DNA of 63,610 nucleotides, filler included, from Nitrospinota bacterium (GTDB lineage: Bacteria > JAUXIQ01): NCBI GenBank assembly GCA_030620925.1. It is 14 parts of 14 records of this genome, joined end to end, with 100 filler letters (N's around TTAATTAATTAA, not from the genome) between each part and the next. Parts side by side here need not be neighbours in the genome. Positions count along the whole stretch, not along the records: positions 3,454 to 8,200 come from JAUXIQ010000203.1; 13 more parts are not named here. One strand, given 5' to 3'. Shown here in pieces: positions 1 to 63,610 of the stretch. Position 1 is the first letter of the stretch. Each line of letters opens with the position of its first letter. Made by a program: the position numbers and the translations under genes. Below the pieces are notes generated by a model. The model had not been told where the DNA came from. It saw only the letters and a program-made list of their open reading frames with translations, and ran no database searches.

Positions 1-1
1 C

Positions 2-193
2 TTACGCGGGGCCAGAGACGAGAGGACGGACAATATTATCACCTTCAATGCATCGGTGCGTTACAATCTTTACAAGTATTTAACCGCCCGCGCGGGGTAT
101 GACTTCGTGAACAAGAGCGTGGACCCGACGGTGCTTGATGTGAGGGAATACATGGAAAACCGGGTCACCGTTTCCCTGAACGGGACCTTCTGA
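2..193 (+). CDS. C-terminal fragment of an outer-membrane beta-barrel protein (5' truncated)
   Basis: Open frame 2..193, not in the ORF track: ...RTDNIITFNASVRYNLYKYLTARAGYDF...YMENRVTVSLNGTF*; alternating hydrophobic beta-strands and a terminal Phe. Confidence 0.75.
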   Translation, partial: LRGARDERTDNIITFNASVRYNLYKYLTARAGYDFVNKSVDPTVLDVREYMENRVTVSLNGTF

Positions 194-234
194 TTTCCTG
201 AATCGGTTGCTGATTATCTTAAAGCAGGGTTTAA

Positions 235-261
235 AAAAGGGAGGTGAGAAGCCTCCCTTTT
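235..261. terminator. Bidirectional intrinsic terminator between convergent genes
   Basis: AAAAGGGAGG-TGAGAAG-CCTCCCTTTT inverted repeat with A/T tails. Confidence 0.75.
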
Positions 262-297
262 CATTTATGTTTTTCCAGACATCCATGAGTCCCACTA

Positions 298-1503
298 TCA
301 GAGAAGCACTACCTCCACCTCCTCACCCTTTTCCAGCAGGTCCACCTGGGCGGGTATTTGGATATAACCGTCTGCGTCTGACATGCTGGTGATGGACCCC
401 GATTCCTTGAACGCGGGGTAAGCCTTCCCATCCACCACCCTTACCGTGTAGAACTGGTGGCGGCCGATGGTTGAGGTAAGCCGGCGTTCCATTGTGGCCC
501 TGACCGTCCGTTCCACCACCGGCGGGAGGTGAGCCATTCGCCTCAAGATGGGCAGCAGGATCATGTAGCCGTTGGAGAGGCAGGAGGCGGGATAGCCGGG
601 CATGCCCAGAACCAGCGTGTTCTCCACCTTCCCCAGGAGAGTGGGTTTCCCCGGTTTGACGGCGATGCCGTGGAAGAGGACTTCTCCGACCTCTTTCACC
701 ACGTCCACTATCACGTCGCGGGTGCCCACGGAGCTCCCCCCGGAAAAGATTATCATGTCATAGGAGAGGTTTTCTCTGATGGTCTTCACCATGGGTTCCA
801 TCCGGTCGTCGACCACAGGGTGCAGGTCCGCCCGGCCGCCGTGTTCGTTGATGACGGCGCCCAGGGTGTAGGAGTTTATGTTATATATCTGTCCCTCTTT
901 CAGTTTCCCTCCAGGCTCAGTTATTTCATCTCCGGTGGGGACGATCAGCATCCGCGGTTTCCTGAAAACTTCGGCCCCCGGTATCCCCAGGGCGGCCAGC
1001 GCGCCTATTTTGCTGGGGTTCAAGGCATCACCGGCATGCAGAACGGTTTCCCCGGGGGAAATGTCTTCGCCCTGTCTGGCGAGGTTTTCCCCCGGATAGA
1101 TGGGTTTATAGATGTTTATGCGGTCGCCCTCCTGTTCTGTGTCTTCCACCATCACCACCCCGTCAGCCCCTTCCGGCATCACCGCACCGGTGGCGATCTC
1201 GGAGCAGCGGCCGGAGGTGAGGGTAACCTCAGGCGTCTGGCCCGCGTATATCTTCTCCACGCAGTCGAGAACCACGGGGTTGAATTTTCCCGCCTTGAAG
1301 GTATCCTCCGCCACCACCGCATAACCGTCCATGGCCGCCCTGTCAAACGGGGGTACCGAGACGTTGGAAGTCATATCCCTGGCCAGCACCCTGCCACCCG
1401 CCTGAACGAGGTCCACTTCTTCGGTCTCTTCTATGGGCGCAGCCTGTTGATGACAGACTTCCAGTGCTTCCTCAAGTGATATCAGCGATTTTAGCGGTTT
1501 CAT
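298..1503 (-). CDS. moeA: Molybdopterin molybdo/tungsto-transferase MoeA
   Basis: PPFDRAAMDGYAV, IATGA.MPEGAD.VVM.E, SGGSSVG, KPGKP motifs. Confidence 0.95.
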   Translation of the reverse strand: MKPLKSLISLEEALEVCHQQAAPIEETEEVDLVQAGGRVLARDMTSNVSVPPFDRAAMDGYAVVAEDTFKAGKFNPVVLDCVEKIYAGQTPEVTLTSGRCSEIATGAVMPEGADGVVMVEDTEQEGDRINIYKPIYPGENLARQGEDISPGETVLHAGDALNPSKIGALAALGIPGAEVFRKPRMLIVPTGDEITEPGGKLKEGQIYNINSYTLGAVINEHGGRADLHPVVDDRMEPMVKTIRENLSYDMIIFSGGSSVGTRDVIVDVVKEVGEVLFHGIAVKPGKPTLLGKVENTLVLGMPGYPASCLSNGYMILLPILRRMAHLPPVVERTVRATMERRLTSTIGRHQFYTVRVVDGKAYPAFKESGSITSMSDADGYIQIPAQVDLLEKGEEVEVVLL

Positions 1504-1561
1504 GGGCTTCTCCTCATCTATGTCTCAGGGAATACGCCCCGGCTATTGCCCCATCAGGCCC

Positions 1562-2113
1562 TTACAGCCTGGGGAGGGTGATGTCTATCTGTTTGTCGTA
1601 TTTCCCTTTCTTGTCCTTATAGGAAAAGGTGCATACCTCGCTCCCTTCCAGGAAGAGCACCTGAGCTATCCCCTCGTTGGCGTAAATCTTGGCCGGGAGG
1701 GGGGTGGTGTTGGATACCTCCAGCGTGGCCGTCCCCTCCCATTCAGGCTCGAAAGGGGTTACGTTGACTATGATGCCGCAGCGGGCATAGGTGGACTTGC
1801 CCACACACAAGGTGAGTATGTTGCGGGGAATCCTGAAGTATTCCACCGTCCGTGCCAGGGCGAAGGAGTTGGGGGGGATGACCGCTACATCACCCTGGAA
1901 ATTCACGAAAGACCTCGAATCGAACTCCTTGGGGTCTACCGTGGTGGTGTAAACGTTGGTGAATATGTTGAACTCGTCGGCTATCCTGATATCGTAACCG
2001 TATGATGACAGCCCGTAGGAGATAACCCCGTCCCTGACCTGGCTGTCCACAAACGGTTCTATCATTCTGTGCTCGAGGGCCATTTCCTTGATCCACGCGT
2101 CATTTTTTAACAT
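1562..2113 (-). CDS. dcd: dCTP deaminase
   Basis: [35 protein letters not shown] motifs. Confidence 0.97.
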
Positions 2114-3353
2114 CGTTCCTCCTCTGAGTTCAACCCCGTCTTCAGCACCTCACTGAGATGAACCACCCTGGCGTCTATCCTATGTTTTTTCATGCCGTAA
2201 CGCAATTGCGCCATGCAGGCCGGGCAGCTCGTCACCAAAAACTTCGCCCCCGTTCGGGAAAAATTGTCCATCTTGCGTTCAAGTATATTATCTGCTCTCT
2301 GGGGATGGAGAACCGTATAGACGCCGGCGCCGCCGCAGCACCAGTCCGCCTCGTCCATCTCGATCAATTCCACTCCCGGGATGGATGCGAGTATTTCCCG
2401 CGGCTGTCGGACTATCCCCTGGTAGCGGCTGAGGTGGCAGGGGTCGTGATAGCTCACGGTCATGACCGGTCGGCCCTGAGACGCCTCTTTTCCTCTAAAG
2501 CCTTCTCTGGCCTGAATGAGCTCGTTGAGGTCTACTATTTTATCCTGCAAGTCCGCCACTTTCTGAAGGTATTGAGGCTCATCCGCCATCAACTCAGCGT
2601 ATTTCTTGAGAAAAGAGGAGCAGCTTGCACATTCGGTGACTATCCACCTCGATTCCAGGCCCACCATGAGGTCTATGTTTTTCCGGGCCAGGATCAACGC
2701 GGCTTCCACATCTCCGTGGCTGTAGGGGGGCAATCCGCAGCATAGATTGTCCAGGACGTGCACCGATAGCCCCAGGGCGTTCAGGCATTGCAGCGTAGCC
2801 AGCCCCACCCCTGGCAGGGCGTAATTGAAGCCGCAGCCGAGGAAATAGGCCGCATCCGTCCCCCACTTGATTTCGGGGTGAGAGCCGTTTTTTATCGTCT
2901 GGCGCAGGAATTTATGGGGTAAGCCGTCGGTCATACGTCCGGCCCTGGATATCTGTTTGCCGAACCAGCCGAAATAGCCGGGAAATTCGGCGAGTTTCGA
3001 AATGCCGATCCGCTTGCCCAGGAAGGCGAGCTTCACCGCCCTGTCCATGGCCGACCTATTGGGAAGCAGCTCTCTGAAGATGTAGCGCTGCAGTTGAGGC
3101 TGCCCGTATTTTTGCACGTACGCCTCTCGGGCGGCGACCATTATCCTGTCCGTCTCCACGGCGGGGAAACAGTTGGCAGTGCATGCCCGGCAGAGGAGGC
3201 AATCGAAGATGGGGTCGCGCAGCTCGGCGACCAGCTCCTTCTGCTCTTCTATGATGCTCCGCACGTGGGCATTATGTCCCCGTGCCGCCGATGTTTCCAC
3301 CCCGGTGGCCCGATAGACCGGACAACTGCTCTGGCAGAACCCACACCGGTTGC
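2107..3353 (-). CDS. GlcF-like (Fe-S)-binding protein with CCG domains (5' truncated)
   Basis: Frame extends to the contig edge: (C)[13 protein letters not shown]; also [11 protein letters not shown], two CCG motifs and YHDPCHL. Confidence 0.88.
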
Positions 3354-3453
3354 NNNNNNNNNNNNNNNNNNNNNNNNNNNNNNNNNNNNNNNNNNNNTTA
3401 ATTAATTAANNNNNNNNNNNNNNNNNNNNNNNNNNNNNNNNNNNNNNNNNNNN
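3354..3453. other. Artificial contig spacer; identical spacers at 8201, 18522, 21525, 26461, 29154, 31862, 34722, 38060, 46834, 50578, 53224 and 60944
   Basis: 100-bp N run with a central TTAATTAATTAA (stops in all six frames), repeated 13 times. Confidence 0.99.
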
Positions 3454-3454
3454 G

Positions 3455-4249
3455 GTCAGGATGGTGCTGGTGGACACCGGAAAGCAAATTATGCCCAGTA
3501 TCCCTCAGAAACTTGCCGCATACGCCCATAAATGCCTGACTAGTCGCGGCATCGAAGTGAAGCTGGAGACGGTCATCACCTCTGCGTCAGCCGGTGACGT
3601 GGAACTGCAGGATGGAAACCGTATCTCCACCCGCACCCTTGTCTGGACTGCCGGTGTTTCCTCAAATCCGCTGCTGGCTGGTCTCCCCTGCGGAAAAGAG
3701 AGAGGCAAAATTGTGGTGAACGATTATCTGGAGGTTCCTGAATATCCGGGGGTTTGGGCAATAGGAGACTGCTCCCATGCAATTGACCCCAAGACAGGCC
3801 GCCCATACCCCGCCGTGGCACAGCACGCAGTGAGACAGGGTAAACACGCAGCAGAGAATATCATCGCAGCGCTGCGCGGCCGAACCAAGAAACCCTTCCT
3901 TTTCTCTTCCCCCGGGCAGCTCGTCCCGCTGGGGCGTCGGTCGGCTATAGCTGAAATCTTCGGTCTTAAATTTCGTGGGTTCTTAGCATGGTGGCTATGG
4001 CGGACTATCTATCTTAGTAAGTTGCCGGGGCTGGAGAGAAAAACGAGGGTGGCCCTCGATTGGACCCTTGACCTGTTCTTCCCCAAAGACATCGTTCTCC
4101 TCAAAACCATGCTAAAAACTAATCGTGAGAGAGTCAAAGTCCAGGAGGATACCGAAAAGAAGGTAAACACCGGCACCCTGTTCGGAGCCGGACAAAAAAG
4201 TTCCTATACCATAAGGGCGGCGGACGCAGATCAGTCTGAAATGAAGTGA
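3455..4249 (+). CDS. ndh: Type II NADH dehydrogenase-like FAD oxidoreductase (5' truncated)
   Basis: LVWTAGV, WAIGD, AQHAVRQG, GFLAWWLWRTIYL motifs. Confidence 0.88.
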   Translation, partial: VRMVLVDTGKQIMPSIPQKLAAYAHKCLTSRGIEVKLETVITSASAGDVELQDGNRISTRTLVWTAGVSSNPLLAGLPCGKERGKIVVNDYLEVPEYPGVWAIGDCSHAIDPKTGRPYPAVAQHAVRQGKHAAENIIAALRGRTKKPFLFSSPGQLVPLGRRSAIAEIFGLKFRGFLAWWLWRTIYLSKLPGLERKTRVALDWTLDLFFPKDIVLLKTMLKTNRERVKVQEDTEKKVNTGTLFGAGQKSSYTIRAADADQSEMK

Positions 4250-5028
4250 AGAAGCGTCCGGTTGAATTCATCCGCTCTTTCGATATTGAACAGGTGTCCG
4301 CCCTCATCAAAAATACTCAACCGGGAGTCGGGTATCCTCTCCGCCAGCATCTCCGAATTCTCCGGCGGGACCAGGACGTCCCCCCGGGCCGCCATTATCA
4401 GGGTGGGAAGTTCCAACTGCGGCAGCTTATGGTAAGAATCGAACCCCATTACCGCCTGAAGCTGGCCGTTAAAGGAATGGTAAGTCTGCCTGGGATAATT
4501 CAGCTTGTCCTGCACGTACTTTTCCACCTCCTCAGGCCGCTCCCTGATGAACCCCTCGGTGAAAAGGATGGGCAAGGCTTTCCTTATTATCTCTTCATAG
4601 GTGAGGCCGGCGACGTCGGTGAGGGCGTCCATGACCTCCTGCTCAGCCTGCACGGAGCGATCAGGGCCGCAATGTGTAGCACAAAGGGCCAGCCGCCGGA
4701 CTCGCGAGGGATGGCTGATGGCTACCTCCTGGGCGATCATGCCCCCCATGGACAAGCCCACAACGTTCGCACTCTCAACATCGAGATGATCCATCAACCC
4801 CACCGCATCCTCCGCGAAGCGGCTGATGGAATAACCGTCCCTTGGCTTGTCTGTCTTCCCCGCGCCGCGATTGTCGAGGACAACGGTCCGAAAACGTGTT
4901 GAAAAGAAGGGCACCTGAAGACGCCAATCCATGTGCACGCTGGCAAAACCGGTTATGAAAACCAGCGCCTCTCCGCTCCCCGACTCTTCGTAATATATCC
5001 CAACATCATCGACTTGCGCTTTAGGCAT
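4231..5028 (-). CDS. Alpha/beta-fold hydrolase
   Basis: DNRGAG, GLSMGG nucleophile elbow, D..VP and GH catalytic motifs; start MPKAQV after an SD-like GAGGAG. Confidence 0.9.
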   Translation of the reverse strand: MPKAQVDDVGIYYEESGSGEALVFITGFASVHMDWRLQVPFFSTRFRTVVLDNRGAGKTDKPRDGYSISRFAEDAVGLMDHLDVESANVVGLSMGGMIAQEVAISHPSRVRRLALCATHCGPDRSVQAEQEVMDALTDVAGLTYEEIIRKALPILFTEGFIRERPEEVEKYVQDKLNYPRQTYHSFNGQLQAVMGFDSYHKLPQLELPTLIMAARGDVLVPPENSEMLAERIPDSRLSIFDEGGHLFNIERADEFNRTLLHFISD

Positions 5029-5273
5029 ACTCCGCTCCTCTCGCGTTTCATGAATCCCCCGGGGAAGCCACCGAGATGGAAAGACAGGCCACAATATATT
5101 AGCATAAAAGCCCCTATATGTTGGGATGGTAAAATGGGCATTGATAAAAAGTAGAGAATATGAGAGATATATCCATGATGCTCTCCGGCTTAAAGCATCG
5201 TAAATGCCGTTAAACCAAGACCGGGGCGGGCGCGGCCTGACCGCCGTGAGACCCGCTGAAGGGAGGAACCGAG

Positions 5274-5675
5274 ATGAGAAAAGACATAATACCTTTTACC
5301 GCTGACCTGGGCACCGAAGTTGCGTTCTCGAATGCCATAAAAGTGGAGAAGAAAGACCTCTCCAGCCTGTTGTTTATCTCCGGCCATGCTTCCATCGACG
5401 AAAAAGGCAACCTTGTGGGCAAGGGGGATATCAAGGCTCAGACCAGGCAGACCCTGGAAAACATGAAGTCGACGCTCATTAAATTGGGAGCCGATATGGA
5501 CGACGTAGTCAAAGTCACCGTATTTGTCACCGACATGAGCCAATTCAACGAAATACACGAGGTGCGCAGAGAATTTTTCAAAAAGGATAACTATCCGGCC
5601 AGCACTATCGTAGAGATTAACCGGCTGGCAAACGACGACCTCTTGATAGAAATCGAAGCCACAGCAGTGATCTGA
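5274..5675 (+). CDS. RidA/YjgF family protein
   Basis: FISG, Q..Q.LEN, DVVKVTVF, PAST.VEI..L, IEIEATA; SD GGAGG. Confidence 0.92.
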   Translation: MRKDIIPFTADLGTEVAFSNAIKVEKKDLSSLLFISGHASIDEKGNLVGKGDIKAQTRQTLENMKSTLIKLGADMDDVVKVTVFVTDMSQFNEIHEVRREFFKKDNYPASTIVEINRLANDDLLIEIEATAVI

Positions 5676-5715
5676 GACGGGACGTCGATTTCATAGTCAC
5701 ACTATCGGGGCATGA

Positions 5716-5737
5716 GGGCGGCATTATGCCGCCCCTA
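5716..5737. repeat. REP-like palindrome
   Basis: GGGCGGCAT-T-ATGCCGCCC followed by CTA. Confidence 0.55.
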
Positions 5738-5804
5738 TGAATAATATTGTCCCAAAGCGCTTACAGAAAGGCATGAGACAGCCTCTCCGAGGAATCAGCG
5801 ACCC

Positions 5805-7082
5805 ATGAGCTATCCCAGGATGGTAAAAATAAAGCAAGAATTTCCTAACACACGGCTGCCCGACGTAGCCCGGTCAGTTAAGGAAGAGCTCAGTCGCGTC
5901 AACCTGCAGGGACTGGTTAGTCCGGGCTGGGAGATAGCCATTGCCGCTTCCGCCAGAGGCATACGAGACCAGGCGGTGGTGATTAAATCGCTGGTGGAAG
6001 AGCTTCAAGCGCTCGGCGCCAAGCCCTTCATATTCCCGGCCATGGGTTCCCACGGCGGCGCCACGGCCGAAGGCCAGGCCACTTTTCTCAAAGGATATAA
6101 CATTACTGAAGAACTCCTGGGAGTCCCCGTGCGTTCCTCCATCGAAGCGGACCTGATAGGGACCTCAGAGCGGGGAGTACCCGTCTATGCAGACGGACAT
6201 GCCTGTAAGGCCCGCGGAATAATCCTGGTAAACAGGATAAAGGCCCATATAGACTTTGACGGCCCCCAGGAAAGCGGACTTTTCAAAATGATAACCGCCG
6301 GCCTCGGAAAACCCATAGGAGTGAAAAACTTCCACCTCTATGCATCTAAATACGGCTACCACAGCGTGATGCTGGAGATCGCCCGTTTCGCCCTTGAGCG
6401 GCTCCCGATAATATTAGGATTGGGAATAGTTGAAAACGCCCACGGCGAAACGGAAACGGTCAGAGCGCTGACAGCAGATGAAATAAATGAAGGTACTATC
6501 GAAGCAGAGCTGCTGAAGCGGGCGAAAGAGAACATGGCAAGGCTGCCATTAGAAGATATAGACCTCCTGATAGTCGATGAAATAGGCAAGGATATAGCCG
6601 GCTCAGGCCTGGACACCAACGTCATCGGAAGAAAAGGAGAAATTCACAACTGGCACAACCAGAAACCGAGTATAAAAAGGATAATCGTTCGCGGCCTCAC
6701 AGAGAAGACACAGGGAAACGCTTTAGGCATGGGCTACGCCGATTTCAGCACCGGTAAACTCGTAGACAGGATAGACCACCACCAGACTTACATTAACGCC
6801 ATCACCGCGCACGCACCTCACGAGGCGAAGATACCCTTGATTATGGAAAATGAAAAGAGCGCCGTAGATGCAGCTCTGAGCAGCGGCGGCGTCCACAAAC
6901 CTGAGGAAGCGCGAGTAGTGCGAATAAAGAACACCCTCGAACTATCCCTGTTCGAGTCCTCGGAGGCCTGCCTCCACGAGCTGGCAGGCAAAGATAACAT
7001 TCAAATAGTTGAAGAACTTGGGGAAATACAATTCGACGGGGAAGAAAACCTCCTTCCCATTTTTCAAAGGAAAAGAGTCTGA
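5805..7082 (+). CDS. Lactate-racemase N-terminal domain (DUF2088/LarA-like) protein
   Basis: PAMGSHGGATAEGQ, NRIKAH, SGL.KM...GLGK, GK.IAG.GLDTNVIGR. Confidence 0.8.
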   Translation: MSYPRMVKIKQEFPNTRLPDVARSVKEELSRVNLQGLVSPGWEIAIAASARGIRDQAVVIKSLVEELQALGAKPFIFPAMGSHGGATAEGQATFLKGYNITEELLGVPVRSSIEADLIGTSERGVPVYADGHACKARGIILVNRIKAHIDFDGPQESGLFKMITAGLGKPIGVKNFHLYASKYGYHSVMLEIARFALERLPIILGLGIVENAHGETETVRALTADEINEGTIEAELLKRAKENMARLPLEDIDLLIVDEIGKDIAGSGLDTNVIGRKGEIHNWHNQKPSIKRIIVRGLTEKTQGNALGMGYADFSTGKLVDRIDHHQTYINAITAHAPHEAKIPLIMENEKSAVDAALSSGGVHKPEEARVVRIKNTLELSLFESSEACLHELAGKDNIQIVEELGEIQFDGEENLLPIFQRKRV

Positions 7083-7111
7083 GCGTCCCAAAGGTGAGTA
7101 GTGCGGTTTTT

Positions 7112-8182
7112 TCAAAATGAAGAAGCGTCTATTATGGCGTCCACTGCGGGTCCAATGGCCTTTATTATACTTTCCCGGACGTTTTCATCAGTCCTCATGA
7201 TTTTGTTCAGAATTTCAAATAGCTGCGGGTTTGCCTCCTTCAACAACAACAGCGACCCCTCAGTAGAAGGATGTCCACCGTAACGGAGGCGTTCCAGCTC
7301 AAGTAGATACCCCTCCTTGGTGGGCTCCCCCCCCGTACCCCGCAGCTCGACCTTTTTGAGATACTCCAGCTCCTCTTCCCTCACCTGGAAGTCATGGAAG
7401 GTATCTTGATCGTAAATGAGTTCCTTCAGTCCCCCCGGAAACTCATAGAAACCGCTGTCCCCCATAGCGCGTTCACGCAATTGCTCTACAGCTTCCCAGG
7501 GTGTTCGGGTAAGGCCCTCACTCGCCCTCTCATCGCTGGGCTTCAAACGGTAGACCCGTATATTCTCAGACGAATCATCCAGGGAGATTTTCAGTATTAC
7601 CTCATTCATCCCCCTCTCATAAGACCAGTCTTTAAGTATGGAAAGTAATGAAAAAACGCGGCCATCGGGGCCCCGTTCTTCATCCTCGAATATCTCCAGC
7701 ATCCTGATGAAAGTGCGCCCGCTTTCAGCGTTCTTCACTTCCTCAATCATAGCGCCTGCCAACCGGTGTCGCCAATCCTCTTGAGCCAGCAGATCATCGG
7801 CCAGCGCGTTAATCCAGTAATCGAGCAGGAACTCACAGACCAAACCCTCTACCGAGCTGAAGCTGCTCCCCAAAAGTTCCTTTCTGAGCTCTTCCGAAGA
7901 AGTATGGGCGCGCAAATAGTCCCTGATCCGGGGATATACAGGCTCAGCGGCCTCGTAGAGATTATGAAACTCGTCGGGTAAAAATTCCCTCATCGCTTGC
8001 TCTTTGATTCCCAGGCGTGTCATTATTCTTAATAAAGCCCGGGGGCCGGGCTCTCGCCTCTTACGCTCTATCATCCCCAGGTAGGTCTCTGAAAACCCGC
8101 AGTGCAGGGAAGCTTCCCCCTGGTTCATCCCTAATTTATTCCTGGCCTCAATTATCAATTCGGCTAACTTGTCCTGGTCCAA
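7112..8182 (-). CDS. XRE-family HTH transcriptional regulator with a long insert and a DdrO-like C-terminal segment
   Basis: N-terminal AR.KLGMNQ...CGFSETYLGMIERKRREP HTH; TTG start 18 nt from the contig edge, so it may extend further. Confidence 0.8.
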   Translation of the reverse strand: MDQDKLAELIIEARNKLGMNQGEASLHCGFSETYLGMIERKRREPGPRALLRIMTRLGIKEQAMREFLPDEFHNLYEAAEPVYPRIRDYLRAHTSSEELRKELLGSSFSSVEGLVCEFLLDYWINALADDLLAQEDWRHRLAGAMIEEVKNAESGRTFIRMLEIFEDEERGPDGRVFSLLSILKDWSYERGMNEVILKISLDDSSENIRVYRLKPSDERASEGLTRTPWEAVEQLRERAMGDSGFYEFPGGLKELIYDQDTFHDFQVREEELEYLKKVELRGTGGEPTKEGYLLELERLRYGGHPSTEGSLLLLKEANPQLFEILNKIMRTDENVRESIIKAIGPAVDAIIDASSF

Positions 8183-8301
8183 AACAACACCCGTTTCTAA
8201 NNNNNNNNNNNNNNNNNNNNNNNNNNNNNNNNNNNNNNNNNNNNTTAATTAATTAANNNNNNNNNNNNNNNNNNNNNNNNNNNNNNNNNNNNNNNNNNNN
8301 G

Positions 8302-8565
8302 GCCAGCCGCACTTTCTCCATCACCAACCTGGGGGCCTTCGGGGTGGAGATTTTCACCCCCATCGTTAATTTTCCGGATAATGCCATCCTGGGAATCGGT
8401 AAGATAACCCGGAAACCGGTAGTGATTGGAGAAGATATCGCCGTTCGTTCGATGATATATTTGTCCCTGGTATTCAACCACAAAGTGGTGGATGGGGTCC
8501 CTGCAGCGAAATTTTTGAATAGAGTGAAAGAAATTCTGGAGAACCCCGAGAGTTTGAAATCATGA
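8302..8565 (+). CDS. 2-oxo-acid dehydrogenase E2 acyltransferase, C-terminal fragment
   Basis: TFSITNLG.FG...FTPIVN.P..AILG.G and LSL.FNHKVVDG. Confidence 0.9.
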   Translation, partial: ASRTFSITNLGAFGVEIFTPIVNFPDNAILGIGKITRKPVVIGEDIAVRSMIYLSLVFNHKVVDGVPAAKFLNRVKEILENPESLKS

Positions 8566-8584
8566 AAGAAAAGGGGGTGTTGTT

Positions 8585-9388
8585 ATGATGAGGCTGGAGG
8601 GAAAGGTCGCTCTGGTAACAGGGGGCGCGTCGGGCATAGGAAGAGGCATAGTTCTTTGCCTTGCAGAAGATGGCGCGGATATTGTAATCGTGGATATTGA
8701 TTTAAAAAATGCGGCCGAGGTGGCCAAGGAGGTCGAAAAGCTGGACAGAAAGGTCCTGGTGCTGGAAGCGGACGTCAGCAAAACCCGCGACGTTGAGAAT
8801 ATGGCGAAGAAGGCATTATCTACTTTCGAGCAAATAGATATCCTGGTTAATAACGCTGGAGTAGTCGGTCAATGGGCGGGACGGCCGTTCACAAACCTGA
8901 CCGTTGAGGATTGGGATAAATGCTATGAGGTTAATCTCAAGGCCATCTTCCTGGTAACCAAAGCCCTGGCTCCACAAATGATGGAGCGCAAGAGCGGAAA
9001 GATAATTAACGTGGCCTCGATAGCGGGCAGAAGCGGCGGGGATTTGATACCCCACTATTCAGCCTCCAAGGCGGGAGCCATCAACATTACCCAATCCCTT
9101 GCGCTTGAGCTGGCCAGCGATAACATCAACGTAAATGCAGTGTGCCCCGGTCTGCTATGGACACCCATGTGGGATCTGCTCGCCCGGAACATCATGAAGG
9201 ACGACCCGGCCTATGAAGGCAAGACGCCGCGTGAAGTTTTCGATCTGGTGATAAAAAGGATTACTCCGCTTAAAAGGGAACAGACGCCCGGGGATATAGG
9301 GAAACTGATCTGTTTCCTGGCCTCGGAAGACGCCCGCAACATCACCGGCCAGGCCATAAACGTTGACGGTGGAGCCAGGATGCACTGA
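8585..9388 (+). CDS. SDR family NAD(P)-dependent oxidoreductase
   Basis: TGGASGIG, NNAG, YSASK, VNAVCPG. Confidence 0.95.
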   Translation: MMRLEGKVALVTGGASGIGRGIVLCLAEDGADIVIVDIDLKNAAEVAKEVEKLDRKVLVLEADVSKTRDVENMAKKALSTFEQIDILVNNAGVVGQWAGRPFTNLTVEDWDKCYEVNLKAIFLVTKALAPQMMERKSGKIINVASIAGRSGGDLIPHYSASKAGAINITQSLALELASDNINVNAVCPGLLWTPMWDLLARNIMKDDPAYEGKTPREVFDLVIKRITPLKREQTPGDIGKLICFLASEDARNITGQAINVDGGARMH

Positions 9389-9400
9389 GGGTGGAGGGTA

Positions 9401-9994
9401 ATGACCGGTGTGATAATGGCCGGAGGGATGAACAGACGCTTCGGCTCGGACAAAGCGTTCATACGGTTGGGGGGGAAATACCTCATAGAGCACATAATCG
9501 ATGCCCTGAGGGGAGTGTTCGATGAGGTAGTCATCGTCACCAATTCGACCACTAAATATCAGCAACTCGGCTGCACCCTGTTGCAGGATATCTTCCCGGG
9601 TAAAGGCTGCCTGGGAGGATTGTACACCGGCTTGAAGCACTCCCTGGATGGCAGGGTCTTCGCCGTGGCCTGCGATATGCCCTTTCTCAACAAGGAGTTC
9701 GTTGAGTATATGCTCGGCCCGTTTCAGGGTTACGATATAGTCATCCCCCGCTACGATGCCCTTCAGCCCATGCACGCCGTATATTCGGCAGGCTGTTTAC
9801 CCCACATGGAAGAACTCATGCGTGAGGGCAACCTTAAAATACTGGACTTCTTCGATAAAGTGCGCATCAAAGAGATAGGCCCTGAAGAGGTCGCCCGGTT
9901 CGATCCGCAGGGCCTGATGTTTTACAACATCAACACCCCTGAAGACCTGAAAGAAGCTGAAAAGTTGTACTCCAGGATACACCCTATTTCCTGA
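9401..9994 (+). CDS. mobA: Molybdenum cofactor guanylyltransferase
   Basis: [28 protein letters not shown]. Confidence 0.93.
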
Positions 9995-10053
9995 ACAGCA
10001 ATAATATTTGCGTGGTTGAAGCTGACCTGTCGCCGCAGTTGAGGATACCGAGG

Positions 10054-11178
10054 ATGAGCTCTCAAGGAACGCCGCCGCGCCGTGGATTGGGCGTTTTTGA
10101 AAGATTCCTCTACCTTTGGGTGGCCCTGTGCATAGTGGCCGGTCTCCTGCTGGGGAAAGCCTACCCGGAGATGGCCGTCGCTCTGGACGGGATGTCGGTG
10201 GCCCATATCTCAATTCCCATAGCCATAGCCCTGTTTTTCATGATCTATCCCATCATGGTCAAGATAGATTTTTCAGAGGTGGTGAAGGCGGGGAAAAATC
10301 CGAAGCCGTTGCTCCTTACGCTGTTCATCAACTGGGGGATAAAACCGTTCAGCATGTATTTTATCGCAACCCTGTTCATCGGTTACCTGTTCAGGGACTA
10401 TCTGCCCGGAACAGAAGTGCTGAGGGACGGCACTACGGTGGAGGTCTATCGATCCTACATATCCGGAGCCATACTGCTGGGGATAGCCCCCTGTACCGCC
10501 ATGGTCCTGGTATGGGGATTCCTGGCCCGCGGGAACGATGCGCACACGCTGGTTATGGTGGCCATCAATTCCCTGGCCATGCTCTTCCTTTACGCACCTC
10601 TGGGTGGATTCCTGTTAAAGATGAACCTGATGCCCATCCCCTGGCTGACGATAGTCCTGGCGGTGGTGGTTTACGTCGGTCTTCCCCTGGTGGCGGGTTA
10701 TTTCACCAGGAAGAGAATAGTTCACACAAAAGGGATCGACTGGTTTCAGACAAAATTCCTGCCCCATCTTACCACCGTTTCCATCACAGCCTTACTGGCG
10801 ACCCTGGTGCTGCTGTTTTCCCTGAAGGGAGAGGTTATCATCGCTTATCCTCAGACGGTCGCTTTCATCGCAATACCGCTCGTTATCCAGACTTCGATAA
10901 TATTCATTTTGGCCTATTCATTGGGCAAAACCATTAATCTTACCTACGAGGATGCCGCGCCCAGCGCCATGATCGGGGCCTCCAACCATTTCGAGGTGGC
11001 CATCGCCACGGCTACCGTCCTCTTCGGGCTCGGCTCGGGAGCGGCCCTGGCCACGGTGGTGGGAGTTTTGATAGAGGTCCCCCTGATGCTGCTGCTGGTG
11101 AAGATTTGCCTGCGTACCAGGAACTGGTTCCCGGCCGAGAAAGAGTCTCTGGAAGGGAGCATGGTGCAGAAAGCGTAG
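10054..11178 (+). CDS. acr3: ACR3 family arsenite efflux transporter
   Basis: [41 protein letters not shown]. Confidence 0.95.
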
Positions 11179-11193
11179 AGAATCGTAATAGTT

Positions 11194-12009
11194 TCAAGGT
11201 GCCGAGACTGTGGGATAAAAGAGTTTCTCTCCATTCTTCCGGTATGAAGCTATTATCTTCTGTCCTTCCGGGGAAGCGACCCAGGCTATGAGGGCCGAGG
11301 CTTTCGCATAATTGACGTGGGGATGAACGGCCGGATTCACGGCTATGATGCTGTAAGGGTTGTTGAGCAGGGGGTCGCCTTCATATAGAATCCTGAGATT
11401 TATCTTATCTTTAAAGGCTATAAAAGTCCCCCGGTCGCACAGGGTGTATGCCTTTTTCTGATCGGTTATTACCAGCACCCGCCCCATGGGCAGACCTGTC
11501 TCCAGGTACCACCTGCCCGAGGGTGTTATTCCGGCCGCGGCCCAGATGGATTTCTCTTTCTGGTGGGTGCCCGATTCGTCCCCCCTGGAGATGAAGGCCG
11601 ATCCGCTCCGAGCCAATATGGCCAGGGCCTGAGCGGCGTCGATGGCTCCTTTTATTCCAGCCCGATCTTCGGCGGGTCCCACGATCACAAAATCGTTGTA
11701 CATGAACGTGCGCCTGTTGATCCCGAAACCCCGGGTTACAAACTTCTCCTCCAACTGCGGGGCGTGCACCATCACCACGTCCACGTCTCCGCTCTCCCCC
11801 AGTTTCAGCGCCTTGCCCGTGCCTACGGCGATGACATCAACCTTGACGTTCATCTTTTTTTCAAAGGGCGGCAGCAGCACGTTGAGCAGGCCGGAGTTGT
11901 CGGTGCTGGTGGTGGTGGCCAGCCTCAGACGCTCCTCCGCCCCCGGGGAGGCAGAAACCAGGGCTAAGATGATTACCGCAAATACTATTATACGTCCCGT
12001 CAGTACCAA
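11194..12009 (-). CDS. tupA: Tungstate ABC transporter substrate-binding protein
   Basis: Signal peptide then ATTTSTDNSGLL, VGTGKAL, MYNDFVIVGP, SRGDESGTH; TTTS motif. Confidence 0.92.
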   Translation of the reverse strand: MVLTGRIIVFAVIILALVSASPGAEERLRLATTTSTDNSGLLNVLLPPFEKKMNVKVDVIAVGTGKALKLGESGDVDVVMVHAPQLEEKFVTRGFGINRRTFMYNDFVIVGPAEDRAGIKGAIDAAQALAILARSGSAFISRGDESGTHQKEKSIWAAAGITPSGRWYLETGLPMGRVLVITDQKKAYTLCDRGTFIAFKDKINLRILYEGDPLLNNPYSIIAVNPAVHPHVNYAKASALIAWVASPEGQKIIASYRKNGEKLFYPTVSAP

Positions 12010-12075
12010 CTTTTTTCGCTCTCAGGAAAAGAGATTGAATGTCCCCATCGCACTAACGCCTTGGAGGCAAAGGGA

Positions 12076-13062
12076 TCAGACTTCCTCCAGGGAGCTTTCG
12101 GGTGAGTCGTCTTCCGACCAGCCCTTGAAGATGTATCTCTCCAGCAGTCTGTTGTAGGTGGTCCATTGTGACTCGGGATCACCGTCTTCCGAGATGATTT
12201 TCTTGAAGGCGTTGACCTTGGCATCGAGGTCGTCGGCGTAATGCAGTATAAGAGCTTCAAAGGTTTTGGGGCGCTTCACGGCCCCGAACTCGCTTACGCC
12301 GTGGTGGCTTATGATTGCGTGCTCGATAAGAGTCAGGAGCCTGGGCGGAAATTCTTCCAGTTGCCCTGCTTTTTCCGCTACCATACTCACTCCGAGCAGG
12401 GTGTGGCCTATCAGTCTGCCCTCGTCGGTATAATCGAATCTGGGGAAGACGGTCAGCTCCTGCACTTTCCCTGCGTCGTGGAACATCGCCGAAGTCAACA
12501 GCAGATCCCTGTCTACATCCTGGTAGCAGTCTGCGAAATATTGGCACATCTTGACCACCGAAAGGGTATGTTCCAACAGGCCGCTCAGATAAACATGGTG
12601 TACCCCCCGGGCGGCGGGTGCCTTGCAGAAGGCGGCCATAAACTCCTCGTCCGACAGAAAAGCCTCCAGAAGTTTTTTCAGATGCGGGTTCTCCACGGAG
12701 TCTAACAGGGAGCACAGCTCTTCCCGCATCTCTTCCCGGGGCCTTTGAGAGCCGGGCAGGAAATCTTCCGAAGACAGCTCTTCCTCCTCGCTCCTGCGGA
12801 TGCGCTTGATGTTCAGCTGAAGCTCTTCCTTATAGCTCTCGGCCAGGGCATCCACTTTTACGAAATCGTCGCGTCGAAAGGCTGAAGAATGTTGCTGGAC
12901 GCTATCCCAGATTTTGCCGTCGATGATCCCCGTTTTGTCCTGCAGGGTGAGGGAGATATAGGGATTACCGGTCCTGGTGGTGAGCAACTCTTTTGAGCTT
13001 ACCAGGAAATGATCGACAACGCGTTCGCCTTCGGCGATTTCATTTACGAACTTTTCTTTCAT
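12076..13062 (-). CDS. yhaM: OB-fold plus HD-domain 3'-5' exoribonuclease, YhaM/Cbf1 family
   Basis: L.DKTG.I.GK.W, APAA..VHH...GLLEH, FHDAGK, SHHG, LHYADDLDAK. Confidence 0.9.
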   Translation of the reverse strand: MKEKFVNEIAEGERVVDHFLVSSKELLTTRTGNPYISLTLQDKTGIIDGKIWDSVQQHSSAFRRDDFVKVDALAESYKEELQLNIKRIRRSEEEELSSEDFLPGSQRPREEMREELCSLLDSVENPHLKKLLEAFLSDEEFMAAFCKAPAARGVHHVYLSGLLEHTLSVVKMCQYFADCYQDVDRDLLLTSAMFHDAGKVQELTVFPRFDYTDEGRLIGHTLLGVSMVAEKAGQLEEFPPRLLTLIEHAIISHHGVSEFGAVKRPKTFEALILHYADDLDAKVNAFKKIISEDGDPESQWTTYNRLLERYIFKGWSEDDSPESSLEEV

Positions 13063-13104
13063 GGTCTCCCCCTTTTCCCCTCATGCCTGCTCCTGAGTCG
13101 GGTC

Positions 13105-13968
13105 TCATAGATCATCGAGCAGCGCGGGGTCGATCTCTCCGGTGAAGGCGTACTCCGCGGGCCCGGTCATGAACACCCGGTTGGTTGCCTCTTCCCACTC
13201 GAGCTCCAGGTCGCCTCCGGGAAGGCTGACGGTTACTCTCCTCCCAACCAGGCCGTTGATCATGCCCGCGATGGCAACGGCGCAGGAGCCGGTACCGCTG
13301 GCCAGGGTGATCCCCGCCCCTCGCTCCCATATACGCATACGCAGGTGGTTGGAGCCGACCACCCGGGCGAATTCGGCGTTGACCCTGTTGGGGAAAGACG
13401 GATGGTTTTCTATCAACGGGCCGTACTTCTGCAGTTGGAAGTCGTCTAGGTCGTCGATGAAGGAAACACAATGGGGGTTGCCCATGCTGAGGGCGGTGAT
13501 CGTGAAAACCCTGTCCCCCGCCTTAAGCTCCTCCCCCATCACCTTCTCCGCTTCCGGCCCGATCATGGGGATATCCGATCGTCTGAATATGGGCTCCCCC
13601 ATGTCCACGCGGATGCATCCATCCTTCTGCATCCGGGGCTCGATGCGTCCGGCCAGCGTTTCCACCCCAAAAGAGCGCTGTTTCACTATCCCCTTATCCA
13701 GAACGTAGCGGGTAAGGCAGCGTATGCCGTTCCCGCACATTTCGGCGTCCGAGCCGTCGGAATTGTAGAACAGCCACTTCAGCTGGCAGTCTTCCCTCTC
13801 CGGCGGAACGATGATTATCAGACCGTCGGCTCCCACGCCGAAGCGTCGATGACATACACTGGCTGCGGCGCTATGGTTGTCCAGGCCGGGGGGCCAATCA
13901 TCCCCCTCTACCAGGATGAAATCGTTGCCCAGCCCGTGCATCTTTGTGAACGGAACACACTTGGTCAT
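13105..13968 (-). CDS. dapF: Diaminopimelate epimerase (second catalytic Cys replaced by Ser)
   Basis: FTKMHGLGNDF, G.GADG, NSDGS.AEMCGNG, MGNPH, N.EF, WERGAG.TLASGTG. Confidence 0.92.
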   Translation of the reverse strand: MTKCVPFTKMHGLGNDFILVEGDDWPPGLDNHSAAASVCHRRFGVGADGLIIIVPPEREDCQLKWLFYNSDGSDAEMCGNGIRCLTRYVLDKGIVKQRSFGVETLAGRIEPRMQKDGCIRVDMGEPIFRRSDIPMIGPEAEKVMGEELKAGDRVFTITALSMGNPHCVSFIDDLDDFQLQKYGPLIENHPSFPNRVNAEFARVVGSNHLRMRIWERGAGITLASGTGSCAVAIAGMINGLVGRRVTVSLPGGDLELEWEEATNRVFMTGPAEYAFTGEIDPALLDDL

Positions 13969-14022
13969 TTACCCACCCTTTTTCCGGCGGCATTTGAGAA
14001 AGAAAGTCTCCCCGAATTAATA

Positions 14023-14268
14023 TCAGCGGCGTCGTTTTCCATGCCTTTCGTGAAACAGTGCGCCCGGCATCTTCCTTCCATCGGGGGTTATGCTCCATAT
14101 ACCCCTTCCGTAAATTTCCACCTGGACCGGCATGTCCTTTTCCCTTGCCTCCTGCTTGGCGTATTCCAGGACTTCCTGGTGGGATTGGCCCTCCCATTCC
14201 CCCTCAAAGGCCACGCTTTCATCAGAGCAGATTATCTTAACTAACATTGCTCTATCCCGTAATATCAC
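14023..14268 (-). CDS. Small hypothetical protein
   Basis: ORF overlapping the upstream receiver gene by 4 nt, in an operon-like arrangement; start uncertain (MLVKII is possible). Confidence 0.55.
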   Translation of the reverse strand: MILRDRAMLVKIICSDESVAFEGEWEGQSHQEVLEYAKQEAREKDMPVQVEIYGRGIWSITPDGRKMPGALFHERHGKRRR

Positions 14269-14720
14269 AAGCTGCGGATTTTTTCCACCAAGTCCATGGC
14301 ACGGAAAGGCTTAACGATGAAACCGTGGGCCCCTTTCGCCCTGGCCTTATCCTCTTCACCCGCAGGAACCTCTTCGCACCCGCTGAAAGTGGCCAGCGCG
14401 ATGGTCTTTAGGCCAGGGTATTCCTCTTTGATGTGACGAATAAGGCGGTAGCCGACTATTTCCTCGTCTATCCCTGGAAGCAGGTCTTTGTACCGTTCCG
14501 GCAGATATTCTATGGTAAGGTCCACCCCCACCAGGACCATTTCCACTCCGTCCAGCATGGAAAGCGCCCGGTCATAGTCCATGCAGCAATCTACCCGGTA
14601 GGGCCCCGAATCGGCCGCCAGCGTGTTCAGCATCTCCTGGATGGAATCCCCCAGCTTTGCGGCCTCATCATCCACGAGAAGGATCCTCTTCTCTTCTCCC
14701 ATTTCCCGCAACACCTCCAA
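14265..14720 (-). CDS. Stand-alone response-regulator receiver domain protein
   Basis: ILLVDDE, phospho-acceptor VDL, G..LI..IK, conserved T, GAHGFIVKPF; start may be MGEEKR at about 14702. Confidence 0.8.
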   Translation of the reverse strand: MEVLREMGEEKRILLVDDEAAKLGDSIQEMLNTLAADSGPYRVDCCMDYDRALSMLDGVEMVLVGVDLTIEYLPERYKDLLPGIDEEIVGYRLIRHIKEEYPGLKTIALATFSGCEEVPAGEEDKARAKGAHGFIVKPFRAMDLVEKIRSL

Positions 14721-14885
14721 TTTGACCGATCCCCGGTAAAGGAATCAGCTCAGGCATCCAGACGGCAGGTTCTATATCCAGAAATATATTTATATACCGA
14801 GGCAAACAGGGAAGGCAAATTAAATCGTATGCGGATGGATTTATTCGTCGAAAAAATTTCGTTCAGCGGGAAGGGCGCTCGCTGC

Positions 14886-15458
14886 TTATGAAAAGGGGGG
14901 CGGCGTTACCACCGAGATCATCCTGACCGGTTCGTCGCCTATATTCTTCCAGGAATGGGGTATTCGCGCCTTGAAATGGAGGCTGTCGCCGGGATCGAGC
15001 ACATAGACCTGGTCCCTGACGGTGAATTCTATGGTTCCGTTGAGGCATATATCCAGTTCTTCGCCCCTGTGGGACATCGGTTCGTCGCCGCTGCTCCCAT
15101 CCACTTCGATGATTGCCACATAGGCTTCCATGAGGCAATCTTCCAGTCTGGCGGCAACGTTCTCGTAGATCACCCTGGATTCGTTGATGCGGACTTTCTT
15201 TCTTTCTTTCTCGTGAATATATTCAACGTCTGAAAGGCTGTCCTCCTCATCGATGAAAAAGCTCACCCTCTTATCCAGCGCCTCGGCGATCTTCATGAGG
15301 GTGGTGATGGTGGGCGTCATTTCGTTGGTTTCTATTTTATATATGCCCGCGGGAGAAACCCCTGCTTTCTTGGCCAGCTTCTGGATGGACAATTCGTTCT
15401 TTTTCCTGAGCTCTTTTATTTTTTCACCGATATTTATGGTGACAGAATTATTAGCCAA
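14886..15458 (-). CDS. XRE-cupin (PuuR-like) transcriptional regulator
   Basis: N-terminal HTH (IGEKIKELR...LAKKAGVS...IE...P) and C-terminal cupin (H.GEE, L..GDS.HF....PH). Confidence 0.92.
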   Translation of the reverse strand: MANNSVTINIGEKIKELRKKNELSIQKLAKKAGVSPAGIYKIETNEMTPTITTLMKIAEALDKRVSFFIDEEDSLSDVEYIHEKERKKVRINESRVIYENVAARLEDCLMEAYVAIIEVDGSSGDEPMSHRGEELDICLNGTIEFTVRDQVYVLDPGDSLHFKARIPHSWKNIGDEPVRMISVVTPPPFS

Positions 15459-15501
15459 TGCCCTTCTCCTTTCACAAGCCTATTTTTTTACTTATATTTG
15501 A

Positions 15502-15530
15502 ACTATATATGAGATATAGATAATTGTCAA
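15502..15530 (-). promoter_or_regulatory. Sigma70-like promoter for the XRE-cupin gene
   Basis: TTGACA-N17-TATAGT on the minus strand. Confidence 0.65.
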
Positions 15531-15691
15531 AAGGATTTTTCTATTAAATTAAAAATTCATTAACTATACAATATAAAAATCAGCGTATCGGACGATGGTA
15601 CCATAAATTAATATCCGTGCAGCAGTGCCATTTTTTGACGTATCTATTTAATAATTATTATAATGACCGATTAGCCAGCGCATGACAGTTC

Positions 15692-15721
15692 TTGACAGCA
15701 CCTGAATAAAAGATATATTAT
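15692..15721 (+). promoter_or_regulatory. Sigma70-like promoter for the rplU operon
   Basis: TTGACA-N18-TATTAT. Confidence 0.6.
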
Positions 15722-15791
15722 AATAGCTCTAACAGTAGATAGTATAATCTGTCGGTTAAAATGTTAGTATAGCCCGAATCAGAGGTGAGGG

Positions 15792-16115
15792 ATGAATTAC
15801 GCGGTTTTTGCCCACAGCGGTAGGCAGTACAGGGTATCTGAAGGAGATATAGTTGAACTTGAGAAAGTCGACCTTCCGGCAGGAGGGGAGATGGAATTCA
15901 CTGAAGTAATGATGCTTCAGCGGCCCGAGGGCGTTTTGTTCGGGAGACCTACTGTGCAGAACGCCAAGGTGACGGGCAAAATCCTGGCGCATTTCAAAGG
16001 GAAGAAGTTAATCGTCTTCAAGCATAAAAGACGAAAAAATTACCGGCGCACCAATGGGCATCGCCAGGAATATACCAGAGTTAAAATAGAAAACATCATA
16101 AACCCCGGAAAATAG
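15792..16115 (+). CDS. rplU: 50S ribosomal protein L21
   Basis: YAV...G.QY.V..G, GKK..VFK.KRRKNY.R..GHRQ.YT. Confidence 0.98.
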   Translation: MNYAVFAHSGRQYRVSEGDIVELEKVDLPAGGEMEFTEVMMLQRPEGVLFGRPTVQNAKVTGKILAHFKGKKLIVFKHKRRKNYRRTNGHRQEYTRVKIENIINPGK

Positions 16116-16172
16116 GGTTTAAGGAACAGGCACCGGGTCTATATTTATTAGTGTTCGGGAGGTGATAGGGAA

Positions 16173-16427
16173 ATGGCCCACAAAAAGTCGGGCGGAAGTT
16201 CTGCAAATGGAAGGGATACCTGCGGGAAAAGATTAGGCGTAAAACGCTTCAGCGGGCAGAAGGTCAGCGCAGGAAGCATTCTGGTCCGACAGAGGGGTAC
16301 CATATTCAAACCCGGAGAGAACGTGGGTTTGGGTAAAGATTACACCCTTTACGCCAAAATCGACGGAGTTGTGCAATTCAGAAGAAATGGCAAGAACGGT
16401 CGGGTGATAAGCGTTCTTCAAGCCTGA
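16173..16427 (+). CDS. rpmA: 50S ribosomal protein L27
   Basis: [32 protein letters not shown]. Confidence 0.98.
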
Positions 16428-16577
16428 GCATCTTCGACGCTGAAATTTTCCCACTGATGACAATAAGGCGAGTCCTCCCCATAGAAAGACCCCGGTGTTA
16501 AACACTAACAGGGTGAAAAGGGAGGACTTTGCAGTTTATGGAGACACTTCGGCGCGATCGTTGTCGGGTGGCGAGCC

Positions 16578-17600
16578 ATGTTTGTGGATGAAGCTACAAT
16601 TTATATCAAGGGTGGAGACGGGGGCCGGGGCTGCCTCAGCTTTGCGCATTACAGGCAAAATCCCAAAGGAGGGCCCGACGGAGGGGATGGCGGTAACGGC
16701 GGCAGCGTCATCATAGAAGCCCGCAGCGGAATGAACACACTCCTTGACCTGAAATATCATACTCATAATATTGCCAAACGCGGCGAACATGGGAAGGGAA
16801 AAAACAAGACCGGACGCGCCGGAGGGGATTTGATCATCGGCGTGCCTTCCGGCACGGTGGCCAAGGACACTGAAACCGGGGAGATGCTGGCCGATCTCAC
16901 CGAGGACGGGCAACAGGTGGTAGCGGCCAGTGGAGGACGAGGAGGCCGAGGGAACACCAGATTCAAATCCTCCACCAATCAGGCACCTCGAATTGCGGAA
17001 GACGGAGAACCCGGCGAGGAGAAATGGCTCCACCTGGAGTTAAAGCTTATGGCGGAGGTGGGGTTGATCGGCTGTCCCAATGCCGGCAAATCCACTCTTC
17101 TTGCACGAATATCTTCCGCCCACCCCAGAATAGGAGACTATCCCTTCACCACCCTCTCCCCCATGGTCGGCGTGGTGAAGGCCGGGGATTTTGAATCTTT
17201 CCTCGCCGCCGATATACCGGGGCTCATAAAAGATGCGCATCTGGGCAAAGGGCTGGGAATAAAGTTTCTTCGCCATATTGAGAGGACCGAGCTCCTGGTT
17301 CACCTGGTGGATATGTCTGAGGGGTCGAAGGATGATCCCCTGAAGCGTTACCATGAGATAAACAGAGAACTCAGGTGCTTCAGCACTGCACTGGGTGGAA
17401 GGGAACAGATAGTAGCCGCCACCAAGATAGACCTCCCCCGGGCCGGGGAGCTCGTCTATGAGTTCCAAGCCCGGATGGATGATGAAGGCGTGGAAGTATA
17501 CCCCATCTCTTCCGTAACCGGTGAGGGACTCAAGGAACTCGCCTATGCTATAATGAACAGGCTGAAAAGACTTAGAGAAGCCAGAGTAGAGGCCGGATGA
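16578..17600 (+). CDS. obgE: GTPase ObgE/CgtA
   Basis: MFVD, GGPDGGDGG, PNAGKSTL, YPFTT, DIPG. Confidence 0.98.
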   Translation: MFVDEATIYIKGGDGGRGCLSFAHYRQNPKGGPDGGDGGNGGSVIIEARSGMNTLLDLKYHTHNIAKRGEHGKGKNKTGRAGGDLIIGVPSGTVAKDTETGEMLADLTEDGQQVVAASGGRGGRGNTRFKSSTNQAPRIAEDGEPGEEKWLHLELKLMAEVGLIGCPNAGKSTLLARISSAHPRIGDYPFTTLSPMVGVVKAGDFESFLAADIPGLIKDAHLGKGLGIKFLRHIERTELLVHLVDMSEGSKDDPLKRYHEINRELRCFSTALGGREQIVAATKIDLPRAGELVYEFQARMDDEGVEVYPISSVTGEGLKELAYAIMNRLKRLREARVEAG

Positions 17601-18521
17601 CGGGGGAAAAAGCAACGCTGAACAGCGCGGAAGCAAGAGCGGAATATGTGAAAAACGCCCGCCGCGTGGTGGTCAAGATAGGGAGTACCGTCCTCACATC
17701 AGAGGAGGGCGGACTCGATGAGGCCGTTATCCGCCGGCTGACCAGCCAGGTATGCTTCTTTGTGAAGCGAGGGTGGGATTTTCTCATCGTCTCGTCGGGG
17801 GCCATAGCGGCCGGAAAGGAAAAACTGGGCCGTGGAGACCTGCCTGAAACCATCCCTTACCAGCAGGCTGCGGCGGCAATAGGCCAGAGCCATCTGGTGT
17901 GGGCCTATGAAAAGAGTTTCAAGCGACATGGGTTAAACGTGGCGCAGATTCTTCTCACCCATGAGGACCTGGGGGACCGTCGCCGCTACCTCAACGCCCG
18001 CAACACTCTTCAGGTGCTACAGGAGAACGGTGTCGTGCCCATAGTTAATGAGAACGATACCGTTGCGGTGGAAGAGATAAAGTTCGGAGACAACGATGTA
18101 CTCTCCGCTTTCGTGGCAGACCTGGTCAAGGCCCAGCTCCTCCTCATTCTCACCGACATCGACGGTTTCTTCACCGCCGACCCCAGACAGTCCCCCGATG
18201 CGAAACTCATCCCGCTCGTGGAAAGCATCACTCCGGATTTGGAAGCCATGGCTGAGAAGAGCAGCTCCAGGCTGGGTACCGGAGGAATGCAGACCAAGCT
18301 GGATGCGGCCCGGAAGGCCGGCCTTTCAGGCGTCCCCACGATTATCGCCAGCGGATGGGAGCAGAACGTCATCAAACGCGTGCTGCGCGGCGAAGAACTG
18401 GGCACCTTCTTCCTGCCCGCACCGACCAGGCTGAAAGGTAAGAAACCCTGGATAGCTCAGCATCTGCGCCCCAGGGGTTATATAATAATAGATGACGGCG
18501 CCAGGAACGCCCTGGTCAAAA
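17597..18521 (+). CDS. proB: Glutamate 5-kinase (3' truncated)
   Basis: VVKIGS, VSSGAIAAG, NENDTV, FGDND, GTGGM.TK. Confidence 0.96.
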
Positions 18522-18621
18522 NNNNNNNNNNNNNNNNNNNNNNNNNNNNNNNNNNNNNNNNNNNNTTAATTAATTAANNNNNNNNNNNNNNNNNNNNNNN
18601 NNNNNNNNNNNNNNNNNNNNN

Positions 18622-19101
18622 AGATATCAAGAATCTTATAGTTTTTACGAGCAAGCAATTTCGATAGTTGAACAGGTTCTTTGTATGTCGTCCTGGTCAA
18701 ATTTATATAAAATTGCCTTCGCTAGAGCAAAGGTTAAGAACAATGAGAAAGGTTTAGATTTAGAGTCTTTATATGGTTATGCGGCTGAAAATAAATTAAA
18801 AATATGGGAAGGCTGTATGGCAAGATATATAGGAGAGATTCTGCTGAATATCGATGATCAGCACATAGAAGAAGCTGAGGACTGGATAAAGAAAGCCATC
18901 GAAGCGGATAACAGAAACGGTATGATGCAGCAGTTAGGGAGGGACTATCTCTCCTATGCGGAACTACTGAAACGCAAAGGCGATACATCGAAAGCCAGAG
19001 AAAATCTTACCACTGCCGCGGAAATATTAGAAGAATGCGGAGCCGACGGTGACCTGAAAAAAGCCAAAGACCAGCTCGATTCCCTCCCGGCAAATACCTG
19101 A
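18622..19101 (+). CDS. TPR-containing C-terminal fragment, of the kind found on adenylate-cyclase/AAA-ATPase multidomain proteins
   Basis: Open from the contig edge; EAEDWIKKAIEAD..NGM...LGRDY..YAELLKRKGD..KARENL..A.EIL.ECGADG. Confidence 0.7.
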   Translation, partial: RYQESYSFYEQAISIVEQVLCMSSWSNLYKIAFARAKVKNNEKGLDLESLYGYAAENKLKIWEGCMARYIGEILLNIDDQHIEEAEDWIKKAIEADNRNGMMQQLGRDYLSYAELLKRKGDTSKARENLTTAAEILEECGADGDLKKAKDQLDSLPANT

Positions 19102-19116
19102 CCACCAAGGCACTAC

Positions 19117-19266
19117 GTAGGGGCGGGTTTATAACCCGCCCTATTGGGGCGTATGCAATACGTCCCTACAATCGCGCCTGTCTCGCGTTCCGCGGGAACG
19201 CGCCCTGGGCAGGGCGATCCCGCCTTCCGAGGGAGACTGTTCCTACAATCGCGCCTGAAAAGCGCT
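19117..19266. repeat. Cluster of GTAG-type REP palindromes
   Basis: GTAGGGGCGGGTTTATAACCCGCCCT; GGGGCGTATGCAATACGTCCCTAC; CCTACAATCGCGCCTG twice; a unit repeated at 21155. Confidence 0.75.
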
Positions 19267-19294
19267 CCTGGGGCGCGGTGACCCTTTAAAACCG

Positions 19295-19323
19295 TTGAAT
19301 GTGCGTGATGCGGGCGGTATAAT
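19295..19323 (+). promoter_or_regulatory. Sigma70-like promoter for the mutase gene
   Basis: TTGAAT-N17-TATAAT. Confidence 0.65.
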
Positions 19324-19396
19324 TTGAAATATCGGGATTTTTAAACTGTATCGTAAGTTCACCAACAGTATCAGTCGCCTGAGAAGGGAGCTGGTG

Positions 19397-21075
19397 ATGA
19401 AAGAAAGTAGTGATAAAAAAAAGCAGCAGGACGATTTGCAGCAGTGGGAGAAGGAAACCTTCGATCCCTCGCTGGACAAATCGCCCCAGCGAGAGGCGGA
19501 GTTCACCACCTTGTCCGACATTCCGGTAAAAGCTCTATACTCGCCCGCAGATTTGGAAGATGATGGATATGACGAAGAGCTGGGCTACCCCGGTGAATAC
19601 CCCTACACCAGGGGTGTGCAACCCTCCATGTATCGAGGGCGGTTGTGGACCATGCGGCAGTTCTCCGGCTTCGGAAGCGCCGAGGACACCAACAAACGCT
19701 ACCACTACCTCCTTGAAAACGGACAGACGGGCCTGAGCGTGGCCTTCCACATGCCCACCCTCATGGGTTACGACTCGGACCACGAGCGTTCCCTGGGTGA
19801 AGTGGGCGTGTGCGGCGTGGCTATTGACACGCTGGCTGATATGGAGACCTGTTTGAAGGCATCCCACTAGACAAGGTGAGCACTTCCATGACCATAAACG
19901 GCCCAGCCGCCATACTCCTGGCCATGTATGTAGCGGTTGCGGAGAAACAGGGGGTCGGCTCGCACCAGGTGCGGGGAACCATTCAGAACGACATCCTGAA
20001 GGAGTATATCGCTCAGAAATCCTGGATATTTCCGCCCCTCCCCTCCATGCGCATCATCACCGATATATTCGCCTTCTGCTCGGAACACGTGCCCAACTGG
20101 AACACTATCAGCATCAGCGGTTATCATATAAGAGAGGCCGGTTCAACAGCCGTACAGGAGCTGGCCTTTACCCTTGCCGACGGTCTCGCATACGTGGAAG
20201 CGGGAACAGAGGCGGGATTGGACGTGGACGAGTTCGCACCCCGGCTATCTTTTTTCTTCAACGCACATAACGACTTATTCGAGGAGATAGCCAAGTATCG
20301 CGCGGCGCGGCGTATCTGGGCCAAAGAAATGAAAAACCGGTTCCAGCCCAAAGACCCAAGGTCGCTCCTGTGCCGGTTCCATACCCAGACGGCGGGGTGT
20401 TCCCTTACCGCCCAGCAGCCGGAGAACAACGTCGTCCGGGTGACGCTACAGGCCCTGGCCGCGGTGATGGGCGGCACGCAGTCGCTGCACACCAACTCCA
20501 GGGACGAAGTGCTGTCGCTCCCCACTGAGGAAGCGGTGACCATCGCCCTGCGGACCCAGCAGATAATCGCCCACGAAAGCGGGGTGGCGAACACCATCGA
20601 CCCCTTGGGCGGCTCCTACTACATGGAGGCGCTTACCGACGAGATGGAGCGCCGGGCGATGGAGTATATAAACAAGATCGATGAATTGGGAGGGATGATA
20701 GCGGCCATAGAGACCGGTTACCCGCAGCGTGAGATAATAGACGCTTCTTTTGAGTATCAGCGGGCCATAGAGAAAAAGAAGAGGATAGTGGTGGGCGTTA
20801 ACGAATTCGTCACCGATGCCCCTCCTGCCATAGAGATGCTGAAGATAGACCCGGAAGTAGAGCGCAGGCAGATCGAGAAACTGGGTAAAGTGCGCTCTGA
20901 GCGGGACCAAGCCAGGGTGGACGAATGCCTGGCCGGGCTTCGCAAAGCCGCCCAGGGGGGTGACAACCTTATGCCACATATCCTGGACGGCGTTAAGGCA
21001 TACACCTCTATCGGCGAGATAATAGGCACGTTGAAGGAAGTCTTCGGCGAGTATCAAGACCCGGGCATCTTCTGA
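19397..21075 (+). CDS. B12-dependent acyl-CoA mutase large subunit (MCM family, isobutyryl-CoA-mutase-like), frameshifted at about 19849
   Basis: [59 protein letters not shown]; the two ORFs join if one C is restored. Confidence 0.93.
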
Positions 21076-21154
21076 GAGCAGCTATCGATTCCAGCATATC
21101 TTAATTATGCTAAACACTTGAAGGCAGGGACGGCTTAGCTTGCCGCAGGATGGT

Positions 21155-21219
21155 CGCCCTGGGCAGGCACGATCCCGCCTTCCGCGGGACTGCCCCTACG
21201 GTCGCGCCTGGAAAGCGCT
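21155..21219. repeat. Second copy of the ~65-bp REP-like unit at 19201-19266
   Basis: Shares CGCCCTGGGCAGG, CGATCCCGCCTTCCG, GGGA, CTG, CCTAC, TCGCGCCTG and AAAGCGCT in order. Confidence 0.8.
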
Positions 21220-21408
21220 TCTATGAACACTCTCGCTTATTTGCCAAAATATCTATATGCGGCCTTAATTTAATCCCCCAAACTAAAGATTCCTGCTATA
21301 TGTTAAAGTAGCAAGAATCAAAATACCTCACAGTGTTCACTTTTTGAGGGATCACGAGAGACTTTGGGCCGACAGCCCGGCAACCACGACCAGAGGTAGG
21401 AAGAACAA

Positions 21409-21524
21409 ATGATTAAATTCAGCGTGCTTTATCCGAATGAGGAAGGAAAGAAATTCGACATGGAGTACTACTGTAGTAAGCACATACCCATGGTCCAGCA
21501 GAAGTTAGGAGATGCGTGCAAGAG
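21409..21524 (+). CDS. EthD family protein (3' truncated)
   Basis: MIKFSVLYPNEEGKKFDMEYYCSKHIPMV; not in the ORF track. Confidence 0.85.
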
Positions 21525-21826
21525 NNNNNNNNNNNNNNNNNNNNNNNNNNNNNNNNNNNNNNNNNNNNTTAATTAATTAANNNNNNNNNNNNNNNNNNNN
21601 NNNNNNNNNNNNNNNNNNNNNNNNCATATATTCAAGCATCATAGTGCAAATATTTGAAAAGAGTGGATAATTGCCGTTATTCATAAAATAAGGGCACAAA
21701 TTCGACTGTTTGCTTTTGTAGTTAGTTAATTATATCCTCTCAGATGGGTGGAAAAGAGCAATCTTTTATAATTAAAAAACTGAACCGCTTAGCATTATCG
21801 AAATGGAGGGGGGTGTAGTTCCGTAA

Positions 21827-22027
21827 ATGCCAGGTATCAGAGTAAAGGAAGATGAACCCTTCGAATATGCTCTAAAACGTTTTAAGAAACAGTGTGAAAA
21901 AGCTGGAGTTCTTTCGGAAATAAGGAAAAGAGAGTATTACGAAAAGCCCAGTGATAGAAAAAAGAGAAAGTTGCTGGCCGCCAAGAAAAAAGCATTTAAG
22001 ATTCAAAGCGGCAAATTCTATCGTTAA
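21827..22027 (+). CDS. rpsU: 30S ribosomal protein S21
   Basis: [28 protein letters not shown]. Confidence 0.98.
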
Positions 22028-22077
22028 GATACTACCGAAGGGTAACAAAATACCTTCCTTGTAAAAGGAAGAAATAT

Positions 22078-22117
22078 AAAAGCCGGGGGGCTTAAAAGGG
22101 AGAGTCCCCCTGCTTTT
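22078..22117 (+). terminator. Probable terminator after rpsU
   Basis: AAAAGCCGGGGGGCT...AGTCCCCCTGCTTTT imperfect hairpin with a T tail. Confidence 0.55.
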
Positions 22118-22385
22118 ATTCATATCGGCTTATCTATTCAACCACATATCCAATGAAAAGGCCGCGGCAAACAAATATCTGGGCATACTTTTTAACGTTG
22201 GAAACAGGGACGCATATAACGATTCTTTATCTCTGATAATCTCTGTGGAAACCCGTAAGTTGTCTAACGTACCTGTGAGTGGTTACTACTTTTCGAATTC
22301 AACTTTTTTGATCTGTCATACCAAATACTACTTTCTCCTGAGAAAATAATAAGGGATTCCCCTGATACCTATTTATGGGGTTTAA

Positions 22386-24773
22386 ATGGATTACCATACA
22401 CTGAAAACACTCGAATTTCAGAAAATTACAGACCTTATCAAAAGCCATGCCGCTTCCGAACTGGGAGCCTCCGTTACCGACTCTCTCCTCATCCCCCAAT
22501 CTTCCTCCACTGAGATTCAGACCGCCTTACGGGAAACCACTGAATTTACCGACCTTATAAAAATAAATGGCGGCCTTCCAATGGGGGGACTCAGAGACGT
22601 ACGACAGCAACTGGATGACGCCTTTTCCCAGGGCGTGGTTCTGGAACCGGGGCAATTTCTGGATATTGCACTACTATTGAAAACCGTACAGGAGGTGGAA
22701 AACTATATCGGGGACGACCGGGCCCTCTACCCCCTTCTCTTTTCCCGGGTGGATCGGTTGGATAGGCTGGAAACGTTGAGTAAAAATATCGGCCGCTGCA
22801 TCGGAGAGGACGCCTCCGTTAAAGACAACGCCAGCCCGCAACTAGCCCGAATCCGCAGGGCCATAAAGAGCCAAAGGTCCCATATAAAGAAGGTGCTCGA
22901 AAAGATCCTGGCCCGACGGGAAGAAATAGTGCAGGAAAACCTGATAACCCTCCGTAACGGAAGATACGTAATCCCCCTGCGCACTGACTTCGGAAAAGCA
23001 ATGAAAGGCATTATCCACGATAAATCTCAGAGCGGGCTGACTTTCTTCGTGGAACCCGGAGAGACCGTAGAAATTAACAACGAACTGGCCAAACTGATTA
23101 AAGACGAAGAGGCGGAAGTATACCAGATACTGCGGCAGTTGACCGAGGAGGTCAAATCGGAGGCGGAAGCCATAGAAAACAACTGCCGGCAACTGGCCGA
23201 GCTGGATTTCGTTTACGCCAAGGCCCGGTTCAGCCTCGAGTATAATTGTCGCGAACCACTCATCAATACCGACAATTTCACCCATCTGCTCCAGGCCAGG
23301 CATCCTTTGCTGTTATTAAAGAAGAGCGAAAAGGTTGAGGGAGCCACGGAAGCCGGGGAAGAAGTTGTTCCCCTTACCATCACCATAGGGCAAGATTATG
23401 AAACCCTCCTTATATCGGGGCCCAACACGGGAGGGAAAACGGTGGCCCTCAAAACCGCGGGCCTGCTCAACCTGATGGCTCAAGCCGGCTGCCACATACC
23501 GGTAGCCGAGGGGAGCAGCGTGGGTATATTCAAGTCCATTTTCGCGGACATCGGCGACGAACAGAGCATCGAGCAGAACCTTAGCACGTTCTCCTCCCAC
23601 ATGAAAAACATCATCGACATCGCCAACTGGGCCGATGAATCGTCGCTGGTCCTCCTGGACGAGCTGGGCTCAGGCACCGACCCCCTGGAAGGCGCTGCTC
23701 TGGGAGTGGCGCTGCTGGAACATCTGACCGCCAGGAAAGTCAAAACCATCGCCACTACGCATCACGACCTGCTTAAAACCCACGTCTACTCCAGCGAAAG
23801 CATGGAAAACGCTTCCTTCGAATTCGACCCTGAGACCCTGAGGCCCACTTACCGATTTCAGCTGGGAGTGCCCGGCGGCAGCAACGCCCTGGAGATAGCC
23901 GGGCGGCTGGGTCTGCCCGAACCACTGCTGCAAAGGAGCAGGATGGAGCTGGGAGACTCAAGACTCAAAATACACCATCTGATCTCCGAGCTGAAGGCCG
24001 ACATCAAAAGGTTCGAGGAAGAAAGAGAGGGCGTGGCAAAGGAGAAAAAGAGGCTCCAGGGTATTAAAGATCGATATTTAAAAATCATTCACACCGAAAA
24101 GGAAGAAAACGAAAAGAGCAGAATGGAGCTTCAGCGCCAGGTAAAAGAATTCATGGCTCGTTCCCGAAGCGAAATCAGGGCCGCTTTGGAAGAGATCGAA
24201 GCGAGGGCTGATGAAAAAGCCACAGACGCTCCTGCACAGAGGGCGCTGGCCCGCATCACTGCTCAGTCTGAAGAGATAGGGCTGGAGAAAAAGCCTTCCG
24301 TAAGAGAAAAAGAAGAACTGCACGAAGGCGACCAAGTCTTCATCCAGACCCTCGGCCTGCGGGGAACTTTGCTTGATGAGCCCTCCGCCTCGGAGCGCGT
24401 TTACGTTCAATACGAGGATAAGACACTGCGTGTTCCCCTGGCGGATTTGCAAAAGGATGAAAGCTCCCCGATGGACACAATCGAAAACCTCTCTAATAAC
24501 ATTAAATACGAACTCCAAACCACCGATAAACACCCCGCCGACAGCCTGAATATAATCGGCAAAACCATAGAAGAGGCCCTCCCCATAGTGGACAAAGCAC
24601 TGGATAACGCATTTTTACAGGGAGTCTCTTCGCTCACCATCATTCACGGCATGGGTACCGGCAGGCTCAGGGAAGCCGTAGAGGAGCTGCTCAGCGAGCA
24701 TCCCCTGGTCAAGAGTTTTGAGTCCGCCTCCCGTCACCAAGGCGGCCGCGGGGCCACAATGGTAGAATTATAA
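22386..24773 (+). CDS. mutS2: Endonuclease MutS2
   Basis: LEF.KI, ARHPLL, GPNTGGKT, DIGDEQSIEQNLSTFSSH, DELGSGTDP, C-terminal Smr IIHG.GTG.LR. Confidence 0.97.
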   Translation: MDYHTLKTLEFQKITDLIKSHAASELGASVTDSLLIPQSSSTEIQTALRETTEFTDLIKINGGLPMGGLRDVRQQLDDAFSQGVVLEPGQFLDIALLLKTVQEVENYIGDDRALYPLLFSRVDRLDRLETLSKNIGRCIGEDASVKDNASPQLARIRRAIKSQRSHIKKVLEKILARREEIVQENLITLRNGRYVIPLRTDFGKAMKGIIHDKSQSGLTFFVEPGETVEINNELAKLIKDEEAEVYQILRQLTEEVKSEAEAIENNCRQLAELDFVYAKARFSLEYNCREPLINTDNFTHLLQARHPLLLLKKSEKVEGATEAGEEVVPLTITIGQDYETLLISGPNTGGKTVALKTAGLLNLMAQAGCHIPVAEGSSVGIFKSIFADIGDEQSIEQNLSTFSSHMKNIIDIANWADESSLVLLDELGSGTDPLEGAALGVALLEHLTARKVKTIATTHHDLLKTHVYSSESMENASFEFDPETLRPTYRFQLGVPGGSNALEIAGRLGLPEPLLQRSRMELGDSRLKIHHLISELKADIKRFEEEREGVAKEKKRLQGIKDRYLKIIHTEKEENEKSRMELQRQVKEFMARSRSEIRAALEEIEARADEKATDAPAQRALARITAQSEEIGLEKKPSVREKEELHEGDQVFIQTLGLRGTLLDEPSASERVYVQYEDKTLRVPLADLQKDESSPMDTIENLSNNIKYELQTTDKHPADSLNIIGKTIEEALPIVDKALDNAFLQGVSSLTIIHGMGTGRLREAVEELLSEHPLVKSFESASRHQGGRGATMVEL

Positions 24774-26460
24774 ATGAGCGGTTACATCGACGAGCGAACA
24801 ATCGAGCGGGTCAGAGAGCAGGCGGACATAGTCCAGACCGTATCCGATTACGTCCTCCTGAAAAAAGCGGGCACAAGCTACAAAGGGCTGTGCCCCTTTC
24901 ACAGCGAAAAAACGCCTTCGTTCATGGTAAACCCTGAAAAGCAAATTTACCACTGCTTCGGCTGCGGGGAAGGCGGCAACGTGTTCAGCTTCGTAATGAA
25001 ATGGGAGAACCTCTCCTTCCCTGAAGCGGTAAAACACCTGGCGGAAAGGAACGGGATCAACGTTTCCTTCATCAAAGAATCACCGGCTCAACGGGAAAAC
25101 GCCAAGGCCACAGAAAAGCTTTATTACATTAACCTGGCCGCCGCAAAATATTACCACCGCATGCTCACCGAACTTCCCCAGGGAGAACCCGCCCGCGAAT
25201 ATCTGAAAGGCAGAGGCATCTCGGAAAAGACCATAAGCAAGTTCCTCATCGGCTACGCCCCCTTCGCCTGGGACCAACTGATGAAGCACCTGCAATCACA
25301 GGGATTCCCCCTGGAAATGGCTGCTCGCACCGGCCTCATAAAAGAGCGGAAATCCGGAACCGGTTACTACGACATCTTCAGGAGCAGAATCGTCTTCCCG
25401 ATTCAGAACGTGAGAGGGAAAATAGTCGCCTTCGGGGGCAGACTGATCAACGATGAAGCCGATGACGCCGCAGAAAGCCCCAAGTATTTGAATTCGCCGG
25501 AAAGCCCCATATATGAAAAAGGAGCCAACCTTTACGGCCTCAACCTGGCATTCGAACAGATACGCAAACAGAAGAACGCCGTCCTGGTGGAAGGGTACAT
25601 GGACCTCATAACCGCACATCAGGCGGACGTGCGGAACGTGGTGGCATCGCTGGGCACAGCCCTCACCAGGCGCCAGGTCAAACTGTTAAAACGGTTCGCA
25701 CCTGAGGTAACCATGGTGTTCGACGCCGATGCCGCCGGCAGGGCCGCCGCCGAGAGAGGGCATGGTATTTTCCTTGAAGAAGGGTTGAAAGTCAGAGCCG
25801 CCTCTCTTCCCGCGGACAGCGATCCGGACGCATTCATTAAACAACAGGGAGCGGAGGCATTTACTGAGGAGATAAACAAGTCCACACCTCTCATGGAGTT
25901 TATAATATACAATGCCGTGGCGGAACACGACCTGTCGACCATCCAGGGCAAGGTCGACTGCGTGAGCAGCGCCCTCCCCTTCCTGGCCCGGATCGAGAAC
26001 AGCGTGGAGCGCGGCGAATATATAAAACTGCTCTCCGAGAAAGCTTCCGTGCCGGAAAAAGATATTCAGGCGGATCTCGGCCGATCCAGCACCAGAGCGA
26101 GAGGCCGGGCACACAGCCCGCAGAGGGACACCCTGAAGGCCGAAACTGAAAAAGACAGGTATTCTGCGGCCGAAGGACAACTACTTCATCTTATCTTGCA
26201 CCAAAAAGAAATTCTGGACAACCATTCGGAAAGGCTTAAACCCGCATTGTTTAAACGCGAGGAATACAATCAAATCATAAAGGCGTTGCTGAAACTCGAC
26301 GACCGGAAACAGAACGAAAGTCTGGCCGGGCTTATCGATATGCTGGAAGGCGATAGGGCCAGGCACCTGGCATCGCAAATGATGATGCAGCAGGTGGATC
26401 TGGATGATTGGCAGCGAACCACAGAAGAATGTCTCAAGCTGCTTGAAGAAAGAGCGGCCG
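24774..26460 (+). CDS. dnaG: DNA primase (3' truncated)
   Basis: CPFH.EKTPSF, CFGC, FGGR, KYLNSPE, VEGYMD, FDADAAG, DPD. Confidence 0.97.
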
Positions 26461-26624
26461 NNNNNNNNNNNNNNNNNNNNNNNNNNNNNNNNNNNNNNNN
26501 NNNNTTAATTAATTAANNNNNNNNNNNNNNNNNNNNNNNNNNNNNNNNNNNNNNNNNNNNGGCGCGCCGAATGTTTCGGGGGACTAGTGCGCCCCGTCCC
26601 CTAAAAATTGGTTCGGCATTTATG

Positions 26625-27134
26625 TCAGGCTTTCCAGCAGCCGGGCTGGTGAGTAGCGGGCACCATTCCCACGCTTCTGAAAAAGTTGAGGGCTATGGTA
26701 GGCCCCATGAAGCTGAAGCGTTTCCTGAATTCTTTTATAAGCTCCTCTGCTTCCTGGTCCAGGGCGGCCAGGTAGTTCGCGAACGAGCCCTGCTCCTTTC
26801 TTATTTCCAGAATGACTTTTGCGTTTTTGACGGCCGCTTCTATTTTCTTGCGGTTTCTTATGATGCCCTTGTCGTTGAGAAGCCGCTCTACGTCTTTATC
26901 ATTGTAGCGGGCCACGCGGGAGAGGGAGAAGTTATGGAAGGCCTTGCGGAATGCCGGCCGCTTTTGCAGTATCATGCGCCAGTTGAGGCCCGCCTGAAAC
27001 ATCTCCAGCACCAGCCGCTCGAACAGTGCGTCGTCCTCGCTTATCGGCTCGCCCCACTCCTCATCGTGGTACTCGGCCAGGAGGGGATCCCCCTCCGCCC
27101 ACGAGCACCTTTTTTTGGCTTCTGCGTTCATCAC
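26625..27134 (-). CDS. tag: DNA-3-methyladenine glycosylase I
   Basis: RCSW, YHDEEWG, LFE.L.LE.FQAGL.W, IIRNR.KI, C-terminal H...C zinc ligands. Confidence 0.92.
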   Translation of the reverse strand: MMNAEAKKRCSWAEGDPLLAEYHDEEWGEPISEDDALFERLVLEMFQAGLNWRMILQKRPAFRKAFHNFSLSRVARYNDKDVERLLNDKGIIRNRKKIEAAVKNAKVILEIRKEQGSFANYLAALDQEAEELIKEFRKRFSFMGPTIALNFFRSVGMVPATHQPGCWKA

Positions 27135-27165
27135 TGGTAACCTTTTTCGAGCAAGTTAAATCTAT

Positions 27166-28068
27166 TTATGGTTTAAGTTCTGCTGTGTATTCTCCGATCC
27201 GTTTTTCCGCCAATTTTACGTATCCTTCGTCTATATCATACCCAACGTATCGCCGCCCCGTTTTAACCGACGCTATCGCCGCCTGTCCGCTCCCCATGAA
27301 GGGGTCCAGGACGACTTCTCCCTCAAAAGTATATAGCTGGATCAGCCTGTATGGCAATTCGACGGGGAAAGGGGCCGGATGCCCTATTTTGCGGGCGGGT
27401 TCCGCAGGAAAAGTCCAGACGCTTTTGGTGAATTCGAGAAACTCTTCCTTGGAAATGGTGGCGTTTCTCTTGTGGACGTTCTTCCTGCCGAAAGTACCTT
27501 TGGAGAAAACCAGGATATATTCATGAACGTCCCGCAAGGTCGGATTGGCGGGGGAAAGCCAGCTTCCCCAGGCGGTGGAGGGGCTGGAGCTGGAAGCCTT
27601 GTTCCATAAAATTTCTCCACGCATTAAAAAACCCAGCTCGAGCATGTCTTCGACAATGAAAGCGTGGAGAGGGATATAGGGCTTCCTGCCCAGGTTGGCG
27701 ATATTGATGCTGGCCCTGCCGCCGGGGACCAGCACCCTGTGGACCTCCGCCCAGACCCTCTTCAGAAATTCCAGGTATTCTTCCAGCGTAAAATCTCTGT
27801 CGTATTCTTTCCCGACGTTATAGGGCGGCGAGGTAACCATCAGGTGAACGCTGTTATCGGGGAGTTCCTCCATCTTTTCAGAGGATTTACAGAGAACAAC
27901 ATCTGAGACCTCTGAGGGGATACTGTTTTCTATATATTCGACTTCCTCTTCTTTAGGCAAGCCTTCGTACAGTTTGCCGGCGTAAAAGGATGTCGAGTCG
28001 TGGTTTATCCTGCCTGGAGAACCGAAGGAACTCGTCTGGGTCCCTCTTTTTCTACGATTGTTATTCAT
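27166..28068 (-). CDS. Beta-class DNA amino-methyltransferase (probably m4C)
   Basis: Catalytic TSPPY precedes HPAPFP and the SAM-binding DPFMGSG. Confidence 0.93.
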   Translation of the reverse strand: MNNNRRKRGTQTSSFGSPGRINHDSTSFYAGKLYEGLPKEEEVEYIENSIPSEVSDVVLCKSSEKMEELPDNSVHLMVTSPPYNVGKEYDRDFTLEEYLEFLKRVWAEVHRVLVPGGRASINIANLGRKPYIPLHAFIVEDMLELGFLMRGEILWNKASSSSPSTAWGSWLSPANPTLRDVHEYILVFSKGTFGRKNVHKRNATISKEEFLEFTKSVWTFPAEPARKIGHPAPFPVELPYRLIQLYTFEGEVVLDPFMGSGQAAIASVKTGRRYVGYDIDEGYVKLAEKRIGEYTAELKP

Positions 28069-28104
28069 TTTCCATTCTGTGGTGGTGCGAGATTCCTTGA
28101 GCTT

Positions 28105-28440
28105 CTACCCTACGATCACCTTTTCTTCGGCGACGAAGAAGACCATGGAGCTCCTGTCTATGAACTTCTCCTCGTCGGCTATGATGGTTTTGCCACCTTC
28201 GCCTTCAAAAAACTCGGCCGCTTTGCGCCAGGCATCCATATCCTCGAACCAGATTTCCACCACGCCGTCGATCTTGGGTTCGCCTCCCCCGGGCAGTTTC
28301 CGGGCATGGTTCTGCACGTATCTTATCACGCCTGGGAGTATTTTTTTAATCAGCGGCCCGTGGTTCTCTTCCCAGTAGCGAGAGAACTCTTCCTGTGACA
28401 TACCCTCTTTTCTCCTGATCGTGCTGATGACTTTTACCAT
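28105..28440 (-). CDS. EthD domain-containing protein
   Basis: RRKEGMS.EEF..YW...H.PL, RYVQNH, DGV.E.WF, DE..FID; SD AGGAG before MVKVIS. Confidence 0.88.
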   Translation of the reverse strand: MVKVISTIRRKEGMSQEEFSRYWEENHGPLIKKILPGVIRYVQNHARKLPGGGEPKIDGVVEIWFEDMDAWRKAAEFFEGEGGKTIIADEEKFIDRSSMVFFVAEEKVIVG

Positions 28441-28806
28441 TTCTGCATTCTCCTCGCGGTTTAAATTTGGCCAAGAAAGCCTGTTAAGAGAAATCCTTTT
28501 CCAAGCGGCTTGTACCCTTCTCGACTGGGGAGTGGTTCCCTGAAAATGGGTCGTCCGACCCTTTTCAGACTGTCTCATCAGAAAAAACGCCCTGATTATA
28601 GGTTAAAGGTGTAGAAAAGGTTTTTCGCAGCCGATGATAAAGTTGTATAATAGTAGGTAAATATTCGGTTATTCTAATAAATAGCGCTGAAAAAATGAAT
28701 AGAAAACCTCTCAAGGCGGTCTTTTATTCATGAAAAGTATATCTGCGTATGGTTTTGTCAGCGCCTGTTAGTTTTCCTGGCAACTCATTCTAACCCGGCT
28801 AATGCT

Positions 28807-29153
28807 ATGAGCCATAAGAGTGCGAAAATAAGATTAATTGTATCCATACCCCTGGCCGTGGTGACCGTGCTGGTGGTGTTGGTGATGCTGTATTTGCCGC
28901 GCATCAAGAGCTACATGGATGAGAAGACACTGGCCGTTGTCCTCGTGCAGGCCGATGAACGCCTGAACGGAGAGTTTACGGTAGGCAATGCTCGCTGGCA
29001 TTTTTTCCCCTTCAGATTGGACCTGGATGACGTCCGCCTTACCCCTCCCCCGGCATCAGGTATAGGCAGCGTAGACCTTCCGCGCGTTTCGGTGAGACTA
29101 CGGCCGATTAAGCTTCTGCGCGGCAAGCCGGTGGTCTCTCGAATTTCCATTTA
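28807..29153 (+). CDS. AsmA-like protein, N-terminus (3' truncated)
   Basis: Single N-terminal TM helix then beta-rich L.L.DV.L ... LL.GK.VVS.I.I pattern. Confidence 0.6.
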
Positions 29154-29253
29154 NNNNNNNNNNNNNNNNNNNNNNNNNNNNNNNNNNNNNNNNNNNNTTA
29201 ATTAATTAANNNNNNNNNNNNNNNNNNNNNNNNNNNNNNNNNNNNNNNNNNNN

Positions 29254-30553
29254 CGGGTATAATACATCGTTTGAAGCCAAGCTTCCGGGCCTCTTTAAGT
29301 CTGGCCTCCATATGGGGCACTGCCCTCACTTCACCTGCCAGCCCCACCTCCCCTATTACAACCGTATGCGGGTCTACGGGTTGGTCTTTAAAGCTCGATG
29401 CTATAGCCGTTGCCACCCCCAGGTCAGCGGCCGGCTCCTCTATCCTCGTCCCTCCAGCGACGTTGAGGAAAATGTCCTCATTCTGGAGATTAAGCCCCAA
29501 TTTCTTTTCCAGGATGGCTACCAGCAGCGACACCCGGCTGGTATCCAGACCGGTGGCCATGCGCCTGGGATTGGCCAGATTACTTGAGGTCACCAGTGCC
29601 TGGAGTTCCAGCAACAGGGGCCTCGTGCCCTCCATGGGCGCCACCACAACGGAACCGGAAACGTCCAGAGGGCGTTCCGCCAGGAACAGCTCTGAAGGGT
29701 TGTTCACGTCGCGAAGCCCCTCGCCCCGCATCTCGAACACCCCTATTTCGTTGGTGGAGCCGAACCGGTTTTTGGCAGCCCTCAATATACGGAAAGAAAG
29801 GGTGCCCTCCCCTTCGAAATAAAGCACGGTGTCCACCATGTGCTCGAGCAGTTTTGGTCCGGCCAGAATCCCCTCCTTGGTGACGTGACCCACGAGGAAA
29901 ACGGTAATATCCAGCCCTTTAGCGAGGTTGATTAACCGACTGGTGACTTCCCGCAGCTGGGATACAGTCCCCGGTGTGGCATCAAGCTCCTGCGAAAAAA
30001 CCGTTTGCACCGAATCGACCATCATGATCGGGGGCTTGAGATATTCAGCTTTCTCCATAATCTCTTCCAGGCACGTCTCAGGATAAATCAGCAGACTCTC
30101 AGAATCTATTCCCAGCCGTTCACCCCTCAGTTTAGTCTGTTTAGCCGATTCTTCCCCCGAAACGTAGAGCACCCTGTGCCCATCCGAGGCCAACATACCG
30201 CCCACCTGGAGCAACAGCGTAGATTTTCCTATCCCCGGTTCACCACCTATGAGGATGACGGAACCGGGTATAATCCCTCCCCCCAGCACCCTGTCGAACT
30301 CTAAGAGACCGGTGACGACGCGCTCCTCGACATCTGCATTCACTTCTGTTATAGCTGTCGGTTGGTCTCCTGCTCCAAAACTTCTATCGACTCCGGCGCG
30401 AGACCCTTCGTGTTCTTCCAGAAGAGTACCGAACTCCCCGCAATCGGGGCATTTGCCCATCCACTTGGGGGCCCTACACCCGCAGGCGTGGCAAACATAC
30501 TGAAAACTGCTTTTCCCTCTCCTTGCCGAACTCACTACCCGTTCACTTGACAT
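29254..30553 (-). CDS. radA: DNA repair protein RadA/Sms (3' truncated)
   Basis: C..CG....W.G.CP.C zinc finger, GEPGIGKST, KNRFG, EGTRP. Confidence 0.97.
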
Positions 30554-30595
30554 TAATCACCGCAAAACAACCGGATTTCAGCCGCTCAGATGTCG

Positions 30596-31045
30596 TCAGG
30601 CTTCCTCACTCTGAAGCACTTCCAGACCGTCCCCTTTTTTCACCAGGCCGCCTTTCAATACCTTTGCGAAAACCCCCTCACGGGGCATGACACAATCCCC
30701 GGCCTGGTAATATATTGCACAACGCTCGTGGCACTCTTTGCCTATCTGACTTATCTCCAGGAGTATCTCTCCCCCCACGCGCACCCTGGTGCCCACCGGC
30801 AGGGAGACCAAATCTATGTCCCGGGTGGTTATGTTCTCGGCGAAGTCGCCCGCATCCAGGGTCAACCCCTTGTCGCGCATCTTATCGATGCTCTCCGATG
30901 CCAGCAGGCTCACCTGGCGGTGCCAGTCTCCGGCATGGGCGTCCTTCTCCAGGCCGTGGTCGGCAACTAGCAGGGCTTCATCCACTCCCTTCTTTTTAAC
31001 CCCTTTCTTATCGCTTATGTTTATGGAGACTATCTCGCCTTTCAT
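30596..31045 (-). CDS. MOSC domain protein
   Basis: GL..DAHAG.WHRQVSLL, F.ENI, QIGKECH..C, MP.EG.F. Confidence 0.92.
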   Translation of the reverse strand: MKGEIVSINISDKKGVKKKGVDEALLVADHGLEKDAHAGDWHRQVSLLASESIDKMRDKGLTLDAGDFAENITTRDIDLVSLPVGTRVRVGGEILLEISQIGKECHERCAIYYQAGDCVMPREGVFAKVLKGGLVKKGDGLEVLQSEEA

Positions 31046-31065
31046 ATCCTATGCTTCCCTGGTTA

Positions 31066-31569
31066 TTAAGCTTCATCACGCTTGAATTCTCCGCTCGCCC
31101 CGCCACGTTTATAGAGGAGGCGGATGCCGCCCACGGTCATCTCTTTGTCCACGGCCTTGCACATATCATAAATTGTCAGCGCAGCCACGGAAACCGCCGC
31201 CAGGGCCTCCATTTCCACACCCGTTTTACCAACCGTTTTTACCGCAGACTCTATCTCTATGCAGCTTTCTTCCTCCCGTGGATTGAACTTTATATCCACC
31301 GAGGTCAACTGCAGCGGATGGCACATGGGGATGAGATCACTCGTCCGTTTGGCGGCCATAATCCCTGCTATTTTAGCGACCTCATACACATCCCCTTTCT
31401 GAATCTTCCCCTCCCCGATGAGCCTGAAAGTCTCCGGGCTCATGGAGACGACCGCTCCCGCCACAGCCTCCCGTTCGGTGTCGGTTTTACCCGTCACGTC
31501 CACCATTCGAGACCGGCCTTCGCTATCAAAATGCGTAAGTTTTTCAGATGGTTGCGGTTTTGCCGGCAA
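31066..31569 (-). CDS. moaC: Cyclic pyranopterin monophosphate synthase
   Basis: [35 protein letters not shown]. Confidence 0.97.
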
Positions 31570-31759
31570 AAAAGCCTCCTCTATAGTAATATATTAAAAA
31601 AGTGTTTCAAGATAAATTATAATTTATTAATTTTACATGAATGTCATAAAAATTACAAGGATGAAAATTCCTCTTGAAATTTCCCCCCAAAAGTCAACAC
31701 TTTACACCTACTCCGAAATTTAAACATAGTTTAAATATATATCATGCCTTGTTTTCGAG

Positions 31760-31861
31760 AGGGGTCAAGCTGCTTACAAAATAGTCAGGATGGGCATAGG
31801 ATACGTCCCGGAGGACAGAAACATATTCGCCTACCTCACGGTTCGGCAGAACCTGGAGATA
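31760..31861 (+). pseudogene. Internal fragment of a LivF-type ABC ATPase with no N-terminus
   Basis: RGQAAYKIVRMGIGYVPEDRNIFAYLTVRQNLE; in-frame TAG at 31727 and no Walker A upstream. Confidence 0.65.
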
Positions 31862-31961
31862 NNNNNNNNNNNNNNNNNNNNNNNNNNNNNNNNNNNNNNN
31901 NNNNNTTAATTAATTAANNNNNNNNNNNNNNNNNNNNNNNNNNNNNNNNNNNNNNNNNNNN

Positions 31962-34578
31962 AGGGATGCAGGAAGAGCGCGGATACGATGAACACCGCGC
32001 TCAGCTCCTCCCCGACTTCTTCCATCAAGCTGTGCAGAGGGGGAGAGAGGTAGAGGCGACCGTGCACGTCCAGGGAATGGCCCACTATTTTTTGCCGCCT
32101 GGCCTCCTCGATAGTTCTGGTGGCCTCCCTTCGGACGGCCTGCACCTGTTCCCACTTTTGGGCCAGTTTTTCGTCCTGGTAATCCTCATTAAGCGCGGGA
32201 AATTCGGTGAGGTGAACGCTCGCTTCTCCTGCGCCGCCCTCCTGGAGATGCTGCCAGATTTCCTCGGCGGTGAAGGTGAGGATGGGGGCCATGAGCTTAA
32301 CCAGGGCCATGAGGGTGAGGTACATGACCGTCTGCCCGCCCTTCCTGGGAGCAGAGTCGGCGCCAAAAGTGTAGAGGCGGTCTTTTATAATATCCAGATA
32401 GAAAGAGCTCAGCTCCACCACGCAGTAATTGTGCATGGAGTGGTAGACGGTATGGTATTCGTGGCGGTGATAGGCGTCTTTGATGCGAGCTGTGACCCTG
32501 TTCAGTTTGTGCAGCATGAGGCGGTCCAGCTCGCCCAGCTGGTCGCAGGGCACGAGGTCTTTGCGGGGATCGAAGTCGGTCAGGTTCATCAACAAAAACC
32601 TGAAGGTGTTTCTTATCTTGCGGTAGGCCTCGGAGAGGCGCTCCAGTATTACCCCGGAGATGCGGATGTCCTCCTGGTAGTTCTCGGAAGCAACCCACAG
32701 ACGGAGTATCTCTGCGCCGTATTTATCTATAACTTCCTGGGGCTCGATGACGTTGCCCAGGGATTTGGACATCTTGCGCCCCTCTCCGTCCACCACGTAA
32801 CCGTGGGTCAGCACGGAGTTGTAAGGCGCTTTGTCCCGGGTGCCCACGGCGGCCAGCAGCGAGGAATGGAACCAACCCCGATGCTGGTCGCTGCCTTCCA
32901 GGTACATATCCGCGGGCCAGACCAGCTCCTCCCGCGGTTCCAGGACGGCGGCCTGGCTGACCCCCGAGTCGAACCAGACGTCCAGTATGTCCCCCTCCTT
33001 CTTGAAATCGGTGCCGCCGCAATCGGGGCACACCGTCCCTTCAGGCACCAGCTCTGAAGGCTCCATTTCGAACCAGAGATCGGCGCCTTCGCCCTCCACC
33101 AGGCCCGCCACACGCTCGGCTATCTCCTGGGATAGTACGGCGGCATTACAGGCCCGGCAGTATAGGACGGTGATGGGAACTCCCCATGCCCGCTGGCGGG
33201 AGATACACCAATCGGGCCGGTTCTCTATCATGCCGTAGATTCTGTCCTGTCCCCAGCCGGGTATCCATTCCACCCTCTTTATCTCCCCCAGGGCTTTACT
33301 ACGCAAATTGTTGGTCTCCATGGAGATGAACCACTGGGCCGTGGCCCGGAAGATTACAGGGTTCTTGCAGCGCCAGCAGTGGGGATAGGAATGGGTGAGC
33401 TTCTCTTCTTTCAGCAGACGGCCTTCCTTCTCCAGCGTCCGGCAGATCTCCGCATCGGCCGCGAAAACTTCCAGTCCGTCGAAAAGCCCGGTGCCCGCTA
33501 CGAACTTTCCCTCATCGTCGACGGGGTTGTAAACTTCGAGCTGGTATTTCAGGCCTGTCTCGTAGTCCTCGCGGCCGTGCCCCGGCGCGGTGTGCACGCA
33601 GCCGGTGCCCTGCTCCAGCGTCACGTAATCCGCCAGCACGAAGACCGACTCCCGCTCGTAGAAGGGATGGCGGCAGTGTTTGCCTTCCAGCACAGTTCCC
33701 GGGAACTCGTCCAGCACCTTGTATTCGGTGATCTCCAGCTCCCCCATCACCCGCTCCACGAGTTCGCCGGCGATGACGCAAACTTGCCCCTCGGCCTCAA
33801 CCGCGGCATATTGCAGCCCGGGATGCAGGGCCACGGCCTGATTGGCGGGAAGCGTCCAGGGGGTGGTGGTCCAGATCACCACCGATGAATCCCTCTTCTT
33901 TAAAGAAGGGACCGCCTTGCGGGCGTCCTTCGCCAGGGGGAACTTGACGTAGATGGAGGGGGAGACGGAGTCGTGATACTCCACTTCCGCTTCCGCCAGG
34001 GCGGTCTTGCAGGAGATGCACCAGTGAACGGGCTTCAGCCCCCTGTATACGTTTCCGGCGGCGATGAACTTCCCCAGCTCCCGGATGGTATTGGCCTCGT
34101 AAAGATAGTTCATGGTGAGGTAAGGGTTGTCCCAATCGCCGAATACGCCCAGGCGCTTGAACTCATCCCGTTGTATGTCCACGAACTTGCCGGCGAACGC
34201 CCGGCAGGCTTTTCTGAACTGGGCGGTGGTCATATCCTTCTTTTTTCCGCCCAGCTCCTTGTCCACCTGGTGCTCGATGGGCAGACCGTGGCAATCCCAG
34301 CCGGGGACGTAAACGGCGTCGTGCCCTTCCATGTTCTTGACTTTCACCACGAGGTCTTTGAGTATTTTGTTCAGCGCCGTCCCCAGGTGGATGTGCCCGT
34401 TGGCGTAAGGGGGGCCGTCGTGGAGTATATATTTCTGTTTCCCGGTAAAAGTCTTGCGTTGGAGCCCGTATAAGTCCTCTCGCTCCCACTGTTCGAGCAG
34501 CTTGGGCTCCGAGGTGGGCAAGTTCGCCTTCATGGGAAAGGGCGTTGAAAAAAGGTTCAGCGTCTGTTTATAATCCAT
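31962..34578 (-). CDS. ileS: Isoleucine--tRNA ligase, type 1 (3' truncated)
   Basis: LHDGPPYANG.IHLGT, GWDCHGLPIE, WTTTPWT, WCISRQR, EGSDQHRGWF, KMSKS. Confidence 0.98.
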
Positions 34579-34604
34579 GGGTCTTATCCCTTGCCTTGCA
34601 TAAC

Positions 34605-34640
34605 AAAAGACCTCTCTAGCCTTGCCGCGCAGAGAGGTCT
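34605..34640 (-). terminator. Terminator-like hairpin in the ileS leader
   Basis: Minus strand AGACCTCTCT-N13-AGAGAGGTCT-TTT, about 26 nt before the ileS ATG. Confidence 0.6.
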
Positions 34641-34691
34641 GAGGAGAAAAACCCCGCTCTGTTCAACATATTTCAAATATATAAGAACTTA

Positions 34692-34720
34692 AAATTATCA
34701 TCAAGATTAAGCTTTGTCAA
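34692..34720 (-). promoter_or_regulatory. Sigma70-like promoter for ileS
   Basis: TTGACA-N17-TAATTT with a TG extended -10. Confidence 0.7.
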
Positions 34721-34822
34721 CNNNNNNNNNNNNNNNNNNNNNNNNNNNNNNNNNNNNNNNNNNNNTTAATTAATTAANNNNNNNNNNNNNNNNNNNNNNN
34801 NNNNNNNNNNNNNNNNNNNNNC

Positions 34823-35875
34823 GTCGAACAGCGGGACAACCCGGAGCTGAAGGGCAAGGCGGTAATCGTGGGCTGGAAATCGCCCCGCGGCGTGGTGTGC
34901 GCGGCGTCTTACGAGGCCCGCGAGAGCGGCGTGCACTCAGCCATGGCCATGGCCGTGGCGCGCAAGTTGTGCCCCCGCGGGGTATATATAAATCCTCGCA
35001 TAAAACTTTATTCAGAGGTGTCCAGGCAAATTCGGGCTATTTTTAATGAATATACCGACCTTGTGGAACCGCTCTCCCTGGATGAAGCATTCCTGGACGT
35101 TACCGAAAACAAGAAGGGTATCCCCTATGCTTCCACCGCGGCGCGGGAGATAAAGGAGCGGATAAAGGCGGAGCTGGGCCTCACCGCTTCCGCCGGTGTG
35201 GGGCCCAACAAGTTCATAGCCAAAATCGCCTCGGATATGAACAAGCCGGATGGTCTGGTGGTGGTTACCCCGGATCAGGTGGAGGATTTCCTGCACGACC
35301 TGCCCGTGGGAAAAATTCACGGAGTGGGAGCGGTGACCGAGGAGCGCCTCAAACAGCTAGGCATCCGGACAATCGGGCAACTGGCCCGCTCCTCGTCCAC
35401 CACGCTGGAGGCGGAGTTAGGTAAAATAGGGGCTGCGCTTCACTCCCTGGGCAGAGGCATCGACCATCGTCCTGTTAACCCTGAGAGAGAGCATAAATCC
35501 ATCGGCCAGGAGACCACCTTCGAGCAGGACTTGGTGGATAAAGCAGAGGTGAGAGAGCATTTGAGAAAGCTGGCTGATGATGTGGAAGGGAGGCTTAGAG
35601 GCTACGACCTTAAAGGCCGCACGGTGACCTTAAAGGTGAAATACCACGATTTCACCCTTAAAACCCGCAGCCACACCCTGCCCCACTACGTAGACGACAG
35701 GGAAAGCATCCTGACGGAGGTGATCTCCCTTTCTCGGAAGACCGAAATCGGCCGCCGGCCGGTGAGGCTGGTGGGCATCTCCATTTCCAACCTGAGCGAA
35801 AACCCCATATACGAGCAGTTGGCGCTTTTCACGGCTACCGAAGAGGGCTACTCCTATCTCCCCGGGAAGCGCTAA
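34823..35875 (+). CDS. dinB: DNA polymerase IV (5' truncated)
   Basis: VEQRDNPELKG, ASYEAR..GV.SAM, SLDEAFLD, AKIASD.NKPDG. Confidence 0.96.
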   Translation, partial: VEQRDNPELKGKAVIVGWKSPRGVVCAASYEARESGVHSAMAMAVARKLCPRGVYINPRIKLYSEVSRQIRAIFNEYTDLVEPLSLDEAFLDVTENKKGIPYASTAAREIKERIKAELGLTASAGVGPNKFIAKIASDMNKPDGLVVVTPDQVEDFLHDLPVGKIHGVGAVTEERLKQLGIRTIGQLARSSSTTLEAELGKIGAALHSLGRGIDHRPVNPEREHKSIGQETTFEQDLVDKAEVREHLRKLADDVEGRLRGYDLKGRTVTLKVKYHDFTLKTRSHTLPHYVDDRESILTEVISLSRKTEIGRRPVRLVGISISNLSENPIYEQLALFTATEEGYSYLPGKR

Positions 35876-36129
35876 GATAAAAGGAGCACCGCCCGCCCCC
35901 TTGGGGGCGAGGCTATCCCGCCGGCGTCCTTTCATTATTCTCCTGAAAAATCCTCAGGGGGAAAAGGTTGCGTATAGTTGCGTAACCCTCTCGAATTGTC
36001 GTAAATGATGGTCTCAATACAGGTGACCTTCTCCTTGATTGCCAGCATCTTGTCCACCTGTTCCTCCACTTTGACCTCGGCGTGTTCCAGGATATGTTTG
36101 AAAAAACCTCCGGCAAGCGGCAAACGGGC

Positions 36130-36157
36130 TAAAGTTAGGCTTAAAGTTTGCCGATTA
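36130..36157 (+). promoter_or_regulatory. Putative sigma28 promoter for fliS
   Basis: TAAA-N16-GCCGATTA (consensus TAAA-N15-GCCGATAA). Confidence 0.45.
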
Positions 36158-36269
36158 AAGAATACGACTCTTTATAAGCTTCAACATATTGTTCTTATAT
36201 ATAAATTTGGTATGAAGGCTTCCAGAATCAATGGCAGAGAAATGGTGGTGTTCGAAAGGAGGGGTTATA

Positions 36270-36644
36270 ATGAAAAGGTTCACACCCGATGCGTACCAAG
36301 AGCTTGAAATCGCCTCCGCTGCACCCGAGAAACTCATTGCGATGTTGTATGATGGGGCCGTCAATTATCTGGATCGGGCCAAGGAAAACTTGAATGGTGA
36401 TCTCATGGCGGATGGAGAATCTATGGGAAAAGCTATTTCCATCATCTGCGAGCTTATGGGTTCGGTCAATTCAGATGCCCAAGAGTTGACCACCGATCTC
36501 AGAAATCTGTATGCCTTTTTCATTCGCAAGCTCATTGAGGCCGATTTCAACAAGGATGAAAAAGGGATAAACGAAGTAATCTCCTTAATGACAGACTTAA
36601 GGGGGTCATGGCTGGAGGCAGCCGAGAAGAATAGTACGGGTTGA
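36270..36644 (+). CDS. fliS: Flagellar export chaperone FliS
   Basis: AY....I.SA.PEKLI.MLYDGA, KA..II.EL, L..LY.F, L...W; SD GGAGG. Confidence 0.9.
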   Translation: MKRFTPDAYQELEIASAAPEKLIAMLYDGAVNYLDRAKENLNGDLMADGESMGKAISIICELMGSVNSDAQELTTDLRNLYAFFIRKLIEADFNKDEKGINEVISLMTDLRGSWLEAAEKNSTG

Positions 36645-37302
36645 GTGAGCATTTGCTCCAAGGCAATAATGCACGCTACCGCGGCCGCTGATCCTTTCCG
36701 GAGGTGAACGTCCTGGCCCGGAGCAGAGAAACGTAGGTAAGAATAGGATGATACTTCCCACTTTGCTTGTGGTGCTCCTGGCCTGGAGTAGTTATTACGC
36801 AGGGACCAGAAGTTTTAGCATGAACCTGAATCAGTTGAATGGGGCGCGGTTTGCAGGCGGCGGAAGACGCCTGCTATTGAAAAATTGAAAGCTGATTCAA
36901 GGTGAAACGCTCCGGCTGATTTGATTTGAAAGGATATAGTGGCCTTTTTTAGGGCGGATCAGCCGGCACGGCCTATAAATATCTAAAAAAGCCCTGGTTG
37001 AAAAAGTGTCGGTTATTTGTCGCACGCCGTCAATTTATTGACGATAATAGCCTCTACAGCTTATCAGATGTCAATCTTTTCGTAAATCACCAGGAACTTC
37101 TTACCGTAGCTTTAATTTCTCTGAAATCTCCCTTTCCCCTCATATTATCAAAGATTTACCAACAGGACGTACCACAAGATTTCCTCTATATTAGGCCCTT
37201 TCCTGCTATTTCTCAAGTTTTGGTATGGTTGTTGCTCTCTTTAATAGATGTTTTGTTGTGGCAGGTTATTTTAGGAAATCTCTAACGCTGCGAGAGGGTA
37301 AA

Positions 37303-38059
37303 ATGGAAGAGTTATTGAAAAAATCTCATGCAACGCTTACTCTTGAGGAAAGAGATGAACTAATTCGGCACTATGCCTCCTTGGTCAGATACATTGCGCA
37401 GCGAATTGCTGTCAGACTTCCAGCCAATGTCGAATTGGATGACCTTGTCAACGCCGGTATAACCGGGTTGATGGATGCGATCGATAAATACGATTCCCGG
37501 AAAAACATAAAGTTCCGGACCTACGCTGAGTTTAGGATCAGAGGAGCTATCCTCGATGAGTTGCGCACCATGGATTGGATACCGCGCTCGTTGAGGCAGA
37601 AATCCAACAGGTTGGAACGAGCTTACACCCAGGTTGAGCAGGACAAGGGAAGGGCCGCCACGGATGAGGAAGTGGCTGAAGTTCTGGGCGTCGATATGGT
37701 TAAGTTGAGGCACCTCCTCGGTGAAGTAGGCAGTGTGTCGCTGATTAACCCTGAAGACCTGGAAAAAACCATACCGGGTCTGATGAATCCGAACGCAGCC
37801 CATGAAATATTGGCCGAGGGCCATCAGCATGACCCGGTGGAGGTCTTCAACGCTCAACAACTCAGAGACGTCCTGGCTCAGGCAATAGATGAACTTCCCG
37901 AAAAAGAGCGCATAGTCCTATCACTTTATTACTACGAAGAGTTGACTATGAAGAAGATAGGGCAGGTTTTAAGTATCACCGAGTCGAGGGTTTCGCAGAT
38001 ACACACCAAGGCTTTATCCAGGCTGAAGGGAAAAGTAAAGAAAATAATGGAGCTGGATA
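37303..38059 (+). CDS. fliA: FliA/WhiG sigma factor (sigma28); stop codon lost at the contig edge
   Basis: LVRYIA.RI..RLP..V..DDL, FRTYAEFRIRGAILDELR..DW.PRS, LYYYEELTMK.IG.VL..TESRVSQIH. Confidence 0.95.
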
Positions 38060-38159
38060 NNNNNNNNNNNNNNNNNNNNNNNNNNNNNNNNNNNNNNNNN
38101 NNNTTAATTAATTAANNNNNNNNNNNNNNNNNNNNNNNNNNNNNNNNNNNNNNNNNNNN

Positions 38160-40253
38160 CCCACGGGGGCCATTTACGAGAAGAGACCGCTCGAATTGGG
38201 ATTAACCGACTCGGTATCGGCGCGGGAGGTCCTCACCGTGTGCCCATACTGCGGTGTGGGTTGCACTATAGTGCTGCATGTACGGGACGGAGAAATTCTT
38301 AAAGCCACCTCGCCGGAGGGGAGCGCGGTAAACAGGGGGAACCTGTGCGTCAAGGGGAAATTCGGCTTCGATTTCGTTACGGACGAGGACAGGCTTCGAG
38401 AACCCCTGATAAAGAGGAACGGCGGTTTTGAGACGGCTTCTTGGGATGAGGCGCTCTCGATGGCGGCCTCCAGGCTCAAAGAGATAAAGGAGAAGCACGG
38501 GCCGGAGAGCATAGGGGGCATAGCGTCCGGGAAGTGTACCAATGAAGACAATTACCTCTTCCAGAAGTTCATGAGGGCCGTGATAGGGACCAACAGCGTG
38601 GACCACTGCGCCCGGCTCTGCCACGCCTCCTCGGTGACCGCCCTCCAGACGGCCATAGGGAGCGCCGCCATGTCCAACTCCATCGAGGAAATCCGCAACC
38701 TCGATTGCTTTTTGCTTGCCGGTTCGAATACCACCGAGACCCACCCCGTCATTTCCCTGGAAATGAAGGCGGCGGTGAAGAAGGGGGCAAAACTGATAGT
38801 GGCGGACCCCCGGAAGATAGAGATGACGGAATTCGCCTCTCTATGGCTCAGGCAGAGGCCGGGGACGGACGTCCCCCTCTTCAACGCCATGGCCAACGTC
38901 ATCATATCCCGGGGCCTCGAGGACAGGGCTTTTATCGAAAACCGGACGGAGGGTTACGAGGCTTTCAGGAAGGCCGCGGCAGGCTACACCCCGGAACGGG
39001 CGGAGGCTATCACCGGCGTTCCGGCGGAGAGCATTATTGAAGCGGCCGTCACGTTCGGGGAAGCGGAGAGGGCCGCCATCTACTGGGCCATGGGAATCAC
39101 CGAGCACACCCGCGGCACGGCCAATGCGTCGACCCTGGCCAACCTCGCTCTCCTCACAGGAAACCTGGGGAAAGAATGTACGGGGCTCAATCCCCTGAGG
39201 GGGCAGAACAACGTCCAGGGCGCCAGCGACTGGGGCGCTCTCTACGACGTTTACCCCGGCTACCAACCGGTTATCGATGAATCGGTCAGGCGAAAATTCG
39301 AGAAAGCCTGGGGTGTTCCCCTGCCGGAAAGAGCGGGGTCGGCCCTGACGGATATGATAGAGAAAGCGGGTAGGGGCGAGGTGAAGGCCCTGTATATCAT
39401 GGGGGAGAATACCATGATGAGCGAGCCGAACCTGAACCGGACCAGGGAAGCGCTCATGAACGTTGAGTTCCTGGTGGTGCAGGACATCTTCCTCACCGAG
39501 ACGGCGCGCCTGGCCGACGTGGTCTTCCCGGCCGCCAGCTTCGCCGAAAAGGACGGAACTTTCACCAACACCGAGCGCAGGGTCCAGAGGGTGAGAAAAG
39601 CGTTGGAGCCCGTGGGTGAATCGAAGCCGGATTGGCTCATCATCTGTGAACTGGCGCAGAGGATGGGTCACGACATGAGATACGATCATCCGTCGGAGAT
39701 ATTCGATGAGATGGTGCGGCTTGTCCCCAGCCACGGGGGTATCTCATACCGAAGGATCGAAGAAAAGGGTCTCCAGTGGCCCTGCCCCACGGCAAATCAT
39801 CCGGGCACCAGGTTCCTCTTTGCGGAAGGGTTCCCTGAGGGGAGTGGGAAGTTCCAGGCAGTGGAATACATGGAGAGTGCGGAGCTTCCCGATGCGGAAT
39901 TTCCGCTTATACTCACCACGGGCAGGGTGCTCTACCACTGGCACGGAGGCTCCGTAAGCAGGCATTCGCGGGGGCTGAAAGAGATTTATCCTGAAGGAGT
40001 CGTCGAGATAAACGAAGAGGATGCGTGCAGGATACCCTGCGGCACCGGCGAGACGGTCAGGATCGTCTCTCGCAGGGGAGAGATCGTGCTGAAGGTAAAG
40101 GTTACGGATAAATCACCGCCGGGGGTGGTATTCATACCCTTCCACTTCGCAGAGGCCGCCGCCAACGTACTCACCATCGACGCGTTGGACCCCCAAGCGA
40201 GGATTCCCGAATATAAAGTCTGCGCGGTGCGTGTGGAGAAAATAGACGTTTAG
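38160..40253 (+). CDS. fdhA: Formate dehydrogenase alpha subunit, Cys-type (5' truncated)
   Basis: CPYCGVGC...C, DHCARLCH (TGC codon, not TGA), LRGQNNVQG, GTFTNTERRVQ, PEYKVCAV. Confidence 0.95.
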   Translation, partial: PTGAIYEKRPLELGLTDSVSAREVLTVCPYCGVGCTIVLHVRDGEILKATSPEGSAVNRGNLCVKGKFGFDFVTDEDRLREPLIKRNGGFETASWDEALSMAASRLKEIKEKHGPESIGGIASGKCTNEDNYLFQKFMRAVIGTNSVDHCARLCHASSVTALQTAIGSAAMSNSIEEIRNLDCFLLAGSNTTETHPVISLEMKAAVKKGAKLIVADPRKIEMTEFASLWLRQRPGTDVPLFNAMANVIISRGLEDRAFIENRTEGYEAFRKAAAGYTPERAEAITGVPAESIIEAAVTFGEAERAAIYWAMGITEHTRGTANASTLANLALLTGNLGKECTGLNPLRGQNNVQGASDWGALYDVYPGYQPVIDESVRRKFEKAWGVPLPERAGSALTDMIEKAGRGEVKALYIMGENTMMSEPNLNRTREALMNVEFLVVQDIFLTETARLADVVFPAASFAEKDGTFTNTERRVQRVRKALEPVGESKPDWLIICELAQRMGHDMRYDHPSEIFDEMVRLVPSHGGISYRRIEEKGLQWPCPTANHPGTRFLFAEGFPEGSGKFQAVEYMESAELPDAEFPLILTTGRVLYHWHGGSVSRHSRGLKEIYPEGVVEINEEDACRIPCGTGETVRIVSRRGEIVLKVKVTDKSPPGVVFIPFHFAEAAANVLTIDALDPQARIPEYKVCAVRVEKIDV

Positions 40254-40333
40254 CTGAAATTCTGTGAATCACGGTGATGGGGTGGAGGGGACGTAAAAAG
40301 TCTTTCGCTGGAATGAGGGGGGGGATGGCAGGG

Positions 40334-40720
40334 TTATTCGATCTTCTCTGTCGTAGTCTCCCGGGTCAGGTGGCTCATTTCTTCCCAGATAATCAATCCC
40401 TCACATTCTAATTTCCAGTGTAGCAGCGGGGACTCCGCTTCCCCTATTTTAAGCAGGTAATGGCGGTTTTCCTTCCCGCCTTCCAATTTGTCGTAACCCA
40501 AAAATGCAGACGATTTATCATCTTTTATGGCTATTGCGGTCAGTAAAGCTATTATCTCGCTTTCCGTGCCTTCGGTGAAGTAGCGGTAGCCTTCCAGCAT
40601 TTCCTTGAAAGCCTCTTCTATCAGCTCAATCATGGCTTCTTCGCCGCCGCCATGACGCCGGAACAGAGTCACACTCTCATATTTTCCCTGAACAACGCTT
40701 ATACTACCTTGAATATCCAT
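40334..40720 (-). CDS. Hypothetical protein
   Basis: 128-aa ORF with protein-like composition; no motif recognised. Confidence 0.55.
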   Translation of the reverse strand: MDIQGSISVVQGKYESVTLFRRHGGGEEAMIELIEEAFKEMLEGYRYFTEGTESEIIALLTAIAIKDDKSSAFLGYDKLEGGKENRHYLLKIGEAESPLLHWKLECEGLIIWEEMSHLTRETTTEKIE

Positions 40721-41371
40721 TTGTGGTTTTTTTAGCTCTCTTTAGAAAATTTCTACTTTGGTTTACTAAGGAGCAGGCTCGTGAGACCCGCCATAATCTA
40801 TTGACTATTTTCCATAACTTATATCATACGTTCTATGTTGTTTAACATATGCTAAAATAATACGTTTTCCATACTTTCCAACCTTATAATTTAGCAAACC
40901 CTTTTATTTCGTTTATTTAGATACGAATTTATTTCCAGTTTAATTTTAGCCGCCGAGGGACGAAAAAAATATATGGTCATTGAAGGCGTAACATATTGAA
41001 TATGAAGAGGGTTTTGGGTTGAGTCCGGTTTGCTCAAGTTAAGCGAAAATTCGCCGAAAAAGTGTAAGAATACTTAGATTAGATAGCGCTATCAGCGAAT
41101 TTCCGGGCCGAAATCAATGCAGGCTCTTCACAATCTTTCTGGAAATCAAACCATATAACCATCATGTTTTAAGCTTCATGAGAAAGTCGTTCTCAGGCGC
41201 ACTGCTTTCTTTTGCGCTAGGTATTCGAGGCTGAAAGAGGCGGAGCAGATGCTCATGCACCTGATATGAGCCGTTTAGAAGTTGCGTGAAGGCTGCCACT
41301 CGGAATGCGGGATTGAGGGTGTCGAAGATTTTTCGTATGAAAGCTGATCTCTATAAATTACTCGGTTTTTA

Positions 41372-41448
41372 TGGTACCCCCGGCGTGACTCGAACACGCG
41401 GCACAGGGATTAGGAATCCCTTGCTCTATCCGCCTGAGCTACGGGGGC
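41372..41448 (-). tRNA. tRNA-Arg(CCT)
   Basis: GCCCCCGTAGCTCAG...AGGGA-TTCCTAA-TCCCT...GTTCGAGTC...GGGGGTACCA. Confidence 0.96.
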
Positions 41449-41585
41449 ACCTTTTAATATTCACCGGTCGCGGAGGGTAGGATGGGAATGGAGTCTTCGG
41501 TATCCAATCGGATGTCCATGATGAATACAGCCTTCCTCAAATCTTACTCTTAACACCACTGGAAGTCTCTGTCAACATCCGGTTA

Positions 41586-41631
41586 ATAAAAAATTTCGCG
41601 GCCGGGTTTATCCGCACCGGCCGCGAAGTTT
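41586..41631 (-). terminator. Intrinsic terminator
   Basis: TTCGCGGCCGG...CCGGCCGCGAA stem followed by a T-run on the minus strand. Confidence 0.7.
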
Positions 41632-41740
41632 GCGTTCCTTGATAGCAAGAGAGCTATCCGCTTTTCCCCTTGCAAGCTTGTTAATATCGAAAATTGATGA
41701 AGCGACCCGAGCCTCCTTCAATTATTCTTTGGCTCGACGA

Positions 41741-42232
41741 CTATCTCACTTTTTTTGGAGCCTGCAGCGGTATCTTCGGGCGCTGTAATTTTTTCATGGG
41801 AGTCGGATATGAGATACGAAGGGCGCAGTCTGCTTTAACGCGGGCATTGTTGTTTCTGACGGTTACGATGTAATCCGTGCTCAGATTCAATTCTTCCGCA
41901 CTCACGTTATGCTGAAGAGTCAGAGAATTCATGAAATATTTGTAGGCCATGTTATGCAGTTGTTTATTGTGGTCCTTTTTGTAGATGATAACGAAAAGCG
42001 GATTTGCCTTCAGTTCACGTCCCTCCGGCATATTGATCTCGTTTTCGCAGGTGATGTTCGCCGTGAGGGCTCCCGGGGTTTTCACCTCGATGGGGAAACT
42101 GAAAAAATACACAGTGCCGCTGGGCAGCTGGAAGGTATGGTTTTCCACACCCGCCTGCAGGGCCGGGATGCCCAGAATTGCCGAGAGGATAATAGCGCAG
42201 CCGAGTATTAGTGTCCGCTTTGCCGTTTTCAT
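41741..42232 (-). CDS. Exported hypothetical protein
   Basis: SD GGAGG, Sec signal peptide MKTAKRTLILGCAIILSAILGIPALQA, beta-rich mature part, basic Pro-rich tail. Confidence 0.75.
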   Translation of the reverse strand: MKTAKRTLILGCAIILSAILGIPALQAGVENHTFQLPSGTVYFFSFPIEVKTPGALTANITCENEINMPEGRELKANPLFVIIYKKDHNKQLHNMAYKYFMNSLTLQHNVSAEELNLSTDYIVTVRNNNARVKADCALRISYPTPMKKLQRPKIPLQAPKKVR

Positions 42233-42583
42233 AGTAAAACCTCCCTCTGAAAAATGGTTTAAGGGCGAGGCACTATCCATTCACCCTACATGTTCTGGAA
42301 TCGCACAGGAAGTGAATCCAAGCGACAAAAATACACGGTCTCCCGGGAATCGGATTAGGCCTGGCCGAGGAAACCGGGCAAAAAAATCACTCAGGGCCGT
42401 TTTTAAAACAACCCCACATTCCCCATCTCCGGTTGAGCACATTTTGGGAACCTTGCCTGCCGGTTGGTCTATGTAACGGCAGTTGTTCTCAAAAAGTTAA
42501 GAGCTTTGGGAGAATAAGGGTCACCCAGGCATCCAGGCGAACCCTCCGCCAGAAGGGTTCGCTATAAAGGATTAATTCGGAGG

Positions 42584-43660
42584 TTAAATTGTAAAGGTGC
42601 GGTCCTTTTCCCTGCTGATATCCATAAAGAGGTTGGGGATATCCTTGGAAGGCTCCCCGAACTCCTCTTCCGGTATTCTTAGGAAGGAGATGGACTCCGA
42701 GGGACAGGGCGAAACGCAGAGGCCGCAGCCGATGCAGCGTTCCTTATCGACCACGGCGTAATCGTCGTCGCAGGTGATGGCCCCCACCTGGCATCGATCC
42801 ACGCATATCTCGCAGGCGGTGCAGGAATCGGCGTCGATTTCGGCGTAGAAATTGGATTTGGCCACTGCCTCGGGGTGATTGTGTTCGTTGATACCACGCA
42901 GGATGCCGCAGCAACAGCCGCAGCAGTTACAGATGGCCCGATGGTCGGAAAAAGTGTTCATGGAGCAGTGCACGAGGCCCGCCTCTTCGGCCTCATCGAG
43001 AAGTTTCTTAGCCTCCTCCTTGGACACCTCTCGCGCCAGTTCGTTCTCTATATAGAAATCAGCAATTTCGGAGAACATCATGCAGGCGTTCACCGGTTTG
43101 TCGCAGCCTTCGTCCAGCAGTTTCTTCTCCACGCGGCAGATGCAGTCGGCCACGGCAACTTTGGTGGCCCGTTCGATCATTCCCGCAACGCTTTCATAGG
43201 GGAAGACCTCCAACTGGGTCGGAATCTCCTTTTCGGTCGGGATAACCTTGAAATAGGGCCTCTTAATGGCGAAAACTTCCCTGGTCAAACCCTGGCGAGT
43301 ATATTCCTCATGCATCTCCACAAATTCTCTATCCAGGTTTCCCAGCTGGAGCTCATAGATACCGGGCACATAGGGCAAAATGCTGTAGGCCAGGCTCTCC
43401 CCACGGCGGGTGCGGTATATGCCCCCTTTTATTGAGAGTGCGTAAAGCTTATCAGCGAGCTCGGCCTCATCCGAACCCGTCCTGGAGGCGATTTTATCCG
43501 GCGTCTCGGGCAGTAGCTTCAGCTCCAGCGCCAGACCGGCCTCTTCTTCGGTATAAATCTTTTTGAGTATCTTGATCTCCACCCCGCTGTCCGTTTTGGG
43601 GTAACCTATGGCCAGTGTGTCCAGCCTTTCGCGCAGTTTTTCGTAAACGTTTTCAGCCAT
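42584..43660 (-). CDS. 4Fe-4S dicluster (ferredoxin-like) protein
   Basis: C.CR, C...P...C, GLVH, ICNCCGCCC, two CxxCxxCxxxC motifs; SD GGAG before MAENVY. Confidence 0.9.
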   Translation of the reverse strand: MAENVYEKLRERLDTLAIGYPKTDSGVEIKILKKIYTEEEAGLALELKLLPETPDKIASRTGSDEAELADKLYALSIKGGIYRTRRGESLAYSILPYVPGIYELQLGNLDREFVEMHEEYTRQGLTREVFAIKRPYFKVIPTEKEIPTQLEVFPYESVAGMIERATKVAVADCICRVEKKLLDEGCDKPVNACMMFSEIADFYIENELAREVSKEEAKKLLDEAEEAGLVHCSMNTFSDHRAICNCCGCCCGILRGINEHNHPEAVAKSNFYAEIDADSCTACEICVDRCQVGAITCDDDYAVVDKERCIGCGLCVSPCPSESISFLRIPEEEFGEPSKDIPNLFMDISREKDRTFTI

Positions 43661-43908
43661 TACGCCTTTCTCCTTAATTAATGTAGTCAATCGATACCAG
43701 CAGGGCGGGTTTAATCCCACGGCTCGGGACCGCCCCTGCTACTCGGATAATATTAACAGAAATCGACGGGCAGCGTAACTTGAAAATATGGCAATAAGTC
43801 ACTAAAGATGAGAACATATTGAATCGAATAGTAAGGTAAAGAGGCAAAACAAAATGAACGAATACCATAAACGAAATATCTACATAAAGAAGGAAGGAGG
43901 TAAAAGGC

Positions 43909-44163
43909 ATGATCAATGTAGCCCACAAAGTCTTGCCTGATGAATCTCAGGTGTTCTTAAACCACCTTCTGATTTGCGGTGAATACCGGCACAATGTGAT
44001 AGACAAGGCGAAGGTAATTAGTGACCCTCTGATTTCTGATGAATACCTGCTTACTATGATAGACCAGGCAAGGATAATTAGAGACCCTCTGGTTTCCGAT
44101 GAATACCTTCTTATTGCGACTGAAATGGAAGAAATTAGAGAGCTTCTGATTTCCGGCAATTAG
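43909..44163 (+). CDS. Small protein built from ~20-aa tandem repeats
   Basis: Strong SD AAGGAGG; 60-nt tandem duplication preserving the frame. Confidence 0.55.
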   Translation: MINVAHKVLPDESQVFLNHLLICGEYRHNVIDKAKVISDPLISDEYLLTMIDQARIIRDPLVSDEYLLIATEMEEIRELLISGN

Positions 44164-44284
44164 GAGACCGACCACGGCCAAGGGTGGTGAGATGAACTCA
44201 AACGGCAGTAAAAGTGAATGGAAATTTAGCTGAATTAAGTTAGAGAAAAATCCTTTAGAGATTGGATTTCACCGGCCAGGGCTG

Positions 44285-44620
44285 TCATCCTATTTTCCCA
44301 CCCGGAGGCACGTCCTCATCCGGCCGGATCAAGACCACCTCATCATCATCCAACACCACCCCCAGCACCAGCACTTCCGACATAAAATTCGCTATCTGAC
44401 GGGGCGGAAAATTCACCACCGCCAGGATGAGTCTCCCCATCAGGTTTTCTTTGCTGTAAAGCCGGGTGATCCGGGCGCTGGATTTCTTTACTCCCAGGCT
44501 CCCGAAATCTATCCAGAGCTTATAGGCAGGTTTTCGCGCCTCGGGAAAATCCTCAACCTCAGTGATTTTACCGACGCGTATATCCACCTTTTCAAATTGA
44601 TCGTAAGTTATTTGTGCCAT
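44285..44620 (-). CDS. csaA: CsaA tRNA-binding / export-related chaperone
   Basis: F.KVDIRVG.I, ARKPAYKL.IDFG, SSA.IT, VVNFPPRQIANF.SEVLVLG. Confidence 0.93.
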   Translation of the reverse strand: MAQITYDQFEKVDIRVGKITEVEDFPEARKPAYKLWIDFGSLGVKKSSARITRLYSKENLMGRLILAVVNFPPRQIANFMSEVLVLGVVLDDDEVVLIRPDEDVPPGGKIG

Positions 44621-44668
44621 GGTTGTCTATTAAACGGCGAAGAGCCGATCCTTTTCCTTGTAATCTTT

Positions 44669-46833
44669 TTATTTATTGCTGGAAGCCTCTCTTATAATTT
44701 CGTGCAAAATTTCCCTTTCTTTATCATTTACCTTTCTACCGGTCTCCTTGTATTTGCTTTCTATTTCGATCAAAAGCTCGATTTTATCTCTAACGATTTC
44801 GATTTGTTTGACTGCGAGAAGGGCACAGTCATATTGACCAGCCTCCGCACACTTGACGGCTATTTTGTTCAACAACCAGGGTTTGTCCTTGGAATCCTCT
44901 ATTGATCCGACTGCCTGAAGGGCCCGATTGTATTCTCCGACGTTAACATATACGAGAGCTATTTCGCTCAACACCCAGGTTTTGCCATCATCTTCCATTT
45001 TTTCGGCTGCCTGAAGGGCCCAATCGTATTCTCCAGCCCTGGCATATCCGAGTTCTTTTTCGCCCGACAACATGTCTCTTTCGAGAGCTATTTTGCTCAA
45101 CAACATGGCTCTGATATCAGCATCCTCTATTGTTTCGGCTGCCTGGAGGGCCAGGGATAATACCTCGGAAGCTTTATCCTTTTCGCCGACCTCAGCATAT
45201 CCGAGAGCTATTTTGCTCAACACCCTGGCTCTGATATCAGCATCCTCTATTGTTTCGGCTGCCTGGAGGGCCAGGGATAATACCTCGGAAGCTTTATCCT
45301 TTTCTCCGACCCTGGCATATCCGAAAGCTATTTCGCTCAACACACTGGCTCTGATATCAGCATCCTCTATTTTTTCGGCTGTCTGAAGGGCCAGGAAGAA
45401 TAACTTAGAAGCTTTATCTTTTTCTCCGACCTCAGCATATTCGAAAGCTATTACGGTCAACATGATGGCTTTGATATTAGTATCCTCTATTGTTTCGGAT
45501 ACCTGAAGGGCCAGATCGTATTCTCCTGCCTCAATATATATGTCAGCCATTTCGCTCAACACACGGGCTTTGCTATTAGTATCCCTTATTGTTTCGGCTG
45601 TCTCAATGGCCAGGAATAATATCTTGGAAGCTTTACCCTTGTCTCCGACCTCAGCATATTCGAAAGCTATTATACTCAACACCATAGCTCTGATATCAGC
45701 ATCCTCTATTTTGTCGGCTGTCTCAATGGCCAGATCGTATTCTCCAGCCTCAATATATATGCCAGCCATTTCGCTCAACACGCGGGCTTTGCTATTAGTA
45801 TCCTCTATTGTTTCGGATACTTGAAGGGCCCGATCGTATTCTCCTGCCTTAATATATCCGAGAGCTATTAGGCTCAACACCTTGGCTCTGATATCAGCAG
45901 CCTCTATTTTGTCGGCTGCCTGAAGGACTTGATCGTATTCTCCAGCCTCAATATATATGCCAGTTATTTGGCGCAACACACGGTTTTTGCTATTAGTATC
46001 CTCTATTTTGGCGGTGGCCTGAAGGGCCAGGAAGAATACCTCAGAAGCTTTATCCTTTTCTCCGACCTTAGTATATCCGCGAGCTATTTCTCTCAACACG
46101 CGGGCTTTGCTATTAGCATCCTCTATTTTGTCGACTACCTGAAGGGCCCGACCGTATTCGCCGGCCTCAATATATCCGAAAGCTATTACGCCCAACATCC
46201 TGGCTTTGCTATCAGCATCCTCTATTTTGGCGGTGGCCTGAAGGGCCAGGAAGAATACCTCAGAAGCTTTATCCTTTTCTCCGACCCTGGCATATACGTG
46301 ACCTATTACGCTCAACACCCTGGCTCTGCTATCAGCGCCCTCTATTTTGTCGACTACCTGAAGGGCCCGATCGTATTCGCCGGCCCCGGCATATCCGCGA
46401 GCTATTTTTCTCAACACGCGGGCTTTGCTATCAGCAGCCTCTATTTTTTCGGCTGCCTGAAGGGCCAGGAAGAATACCTCAGAAGCTTTATCCTTTTCTC
46501 CGACCTTAGTATATCCGTGAGCTATTTCTTTCAACACCCAGGTTTTGCTATCAGCATCCTCTATTTTTTCGGCTGCTTGAAGGGCCAGGGATAATACCCC
46601 GGAAGCTTTATCTTTTTCTCCGGCTTGCGCATACCTGAAAGCTATTTCGATCAACATCCCGGCTTTGCTATCAGCATCCTCTATTTTTTCGGCTGCTTGA
46701 AGGACCAGGGATAATACCCCGGAAGCTTTATCTTTTTCTCCGACCTTTGCATAACTGCGAGCTATTTCTCTCAACACCGTGGCTTTGCTATCAGCATCCT
46801 CTATTTTTTCGGCTGCCTGAAGGGCCAGGAAGA
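44669..46833 (-). CDS. TPR-like alpha-helical repeat protein (5' truncated)
   Basis: At least 18 units of 40 aa or 33 aa; frame open to the contig edge. Confidence 0.9.
44800..46833. repeat. Coding tandem-repeat array of 120-bp and 99-bp units
   Basis: For example 45121-45180 is identical to 45241-45300; TCAGCATCCTCTATT recurs through the array. Confidence 0.92.
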
Positions 46834-46933
46834 NNNNNNNNNNNNNNNNNNNNNNNNNNNNNNNNNNNNNNNNNNNNTTAATTAATTAANNNNNNNNNNN
46901 NNNNNNNNNNNNNNNNNNNNNNNNNNNNNNNNN

Positions 46934-48094
46934 TCTCTGCCGGTGATCTTTACTGAGGATACCACAACCGCCCTGCAAAACCTGGCGCTCCACGTGAGAG
47001 AAAAAAACCCGATACCCATCATCGCAGTAACCGGCTCTAACGGAAAAACGACCACCAAGGAATTCATCGCTGGTATACTTGAACAGAGATACGCCGTGCT
47101 AAAAAATCAAGGCAACCTCAACAACCTTATCGGCCTCCCTCTGAGCCTGCTTCGGCTGGACAGCGAACACAAGGCTGCGGTGCTGGAGATGGGCATGAAC
47201 TCACCCGGCGAAATCGCTCGCCTGAGCCAGATCGCAAAACCCAACGTGGGAGTTATCACCAACGTGAGTGCCTCCCACCTGGACGGCCTGGGGAGCATGC
47301 AAAAGTTACTCGATGCCAAGGGGGAGCTGGTCGATTCCCTGGGCTGCGAGGATACGGTGGTTATAAATATGGCTGATGACATGTGCTCTCAGCTCGCCCT
47401 CAGGGCGAAGAGCAGGCTTATCACCTTCGGCAACGGCCCGGGCTGCACCGTGAGCTGCAATAAAATAAACAACAAAAAGTCCGGACACGTCGCTTTTGTG
47501 CTGGACATGGGCTTTCAGACCATCCCCGTGGAGTTGAATATTCCCGGCCGCTACAACGCGTTCAATGCTGCCGCGGCGGCGGCCGTGGGGCTGACCATGA
47601 AAATGACGCCCCGGGAAATAAAAGAGGGGCTCGAAGGCTACCACGGCCTGCCCATGAGGTCTGAGATAATCAGGCTGGACCACGACGTAAAGATTTATAA
47701 CGATTGCTATAACGCCAATCCAAAATCCATGGAAGAGGCTCTCAAAACTTTCACCAGTCTCACCCGGAGCAGAAACAGCACGCTCATCCTCGGAGACATG
47801 CTGGAGCTGGGCGAAGGCTCTAAGAAATTTCATTACCAGCTGGGCAGCTTCGCGGCATCCATCCATCAAGGGAAGCTGCTGGCCGTGGGAGGGCACGCGG
47901 GCGACGTGGTGGAGGGAGCGATTAAAGGCGGTCTACCGAAGGAAAAGACGTTCGCCGTTGGAAGCGCGGAGGAGGCGGCGGAACTTATCCCCCAGTTGGT
48001 GGATAAGGGCCAGTGGGTCATGGTAAAGGGCTCCAGGGGAATCGGCCTGGAAAAAGTGGTTGAACGACTGGAAAAACTTATCGGGGACGACTGA
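46934..48094 (+). CDS. murF: UDP-MurNAc-tripeptide--D-Ala-D-Ala ligase (5' truncated)
   Basis: [48 protein letters not shown]. Confidence 0.96.
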
Positions 48095-49179
48095 TGCTCT
48101 ACCATCTACTCTACCCTCTTCATGAAATCTATTCGTTCTTCAACGTTTTCAGGTATATCACCTTCAGGACCGCATACGCGGTCATTACCGCCCTGATCAT
48201 TAGCTTCATCATCGGGCCCTGGGTGATCGCCTGGCTCAAGAAGAGCGAGATAGGGGAAACCATCCGCAAGGACGGACCCAAGACCCATTATGTGAAAGAA
48301 GGCACCCCCACCATGGGGGGCATCCAGATACTCATCGCCTGCATCATTCCCACCCTCTTGTGGGCCGACTTGACCAACAAATTCATCTGGCTGGTGATAT
48401 TATCCACGGTGGGGTTCGGAGTGGTGGGTTTCATCGATGACTACCTGAAAATAAGAGACAAGAACAGCCAGGGTTTTAGAGCTCGGTATAAGCTATTGGT
48501 GCAGACGGGGGCGGGTTTGGGGATGGCCATGCTCTTCTACTATCAGTTTGCCGGAACACCCGGCCTCACCCAGCTAAGCTTCCCTTTCTTCAAAAACTTT
48601 CTGCCCGACCTGGGCTGGATATACTTCTCCATCATGGTCCTGGTGGTGGTGGGCACCACCAACGCCGTGAACCTCACCGACGGCCTGGACGGCCTGGCCA
48701 TAGGGCCCATAATTATCGCCACCATGACTTACGCCATCATAGCATACGTGGTAGGCCACGCCAAGTTCGCCGACTATTTGAACATAATCTACGTCCCGGG
48801 AGTCGGGGAGTTGGCCGTTTTTTGCGGAGCGATTGTGGGCGCGGGGTTGGGATTTCTCTGGTTCAACTCTTACCCGGCACAGGTGTTTATGGGCAACGTG
48901 GGCTCCATGTCTCTGGGGGGAGCGCTGGCCGCCGTGGCTGTCGCCACAAAGCATGAGCTGGTGCTGGTGCTGGTGGGGGGCGTCTTTTTCATCGAGACCG
49001 TCTCGGTGATACTGCAAGTGGCCTCCTATCGGCTGACCGGTAAGCGTATTTTCAGGATGGCCCCCCTCCATCACCACTTTGAGGAGAAGGGGTGGTCGGA
49101 ACCGAAGATAATAGTCCGTTTCTGGATACTGGCCATAGTCCTGGCCCTTATCGGGCTCAGCACGCTGAAGTTAAGGTAA
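48094..49179 (+). CDS. mraY: Phospho-MurNAc-pentapeptide transferase
   Basis: [35 protein letters not shown]. Confidence 0.98.
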
Positions 49180-50556
49180 ATGAAAGAACAGAAGGCGCGC
49201 TTCAAAGATCGCAGGGTCACCGTGGTGGGATTGGCCCGCTCCGGTCTCGCCGCCGCAAACCTCCTCCAGGGGCTGGGGGCCAGAGTCACGGTGAGCGACA
49301 TCAAGACCTCGGAAGAGCTTTCGCAGTACCTCGGCGCCATTCATCCCCAGGTGAAGCTGGAGCTGGGCGGGCACAACGAAGCCAGCTTCCTCGAGGCACA
49401 GACCATCGTGATCAGCCCCGGAGTGCCGTGGGACCAGCCGCTGCTGGCCAAAGCGAGGAGCTCAGGGGTGGCAATCATCAGCGAATTGGAGTTTGCCTCG
49501 GAGCTGACCGAGGCGCCGATCATGGCGGTTACCGGCACCAACGGCAAGAGCACTACCACCGTGCTGGTGGGAGAGATGCTAAAGGCGGCGGGGAAAAAGG
49601 TCTCCGTGGGCGGCAACCTGGGCCACCCCATGGTGGAGATGGTGCAGGCCGGGAAAACGGACTATCTGGTGGTGGAAGTGAGCAGCTTTCAACTGGAAGG
49701 TATTGTTTCTTTCAGGCCCCACCTGGCCTTGATGCTCAATATCTCCCCCGACCACCTGGACAGACATACGAACCTGGAAAATTATCTGGAGGCCAAGAAA
49801 CGCATCTACCTCAACATGGGGGCCGGGGATTACCTGATAGTAAATGGAGACCAGGAACAGTTGGCCGGGTTCGGTGCGGGCTGCATGGCGCAAAAAATGA
49901 CCTTCTCCCGCAGGCAAGGGGTGGAGCAGGGGGTTTTCATAAAGAGCGGATGGATATTCTCCCGGCTGGGAGACAAAGACCGGAAAATCATAAAAGCGGA
50001 TAAAATCCGTATAAAGGGGATGCACAACCTCGAAAACGCTCTGGCCGCGGTCGCCGCCGCCGGAACCTGCGGGGTCGGACCGGCGGCCATACGGGAAGTG
50101 CTTAAAAGCTTCGAGGGGCTCCCCCACAGACTGGAACAGGTACTCACGCTGGACGGAGTCCTCTACGTTAACGATTCCAAGGGAACCAACGTGGGTGCGG
50201 TGGTAAAATCGCTGGAGAGTTTTCAGGACTCCATCATCCTCATTGCAGGCGGTAAGGACAAGGGCGGAGACTACGCCCCCTTGCGGAGAGCATCAGAGGG
50301 AAAAGTTAAAAAGGCCATTCTCATAGGTGAGGCCGGAGACAGGATAGCCGCTTCCCTGGAGGGTGCGGTGGAAACGATTTCCGCCACGGATATGAGGGAG
50401 GCTGTCCGGGCCGCACATTGCATTTCCGCTCGGGGAGACGTGGTGTTGCTTTCCCCGGCCTGCTCCAGCTTCGATATGTTCAAAGACTTTGAGGAGCGGG
50501 GGGAAGTATTCAAAAATGCGGTGCATGAACTTCAGGGTGGGAAAGTTCAAATATGA
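49180..50556 (+). CDS. murD: UDP-MurNAc-L-Ala--D-Glu ligase
   Basis: GLARSG, SPG, TGTNGKSTT, EVSSFQL, NDSKGTN, SPACSSFDMF. Confidence 0.97.
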   Translation: MKEQKARFKDRRVTVVGLARSGLAAANLLQGLGARVTVSDIKTSEELSQYLGAIHPQVKLELGGHNEASFLEAQTIVISPGVPWDQPLLAKARSSGVAIISELEFASELTEAPIMAVTGTNGKSTTTVLVGEMLKAAGKKVSVGGNLGHPMVEMVQAGKTDYLVVEVSSFQLEGIVSFRPHLALMLNISPDHLDRHTNLENYLEAKKRIYLNMGAGDYLIVNGDQEQLAGFGAGCMAQKMTFSRRQGVEQGVFIKSGWIFSRLGDKDRKIIKADKIRIKGMHNLENALAAVAAAGTCGVGPAAIREVLKSFEGLPHRLEQVLTLDGVLYVNDSKGTNVGAVVKSLESFQDSIILIAGGKDKGGDYAPLRRASEGKVKKAILIGEAGDRIAASLEGAVETISATDMREAVRAAHCISARGDVVLLSPACSSFDMFKDFEERGEVFKNAVHELQGGKVQI

Positions 50557-50577
50557 GCCCATTCAGGGGTGGGAAGA
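50553..50577 (+). CDS. Start of the next dcw gene (ftsW expected by synteny)
   Basis: ATGA overlap with the murD stop; only 8 codons visible. Confidence 0.35.
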
Positions 50578-50677
50578 NNNNNNNNNNNNNNNNNNNNNNN
50601 NNNNNNNNNNNNNNNNNNNNNTTAATTAATTAANNNNNNNNNNNNNNNNNNNNNNNNNNNNNNNNNNNNNNNNNNNN

Positions 50678-50968
50678 ACAGCCACCGTGCTGGCGTGCAA
50701 GAAACTGCTCGTGCATATAGCCACGGATGTTGGAGCGTCTAAAGAATTTAACTTTTTACAGTATATAGAATATTTAGAAAGAAACCATTTCATACCACCA
50801 AACGGCAGCGATTGGGTCGATCATGTGCGGGAGAAAGGCAACGAGAAGTACTACGAAATAGTAATAATGACCAAACAGGACGCTGAACAGTTACTGACTT
50901 TTGTGGAAATGTTGCTCCGGTTCATCTATGAGTTCCCCTCCAAGCGATTGCCCATCGAAGATATCTAG
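50678..50968 (+). CDS. DUF4145 (HEPN-like) domain protein, C-terminal fragment
   Basis: CKKLL.H.A...GA....F..Y..YL, WVDHVR.KGNE, DAEQLL.F.EMLL.FIYEFP. Confidence 0.75.
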   Translation, partial: TATVLACKKLLVHIATDVGASKEFNFLQYIEYLERNHFIPPNGSDWVDHVREKGNEKYYEIVIMTKQDAEQLLTFVEMLLRFIYEFPSKRLPIEDI

Positions 50969-50975
50969 GCCGCTC

Positions 50976-51932
50976 TCACGTTTTCATTGTCCCGATTCTT
51001 TTATACATGGTTTCCGCCTCGGAGATTATGTCGTCGATTATATCCCTGACGCTTTTTTCCTCCCTGACCAACCCGCAGCCCTGGCCCATGGGTAGAGTTC
51101 CCTGTTCCATGTCGCCTTCGATTATCACCCGGTAACCGCGCCCCAACCCCTCCCGCTGCAATTCTTCTTTTGCCCGCTGACCCTGCTCCTTTTCCCTGGT
51201 CTGCCAGTGCCGGGTGAATTCATTGCTCAGACTGCGCATGGGCGAGCCGGTAACCATACCGGTTACTATCGTGTCCTCTTCCGTAGCTTCCAGGATGCGG
51301 GCCTTGGTGTCGCTGTGCATAATGCTTTCTTTGCTGACCATGAAGCGCGTACCCATCTGTATCCCGCTTGCCCCTAAGCAAAGAGCGGCCAACAGGCCTC
51401 GCCCGTCTCCGATACCGCCCGCCGCCACTACGGGTACACTCACCGCATCCACGATCTGGGGTACCAGAGGCAGGGTGGCTATCTTCCCCACGTGCCCGCC
51501 GGCCTCCGTTCCCATGGCGACTATGATGTCGGCCCCTTCATTTTCCACCCTCCTGGCGAGCCGAACGGAAGGCACCACGCAAATGACGGTTATTCGATGT
51601 TTGTGCAACTCTGAGATTACCGACATTTTGGGGTCGGAAAAGGCGAGGGACACTATTCTAACCCCTTCGTCGGCGATGATCTTGAGGTGGTCGGTAAATT
51701 TTACTCCGGCTATGGGGACTATGTTAACGCCGAAAGGTTTATCCGTGAGCTTGTATGTCTCACGTATCTCATGGACGAGGTCTTCGCCGGGGAGGTTACC
51801 GGCGGCGATGATGCCCAATCCACCGGCGTTGGAGACCGCCGCAGTCAGGTTGTGCTCAGAAACCCAGGCCATCCCCCCCTGTATAATGGGATATTTTATA
51901 CCCAGCATTTTACAAATCGCTGTCTCTAACAT
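50976..51932 (-). CDS. FabK / nitronate monooxygenase family flavoenzyme
   Basis: YPIIQGGMAWV, AVSNAGGLG, EAGGH.G, AAGGI.DGRG, QMGTRF. Confidence 0.93.
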   Translation of the reverse strand: MLETAICKMLGIKYPIIQGGMAWVSEHNLTAAVSNAGGLGIIAAGNLPGEDLVHEIRETYKLTDKPFGVNIVPIAGVKFTDHLKIIADEGVRIVSLAFSDPKMSVISELHKHRITVICVVPSVRLARRVENEGADIIVAMGTEAGGHVGKIATLPLVPQIVDAVSVPVVAAGGIGDGRGLLAALCLGASGIQMGTRFMVSKESIMHSDTKARILEATEEDTIVTGMVTGSPMRSLSNEFTRHWQTREKEQGQRAKEELQREGLGRGYRVIIEGDMEQGTLPMGQGCGLVREEKSVRDIIDDIISEAETMYKRIGTMKT

Positions 51933-52222
51933 GGCTCCCCCTCTCTTTTACCTTTGTCGAGCATCCATCATCGGTTCGCTCTAAAGAGGACGGTTCATTA
52001 TATCCAATAGTTGCGCTGATGGTTATATCTTTTTCTGTTAAAGCCCTTGCATCTTTGGGGTTCAGACTTTTAGTCTGAAATCCCGCTTGACACCTTATTA
52101 TCCCTTTGGATAACCTGTAGTAGATTCCATATTGATGCTCATAGTGGGATAATAGACCATGTCCCAAAAAGACCGATTGCTGCAACTTCAATTTTAATGT
52201 TTGCCATAAAAGGGAGATTGCC

Positions 52223-52981
52223 ATGGCCACTGTAGCAAGTAGTAGCAGGACAGGTCGCCTCGCGGGCGAGCGATTGAATCAGAGCATGCCCGTCGATGCA
52301 CCTCTCTACCAAAGACCCCCCTTCTATTATCGCAACGCCCTGTCGCTGGCTATAACTTACGAGACGGACCCTGACGCGGTACTGGATATCCTGCCGGACT
52401 GTCTGGAGCTGCCGGACGGACCGGCCATCGCGCATTTTGTCGTTCTCGACTATCCGTGGACCACTTTCGGCGCTTACCAGGAGGCATACCTCCGGGTCAA
52501 TTGCCTCTGGCAGGGAGAGCCGCGAGTCTATATGCCCTACATAGTACTGAACACGGAATCACCACTGGCCGCCGGCCGCGAGATATGGGGCATCCCCAAA
52601 AAGCTGGCCGATATCGAAATCCGCCAGGAGCTGGAGCTTTACATAGGGACTGTGGAGAGGCCTTCCGGCAACCGGCTGGCAACTCTTCTGCTCCGGCCGG
52701 AACGTAAGGAAGAGCCTCCGCCCCCGACAGGTTCCCTGTTCCTGCGCGTTATTCCCAGCCCCGAGGAGAACGCTCCACCTTCGCTGTGTGAACTAGTCGA
52801 GCTGTACGGCGGCGACGAGCGTAACTTTAAGGAGTTCTGGCGGGGTAGCGGCTCTCTTGCTTTTGATTCTCCCTCACAGATCGATCCCTGGTACCGGCTG
52901 GAGGTCCGGGAGGTTTTGGCGGCGACCTATAGTGTGTCCGATTTCACCCTGGGATTCGGCCGCATCGTCAAGCGTTTCTGA
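52223..52981 (+). CDS. Acetoacetate decarboxylase family protein
   Basis: Y.TD...V..LP..L, G.Y.E, GREIWGIPKK with the Schiff-base Lys, LR.IP. Confidence 0.9.
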   Translation: MATVASSSRTGRLAGERLNQSMPVDAPLYQRPPFYYRNALSLAITYETDPDAVLDILPDCLELPDGPAIAHFVVLDYPWTTFGAYQEAYLRVNCLWQGEPRVYMPYIVLNTESPLAAGREIWGIPKKLADIEIRQELELYIGTVERPSGNRLATLLLRPERKEEPPPPTGSLFLRVIPSPEENAPPSLCELVELYGGDERNFKEFWRGSGSLAFDSPSQIDPWYRLEVREVLAATYSVSDFTLGFGRIVKRF

Positions 52982-53012
52982 AAACGCGCATCATCAGACC
53001 ACCCGATTTTCA

Positions 53013-53046
53013 TAGGGGGTACGGCTAAAGTCGTGCCCCCTTTTTT
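53013..53046 (+). terminator. Intrinsic terminator
   Basis: GGGGGTACGGCT-AA-AGTCGTGCCCCC followed by TTTTTT. Confidence 0.75.
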
Positions 53047-53456
53047 GTCGATTTATAATTTGTACGTATCCTTGTAACGTCAATTGCAGGGTGTTGTCTC
53101 TTTCTTGACGCACGGTTTGCCGGTTGCCTATCCTTCTTTTATGCAGGCAATCGGGTGGGAAAGGCGGTAAATATGAGTGTAGCCCGGAGCGCGGTGCTGG
53201 TTGGGAAGCGTTATGACAGGATCNNNNNNNNNNNNNNNNNNNNNNNNNNNNNNNNNNNNNNNNNNNNTTAATTAATTAANNNNNNNNNNNNNNNNNNNNN
53301 NNNNNNNNNNNNNNNNNNNNNNNCACGTGAGGCTGAAATGCCGAATGATAGAGTTTAACTTCAACTTGTCATTCTTTCCCATTTGTAACCCATCTCCCCG
53401 CTCTATACACCCATCACCGAAAAGGGACAGGGATTTGGTCGCCGCTCACCATGCCG

Positions 53457-54233
53457 TCAAGAACGAGGAAGTGGAGGCGGTGATGACATACGCGGTATCG
53501 GGGGTGGCGTAACCTTCGGGTGCTTGATGGCATCGAGGTCCTGGTAAATGACGAACATGTATATGGTTATGAATATGTTCAGCAGGGGCTGAATAACCAT
53601 CGCCACTATGTTGGCGTCCACCGCCGGAAGCATGATGTTGGCCTGAATCTGGACCGTGAAAATTATGACGTAGAAGAGTATTAGCCGCCCGAAGACGGGC
53701 CACCAGTAACCACGCACCAACTCTTTGCTTTCCCTGAAGGCTTCCCATCCTCGCAGCCCTTTGTGTATAAGAACGTAAGGGGCAAAAGTGTACCAGATTA
53801 GGAAGATTATCCCCGGCACCACCGCCAGAATGAAGCCCCCGGCAAGTACGAGCCCCATCAAAACCATCACCCAGAACATCGAAAGAGCATAACCCGCCCC
53901 CACCCTGTAGGCTTTTTTCACCGTAATACTATCAGCCTTGTCCATACTGTAGATTAAACCCGACTCTGCTATTAGATAAAAAATAACGTAGGCGATTATC
54001 AGGATGGTAACCGGATAAATGAACTCCAGAATTATCCTGGGGTCGTTTTCTATGGCGTCTTTTTTAGAGAGGAACATTTTAGAATAGAATGCCATGATAA
54101 TGACAAAGGCTAAATATGGCAGACCCGAAATTATAAGGAATTTCCACCATCCGGCGGTGAATATCTTCCATGTTCGGCTGAACTGTTTTTTAATGGGGTC
54201 TAGCTTCAATTTTTCACACCTCACCATGAGCAT
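53457..54233 (-). CDS. Integral membrane protein of unknown function
   Basis: About 6 TM segments; ..VPGI...W..FAPY...KG.RGWEAFRES.ELVRG.WW.VFGR pattern; Pro-rich tail. Confidence 0.8.
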   Translation of the reverse strand: MLMVRCEKLKLDPIKKQFSRTWKIFTAGWWKFLIISGLPYLAFVIIMAFYSKMFLSKKDAIENDPRIILEFIYPVTILIIAYVIFYLIAESGLIYSMDKADSITVKKAYRVGAGYALSMFWVMVLMGLVLAGGFILAVVPGIIFLIWYTFAPYVLIHKGLRGWEAFRESKELVRGYWWPVFGRLILFYVIIFTVQIQANIMLPAVDANIVAMVIQPLLNIFITIYMFVIYQDLDAIKHPKVTPPPIPRMSSPPPLPRS

Positions 54234-54440
54234 ACATCAGCGGAAATCCCTTATATAACTTTCGGTTTTTTAAGGGCTTCTCTTTAGAGCCCGTCCGTGA
54301 TGAGGGGTCGAGATCGAAGGGAGAATTTCCGGCGCAACGTAAATCCAGCTATCGAGAAGTTGATGGTGAAAAGGGTTAAAGAATTTTACTGCGCATCAGA
54401 TCCGGTCGGGAGAAAAAGTGATTAACCAGCGCCTGATGAA

Positions 54441-55772
54441 TCACTCCTCCTTCACCACGCACTTCTCGAACTTGATGCCCTTGGTGGCGATTTCCTCTTC
54501 GCCCACCAGCTCCAGCTCCACGGGGACTTTTAACTCGTCCTGTAGAGCATCCGCCAGCTTTTGCATCAATCCGCGCTCATCCTGCACCGGGAGGTGGGAG
54601 GTGCGGACGATGAGCTTCTCCTGTGGCTGCCTTCTGAATCGCACCAGCTGCAGCCGCTGAAAGGTGGTTTCCTGGAATCTCCACAGCACGTTTTCCACCT
54701 CGTCGGAGAAGATTTGCACTCCCCCCACGTTGGCTGACCAGGCCATGCGCCCCTTGAACTTGAGCCTGACGTGCGTCCGCCCGCAGCCGCATCTCTCTTC
54801 ATCGGCCAGGGCGATATCCTCCATCCTGTACCTTATATAGGGCGTAGCCTGCGCCCACAGGTTGGTGAGGCACAGCTCCCCCAGCTCCCCGGGGCCCACC
54901 GGCTCATGGGTCTCCGGGTGCAGCAGCTCCACGAAGAAAAGGTCTTCAGGGAAGTGATGCTCCAGGGCGTTCTTCTCATAACAGTAATCGCACTCGAAAG
55001 TGGGGACGTACTGATCCCCGGAATGCCCCACCACCCGGTAGGGGACACCCCATGTCTCCTCTACTATCTCCCGCTGGGATGCGGTGGCGTTAATAGCCAT
55101 CCAGGTGAACCGCAGACGGGGGAAATAGTTTTTAGGAATCAAACCGTTCTCTCTTATGTATTTGATGCTCAGCTCGGGCCAGCCTAACGTGATGGCGTCC
55201 ACGTCGGTGTCCGGGCCCATCTGGAAGACGGAAGGCATCATATCAAACGTGCTGTCGGGAATGATGTAGGGGATGATCCCCATCTTGTAATGCCCGCTCA
55301 TAACTCCGTGCACGAAGCCGTGCCACCTGCTGCCCCCCTGCACCATGGAGCGGTCCCCCTTGCGGAAACCCACCCCGTACAGCATACGTGAGAAGGCCTC
55401 CTCCATCCACTTCTTATCCCTCCCGGTAATGCCGAAAATGTTAGGCTTCCCCGTGGTGCCGGTGCTCCGGTTCACCTCCACCAGTTTTTCTATGGGGACA
55501 CAGAGCGTGCCCCCGAACGGGTCGCCCGTTCGCTCCCTCTCGGCGCGCACCTCATCTTTGTCCATGGTGGGCACGTAGTTCTGAAAATCAGCGATGCTCT
55601 TTATTCCGGCCGGGTTCAGGCCCGCCGCCCGGTACTTCTCCCGGAAAAAGGAAGAGTTCCTGTTAACGTGCCGGAGCTGTCGCTTTATGAGTTTCAACTG
55701 AAGCTCCCGCAGTTCCCCCCTGGGCATGGCCTCCGCCTCGGGATTGTACATATCCATTCTTTCAGCCGTCAT
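54441..55772 (-). CDS. Phenylacetate-CoA ligase (PaaK) family protein
   Basis: ELRELQL, STGTTGKP, GELGEL.LT.L...ATP.IRY...D, C.CGRTH; SD GGAGG before MTAERM. Confidence 0.88.
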   Translation of the reverse strand: MTAERMDMYNPEAEAMPRGELRELQLKLIKRQLRHVNRNSSFFREKYRAAGLNPAGIKSIADFQNYVPTMDKDEVRAERERTGDPFGGTLCVPIEKLVEVNRSTGTTGKPNIFGITGRDKKWMEEAFSRMLYGVGFRKGDRSMVQGGSRWHGFVHGVMSGHYKMGIIPYIIPDSTFDMMPSVFQMGPDTDVDAITLGWPELSIKYIRENGLIPKNYFPRLRFTWMAINATASQREIVEETWGVPYRVVGHSGDQYVPTFECDYCYEKNALEHHFPEDLFFVELLHPETHEPVGPGELGELCLTNLWAQATPYIRYRMEDIALADEERCGCGRTHVRLKFKGRMAWSANVGGVQIFSDEVENVLWRFQETTFQRLQLVRFRRQPQEKLIVRTSHLPVQDERGLMQKLADALQDELKVPVELELVGEEEIATKGIKFEKCVVKEE

Positions 55773-55829
55773 TCTCCCTCCTCCGTCGCTCAATACAACC
55801 TGAAAAGTGCCTGGAATGAACAGTGAAGA

Positions 55830-55858
55830 ATGATACCCCCTTACCCGGTCAAAGTCAA
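55830..55858 (-). promoter_or_regulatory. Sigma70-like promoter for the PaaK-like gene
   Basis: TTGACT-N17-TATCAT. Confidence 0.6.
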
Positions 55859-55965
55859 CGCCCTGACAGGTTGTGCATAACGTATTTATGCTTGTGTCGC
55901 GAGGCCGGTGATGATAAAAGGGTTCCGCTGCATAATCTCTTTTATCATTCAGCAAGGAGGTAAAT

Positions 55966-56754
55966 ATGGCTTTAAAGAAGGATGACAGAGAGAAAATCGC
56001 CGGACAGCTTTTCCAGGCCTATGATGCGGGGCGGCTCATCCCTCTGGTGAGCGAAAAACACAAGGGGATGACCATGCGGGATGCCTACCTGGTCCAGTTC
56101 CGACTGGTGGAATTGAAGGAGGAAGCGGGCGGGAAGGTGGTAGGCATGAAGGTGGGGTTCTCCAATCCCCAGATTCAACGGCAGTTCGGGGTGAGTGAAC
56201 CCATGTTCGGGCACCTGGTCAGCCCGCTGAAAGGAATATCGCAGACCAGTGTGCCCTACACGAGTTTCGTACACCCCATGGTGGAGCCGGAAGTGGCCTT
56301 CCTGCTGGGAGAAGACCTCAAGGGCCCCGGGGTAAACGAGGCTTCGGTTATGACCGCCACCGAAGCAATTGTGCCCGCCCTGGAGCTGGTGGACATGAGA
56401 TACCGGAACGCCCGCTTCAAGGCCCCCGACGCAGTGGCCTACAACATCTTCAGCTCCGGAGTGGCGCTGGGCAGTCGCTTCAGCTCACCGCTGGGAATCG
56501 ATTTGAAAACCCTGGGGATGGTCCTGGAGGTGAACGGCGAGGTGGTGGGCACTGCGGCGGGGGCAGCCGTAATGGGTAATCCCGCCCTCTCCCTGGCCTG
56601 GCTGGCCAACAAGCTGGCGCAGTTCGACAGGCAATTATACAAGGGGCAGATAATAATTACCGGCTCCTTTACCGGTGCGCATCCCGTGAATAAGGGTGAC
56701 AGCGTGCGCGCCCAGTTCAGCCAGATAGGGGAAGTCTCGATAAAGTATAGCTGA
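55966..56754 (+). CDS. 2-keto-4-pentenoate hydratase / 4-oxalocrotonate decarboxylase (FAH superfamily)
   Basis: DAY.VQ, G.KVG, EP.FG, VEPEVAF.L..DL.GPGV, ALE.VD.R, GAAVMGNP...AWLAN. Confidence 0.9.
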   Translation: MALKKDDREKIAGQLFQAYDAGRLIPLVSEKHKGMTMRDAYLVQFRLVELKEEAGGKVVGMKVGFSNPQIQRQFGVSEPMFGHLVSPLKGISQTSVPYTSFVHPMVEPEVAFLLGEDLKGPGVNEASVMTATEAIVPALELVDMRYRNARFKAPDAVAYNIFSSGVALGSRFSSPLGIDLKTLGMVLEVNGEVVGTAAGAAVMGNPALSLAWLANKLAQFDRQLYKGQIIITGSFTGAHPVNKGDSVRAQFSQIGEVSIKYS

Positions 56755-56844
56755 CCTCTGAAGATTTAAGCGAAGCCGTCGGTAATCAGGGAGGTGGTGA
56801 ATAAAAGGAGCTCATAAGTACGTCCCGCTGAGCGCGGGAGGATG

Positions 56845-57882
56845 TCAGATCATCTGCTCCATACACTTGATTATGGCTGTCTCCATGTCGCCGTCGAAAT
56901 TCCTCTGCAGACGTTCTACGGCTATGTCCACGTGGGTGCGCGCCTCCTCGTTTTCGCGATCGTCCAGGCGCATGTAATACCCCAGCCTGCGCCCGATTGA
57001 GAAATTGAATTTTTCCTCCTGAGGAAGCTCGAGGTATCTTTCTATTATGCCCAGCAACTCATCCTTGTCTTCGGGAAACTTGCCGTTGAGCTCCATGAGC
57101 AGGTTGAGCATGTGATCGCTGGCGAAGTAGCTGTTGATACCTTCCAGGGTCTGGATAAACAGTTGTTCCTCCCGGATAATCTCCTCGTCGTTGAGTCGCT
57201 CCCACTCTCCTCTCTCCTGTTTATCGTGGATGGGAGTTCCGGGCTTTGCACTCATGGAGCGGATTCTTATGAAATCGGGGTCTATCCGGTTAAGCACGCG
57301 GGCGGTCTCGGTTGCGTGTTCACGCCACCACTTCTTCCCGCCCAGGCCGGGCATGACGTATTCTGAAAGGGTTATTCCCGCTTCCTTTACCCGCTGCCCG
57401 GCGGTGACGTGCTGCTCGGGGGTGCAGCCCTTCTTCACGTATTCCAGCAGCTCGCCGTAGCCGGTCTCGAGCCCCACGTGGATTCGAGATAGCCCCGCGT
57501 CCTTGAGCTCCTTGAGCTCTTCCACGGAGCGTTTGGCCAGGGTGTGAGAGCGCCCGTAGGAGGTTACGCGTTCGATGCCGGGGAAGGTCTCCTTGAGGAA
57601 CTTTATTACTTCCACCAGGTCCTTGGTGCGCATTATCACGCTGTTGGCGTCCTGCAGGAAGGCGGTCTTGACCGCGACGCCGCGCTGGGCGTGGAAGGCT
57701 GCCGCCCTCAATATGTCTTCCTTGATCTCCTCCACGCTGCGCAGCTCAAACTTGGCGCCTTCATAAACGCCGCAGAACTCGCACTTGTTCCACGGGCAAT
57801 TTCTGGTTACCCTTACGAGAAGGCTGTAAGCCTCGCTCGGAGGCCGGATGGGGCCCTGTTCGTAGGGCATAGAAAAACGCAT
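56845..57882 (-). CDS. Radical SAM protein
   Basis: GPIRPPSEA.SLL.RVTRNCPWNKCEFC, FLQDA, IH.G.E.G, SDH..N. Confidence 0.92.
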   Translation of the reverse strand: MRFSMPYEQGPIRPPSEAYSLLVRVTRNCPWNKCEFCGVYEGAKFELRSVEEIKEDILRAAAFHAQRGVAVKTAFLQDANSVIMRTKDLVEVIKFLKETFPGIERVTSYGRSHTLAKRSVEELKELKDAGLSRIHVGLETGYGELLEYVKKGCTPEQHVTAGQRVKEAGITLSEYVMPGLGGKKWWREHATETARVLNRIDPDFIRIRSMSAKPGTPIHDKQERGEWERLNDEEIIREEQLFIQTLEGINSYFASDHMLNLLMELNGKFPEDKDELLGIIERYLELPQEEKFNFSIGRRLGYYMRLDDRENEEARTHVDIAVERLQRNFDGDMETAIIKCMEQMI

Positions 57883-58052
57883 CAGACCCTCCCTCTATTG
57901 CGAAGAAGACAGAGCATAATTACCCTAAATATTCCCGGTGGGCTGTTTCAATAAGAAACCGTAGATGCTAATATAATACAATTTAAGTTGTTTGAAGGCA
58001 AATCTTACTTGAAATCCCCGTACCCGTTTCCGCATGAAAGGAGCCGGACCGA

Positions 58053-59246
58053 ATGAAACTACCTGAGATAGCAGGTAAACTGAAAGGGCTCAGGGGGCCG
58101 GTGGTCATGGAAATGCTGGAGGCGGCCGGACGCATGGAAGAAGAGGGCCGTCCCGTAATTCACCTGGTGCGCGGCGAGCCCGATTTCGACACACCCCATC
58201 ACATCAGGGAAGCGGCAAAAGAGGCCCTGGACCAGGGCTATACGCACTACCCCCCGCTGCGGGGATACCCTGAGCTGCGGGAAGCGGTCGCCGAGAAACT
58301 GGAACGGGAAAACGGCCTGACCGCCGACCCCCATAAAGAGGTGCTCATAACCACGGGGGCCACCACCGGCATGTACACCGCCCTGGCCGCACTTCTCAAC
58401 CCCGGTGACGAAGTGCTTATCCCCGACCCCATCTACGATCCCTTCGCCAACCTCATCCGCTATCTGGACTGCATGCCCGTTTCCATACCCACCGAATGCG
58501 GCGACAACCGTTTCTACCTGGACTTCAAAACGGCTGTGAAACGCCTCTCCTCACGCACCAAGGCGGTGTTGATAAACAACCCCTGGAATCCCACCGGCAC
58601 CGTGATGGACGAAACTGATCTGGAGACGCTGGCCAGCATGGTGCTGGGCAATAATCTTTATTTGATATCCGACGAAATCTACGAGAAGATAGTCTTCTCC
58701 GGGTACCGCCACCTGAGCGTGGCCGCCGTTATCCCGGACATCAAAGATAGGACCATCACCGTAAACAGTTTTTCGAAAACGTATGCCATGACCGGCTGGA
58801 GGATAGGCTACAATGTGGCTCCGGAGCCACTGACCGGGGCAATGCACCGCGTCTACCAGCAGGTAAGCCGGGGGCCGGCCGCCTTCGGGCAGCGGGCGGC
58901 GCTGACCGCCCTGCAGGGACCCCAGGACTGCGTATCCGAAATGCAGAATGAATACCAGGCCCGGCGGGAATTGCTGCTGAACGGACTATCCGCCATGGAG
59001 GGGCTCCAACCGGTAGAGCCTGAGGGCACCTTTTTTACATTTGCACGCATGGAGAAAGGAGACAAGGGTTCCCGTGAGCTGGCCTTATCCATATTGGAAA
59101 AAGCAGGGGTCCTGGTAACCCCGGGCAGCGCCTTCGGTAGCTGCGGGGAAGGCTACCTGAGGTTCTCTTTCGCCCACTCCCGGGAAAACATAGAGCAGGG
59201 CCTCAAGGCCATCGGCGGATATTTGAACTCTTCGATGGGGGATTGA
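58053..59246 (+). CDS. Class I/II PLP aminotransferase (aspartate aminotransferase-like)
   Basis: GEPDFDTP, NNP.NPTG, SDEIYE, SFSKTYAMTGWRIG, PG..FG..GEG.LR. Confidence 0.94.
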   Translation: MKLPEIAGKLKGLRGPVVMEMLEAAGRMEEEGRPVIHLVRGEPDFDTPHHIREAAKEALDQGYTHYPPLRGYPELREAVAEKLERENGLTADPHKEVLITTGATTGMYTALAALLNPGDEVLIPDPIYDPFANLIRYLDCMPVSIPTECGDNRFYLDFKTAVKRLSSRTKAVLINNPWNPTGTVMDETDLETLASMVLGNNLYLISDEIYEKIVFSGYRHLSVAAVIPDIKDRTITVNSFSKTYAMTGWRIGYNVAPEPLTGAMHRVYQQVSRGPAAFGQRAALTALQGPQDCVSEMQNEYQARRELLLNGLSAMEGLQPVEPEGTFFTFARMEKGDKGSRELALSILEKAGVLVTPGSAFGSCGEGYLRFSFAHSRENIEQGLKAIGGYLNSSMGD

Positions 59247-59339
59247 AACAAATATCTTTCCTTTTCCTTGATCGGGGTTAATTTAAGAATTAATATGTCC
59301 TCTCATCCCAATAAAACCCCCTGACCAGATTTCAGTATT

Positions 59340-60943
59340 ATGGAAAAATTGACCCATAGCGAAAAGATAGGCCGAGAGCTTGCCCGCAGGATCAAAGGCG
59401 AGGCGCTGTTCGACGAATTTTCCCGAACCCTCTACAGCACCGCCGCCTGCATATACCAGGTGAAGCCGCTGGGAGTCGTGCTGCCCCGCGACAGGGACGA
59501 CCTGCTGGAGGTGGTTGACTTCGCCCGCCGGGAGGGCATCCCCCTCACCGCCCGGGGTGCCGGTTCCGGCCTCTCCGGCCAGTCCATCGGGCCGGGCATC
59601 ATCGTGGACTTCTCCCGCCACATGAACCGCCTCCTGGAGATAAGCGCCGAGGAATCCCGTGTCCGCTTCGAGCCGGGCCTGGTATGCGGGGTGCTGAACC
59701 TGGCGCTTGGGAAACAGGGCGATTTCTTCCCCCCCGATCCATCCACGTCGGATTACTGCACTCTGGGGGGTATGCTGGGCAACAACTCCTCCGGAGCCCA
59801 TTCGGTCAAGTACGGCAACACCATAGACTACGTTCAAGCCATAGAAGTAGTCCTCTCCGACGGCACTCTCCTCACCCTGGAAGAAGGCAAAGATTCAGAG
59901 GGCGCCGGGAAAGGCATCTACACGCAGCTTACAAGGATCATCGAGGGAAACAGGGAGATAATAGAAGCCGCCTACCCGGACCTGCCCAAAAACTGCAGCG
60001 GCTACCCCCTGGACAGAGTGGAAGAAGAGGGGAGCTTCAACCTGGCCAGGCTTTTTATAGGCTCGGAAGGCACGCTGGGTTTCATCACTTCCGCCACCCT
60101 GAAGGTCATAAAACGCCCCCCATTCCGGTCCCTGGCATTCTTCTATTTCGACAGCCTGGAGAAAGCGGGAGAGGCCGTAATGAAGACGCTGGAGCTCGGG
60201 CCCAGCATGCTGGAAATCATGGACCGCCGCTGCCTGGAAAAAAGCCGCGAAGCGAGGCCCGACCTGGAGCGCTTCTTGCCCGAAGGAGTCGAGGCGCAAC
60301 TGCTCGTGGAGTTCGATGGCAGCGACCGCTCCGCGCCGGCGGGCGATATGGAGACACTATCCGAGCTCCTGTGCGTGAAACATAAGCTGGCCACCGGCAT
60401 GGACAGAGCTGAAAAACCGGAGGAGCAGCAGACATTACTGGATGTACGCAAGGCCATGCTCCCCATCCTGAACCGGCTCAGGGGGCCCAGACGGGTAGCC
60501 TCGTTCATCGAGGACGCAGCCGTTCCCCCCCAACGGCTACCGGAATATATAACCAGTCTATACGAAATCCTGGACAGAAACGGGGCCGAGGCGGCCCTGT
60601 TCGGGCACGCCGGGCAGGGAAACCTGCATACCAGGCCGCTTCTGAACTTAAAGGAGGAAGCCGACATCGCAAGAATGCAGTCCATATCCAGGGAAGTCCA
60701 CAGTCTGGTCATTTCCCTGGGAGGGACGGTGAGCGGCGAACACGGAGACGGCATGGTGCGCTCTGAATACCTGCCCCAGCAGTACGGCCCTGCTTATCAG
60801 CTCATGCGGGAGGTGAAGGGAATCCTCGATCCTCCCGGCATCATGAACCCGGGGAAGATAATAGACGTCCCCCAAGGCAACATGATAAGAAACCTTCGAT
60901 ACGGGCCGGAATCCGAAATTTCCAACACCGATACCATTTTGCA
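59340..60943 (+). CDS. FAD-linked oxidase, GlcD-like with probable C-terminal Fe-S domains (3' truncated)
   Basis: RGAGSGL.GQ, PDPST...CTLGGM..NNSSG, GSEGTLG, FGHAG.GNLH, GEHGDG, MNPGKI. Confidence 0.92.
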
Positions 60944-61135
60944 NNNNNNNNNNNNNNNNNNNNNNNNNNNNNNNNNNNNNNNNNNNNTTAATTAATTAAN
61001 NNNNNNNNNNNNNNNNNNNNNNNNNNNNNNNNNNNNNNNNNNNCCATAAAAAGAAAGCCATCCTGACTTTGCAACATGGGATGGACACCAAGGCGGATCT
61101 CAGGAAATGGGTTGTGGCTAAGTCATTGAAAAGAT

Positions 61136-61213
61136 TGGCGCGCCCGGCAGGATTCGAACCTGCGGCCTACGGATCCGTAGTCCGCCGCTCTATCCAAACT
61201 GAGCTACGGGCGC
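61136..61213 (-). tRNA. tRNA-Arg(ACG)
   Basis: GCGCCCGTAGCTCAG...GCGGA-CTACGGA-TCCGT...GGTTCGAATCC...GGGCGCGCCA. Confidence 0.96.
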
Positions 61214-61241
61214 GCACTTTTTATACTATATATATTGTTGG

Positions 61242-61334
61242 TGGCGGAGAGGGTGGGATTCGAACCCACGAGAGACTTTTCAGCCTCTACTCGCTTAGCA
61301 GGCGAGCGCCTTCGGCCAACTCGGCCACCTCTCC
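61242..61334 (-). tRNA. tRNA-Ser(GCT)
   Basis: GGAGAGGTGGCCGAG...CTCGC-CTGCTAA-GCGAG, long variable arm, ...CTCTCCGCCA. Confidence 0.96.
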
Positions 61335-61433
61335 ACGACGAACAATAATATAATAGGTCAATCCCTTGCCACCGTCCACAACAAATATAAAAGGCGGCTT
61401 CTGCTCCTTCCAGCAGTCCCTTCGGGGGGTCGC

Positions 61434-62990
61434 TTAGACCTTGCGGTCTCTATCGGTCCAGTATTGTTCGCGAAGCTCGCGCTTGAGTATCTTGCCCTGG
61501 GGGCTCTTGGGCAGCTCGTCCAGGAAATCGACGGATTTGGGTTTCTTGTAGCTGGCCATGTTGTCTTTGCAGAACTGTATCAGCTCATCCTCGGTGGCTT
61601 TCTGCTCCGGCTTGAGCACCACGCAGGCTTTCACGTTCTCGCCCCAGTAATCGTCGGGGATGCCGATAACCGTGCACTCCAGAATGGCGGGATGCTGGTA
61701 GAGCAGCTCTTCTATCTCCCGGGGGTAGATGTTCTCTCCGCCGCTGATTATCATGTCTTTCTTACGGTCCACGATATAGACGTATCCGTCTTCGTCTTTG
61801 GTGCCCATGTCGCCGGTGTAGACCCAGCCGTCGCGGAAAGTCTCGGCGGTGTCCTCGGGTTTCTCCCAGTAGGCCCTGGAGACGGCCTCGCTGGTGCCGA
61901 TGACTTCGCCCACCTCCCCGACACCGACTTCCCGGCCCTCTTCATCCACCACGCGCACCTCGCAGTTGATCATCTGACGGCCTGCGGAGCCGAGCTTCTT
62001 GACCCAGCGTTCTTCGCCGTCCAGGTGGTGATCTTCAGGGGGGAGGACAGTGAGGCAGGGGCCCGACTCCGTCTGCCCGAAATACTGGAGGAACCCGCAG
62101 GGGAACCTCTCAAGGCCCTGGCGCAGCACTTCTATGGGCATGCTGGCGGCGCCGTAGGTGATGATCTCCATGGAGCTCATGTCGTACTTATTGAAATTTG
62201 GCACCTGGAGCACGGCGTTTACCATGGTGGGGACCAGCAGTACGTTGCTGATCCTCTCCCGCTCCGTCAGTTGAAGAACCTCCTCCGGCTCGAAACTCTT
62301 GGTGATGACCATCTTGCTCCCCATGAACATGGCGAAGAAGACGTTGGCGCCCGCCGCCAGGTGGAAGATGGGTGTGGTGACCAGATAGGAATAGCCATGT
62401 TTGTAGCGCGCCTCGATGGCGCAGTTAACGGAGTTGGCGATGAGATTGGCGTGGGTGAGGACAACGCCTTTAGGCCTCCCCGTTGTGCCCCCGGTGTAAA
62501 AGATGAAAGTGTCGTCCTGCGGGGAGAGGGGTACGCCGGGCTCCCTCGTGCTGCCCTTCTGGATAAGCTCCTCGTAGGGCTCCATGCCGTCCCCCTTGCC
62601 GTGCAGGACTATATATTTCTCCACGCAGAGGTTATCCCTGATGGGCTCGATGGCGTCCAGGAAATCGCTCTGCAGGATAAGCACCTTGGCCCCGCAGTAG
62701 TTTATCACGTAGTCCAGCTCCGCCGGCTGGAGCATAAAGTTGAGCAGGGAGGCGATGGCTCCGCACTTGGCGATGCCGAAATAGATTTCTATATATTCTA
62801 TGCAGTTGAATGCCAGGACGGCTACCCTGTCCCCCTTCTTCACCCCCATGGCGGTGAGCGTGTTGGCGAGCTGGTTCACCCTCTGGTTCAGCTCCTGGAA
62901 GGTGAGCGCCTTATCCTCGAACACCACCGCCCGCTTGTCCGGGTAGTTCTTTGCGTTTCTTATTGCAAGGTCTGCTAAGGTCAGGTTCAC
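61434..62990 (-). CDS. Long-chain-fatty-acid--CoA ligase family protein
   Basis: YTGGTTGRPKG, FGQTE, TGD, DRKKDMIISGGENIYP.E, GKILK. Confidence 0.95.
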   Translation of the reverse strand: MNLTLADLAIRNAKNYPDKRAVVFEDKALTFQELNQRVNQLANTLTAMGVKKGDRVAVLAFNCIEYIEIYFGIAKCGAIASLLNFMLQPAELDYVINYCGAKVLILQSDFLDAIEPIRDNLCVEKYIVLHGKGDGMEPYEELIQKGSTREPGVPLSPQDDTFIFYTGGTTGRPKGVVLTHANLIANSVNCAIEARYKHGYSYLVTTPIFHLAAGANVFFAMFMGSKMVITKSFEPEEVLQLTERERISNVLLVPTMVNAVLQVPNFNKYDMSSMEIITYGAASMPIEVLRQGLERFPCGFLQYFGQTESGPCLTVLPPEDHHLDGEERWVKKLGSAGRQMINCEVRVVDEEGREVGVGEVGEVIGTSEAVSRAYWEKPEDTAETFRDGWVYTGDMGTKDEDGYVYIVDRKKDMIISGGENIYPREIEELLYQHPAILECTVIGIPDDYWGENVKACVVLKPEQKATEDELIQFCKDNMASYKKPKSVDFLDELPKSPQGKILKRELREQYWTDRDRKV

Positions 62991-63065
62991 GTCGTTCCCC
63001 TTCTCTGAAATGATATAGGTCGATAGCCGGGGTTCTGCCTTGGGCCCCTTGAAAATTGCTGTCAG

Positions 63066-63153
63066 TGGCGGAGAGGGAGGGATTCGAACCCCCGTCCCGC
63101 AAGCGGGAAGCGGTTTTCAAGACCGCCGCCTTAAGCCGCTCGGCCACCTCTCC
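63066..63153 (-). tRNA. tRNA-Ser(TGA)
   Basis: GGAGAGGTGGCCGAG...GCGGT-CTTGAAA-ACCGC, variable arm, ...CTCTCCGCCA. Confidence 0.96.
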
Positions 63154-63168
63154 GTCAAGCGGTCAATA

Positions 63169-63197
63169 ATCTTACACTGAATGGGAACTAATTTCAA
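63169..63197 (-). promoter_or_regulatory. Sigma70-like promoter for tRNA-Ser(TGA)
   Basis: TTGAAA-N17-TAAGAT just upstream of the tRNA. Confidence 0.65.
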
Positions 63198-63351
63198 ATT
63201 CAATACTTCTGCAGGGGGATATAGCTTCGAATTACAACTTAATGCCTTCGCAGGGAGCAATTCAACTGCCGGGCCGCCGGAGCTTTGTAAATCCGTTAAC
63301 AGGGACGGTATCATGTCGGTCTTTCAGATTCCACCCTGTCGCAGGGCAGGC

Positions 63352-63545
63352 GAGATTCTTCGCCCCGCCACACGGGGGGCTCAGAATAACAATCAGGGCG
63401 CTTATGCAGGGTTATTAACGACATATATCAGTTACGTGGATGCGGCGCAAATAACAATTCCCGGGGCGAGAACAAACCTTAATTCGCGGCAGGATGCCGC
63501 TCTTACAAAATCAGAGGACGCTACGGGCAACCCAAGGGTTGCCCT
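63352..63545. repeat. Cluster of degenerate REP-like palindromes
   Basis: GAGATTCTTCG...GCTCAGAATAAC; TCGCGGCAGGATGCCGCTCTTAC; GGGCAACC-CAAG-GGTTGCCC. Confidence 0.6.
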
Positions 63546-63610
63546 TTGTATATTTAACTTTTACTTATATGATACGTTACCCTGTATGTTGGTGTTATGT
63601 ACGTGGCAGG

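Follow-up and report, generated by a model that had tools for sequence, protein, structure and literature searches.

Several described bacterial switches pair an XRE-type repressor with a protein of the M78 family: DdrO with IrrE (PprI) in the radiation-desiccation switch of Deinococcus and Thermales, CapH with CapP as regulators of CBASS and other defence operons, ImmR with ImmA on ICEBs1, and Rir with Crh in phages. According to the accessible portion of PMC6868357, DdrO is cleaved between L106 and R107, and the fold of its C-terminal domain was new when published. The accessible text of PMC4374696 states that the motif at this site, E-L-x-G-x-R, is strictly conserved in DdrO homologues and that PprI requires its E, L and G as well as its sixth residue, Arg. 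Close homologues of IrrE and DdrO are reported in Deinococcota in the literature as far as it was accessible.

Here we describe a gene of a distant and barely sampled phylum that encodes a protein on a related plan: an XRE-type DNA-binding domain, an inserted middle region and a helical C-terminal module whose closest structural match is DdrO. In what follows the window is the whole stretch of DNA that was analysed, 63,610 nucleotides consisting of contigs chained by N spacers. The genome under study is called G000; G000 and G001 are the two genomes of its phylum in our collection.

Results

Gene and domain layout

The gene lies on the minus strand at 7112..8182 and encodes 356 amino acids plus a stop codon, with a TTG start codon at 8182. 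Its contig (C195 of G000) occupies positions 3454..8200 of the window, and the contig edge is found 18 nucleotides upstream of the start. Over positions 8074..8200, 127 bases in all, this contig matches the end of a second G000 contig, C366, base for base, and C366 extends the upstream region. On C366 an in-frame TGA precedes the TTG by eight codons, and the 356-residue gene is therefore complete. In agreement with the ORF list, an alignment places the start at the same codon, as the pattern M-[DE]-Q-[DE]-K-L opens three homologues at this position.

The N-terminal part, residues 1-67 (7982..8182, minus strand), is an XRE-type helix-turn-helix (HTH) domain. Pfam HTH_3 matches residues 10-60 at E 3.2e-7 with 30.7 bits, the cut-off being 23, and XRE/Cro-type HTH domains match residues 1-70 of the model in VIA with Z from 9.4 to 7.0. 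No NCBIfam model matches the protein above its own cut-off. The N-terminal domain of CapH (7t5u) is among the structural matches to the HTH.

Residues 68-227 (7502..7981, minus strand) form the inserted middle region, for which neither Pfam nor NCBIfam recognises a family. Indeed, for the whole of residues 70-356 the only family at E<=1 in these two collections is mTOR_dom, at the chance level of E 0.26. The middle region is modelled by AF2 as helices followed by three strands, with a pLDDT between 36 and 86 depending on the block, and in a protein atlas it has no match of 0.8 or above, the scores being 0.76 or less. A model of the full-length protein has a pLDDT of 65.2 and a pTM of 0.36, and both Foldseek and VIA return only HTH matches for it.

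The C-terminal module spans residues 225-356 (7115..7510, minus strand) and contains eight helices in the AF2 model; it is the unit found throughout the family, including in paralogues that lack the HTH. Within it, VIA, Foldseek and weak sequence alignments delimit a core that resembles the three-helix C-terminal dimerisation domain of DdrO, residues 243-302 (7277..7456, minus strand). The core holds the stretch FPGGLKELIYD...ELERLR, residues 248-300 (7283-7441), and the motif ELRG, residues 279-282 (7337..7348, minus strand), which aligns with the scissile EL|RG of DdrO.

The original prediction described an XRE HTH, an unrecognised stretch and a C-terminal module. This layout is borne out by the open reading frame, by HTH_3 and by about 160 residues without a family, and both ELRG and the quoted stretch lie exactly where they had been placed. 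It had also remarked that the window contains no HEXXH peptidase gene and that the 5' side is cut by the contig edge; no Peptidase_M78 gene is found in the window, the edge is where stated, and C366 now supplies the upstream DNA.

Resemblance of the C-terminal module to DdrO

The model of residues 225-356, built by AF2 from 8 sequences, has a pLDDT of 82.7 and a pTM of 0.57. Among 350,542 PDB chains its first Foldseek match is the C-terminal domain of DdrO, 6ro6_G, with weak scores: E 1.4, probability 0.84, TM(target) 0.70 and an rmsd of 2.9 A over 56 columns at 28% identity. Two further DdrO entries appear at ranks 12 and 18, while the probability of every non-DdrO entry among the matches listed is at most 0.08. 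The AF2 weights are presumably older than the DdrO entries of 2019.

VIA-align, which is independent of Foldseek, also ranks DdrO first among 48,161 representative chains: 6jq1_A with Z 5.8 and an rmsd of 3.3 A over 55 aligned residues (model 19..78). At rank 2 stands another DdrO chain, 6ro6_A, with Z 5.0, a value shared by an unrelated AAA+ lid domain (3pvs_A); the VIA notes caution that helical models often give Z values below 8. Judged from the model, a chance origin of the first two ranks among these 48,161 chains appears unlikely.

Sequence comparisons point weakly in the same direction. In a phmmer search against the PDB, residues 240-296 fall on residues 71-125 of DdrO 6jq1 with ELRG on ELRG, at values that are not significant (E 140 for the stretch as an independent hit, 0.51 for the whole protein). 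Profile A10, made from 11 sequences, has 6ro6_A as the second of 4 PDB matches at E 0.86. A full-length profile has DdrO 6jq1 second of 32 matches at E 2.7e-4, and this match runs through the HTH. With profile A2 (7 sequences) DdrO is not found in the PDB at E<=10, and Pfam searches with the C-terminal parts give nothing relevant.

The DdrO-like reading in the original prediction, and the comparison of an AlphaFold model with DdrO by Foldseek that was proposed along with it, thus come out mixed. DdrO is the first PDB match of two structure aligners, but the scores are weak (E 1.4 and Z 5.8 for structure, E 0.5-0.9 for sequence). The DdrO alignment given in the original prediction is reproduced by phmmer, though not at a significant level.

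It could be argued that a generic small helical bundle would give such matches by chance, and that ELRG is a coincidence in a protein rich in Glu, Leu and Arg. No single DdrO score is statistically significant, the Z values are of the size common for helical models, and ELRG is not conserved across the family, as described below. Against this, two structure aligners and two sequence searches all rank DdrO first or second among tens to hundreds of thousands of chains, and the gene partner of the family belongs to the IrrE/CapP branch of M78. We consider a chance resemblance very improbable.

The ELRG loop and its conservation

In the AF2 model ELRG is located in a loop between the helices 269-277 and 289-300. 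This loop corresponds to the cleavage loop of DdrO, which likewise precedes the last helix of the core.

The motif is found in four of 12 family members: the window protein, P0002, P0003 and P0004, all orthologues of at least 69% identity. The other eight have QLMG, KVRG, KLRG or unrelated loops. The original prediction expected ELRG to be conserved among homologues, and this expectation fails outside the four close orthologues. Of the 11 sequences aligned in A10, 5 have E279, 5 have R281 and 7 have G282. The only constant position of the motif is the column of L280, which holds an aliphatic residue in 11 of 11. Elsewhere in A10, E233, G251, L252, E271, L296 and R300 are invariant.

Further, the longer ELxGxR motif is not present in the window protein itself. 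Its sequence here, ELRGTG, has no Arg in the sixth place, which the original prediction had already pointed out.

A small family with and without the insert

The family is small. We find 4 related proteins at E<=0.001 among 5.8 billion clustered proteins, and 13 among 1.84 billion representatives, of which six cover the C-terminal module; a search with a C-terminal profile gives 3 matches. The close set consists of P0003 (71% identity), P0004 (69%) and the fragment P0002 (99%).

Two more distant members bear on the middle region. P0005, of 210 residues, has the same HTH and C-terminal module and in the alignment lacks residues ~73-229, which indicates that the middle region is a unit of insertion or deletion. 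P0013, a three-domain protein of 390 residues, aligns in a single BLASTP segment with residues 1 to 300 of the window protein at 26% identity, middle region included, and the three-part layout must therefore be old.

Profile A7 matches three of 201 genomes, namely G000, G001 and G054, the last of which belongs to another phylum; a second, weak A7 match in G054 (contig C24) contains a stop codon. A search of genome contigs and metagenome contigs with alignment A1 returns no related loci, and the locus search with A5 recovers only P0013's own contig. With A6, two M78 contigs of G001 are recovered together with one ordinary pair of XRE and HExxH genes in an Acidimicrobiia MAG. A further A6 match, in a Bacillota MAG, was discarded as a false hit.

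In G000 the module also occurs without a HTH. One such paralogue, of 121 residues on contig C419, matches A7 at E 6.8e-11 and lies directly before a gene with a HIRAN domain (PF08797, E 5.4e-10). Another, of 84 residues on C253, matches at E 3.3e-4 and follows genes for HU and PilZ proteins. We speculate that these copies act as decoys that pair with the repressor.

Genetic coupling to M78 genes

Six module-bearing HTH genes have readable downstream DNA. In three of these six loci the XRE gene is immediately followed, in the same orientation, by an M78 gene. On contig C548 of G001 the gene for P0010 (218 residues) overlaps by 4 nucleotides with an M78 gene of 220 residues, which matches PF06114 above the cut-off at E 8.5e-7. 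On the metagenome contig L013 the three-domain P0013 has a homologous M78 gene 535 nucleotides downstream on the same strand. On contig C4 of G054, in another phylum, a gene of 214 residues is abutted by its M78 gene. The module family is thus genetically coupled to IrrE/CapP-like M78 genes.

In the remaining three loci the downstream DNA holds something else. No M78 gene is adjacent to the 356-residue window gene or to its orthologue on contig C80 of G001; in both genomes the downstream neighbour is a convergent LarA_N-like gene. Nor does an M78 gene lie downstream of a paralogue of 186 residues on C36 of G001, a protein whose PDB matches run through the HTH only. G001 carries a second, unlinked M78 copy that has no XRE gene beside it.

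In G000 no M78 gene is found by PF06114, by a single protein or by a three-sequence profile at E<=10; the same profile recovers targets in G001 and G054. The genome is 89.5% complete in 445 contigs, and for this reason absence of M78 from G000 is not established. The search of the genome and of homologue neighbourhoods for a protease partner, which the original prediction called for, succeeds in the three related loci, but it yields none in G000, and the motif of the partners is HExxE.

The partner M78 proteins are about 220 residues long with motifs of the HEIFE type. Against the PDB the M78 profile has only two matches below E 0.01, IrrE 3dte_A (4.2e-6) and an IrrE orthologue, 8slm_A (1.7e-5), and no ImmA-type chain at E<=1. 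The genes also match the PADLOC model capP, at E 9e-17 and 2.8e-8. In a large database 22 of 23 subfamily members carry HExxE, and HEIAH, which fits HExxH, is found in one of 23. HExxE is not the canonical zinc site, and these M78 proteins are at most putative proteases.

Could the partner then act without cutting? Here a protein that binds the module would break the repressor dimer, either an HExxE M78 anti-repressor or an HTH-less copy serving as a decoy, much as SinI does for SinR. Such antagonism would fit a subfamily in which 22 of 23 members have no second His in the HExxH motif, the variable cleavage-site residues in A10, the two HTH-less paralogues of G000 and the failure of the profile and PF06114 searches in that genome. 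Non-proteolytic COG2856/XRE pairs are also described, for Rir/Crh, in the accessible part of PMC6868357. On the other hand, 22 of 23 members retain the catalytic Glu of HExxE, and at the position aligned with the third ligand of IrrE two of three aligned M78 genes have Glu while the third has His. This conservation of the catalytic Glu and of the third ligand position suggests a working metal site, and we regard antagonism without cleavage as unlikely.

The system had also been described as possibly LexA-independent, and this finds no support. LexA matches above the cut-off come from the sister genome G001 and from G054, and G000 has a LexA fragment where a contig ends; there is no sign of SOS loss in the lineage.

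Upstream region and gene neighbourhood

Between the 356-residue gene and a divergent ORF of 100 residues, C366 contains an intergenic region of 317 bp. Within it we find a 19-bp palindrome, ACGTTATTA-A-TAATAACAT (written whole, ACGTTATTAATAATAACAT), which covers a TATTAA box, likely the -10 region, and has a TTGACA box immediately before it; both boxes were found by eye. The similar half-sites ATGTCATTA, TAATAACAT and ACGTTATGA lie over a promoter-like site of the divergent gene (TTGACA-17-TATATT, 11 of 12 positions). The count of promoter-like sites is no higher than in shuffled sequences, with 1 found and 1.4 expected. Neither Pfam nor G001 has a match to the divergent gene.

Nowhere else in G000 does the palindrome occur at <=2 mismatches; its single copy is at the gene's own promoter and no regulon is seen. 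The expectation of a damage regulon, which came with the DdrO-like reading, is therefore not supported. The predicted operator instead suggests autoregulation and control of the divergent 100-residue gene, not a genome-wide regulon. In G001 a palindrome-like site near the orphan M78 gene was rejected, as it occurs once per strand versus 3 control matches per strand.

In two genera the repressor gene and its orthologue have the same neighbours, which are alpha/beta-hydrolase-like, RidA-like and LarA_N-like; the hydrolase and RidA labels come from reading the translations by eye. A mobile-element immunity repressor was considered and rejected: neither integrase nor phage genes are seen among the ORFs of the contigs, and the synteny is kept in two genera.

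These local features would also suit a ligand-sensing regulator without any M78 partner, in which a small molecule would be the ligand of the middle domain and the module would serve for dimerisation only. Its targets would be the neighbouring metabolic genes or the divergent 100-residue gene. The shared neighbours, the palindrome that is unique to its own intergenic region, the lack of an M78 gene next to the 356-residue gene or among the search results for G000, and the retention of the 160-residue insert in P0013 at 26% overall identity are all compatible with this. Yet P0013, with the same three-domain layout, does have an M78 gene downstream, the middle domain belongs to no recognisable ligand-binding family, and the repressor gene forms neither an operon nor a divergent pair with its neighbours, which are convergent to it. 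Such a local regulator seems rather improbable to us.

Discussion

In our view the evidence is best explained by a COG2856/XRE-type switch repressor that is built on the DdrO plan and inactivated by an HExxE M78 partner, an explanation that we hold to be somewhat more probable than its negation. According to it, the core of the C-terminal helical module would be a distant relative of the dimerisation and cleavage domain of DdrO. A domain of about 160 residues would have been inserted at the site of the flexible linker of DdrO, and three extra helices would follow the core.

The repressor would dimerise through the C-terminal module, and it may bind the palindrome in its own promoter as well as the related half-sites at the promoter of the divergent 100-residue gene. 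An IrrE/CapP-like HExxE M78 protein might then inactivate it, either by cutting the loop at L280/R281 or by binding the module and breaking the dimer. In G000 this partner would be encoded elsewhere in the genome or in its unassembled part. In Deinococcus, irrE is unlinked to ddrO. What the data show is the layout of domains, the similarity in fold and, in relatives, the link to M78 genes; a signal that would trigger the switch and a role for the insert would be further elements of the model.

A more elaborate scheme can be drawn from the same parts, namely an undescribed multi-input IrrE/DdrO switch of this lineage and a few others, in which the 160-residue insert would be a sensor domain, the HExxE partner would have a changed metal site and the HTH-less proteins would be decoy anti-repressors. 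The HIRAN neighbour, if it binds DNA ends, could tie this switch to DNA damage. We find this combination quite doubtful.

Returning to the DdrO-plan repressor, we would not file the protein as a DdrO orthologue, because its cleavage motif, its size and the search for a regulon all depart from those of DdrO. If confirmed, the presence of a DdrO-like module in so distant and little sampled a phylum would mean that the module can be fused to an extra domain, paired with a conserved HExxE variant of the protease and exist without a HTH. The design of this damage switch would then be older and more modular than thought, and the family would offer a natural test of protease recognition where ELxGxR is not kept.

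Comparison with known systems

In SinR/SinI the oligomerisation domain likewise exists as a separate small protein without a HTH, as it does in the two paralogues of G000. There is, however, no evidence of kinship in sequence or fold between SinR/SinI and the present family.

With ImmR/ImmA of ICEBs1 and with the phage pair Rir/Crh the family shares an XRE repressor that has an M78 gene downstream in an operon, in three of the six loci. The non-cleaving mode of Rir/Crh, as far as the available part of its description goes, could serve as a model for the HExxE partner. In contrast to ImmR/ImmA, no mobile-element genes are found nearby, the synteny is kept in two genera and the M78 proteins are nearer to IrrE and CapP than to ImmA.

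CapH/CapP is similar in combining an XRE repressor with an IrrE-like M78 protein. The capP matches of the partners have a weak counterpart in the repressor, as the HTH of the window protein matches the PADLOC model capH at E 0.0013 over residues 2-68. Unlike CapH/CapP, no copy is seen beside a defence operon, on contigs that are short.

The DdrO/IrrE system differs in several respects. DdrO has about 130 residues in two domains joined by a short linker, whereas the protein described here has 356 residues, with an insert of 160 and a C-terminal extension of 54. ELxGxR is not kept, and the partner of about 220 residues carries HExxE, where an IrrE-type protease has HExxH plus a GAF-like domain. 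The RDRM regulon of DdrO rests on a palindromic operator that recurs before DNA-repair genes, and no such regulon is found in G000. Further, the host belongs to a separate phylum, while the close homologues in the accessible part of the published work are from Deinococcota. In both repressors an XRE HTH at the N-terminus is joined to a helical domain at the C-terminus, and DdrO is the best structural match of this domain in the PDB; the best PDB match of the partner family is IrrE; and in both systems the gene of the repressor may lie apart from that of the protease. The protein is best described as an XRE repressor on the DdrO plan, with an inserted domain and an extended tail, from a small family with genetic ties to an HExxE branch of the IrrE/CapP-like M78 proteins.

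Copies of the C-terminal module that lack the HTH

The DdrO-like C-terminal module of the repressor also occurs in the source genome without an HTH. On contig C419 (locus L021) a 121-residue protein encoded at 1287-1652 on the plus strand consists of the module alone (family profile A7, E 6.8e-11), and it is followed after 4 nt by a gene for a HIRAN-domain protein (1656-2048, plus strand; PF08797, E 5.4e-10). Upstream of the module gene lie PilZ and SnoaL-like genes. The second copy without HTH, of 84 residues, is found on contig C253 (locus L024, 1220-1474, plus strand; E 3.3e-4), where genes for an HU-type DNA-binding protein and a PilZ protein precede it, and the gene arrangements on the two contigs resemble each other.

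Genomic surroundings of the repressor gene

In the window, 8201-8300 and 12 other places are contig junctions, each consisting of 44 N, TTAATTAATTAA and 44 N; genes on either side of such a spacer are thus not adjacent in the genome. The repressor gene converges with a gene for a 425-residue protein (5805-7082, plus strand), whose only match is a weak one to the lactate racemase N-terminal family Lar_N (E 2.6e-6). The same arrangement is kept beside the orthologue in the sister genome, G001, where the Lar_N-like gene comes after a gene labelled RidA-like from a reading of its translation.

At contig C366 of the source genome (locus L007), half-sites resembling the repressor's palindrome, its 19-bp candidate operator, overlap the promoter-like site of a divergent 100-residue Cys-rich ORF (2356-2658, minus strand). 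This ORF belongs to no Pfam family, and no match to it was obtained in G001. A palindrome-like site with two mismatches is also present in G001 (C168, 2333-2351), about 400 nt downstream of an orphan M78 gene; it is probably due to chance, since its frequency falls within the control rate.

Putative metal-binding motifs of candidate peptidases

One subfamily of IrrE/CapP-like M78 proteins, of about 220-250 residues, is encoded at L005:521-1183, L010:1269-1937, L013:1913-2611 and L022:813-1637 (minus strand), and P0018-P0040 are also members. In 22 of the 23 members Glu stands where HExxH has its second His, and the conservation of this HExxE suggests a metal site that is altered yet functional. 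Near the 186-residue XRE paralogue in G001, an ORF (C36, locus L009, 1295-1639, plus strand) contains an HELVN motif, read by eye, in the place of the HExxH of M48/M56-type peptidases.
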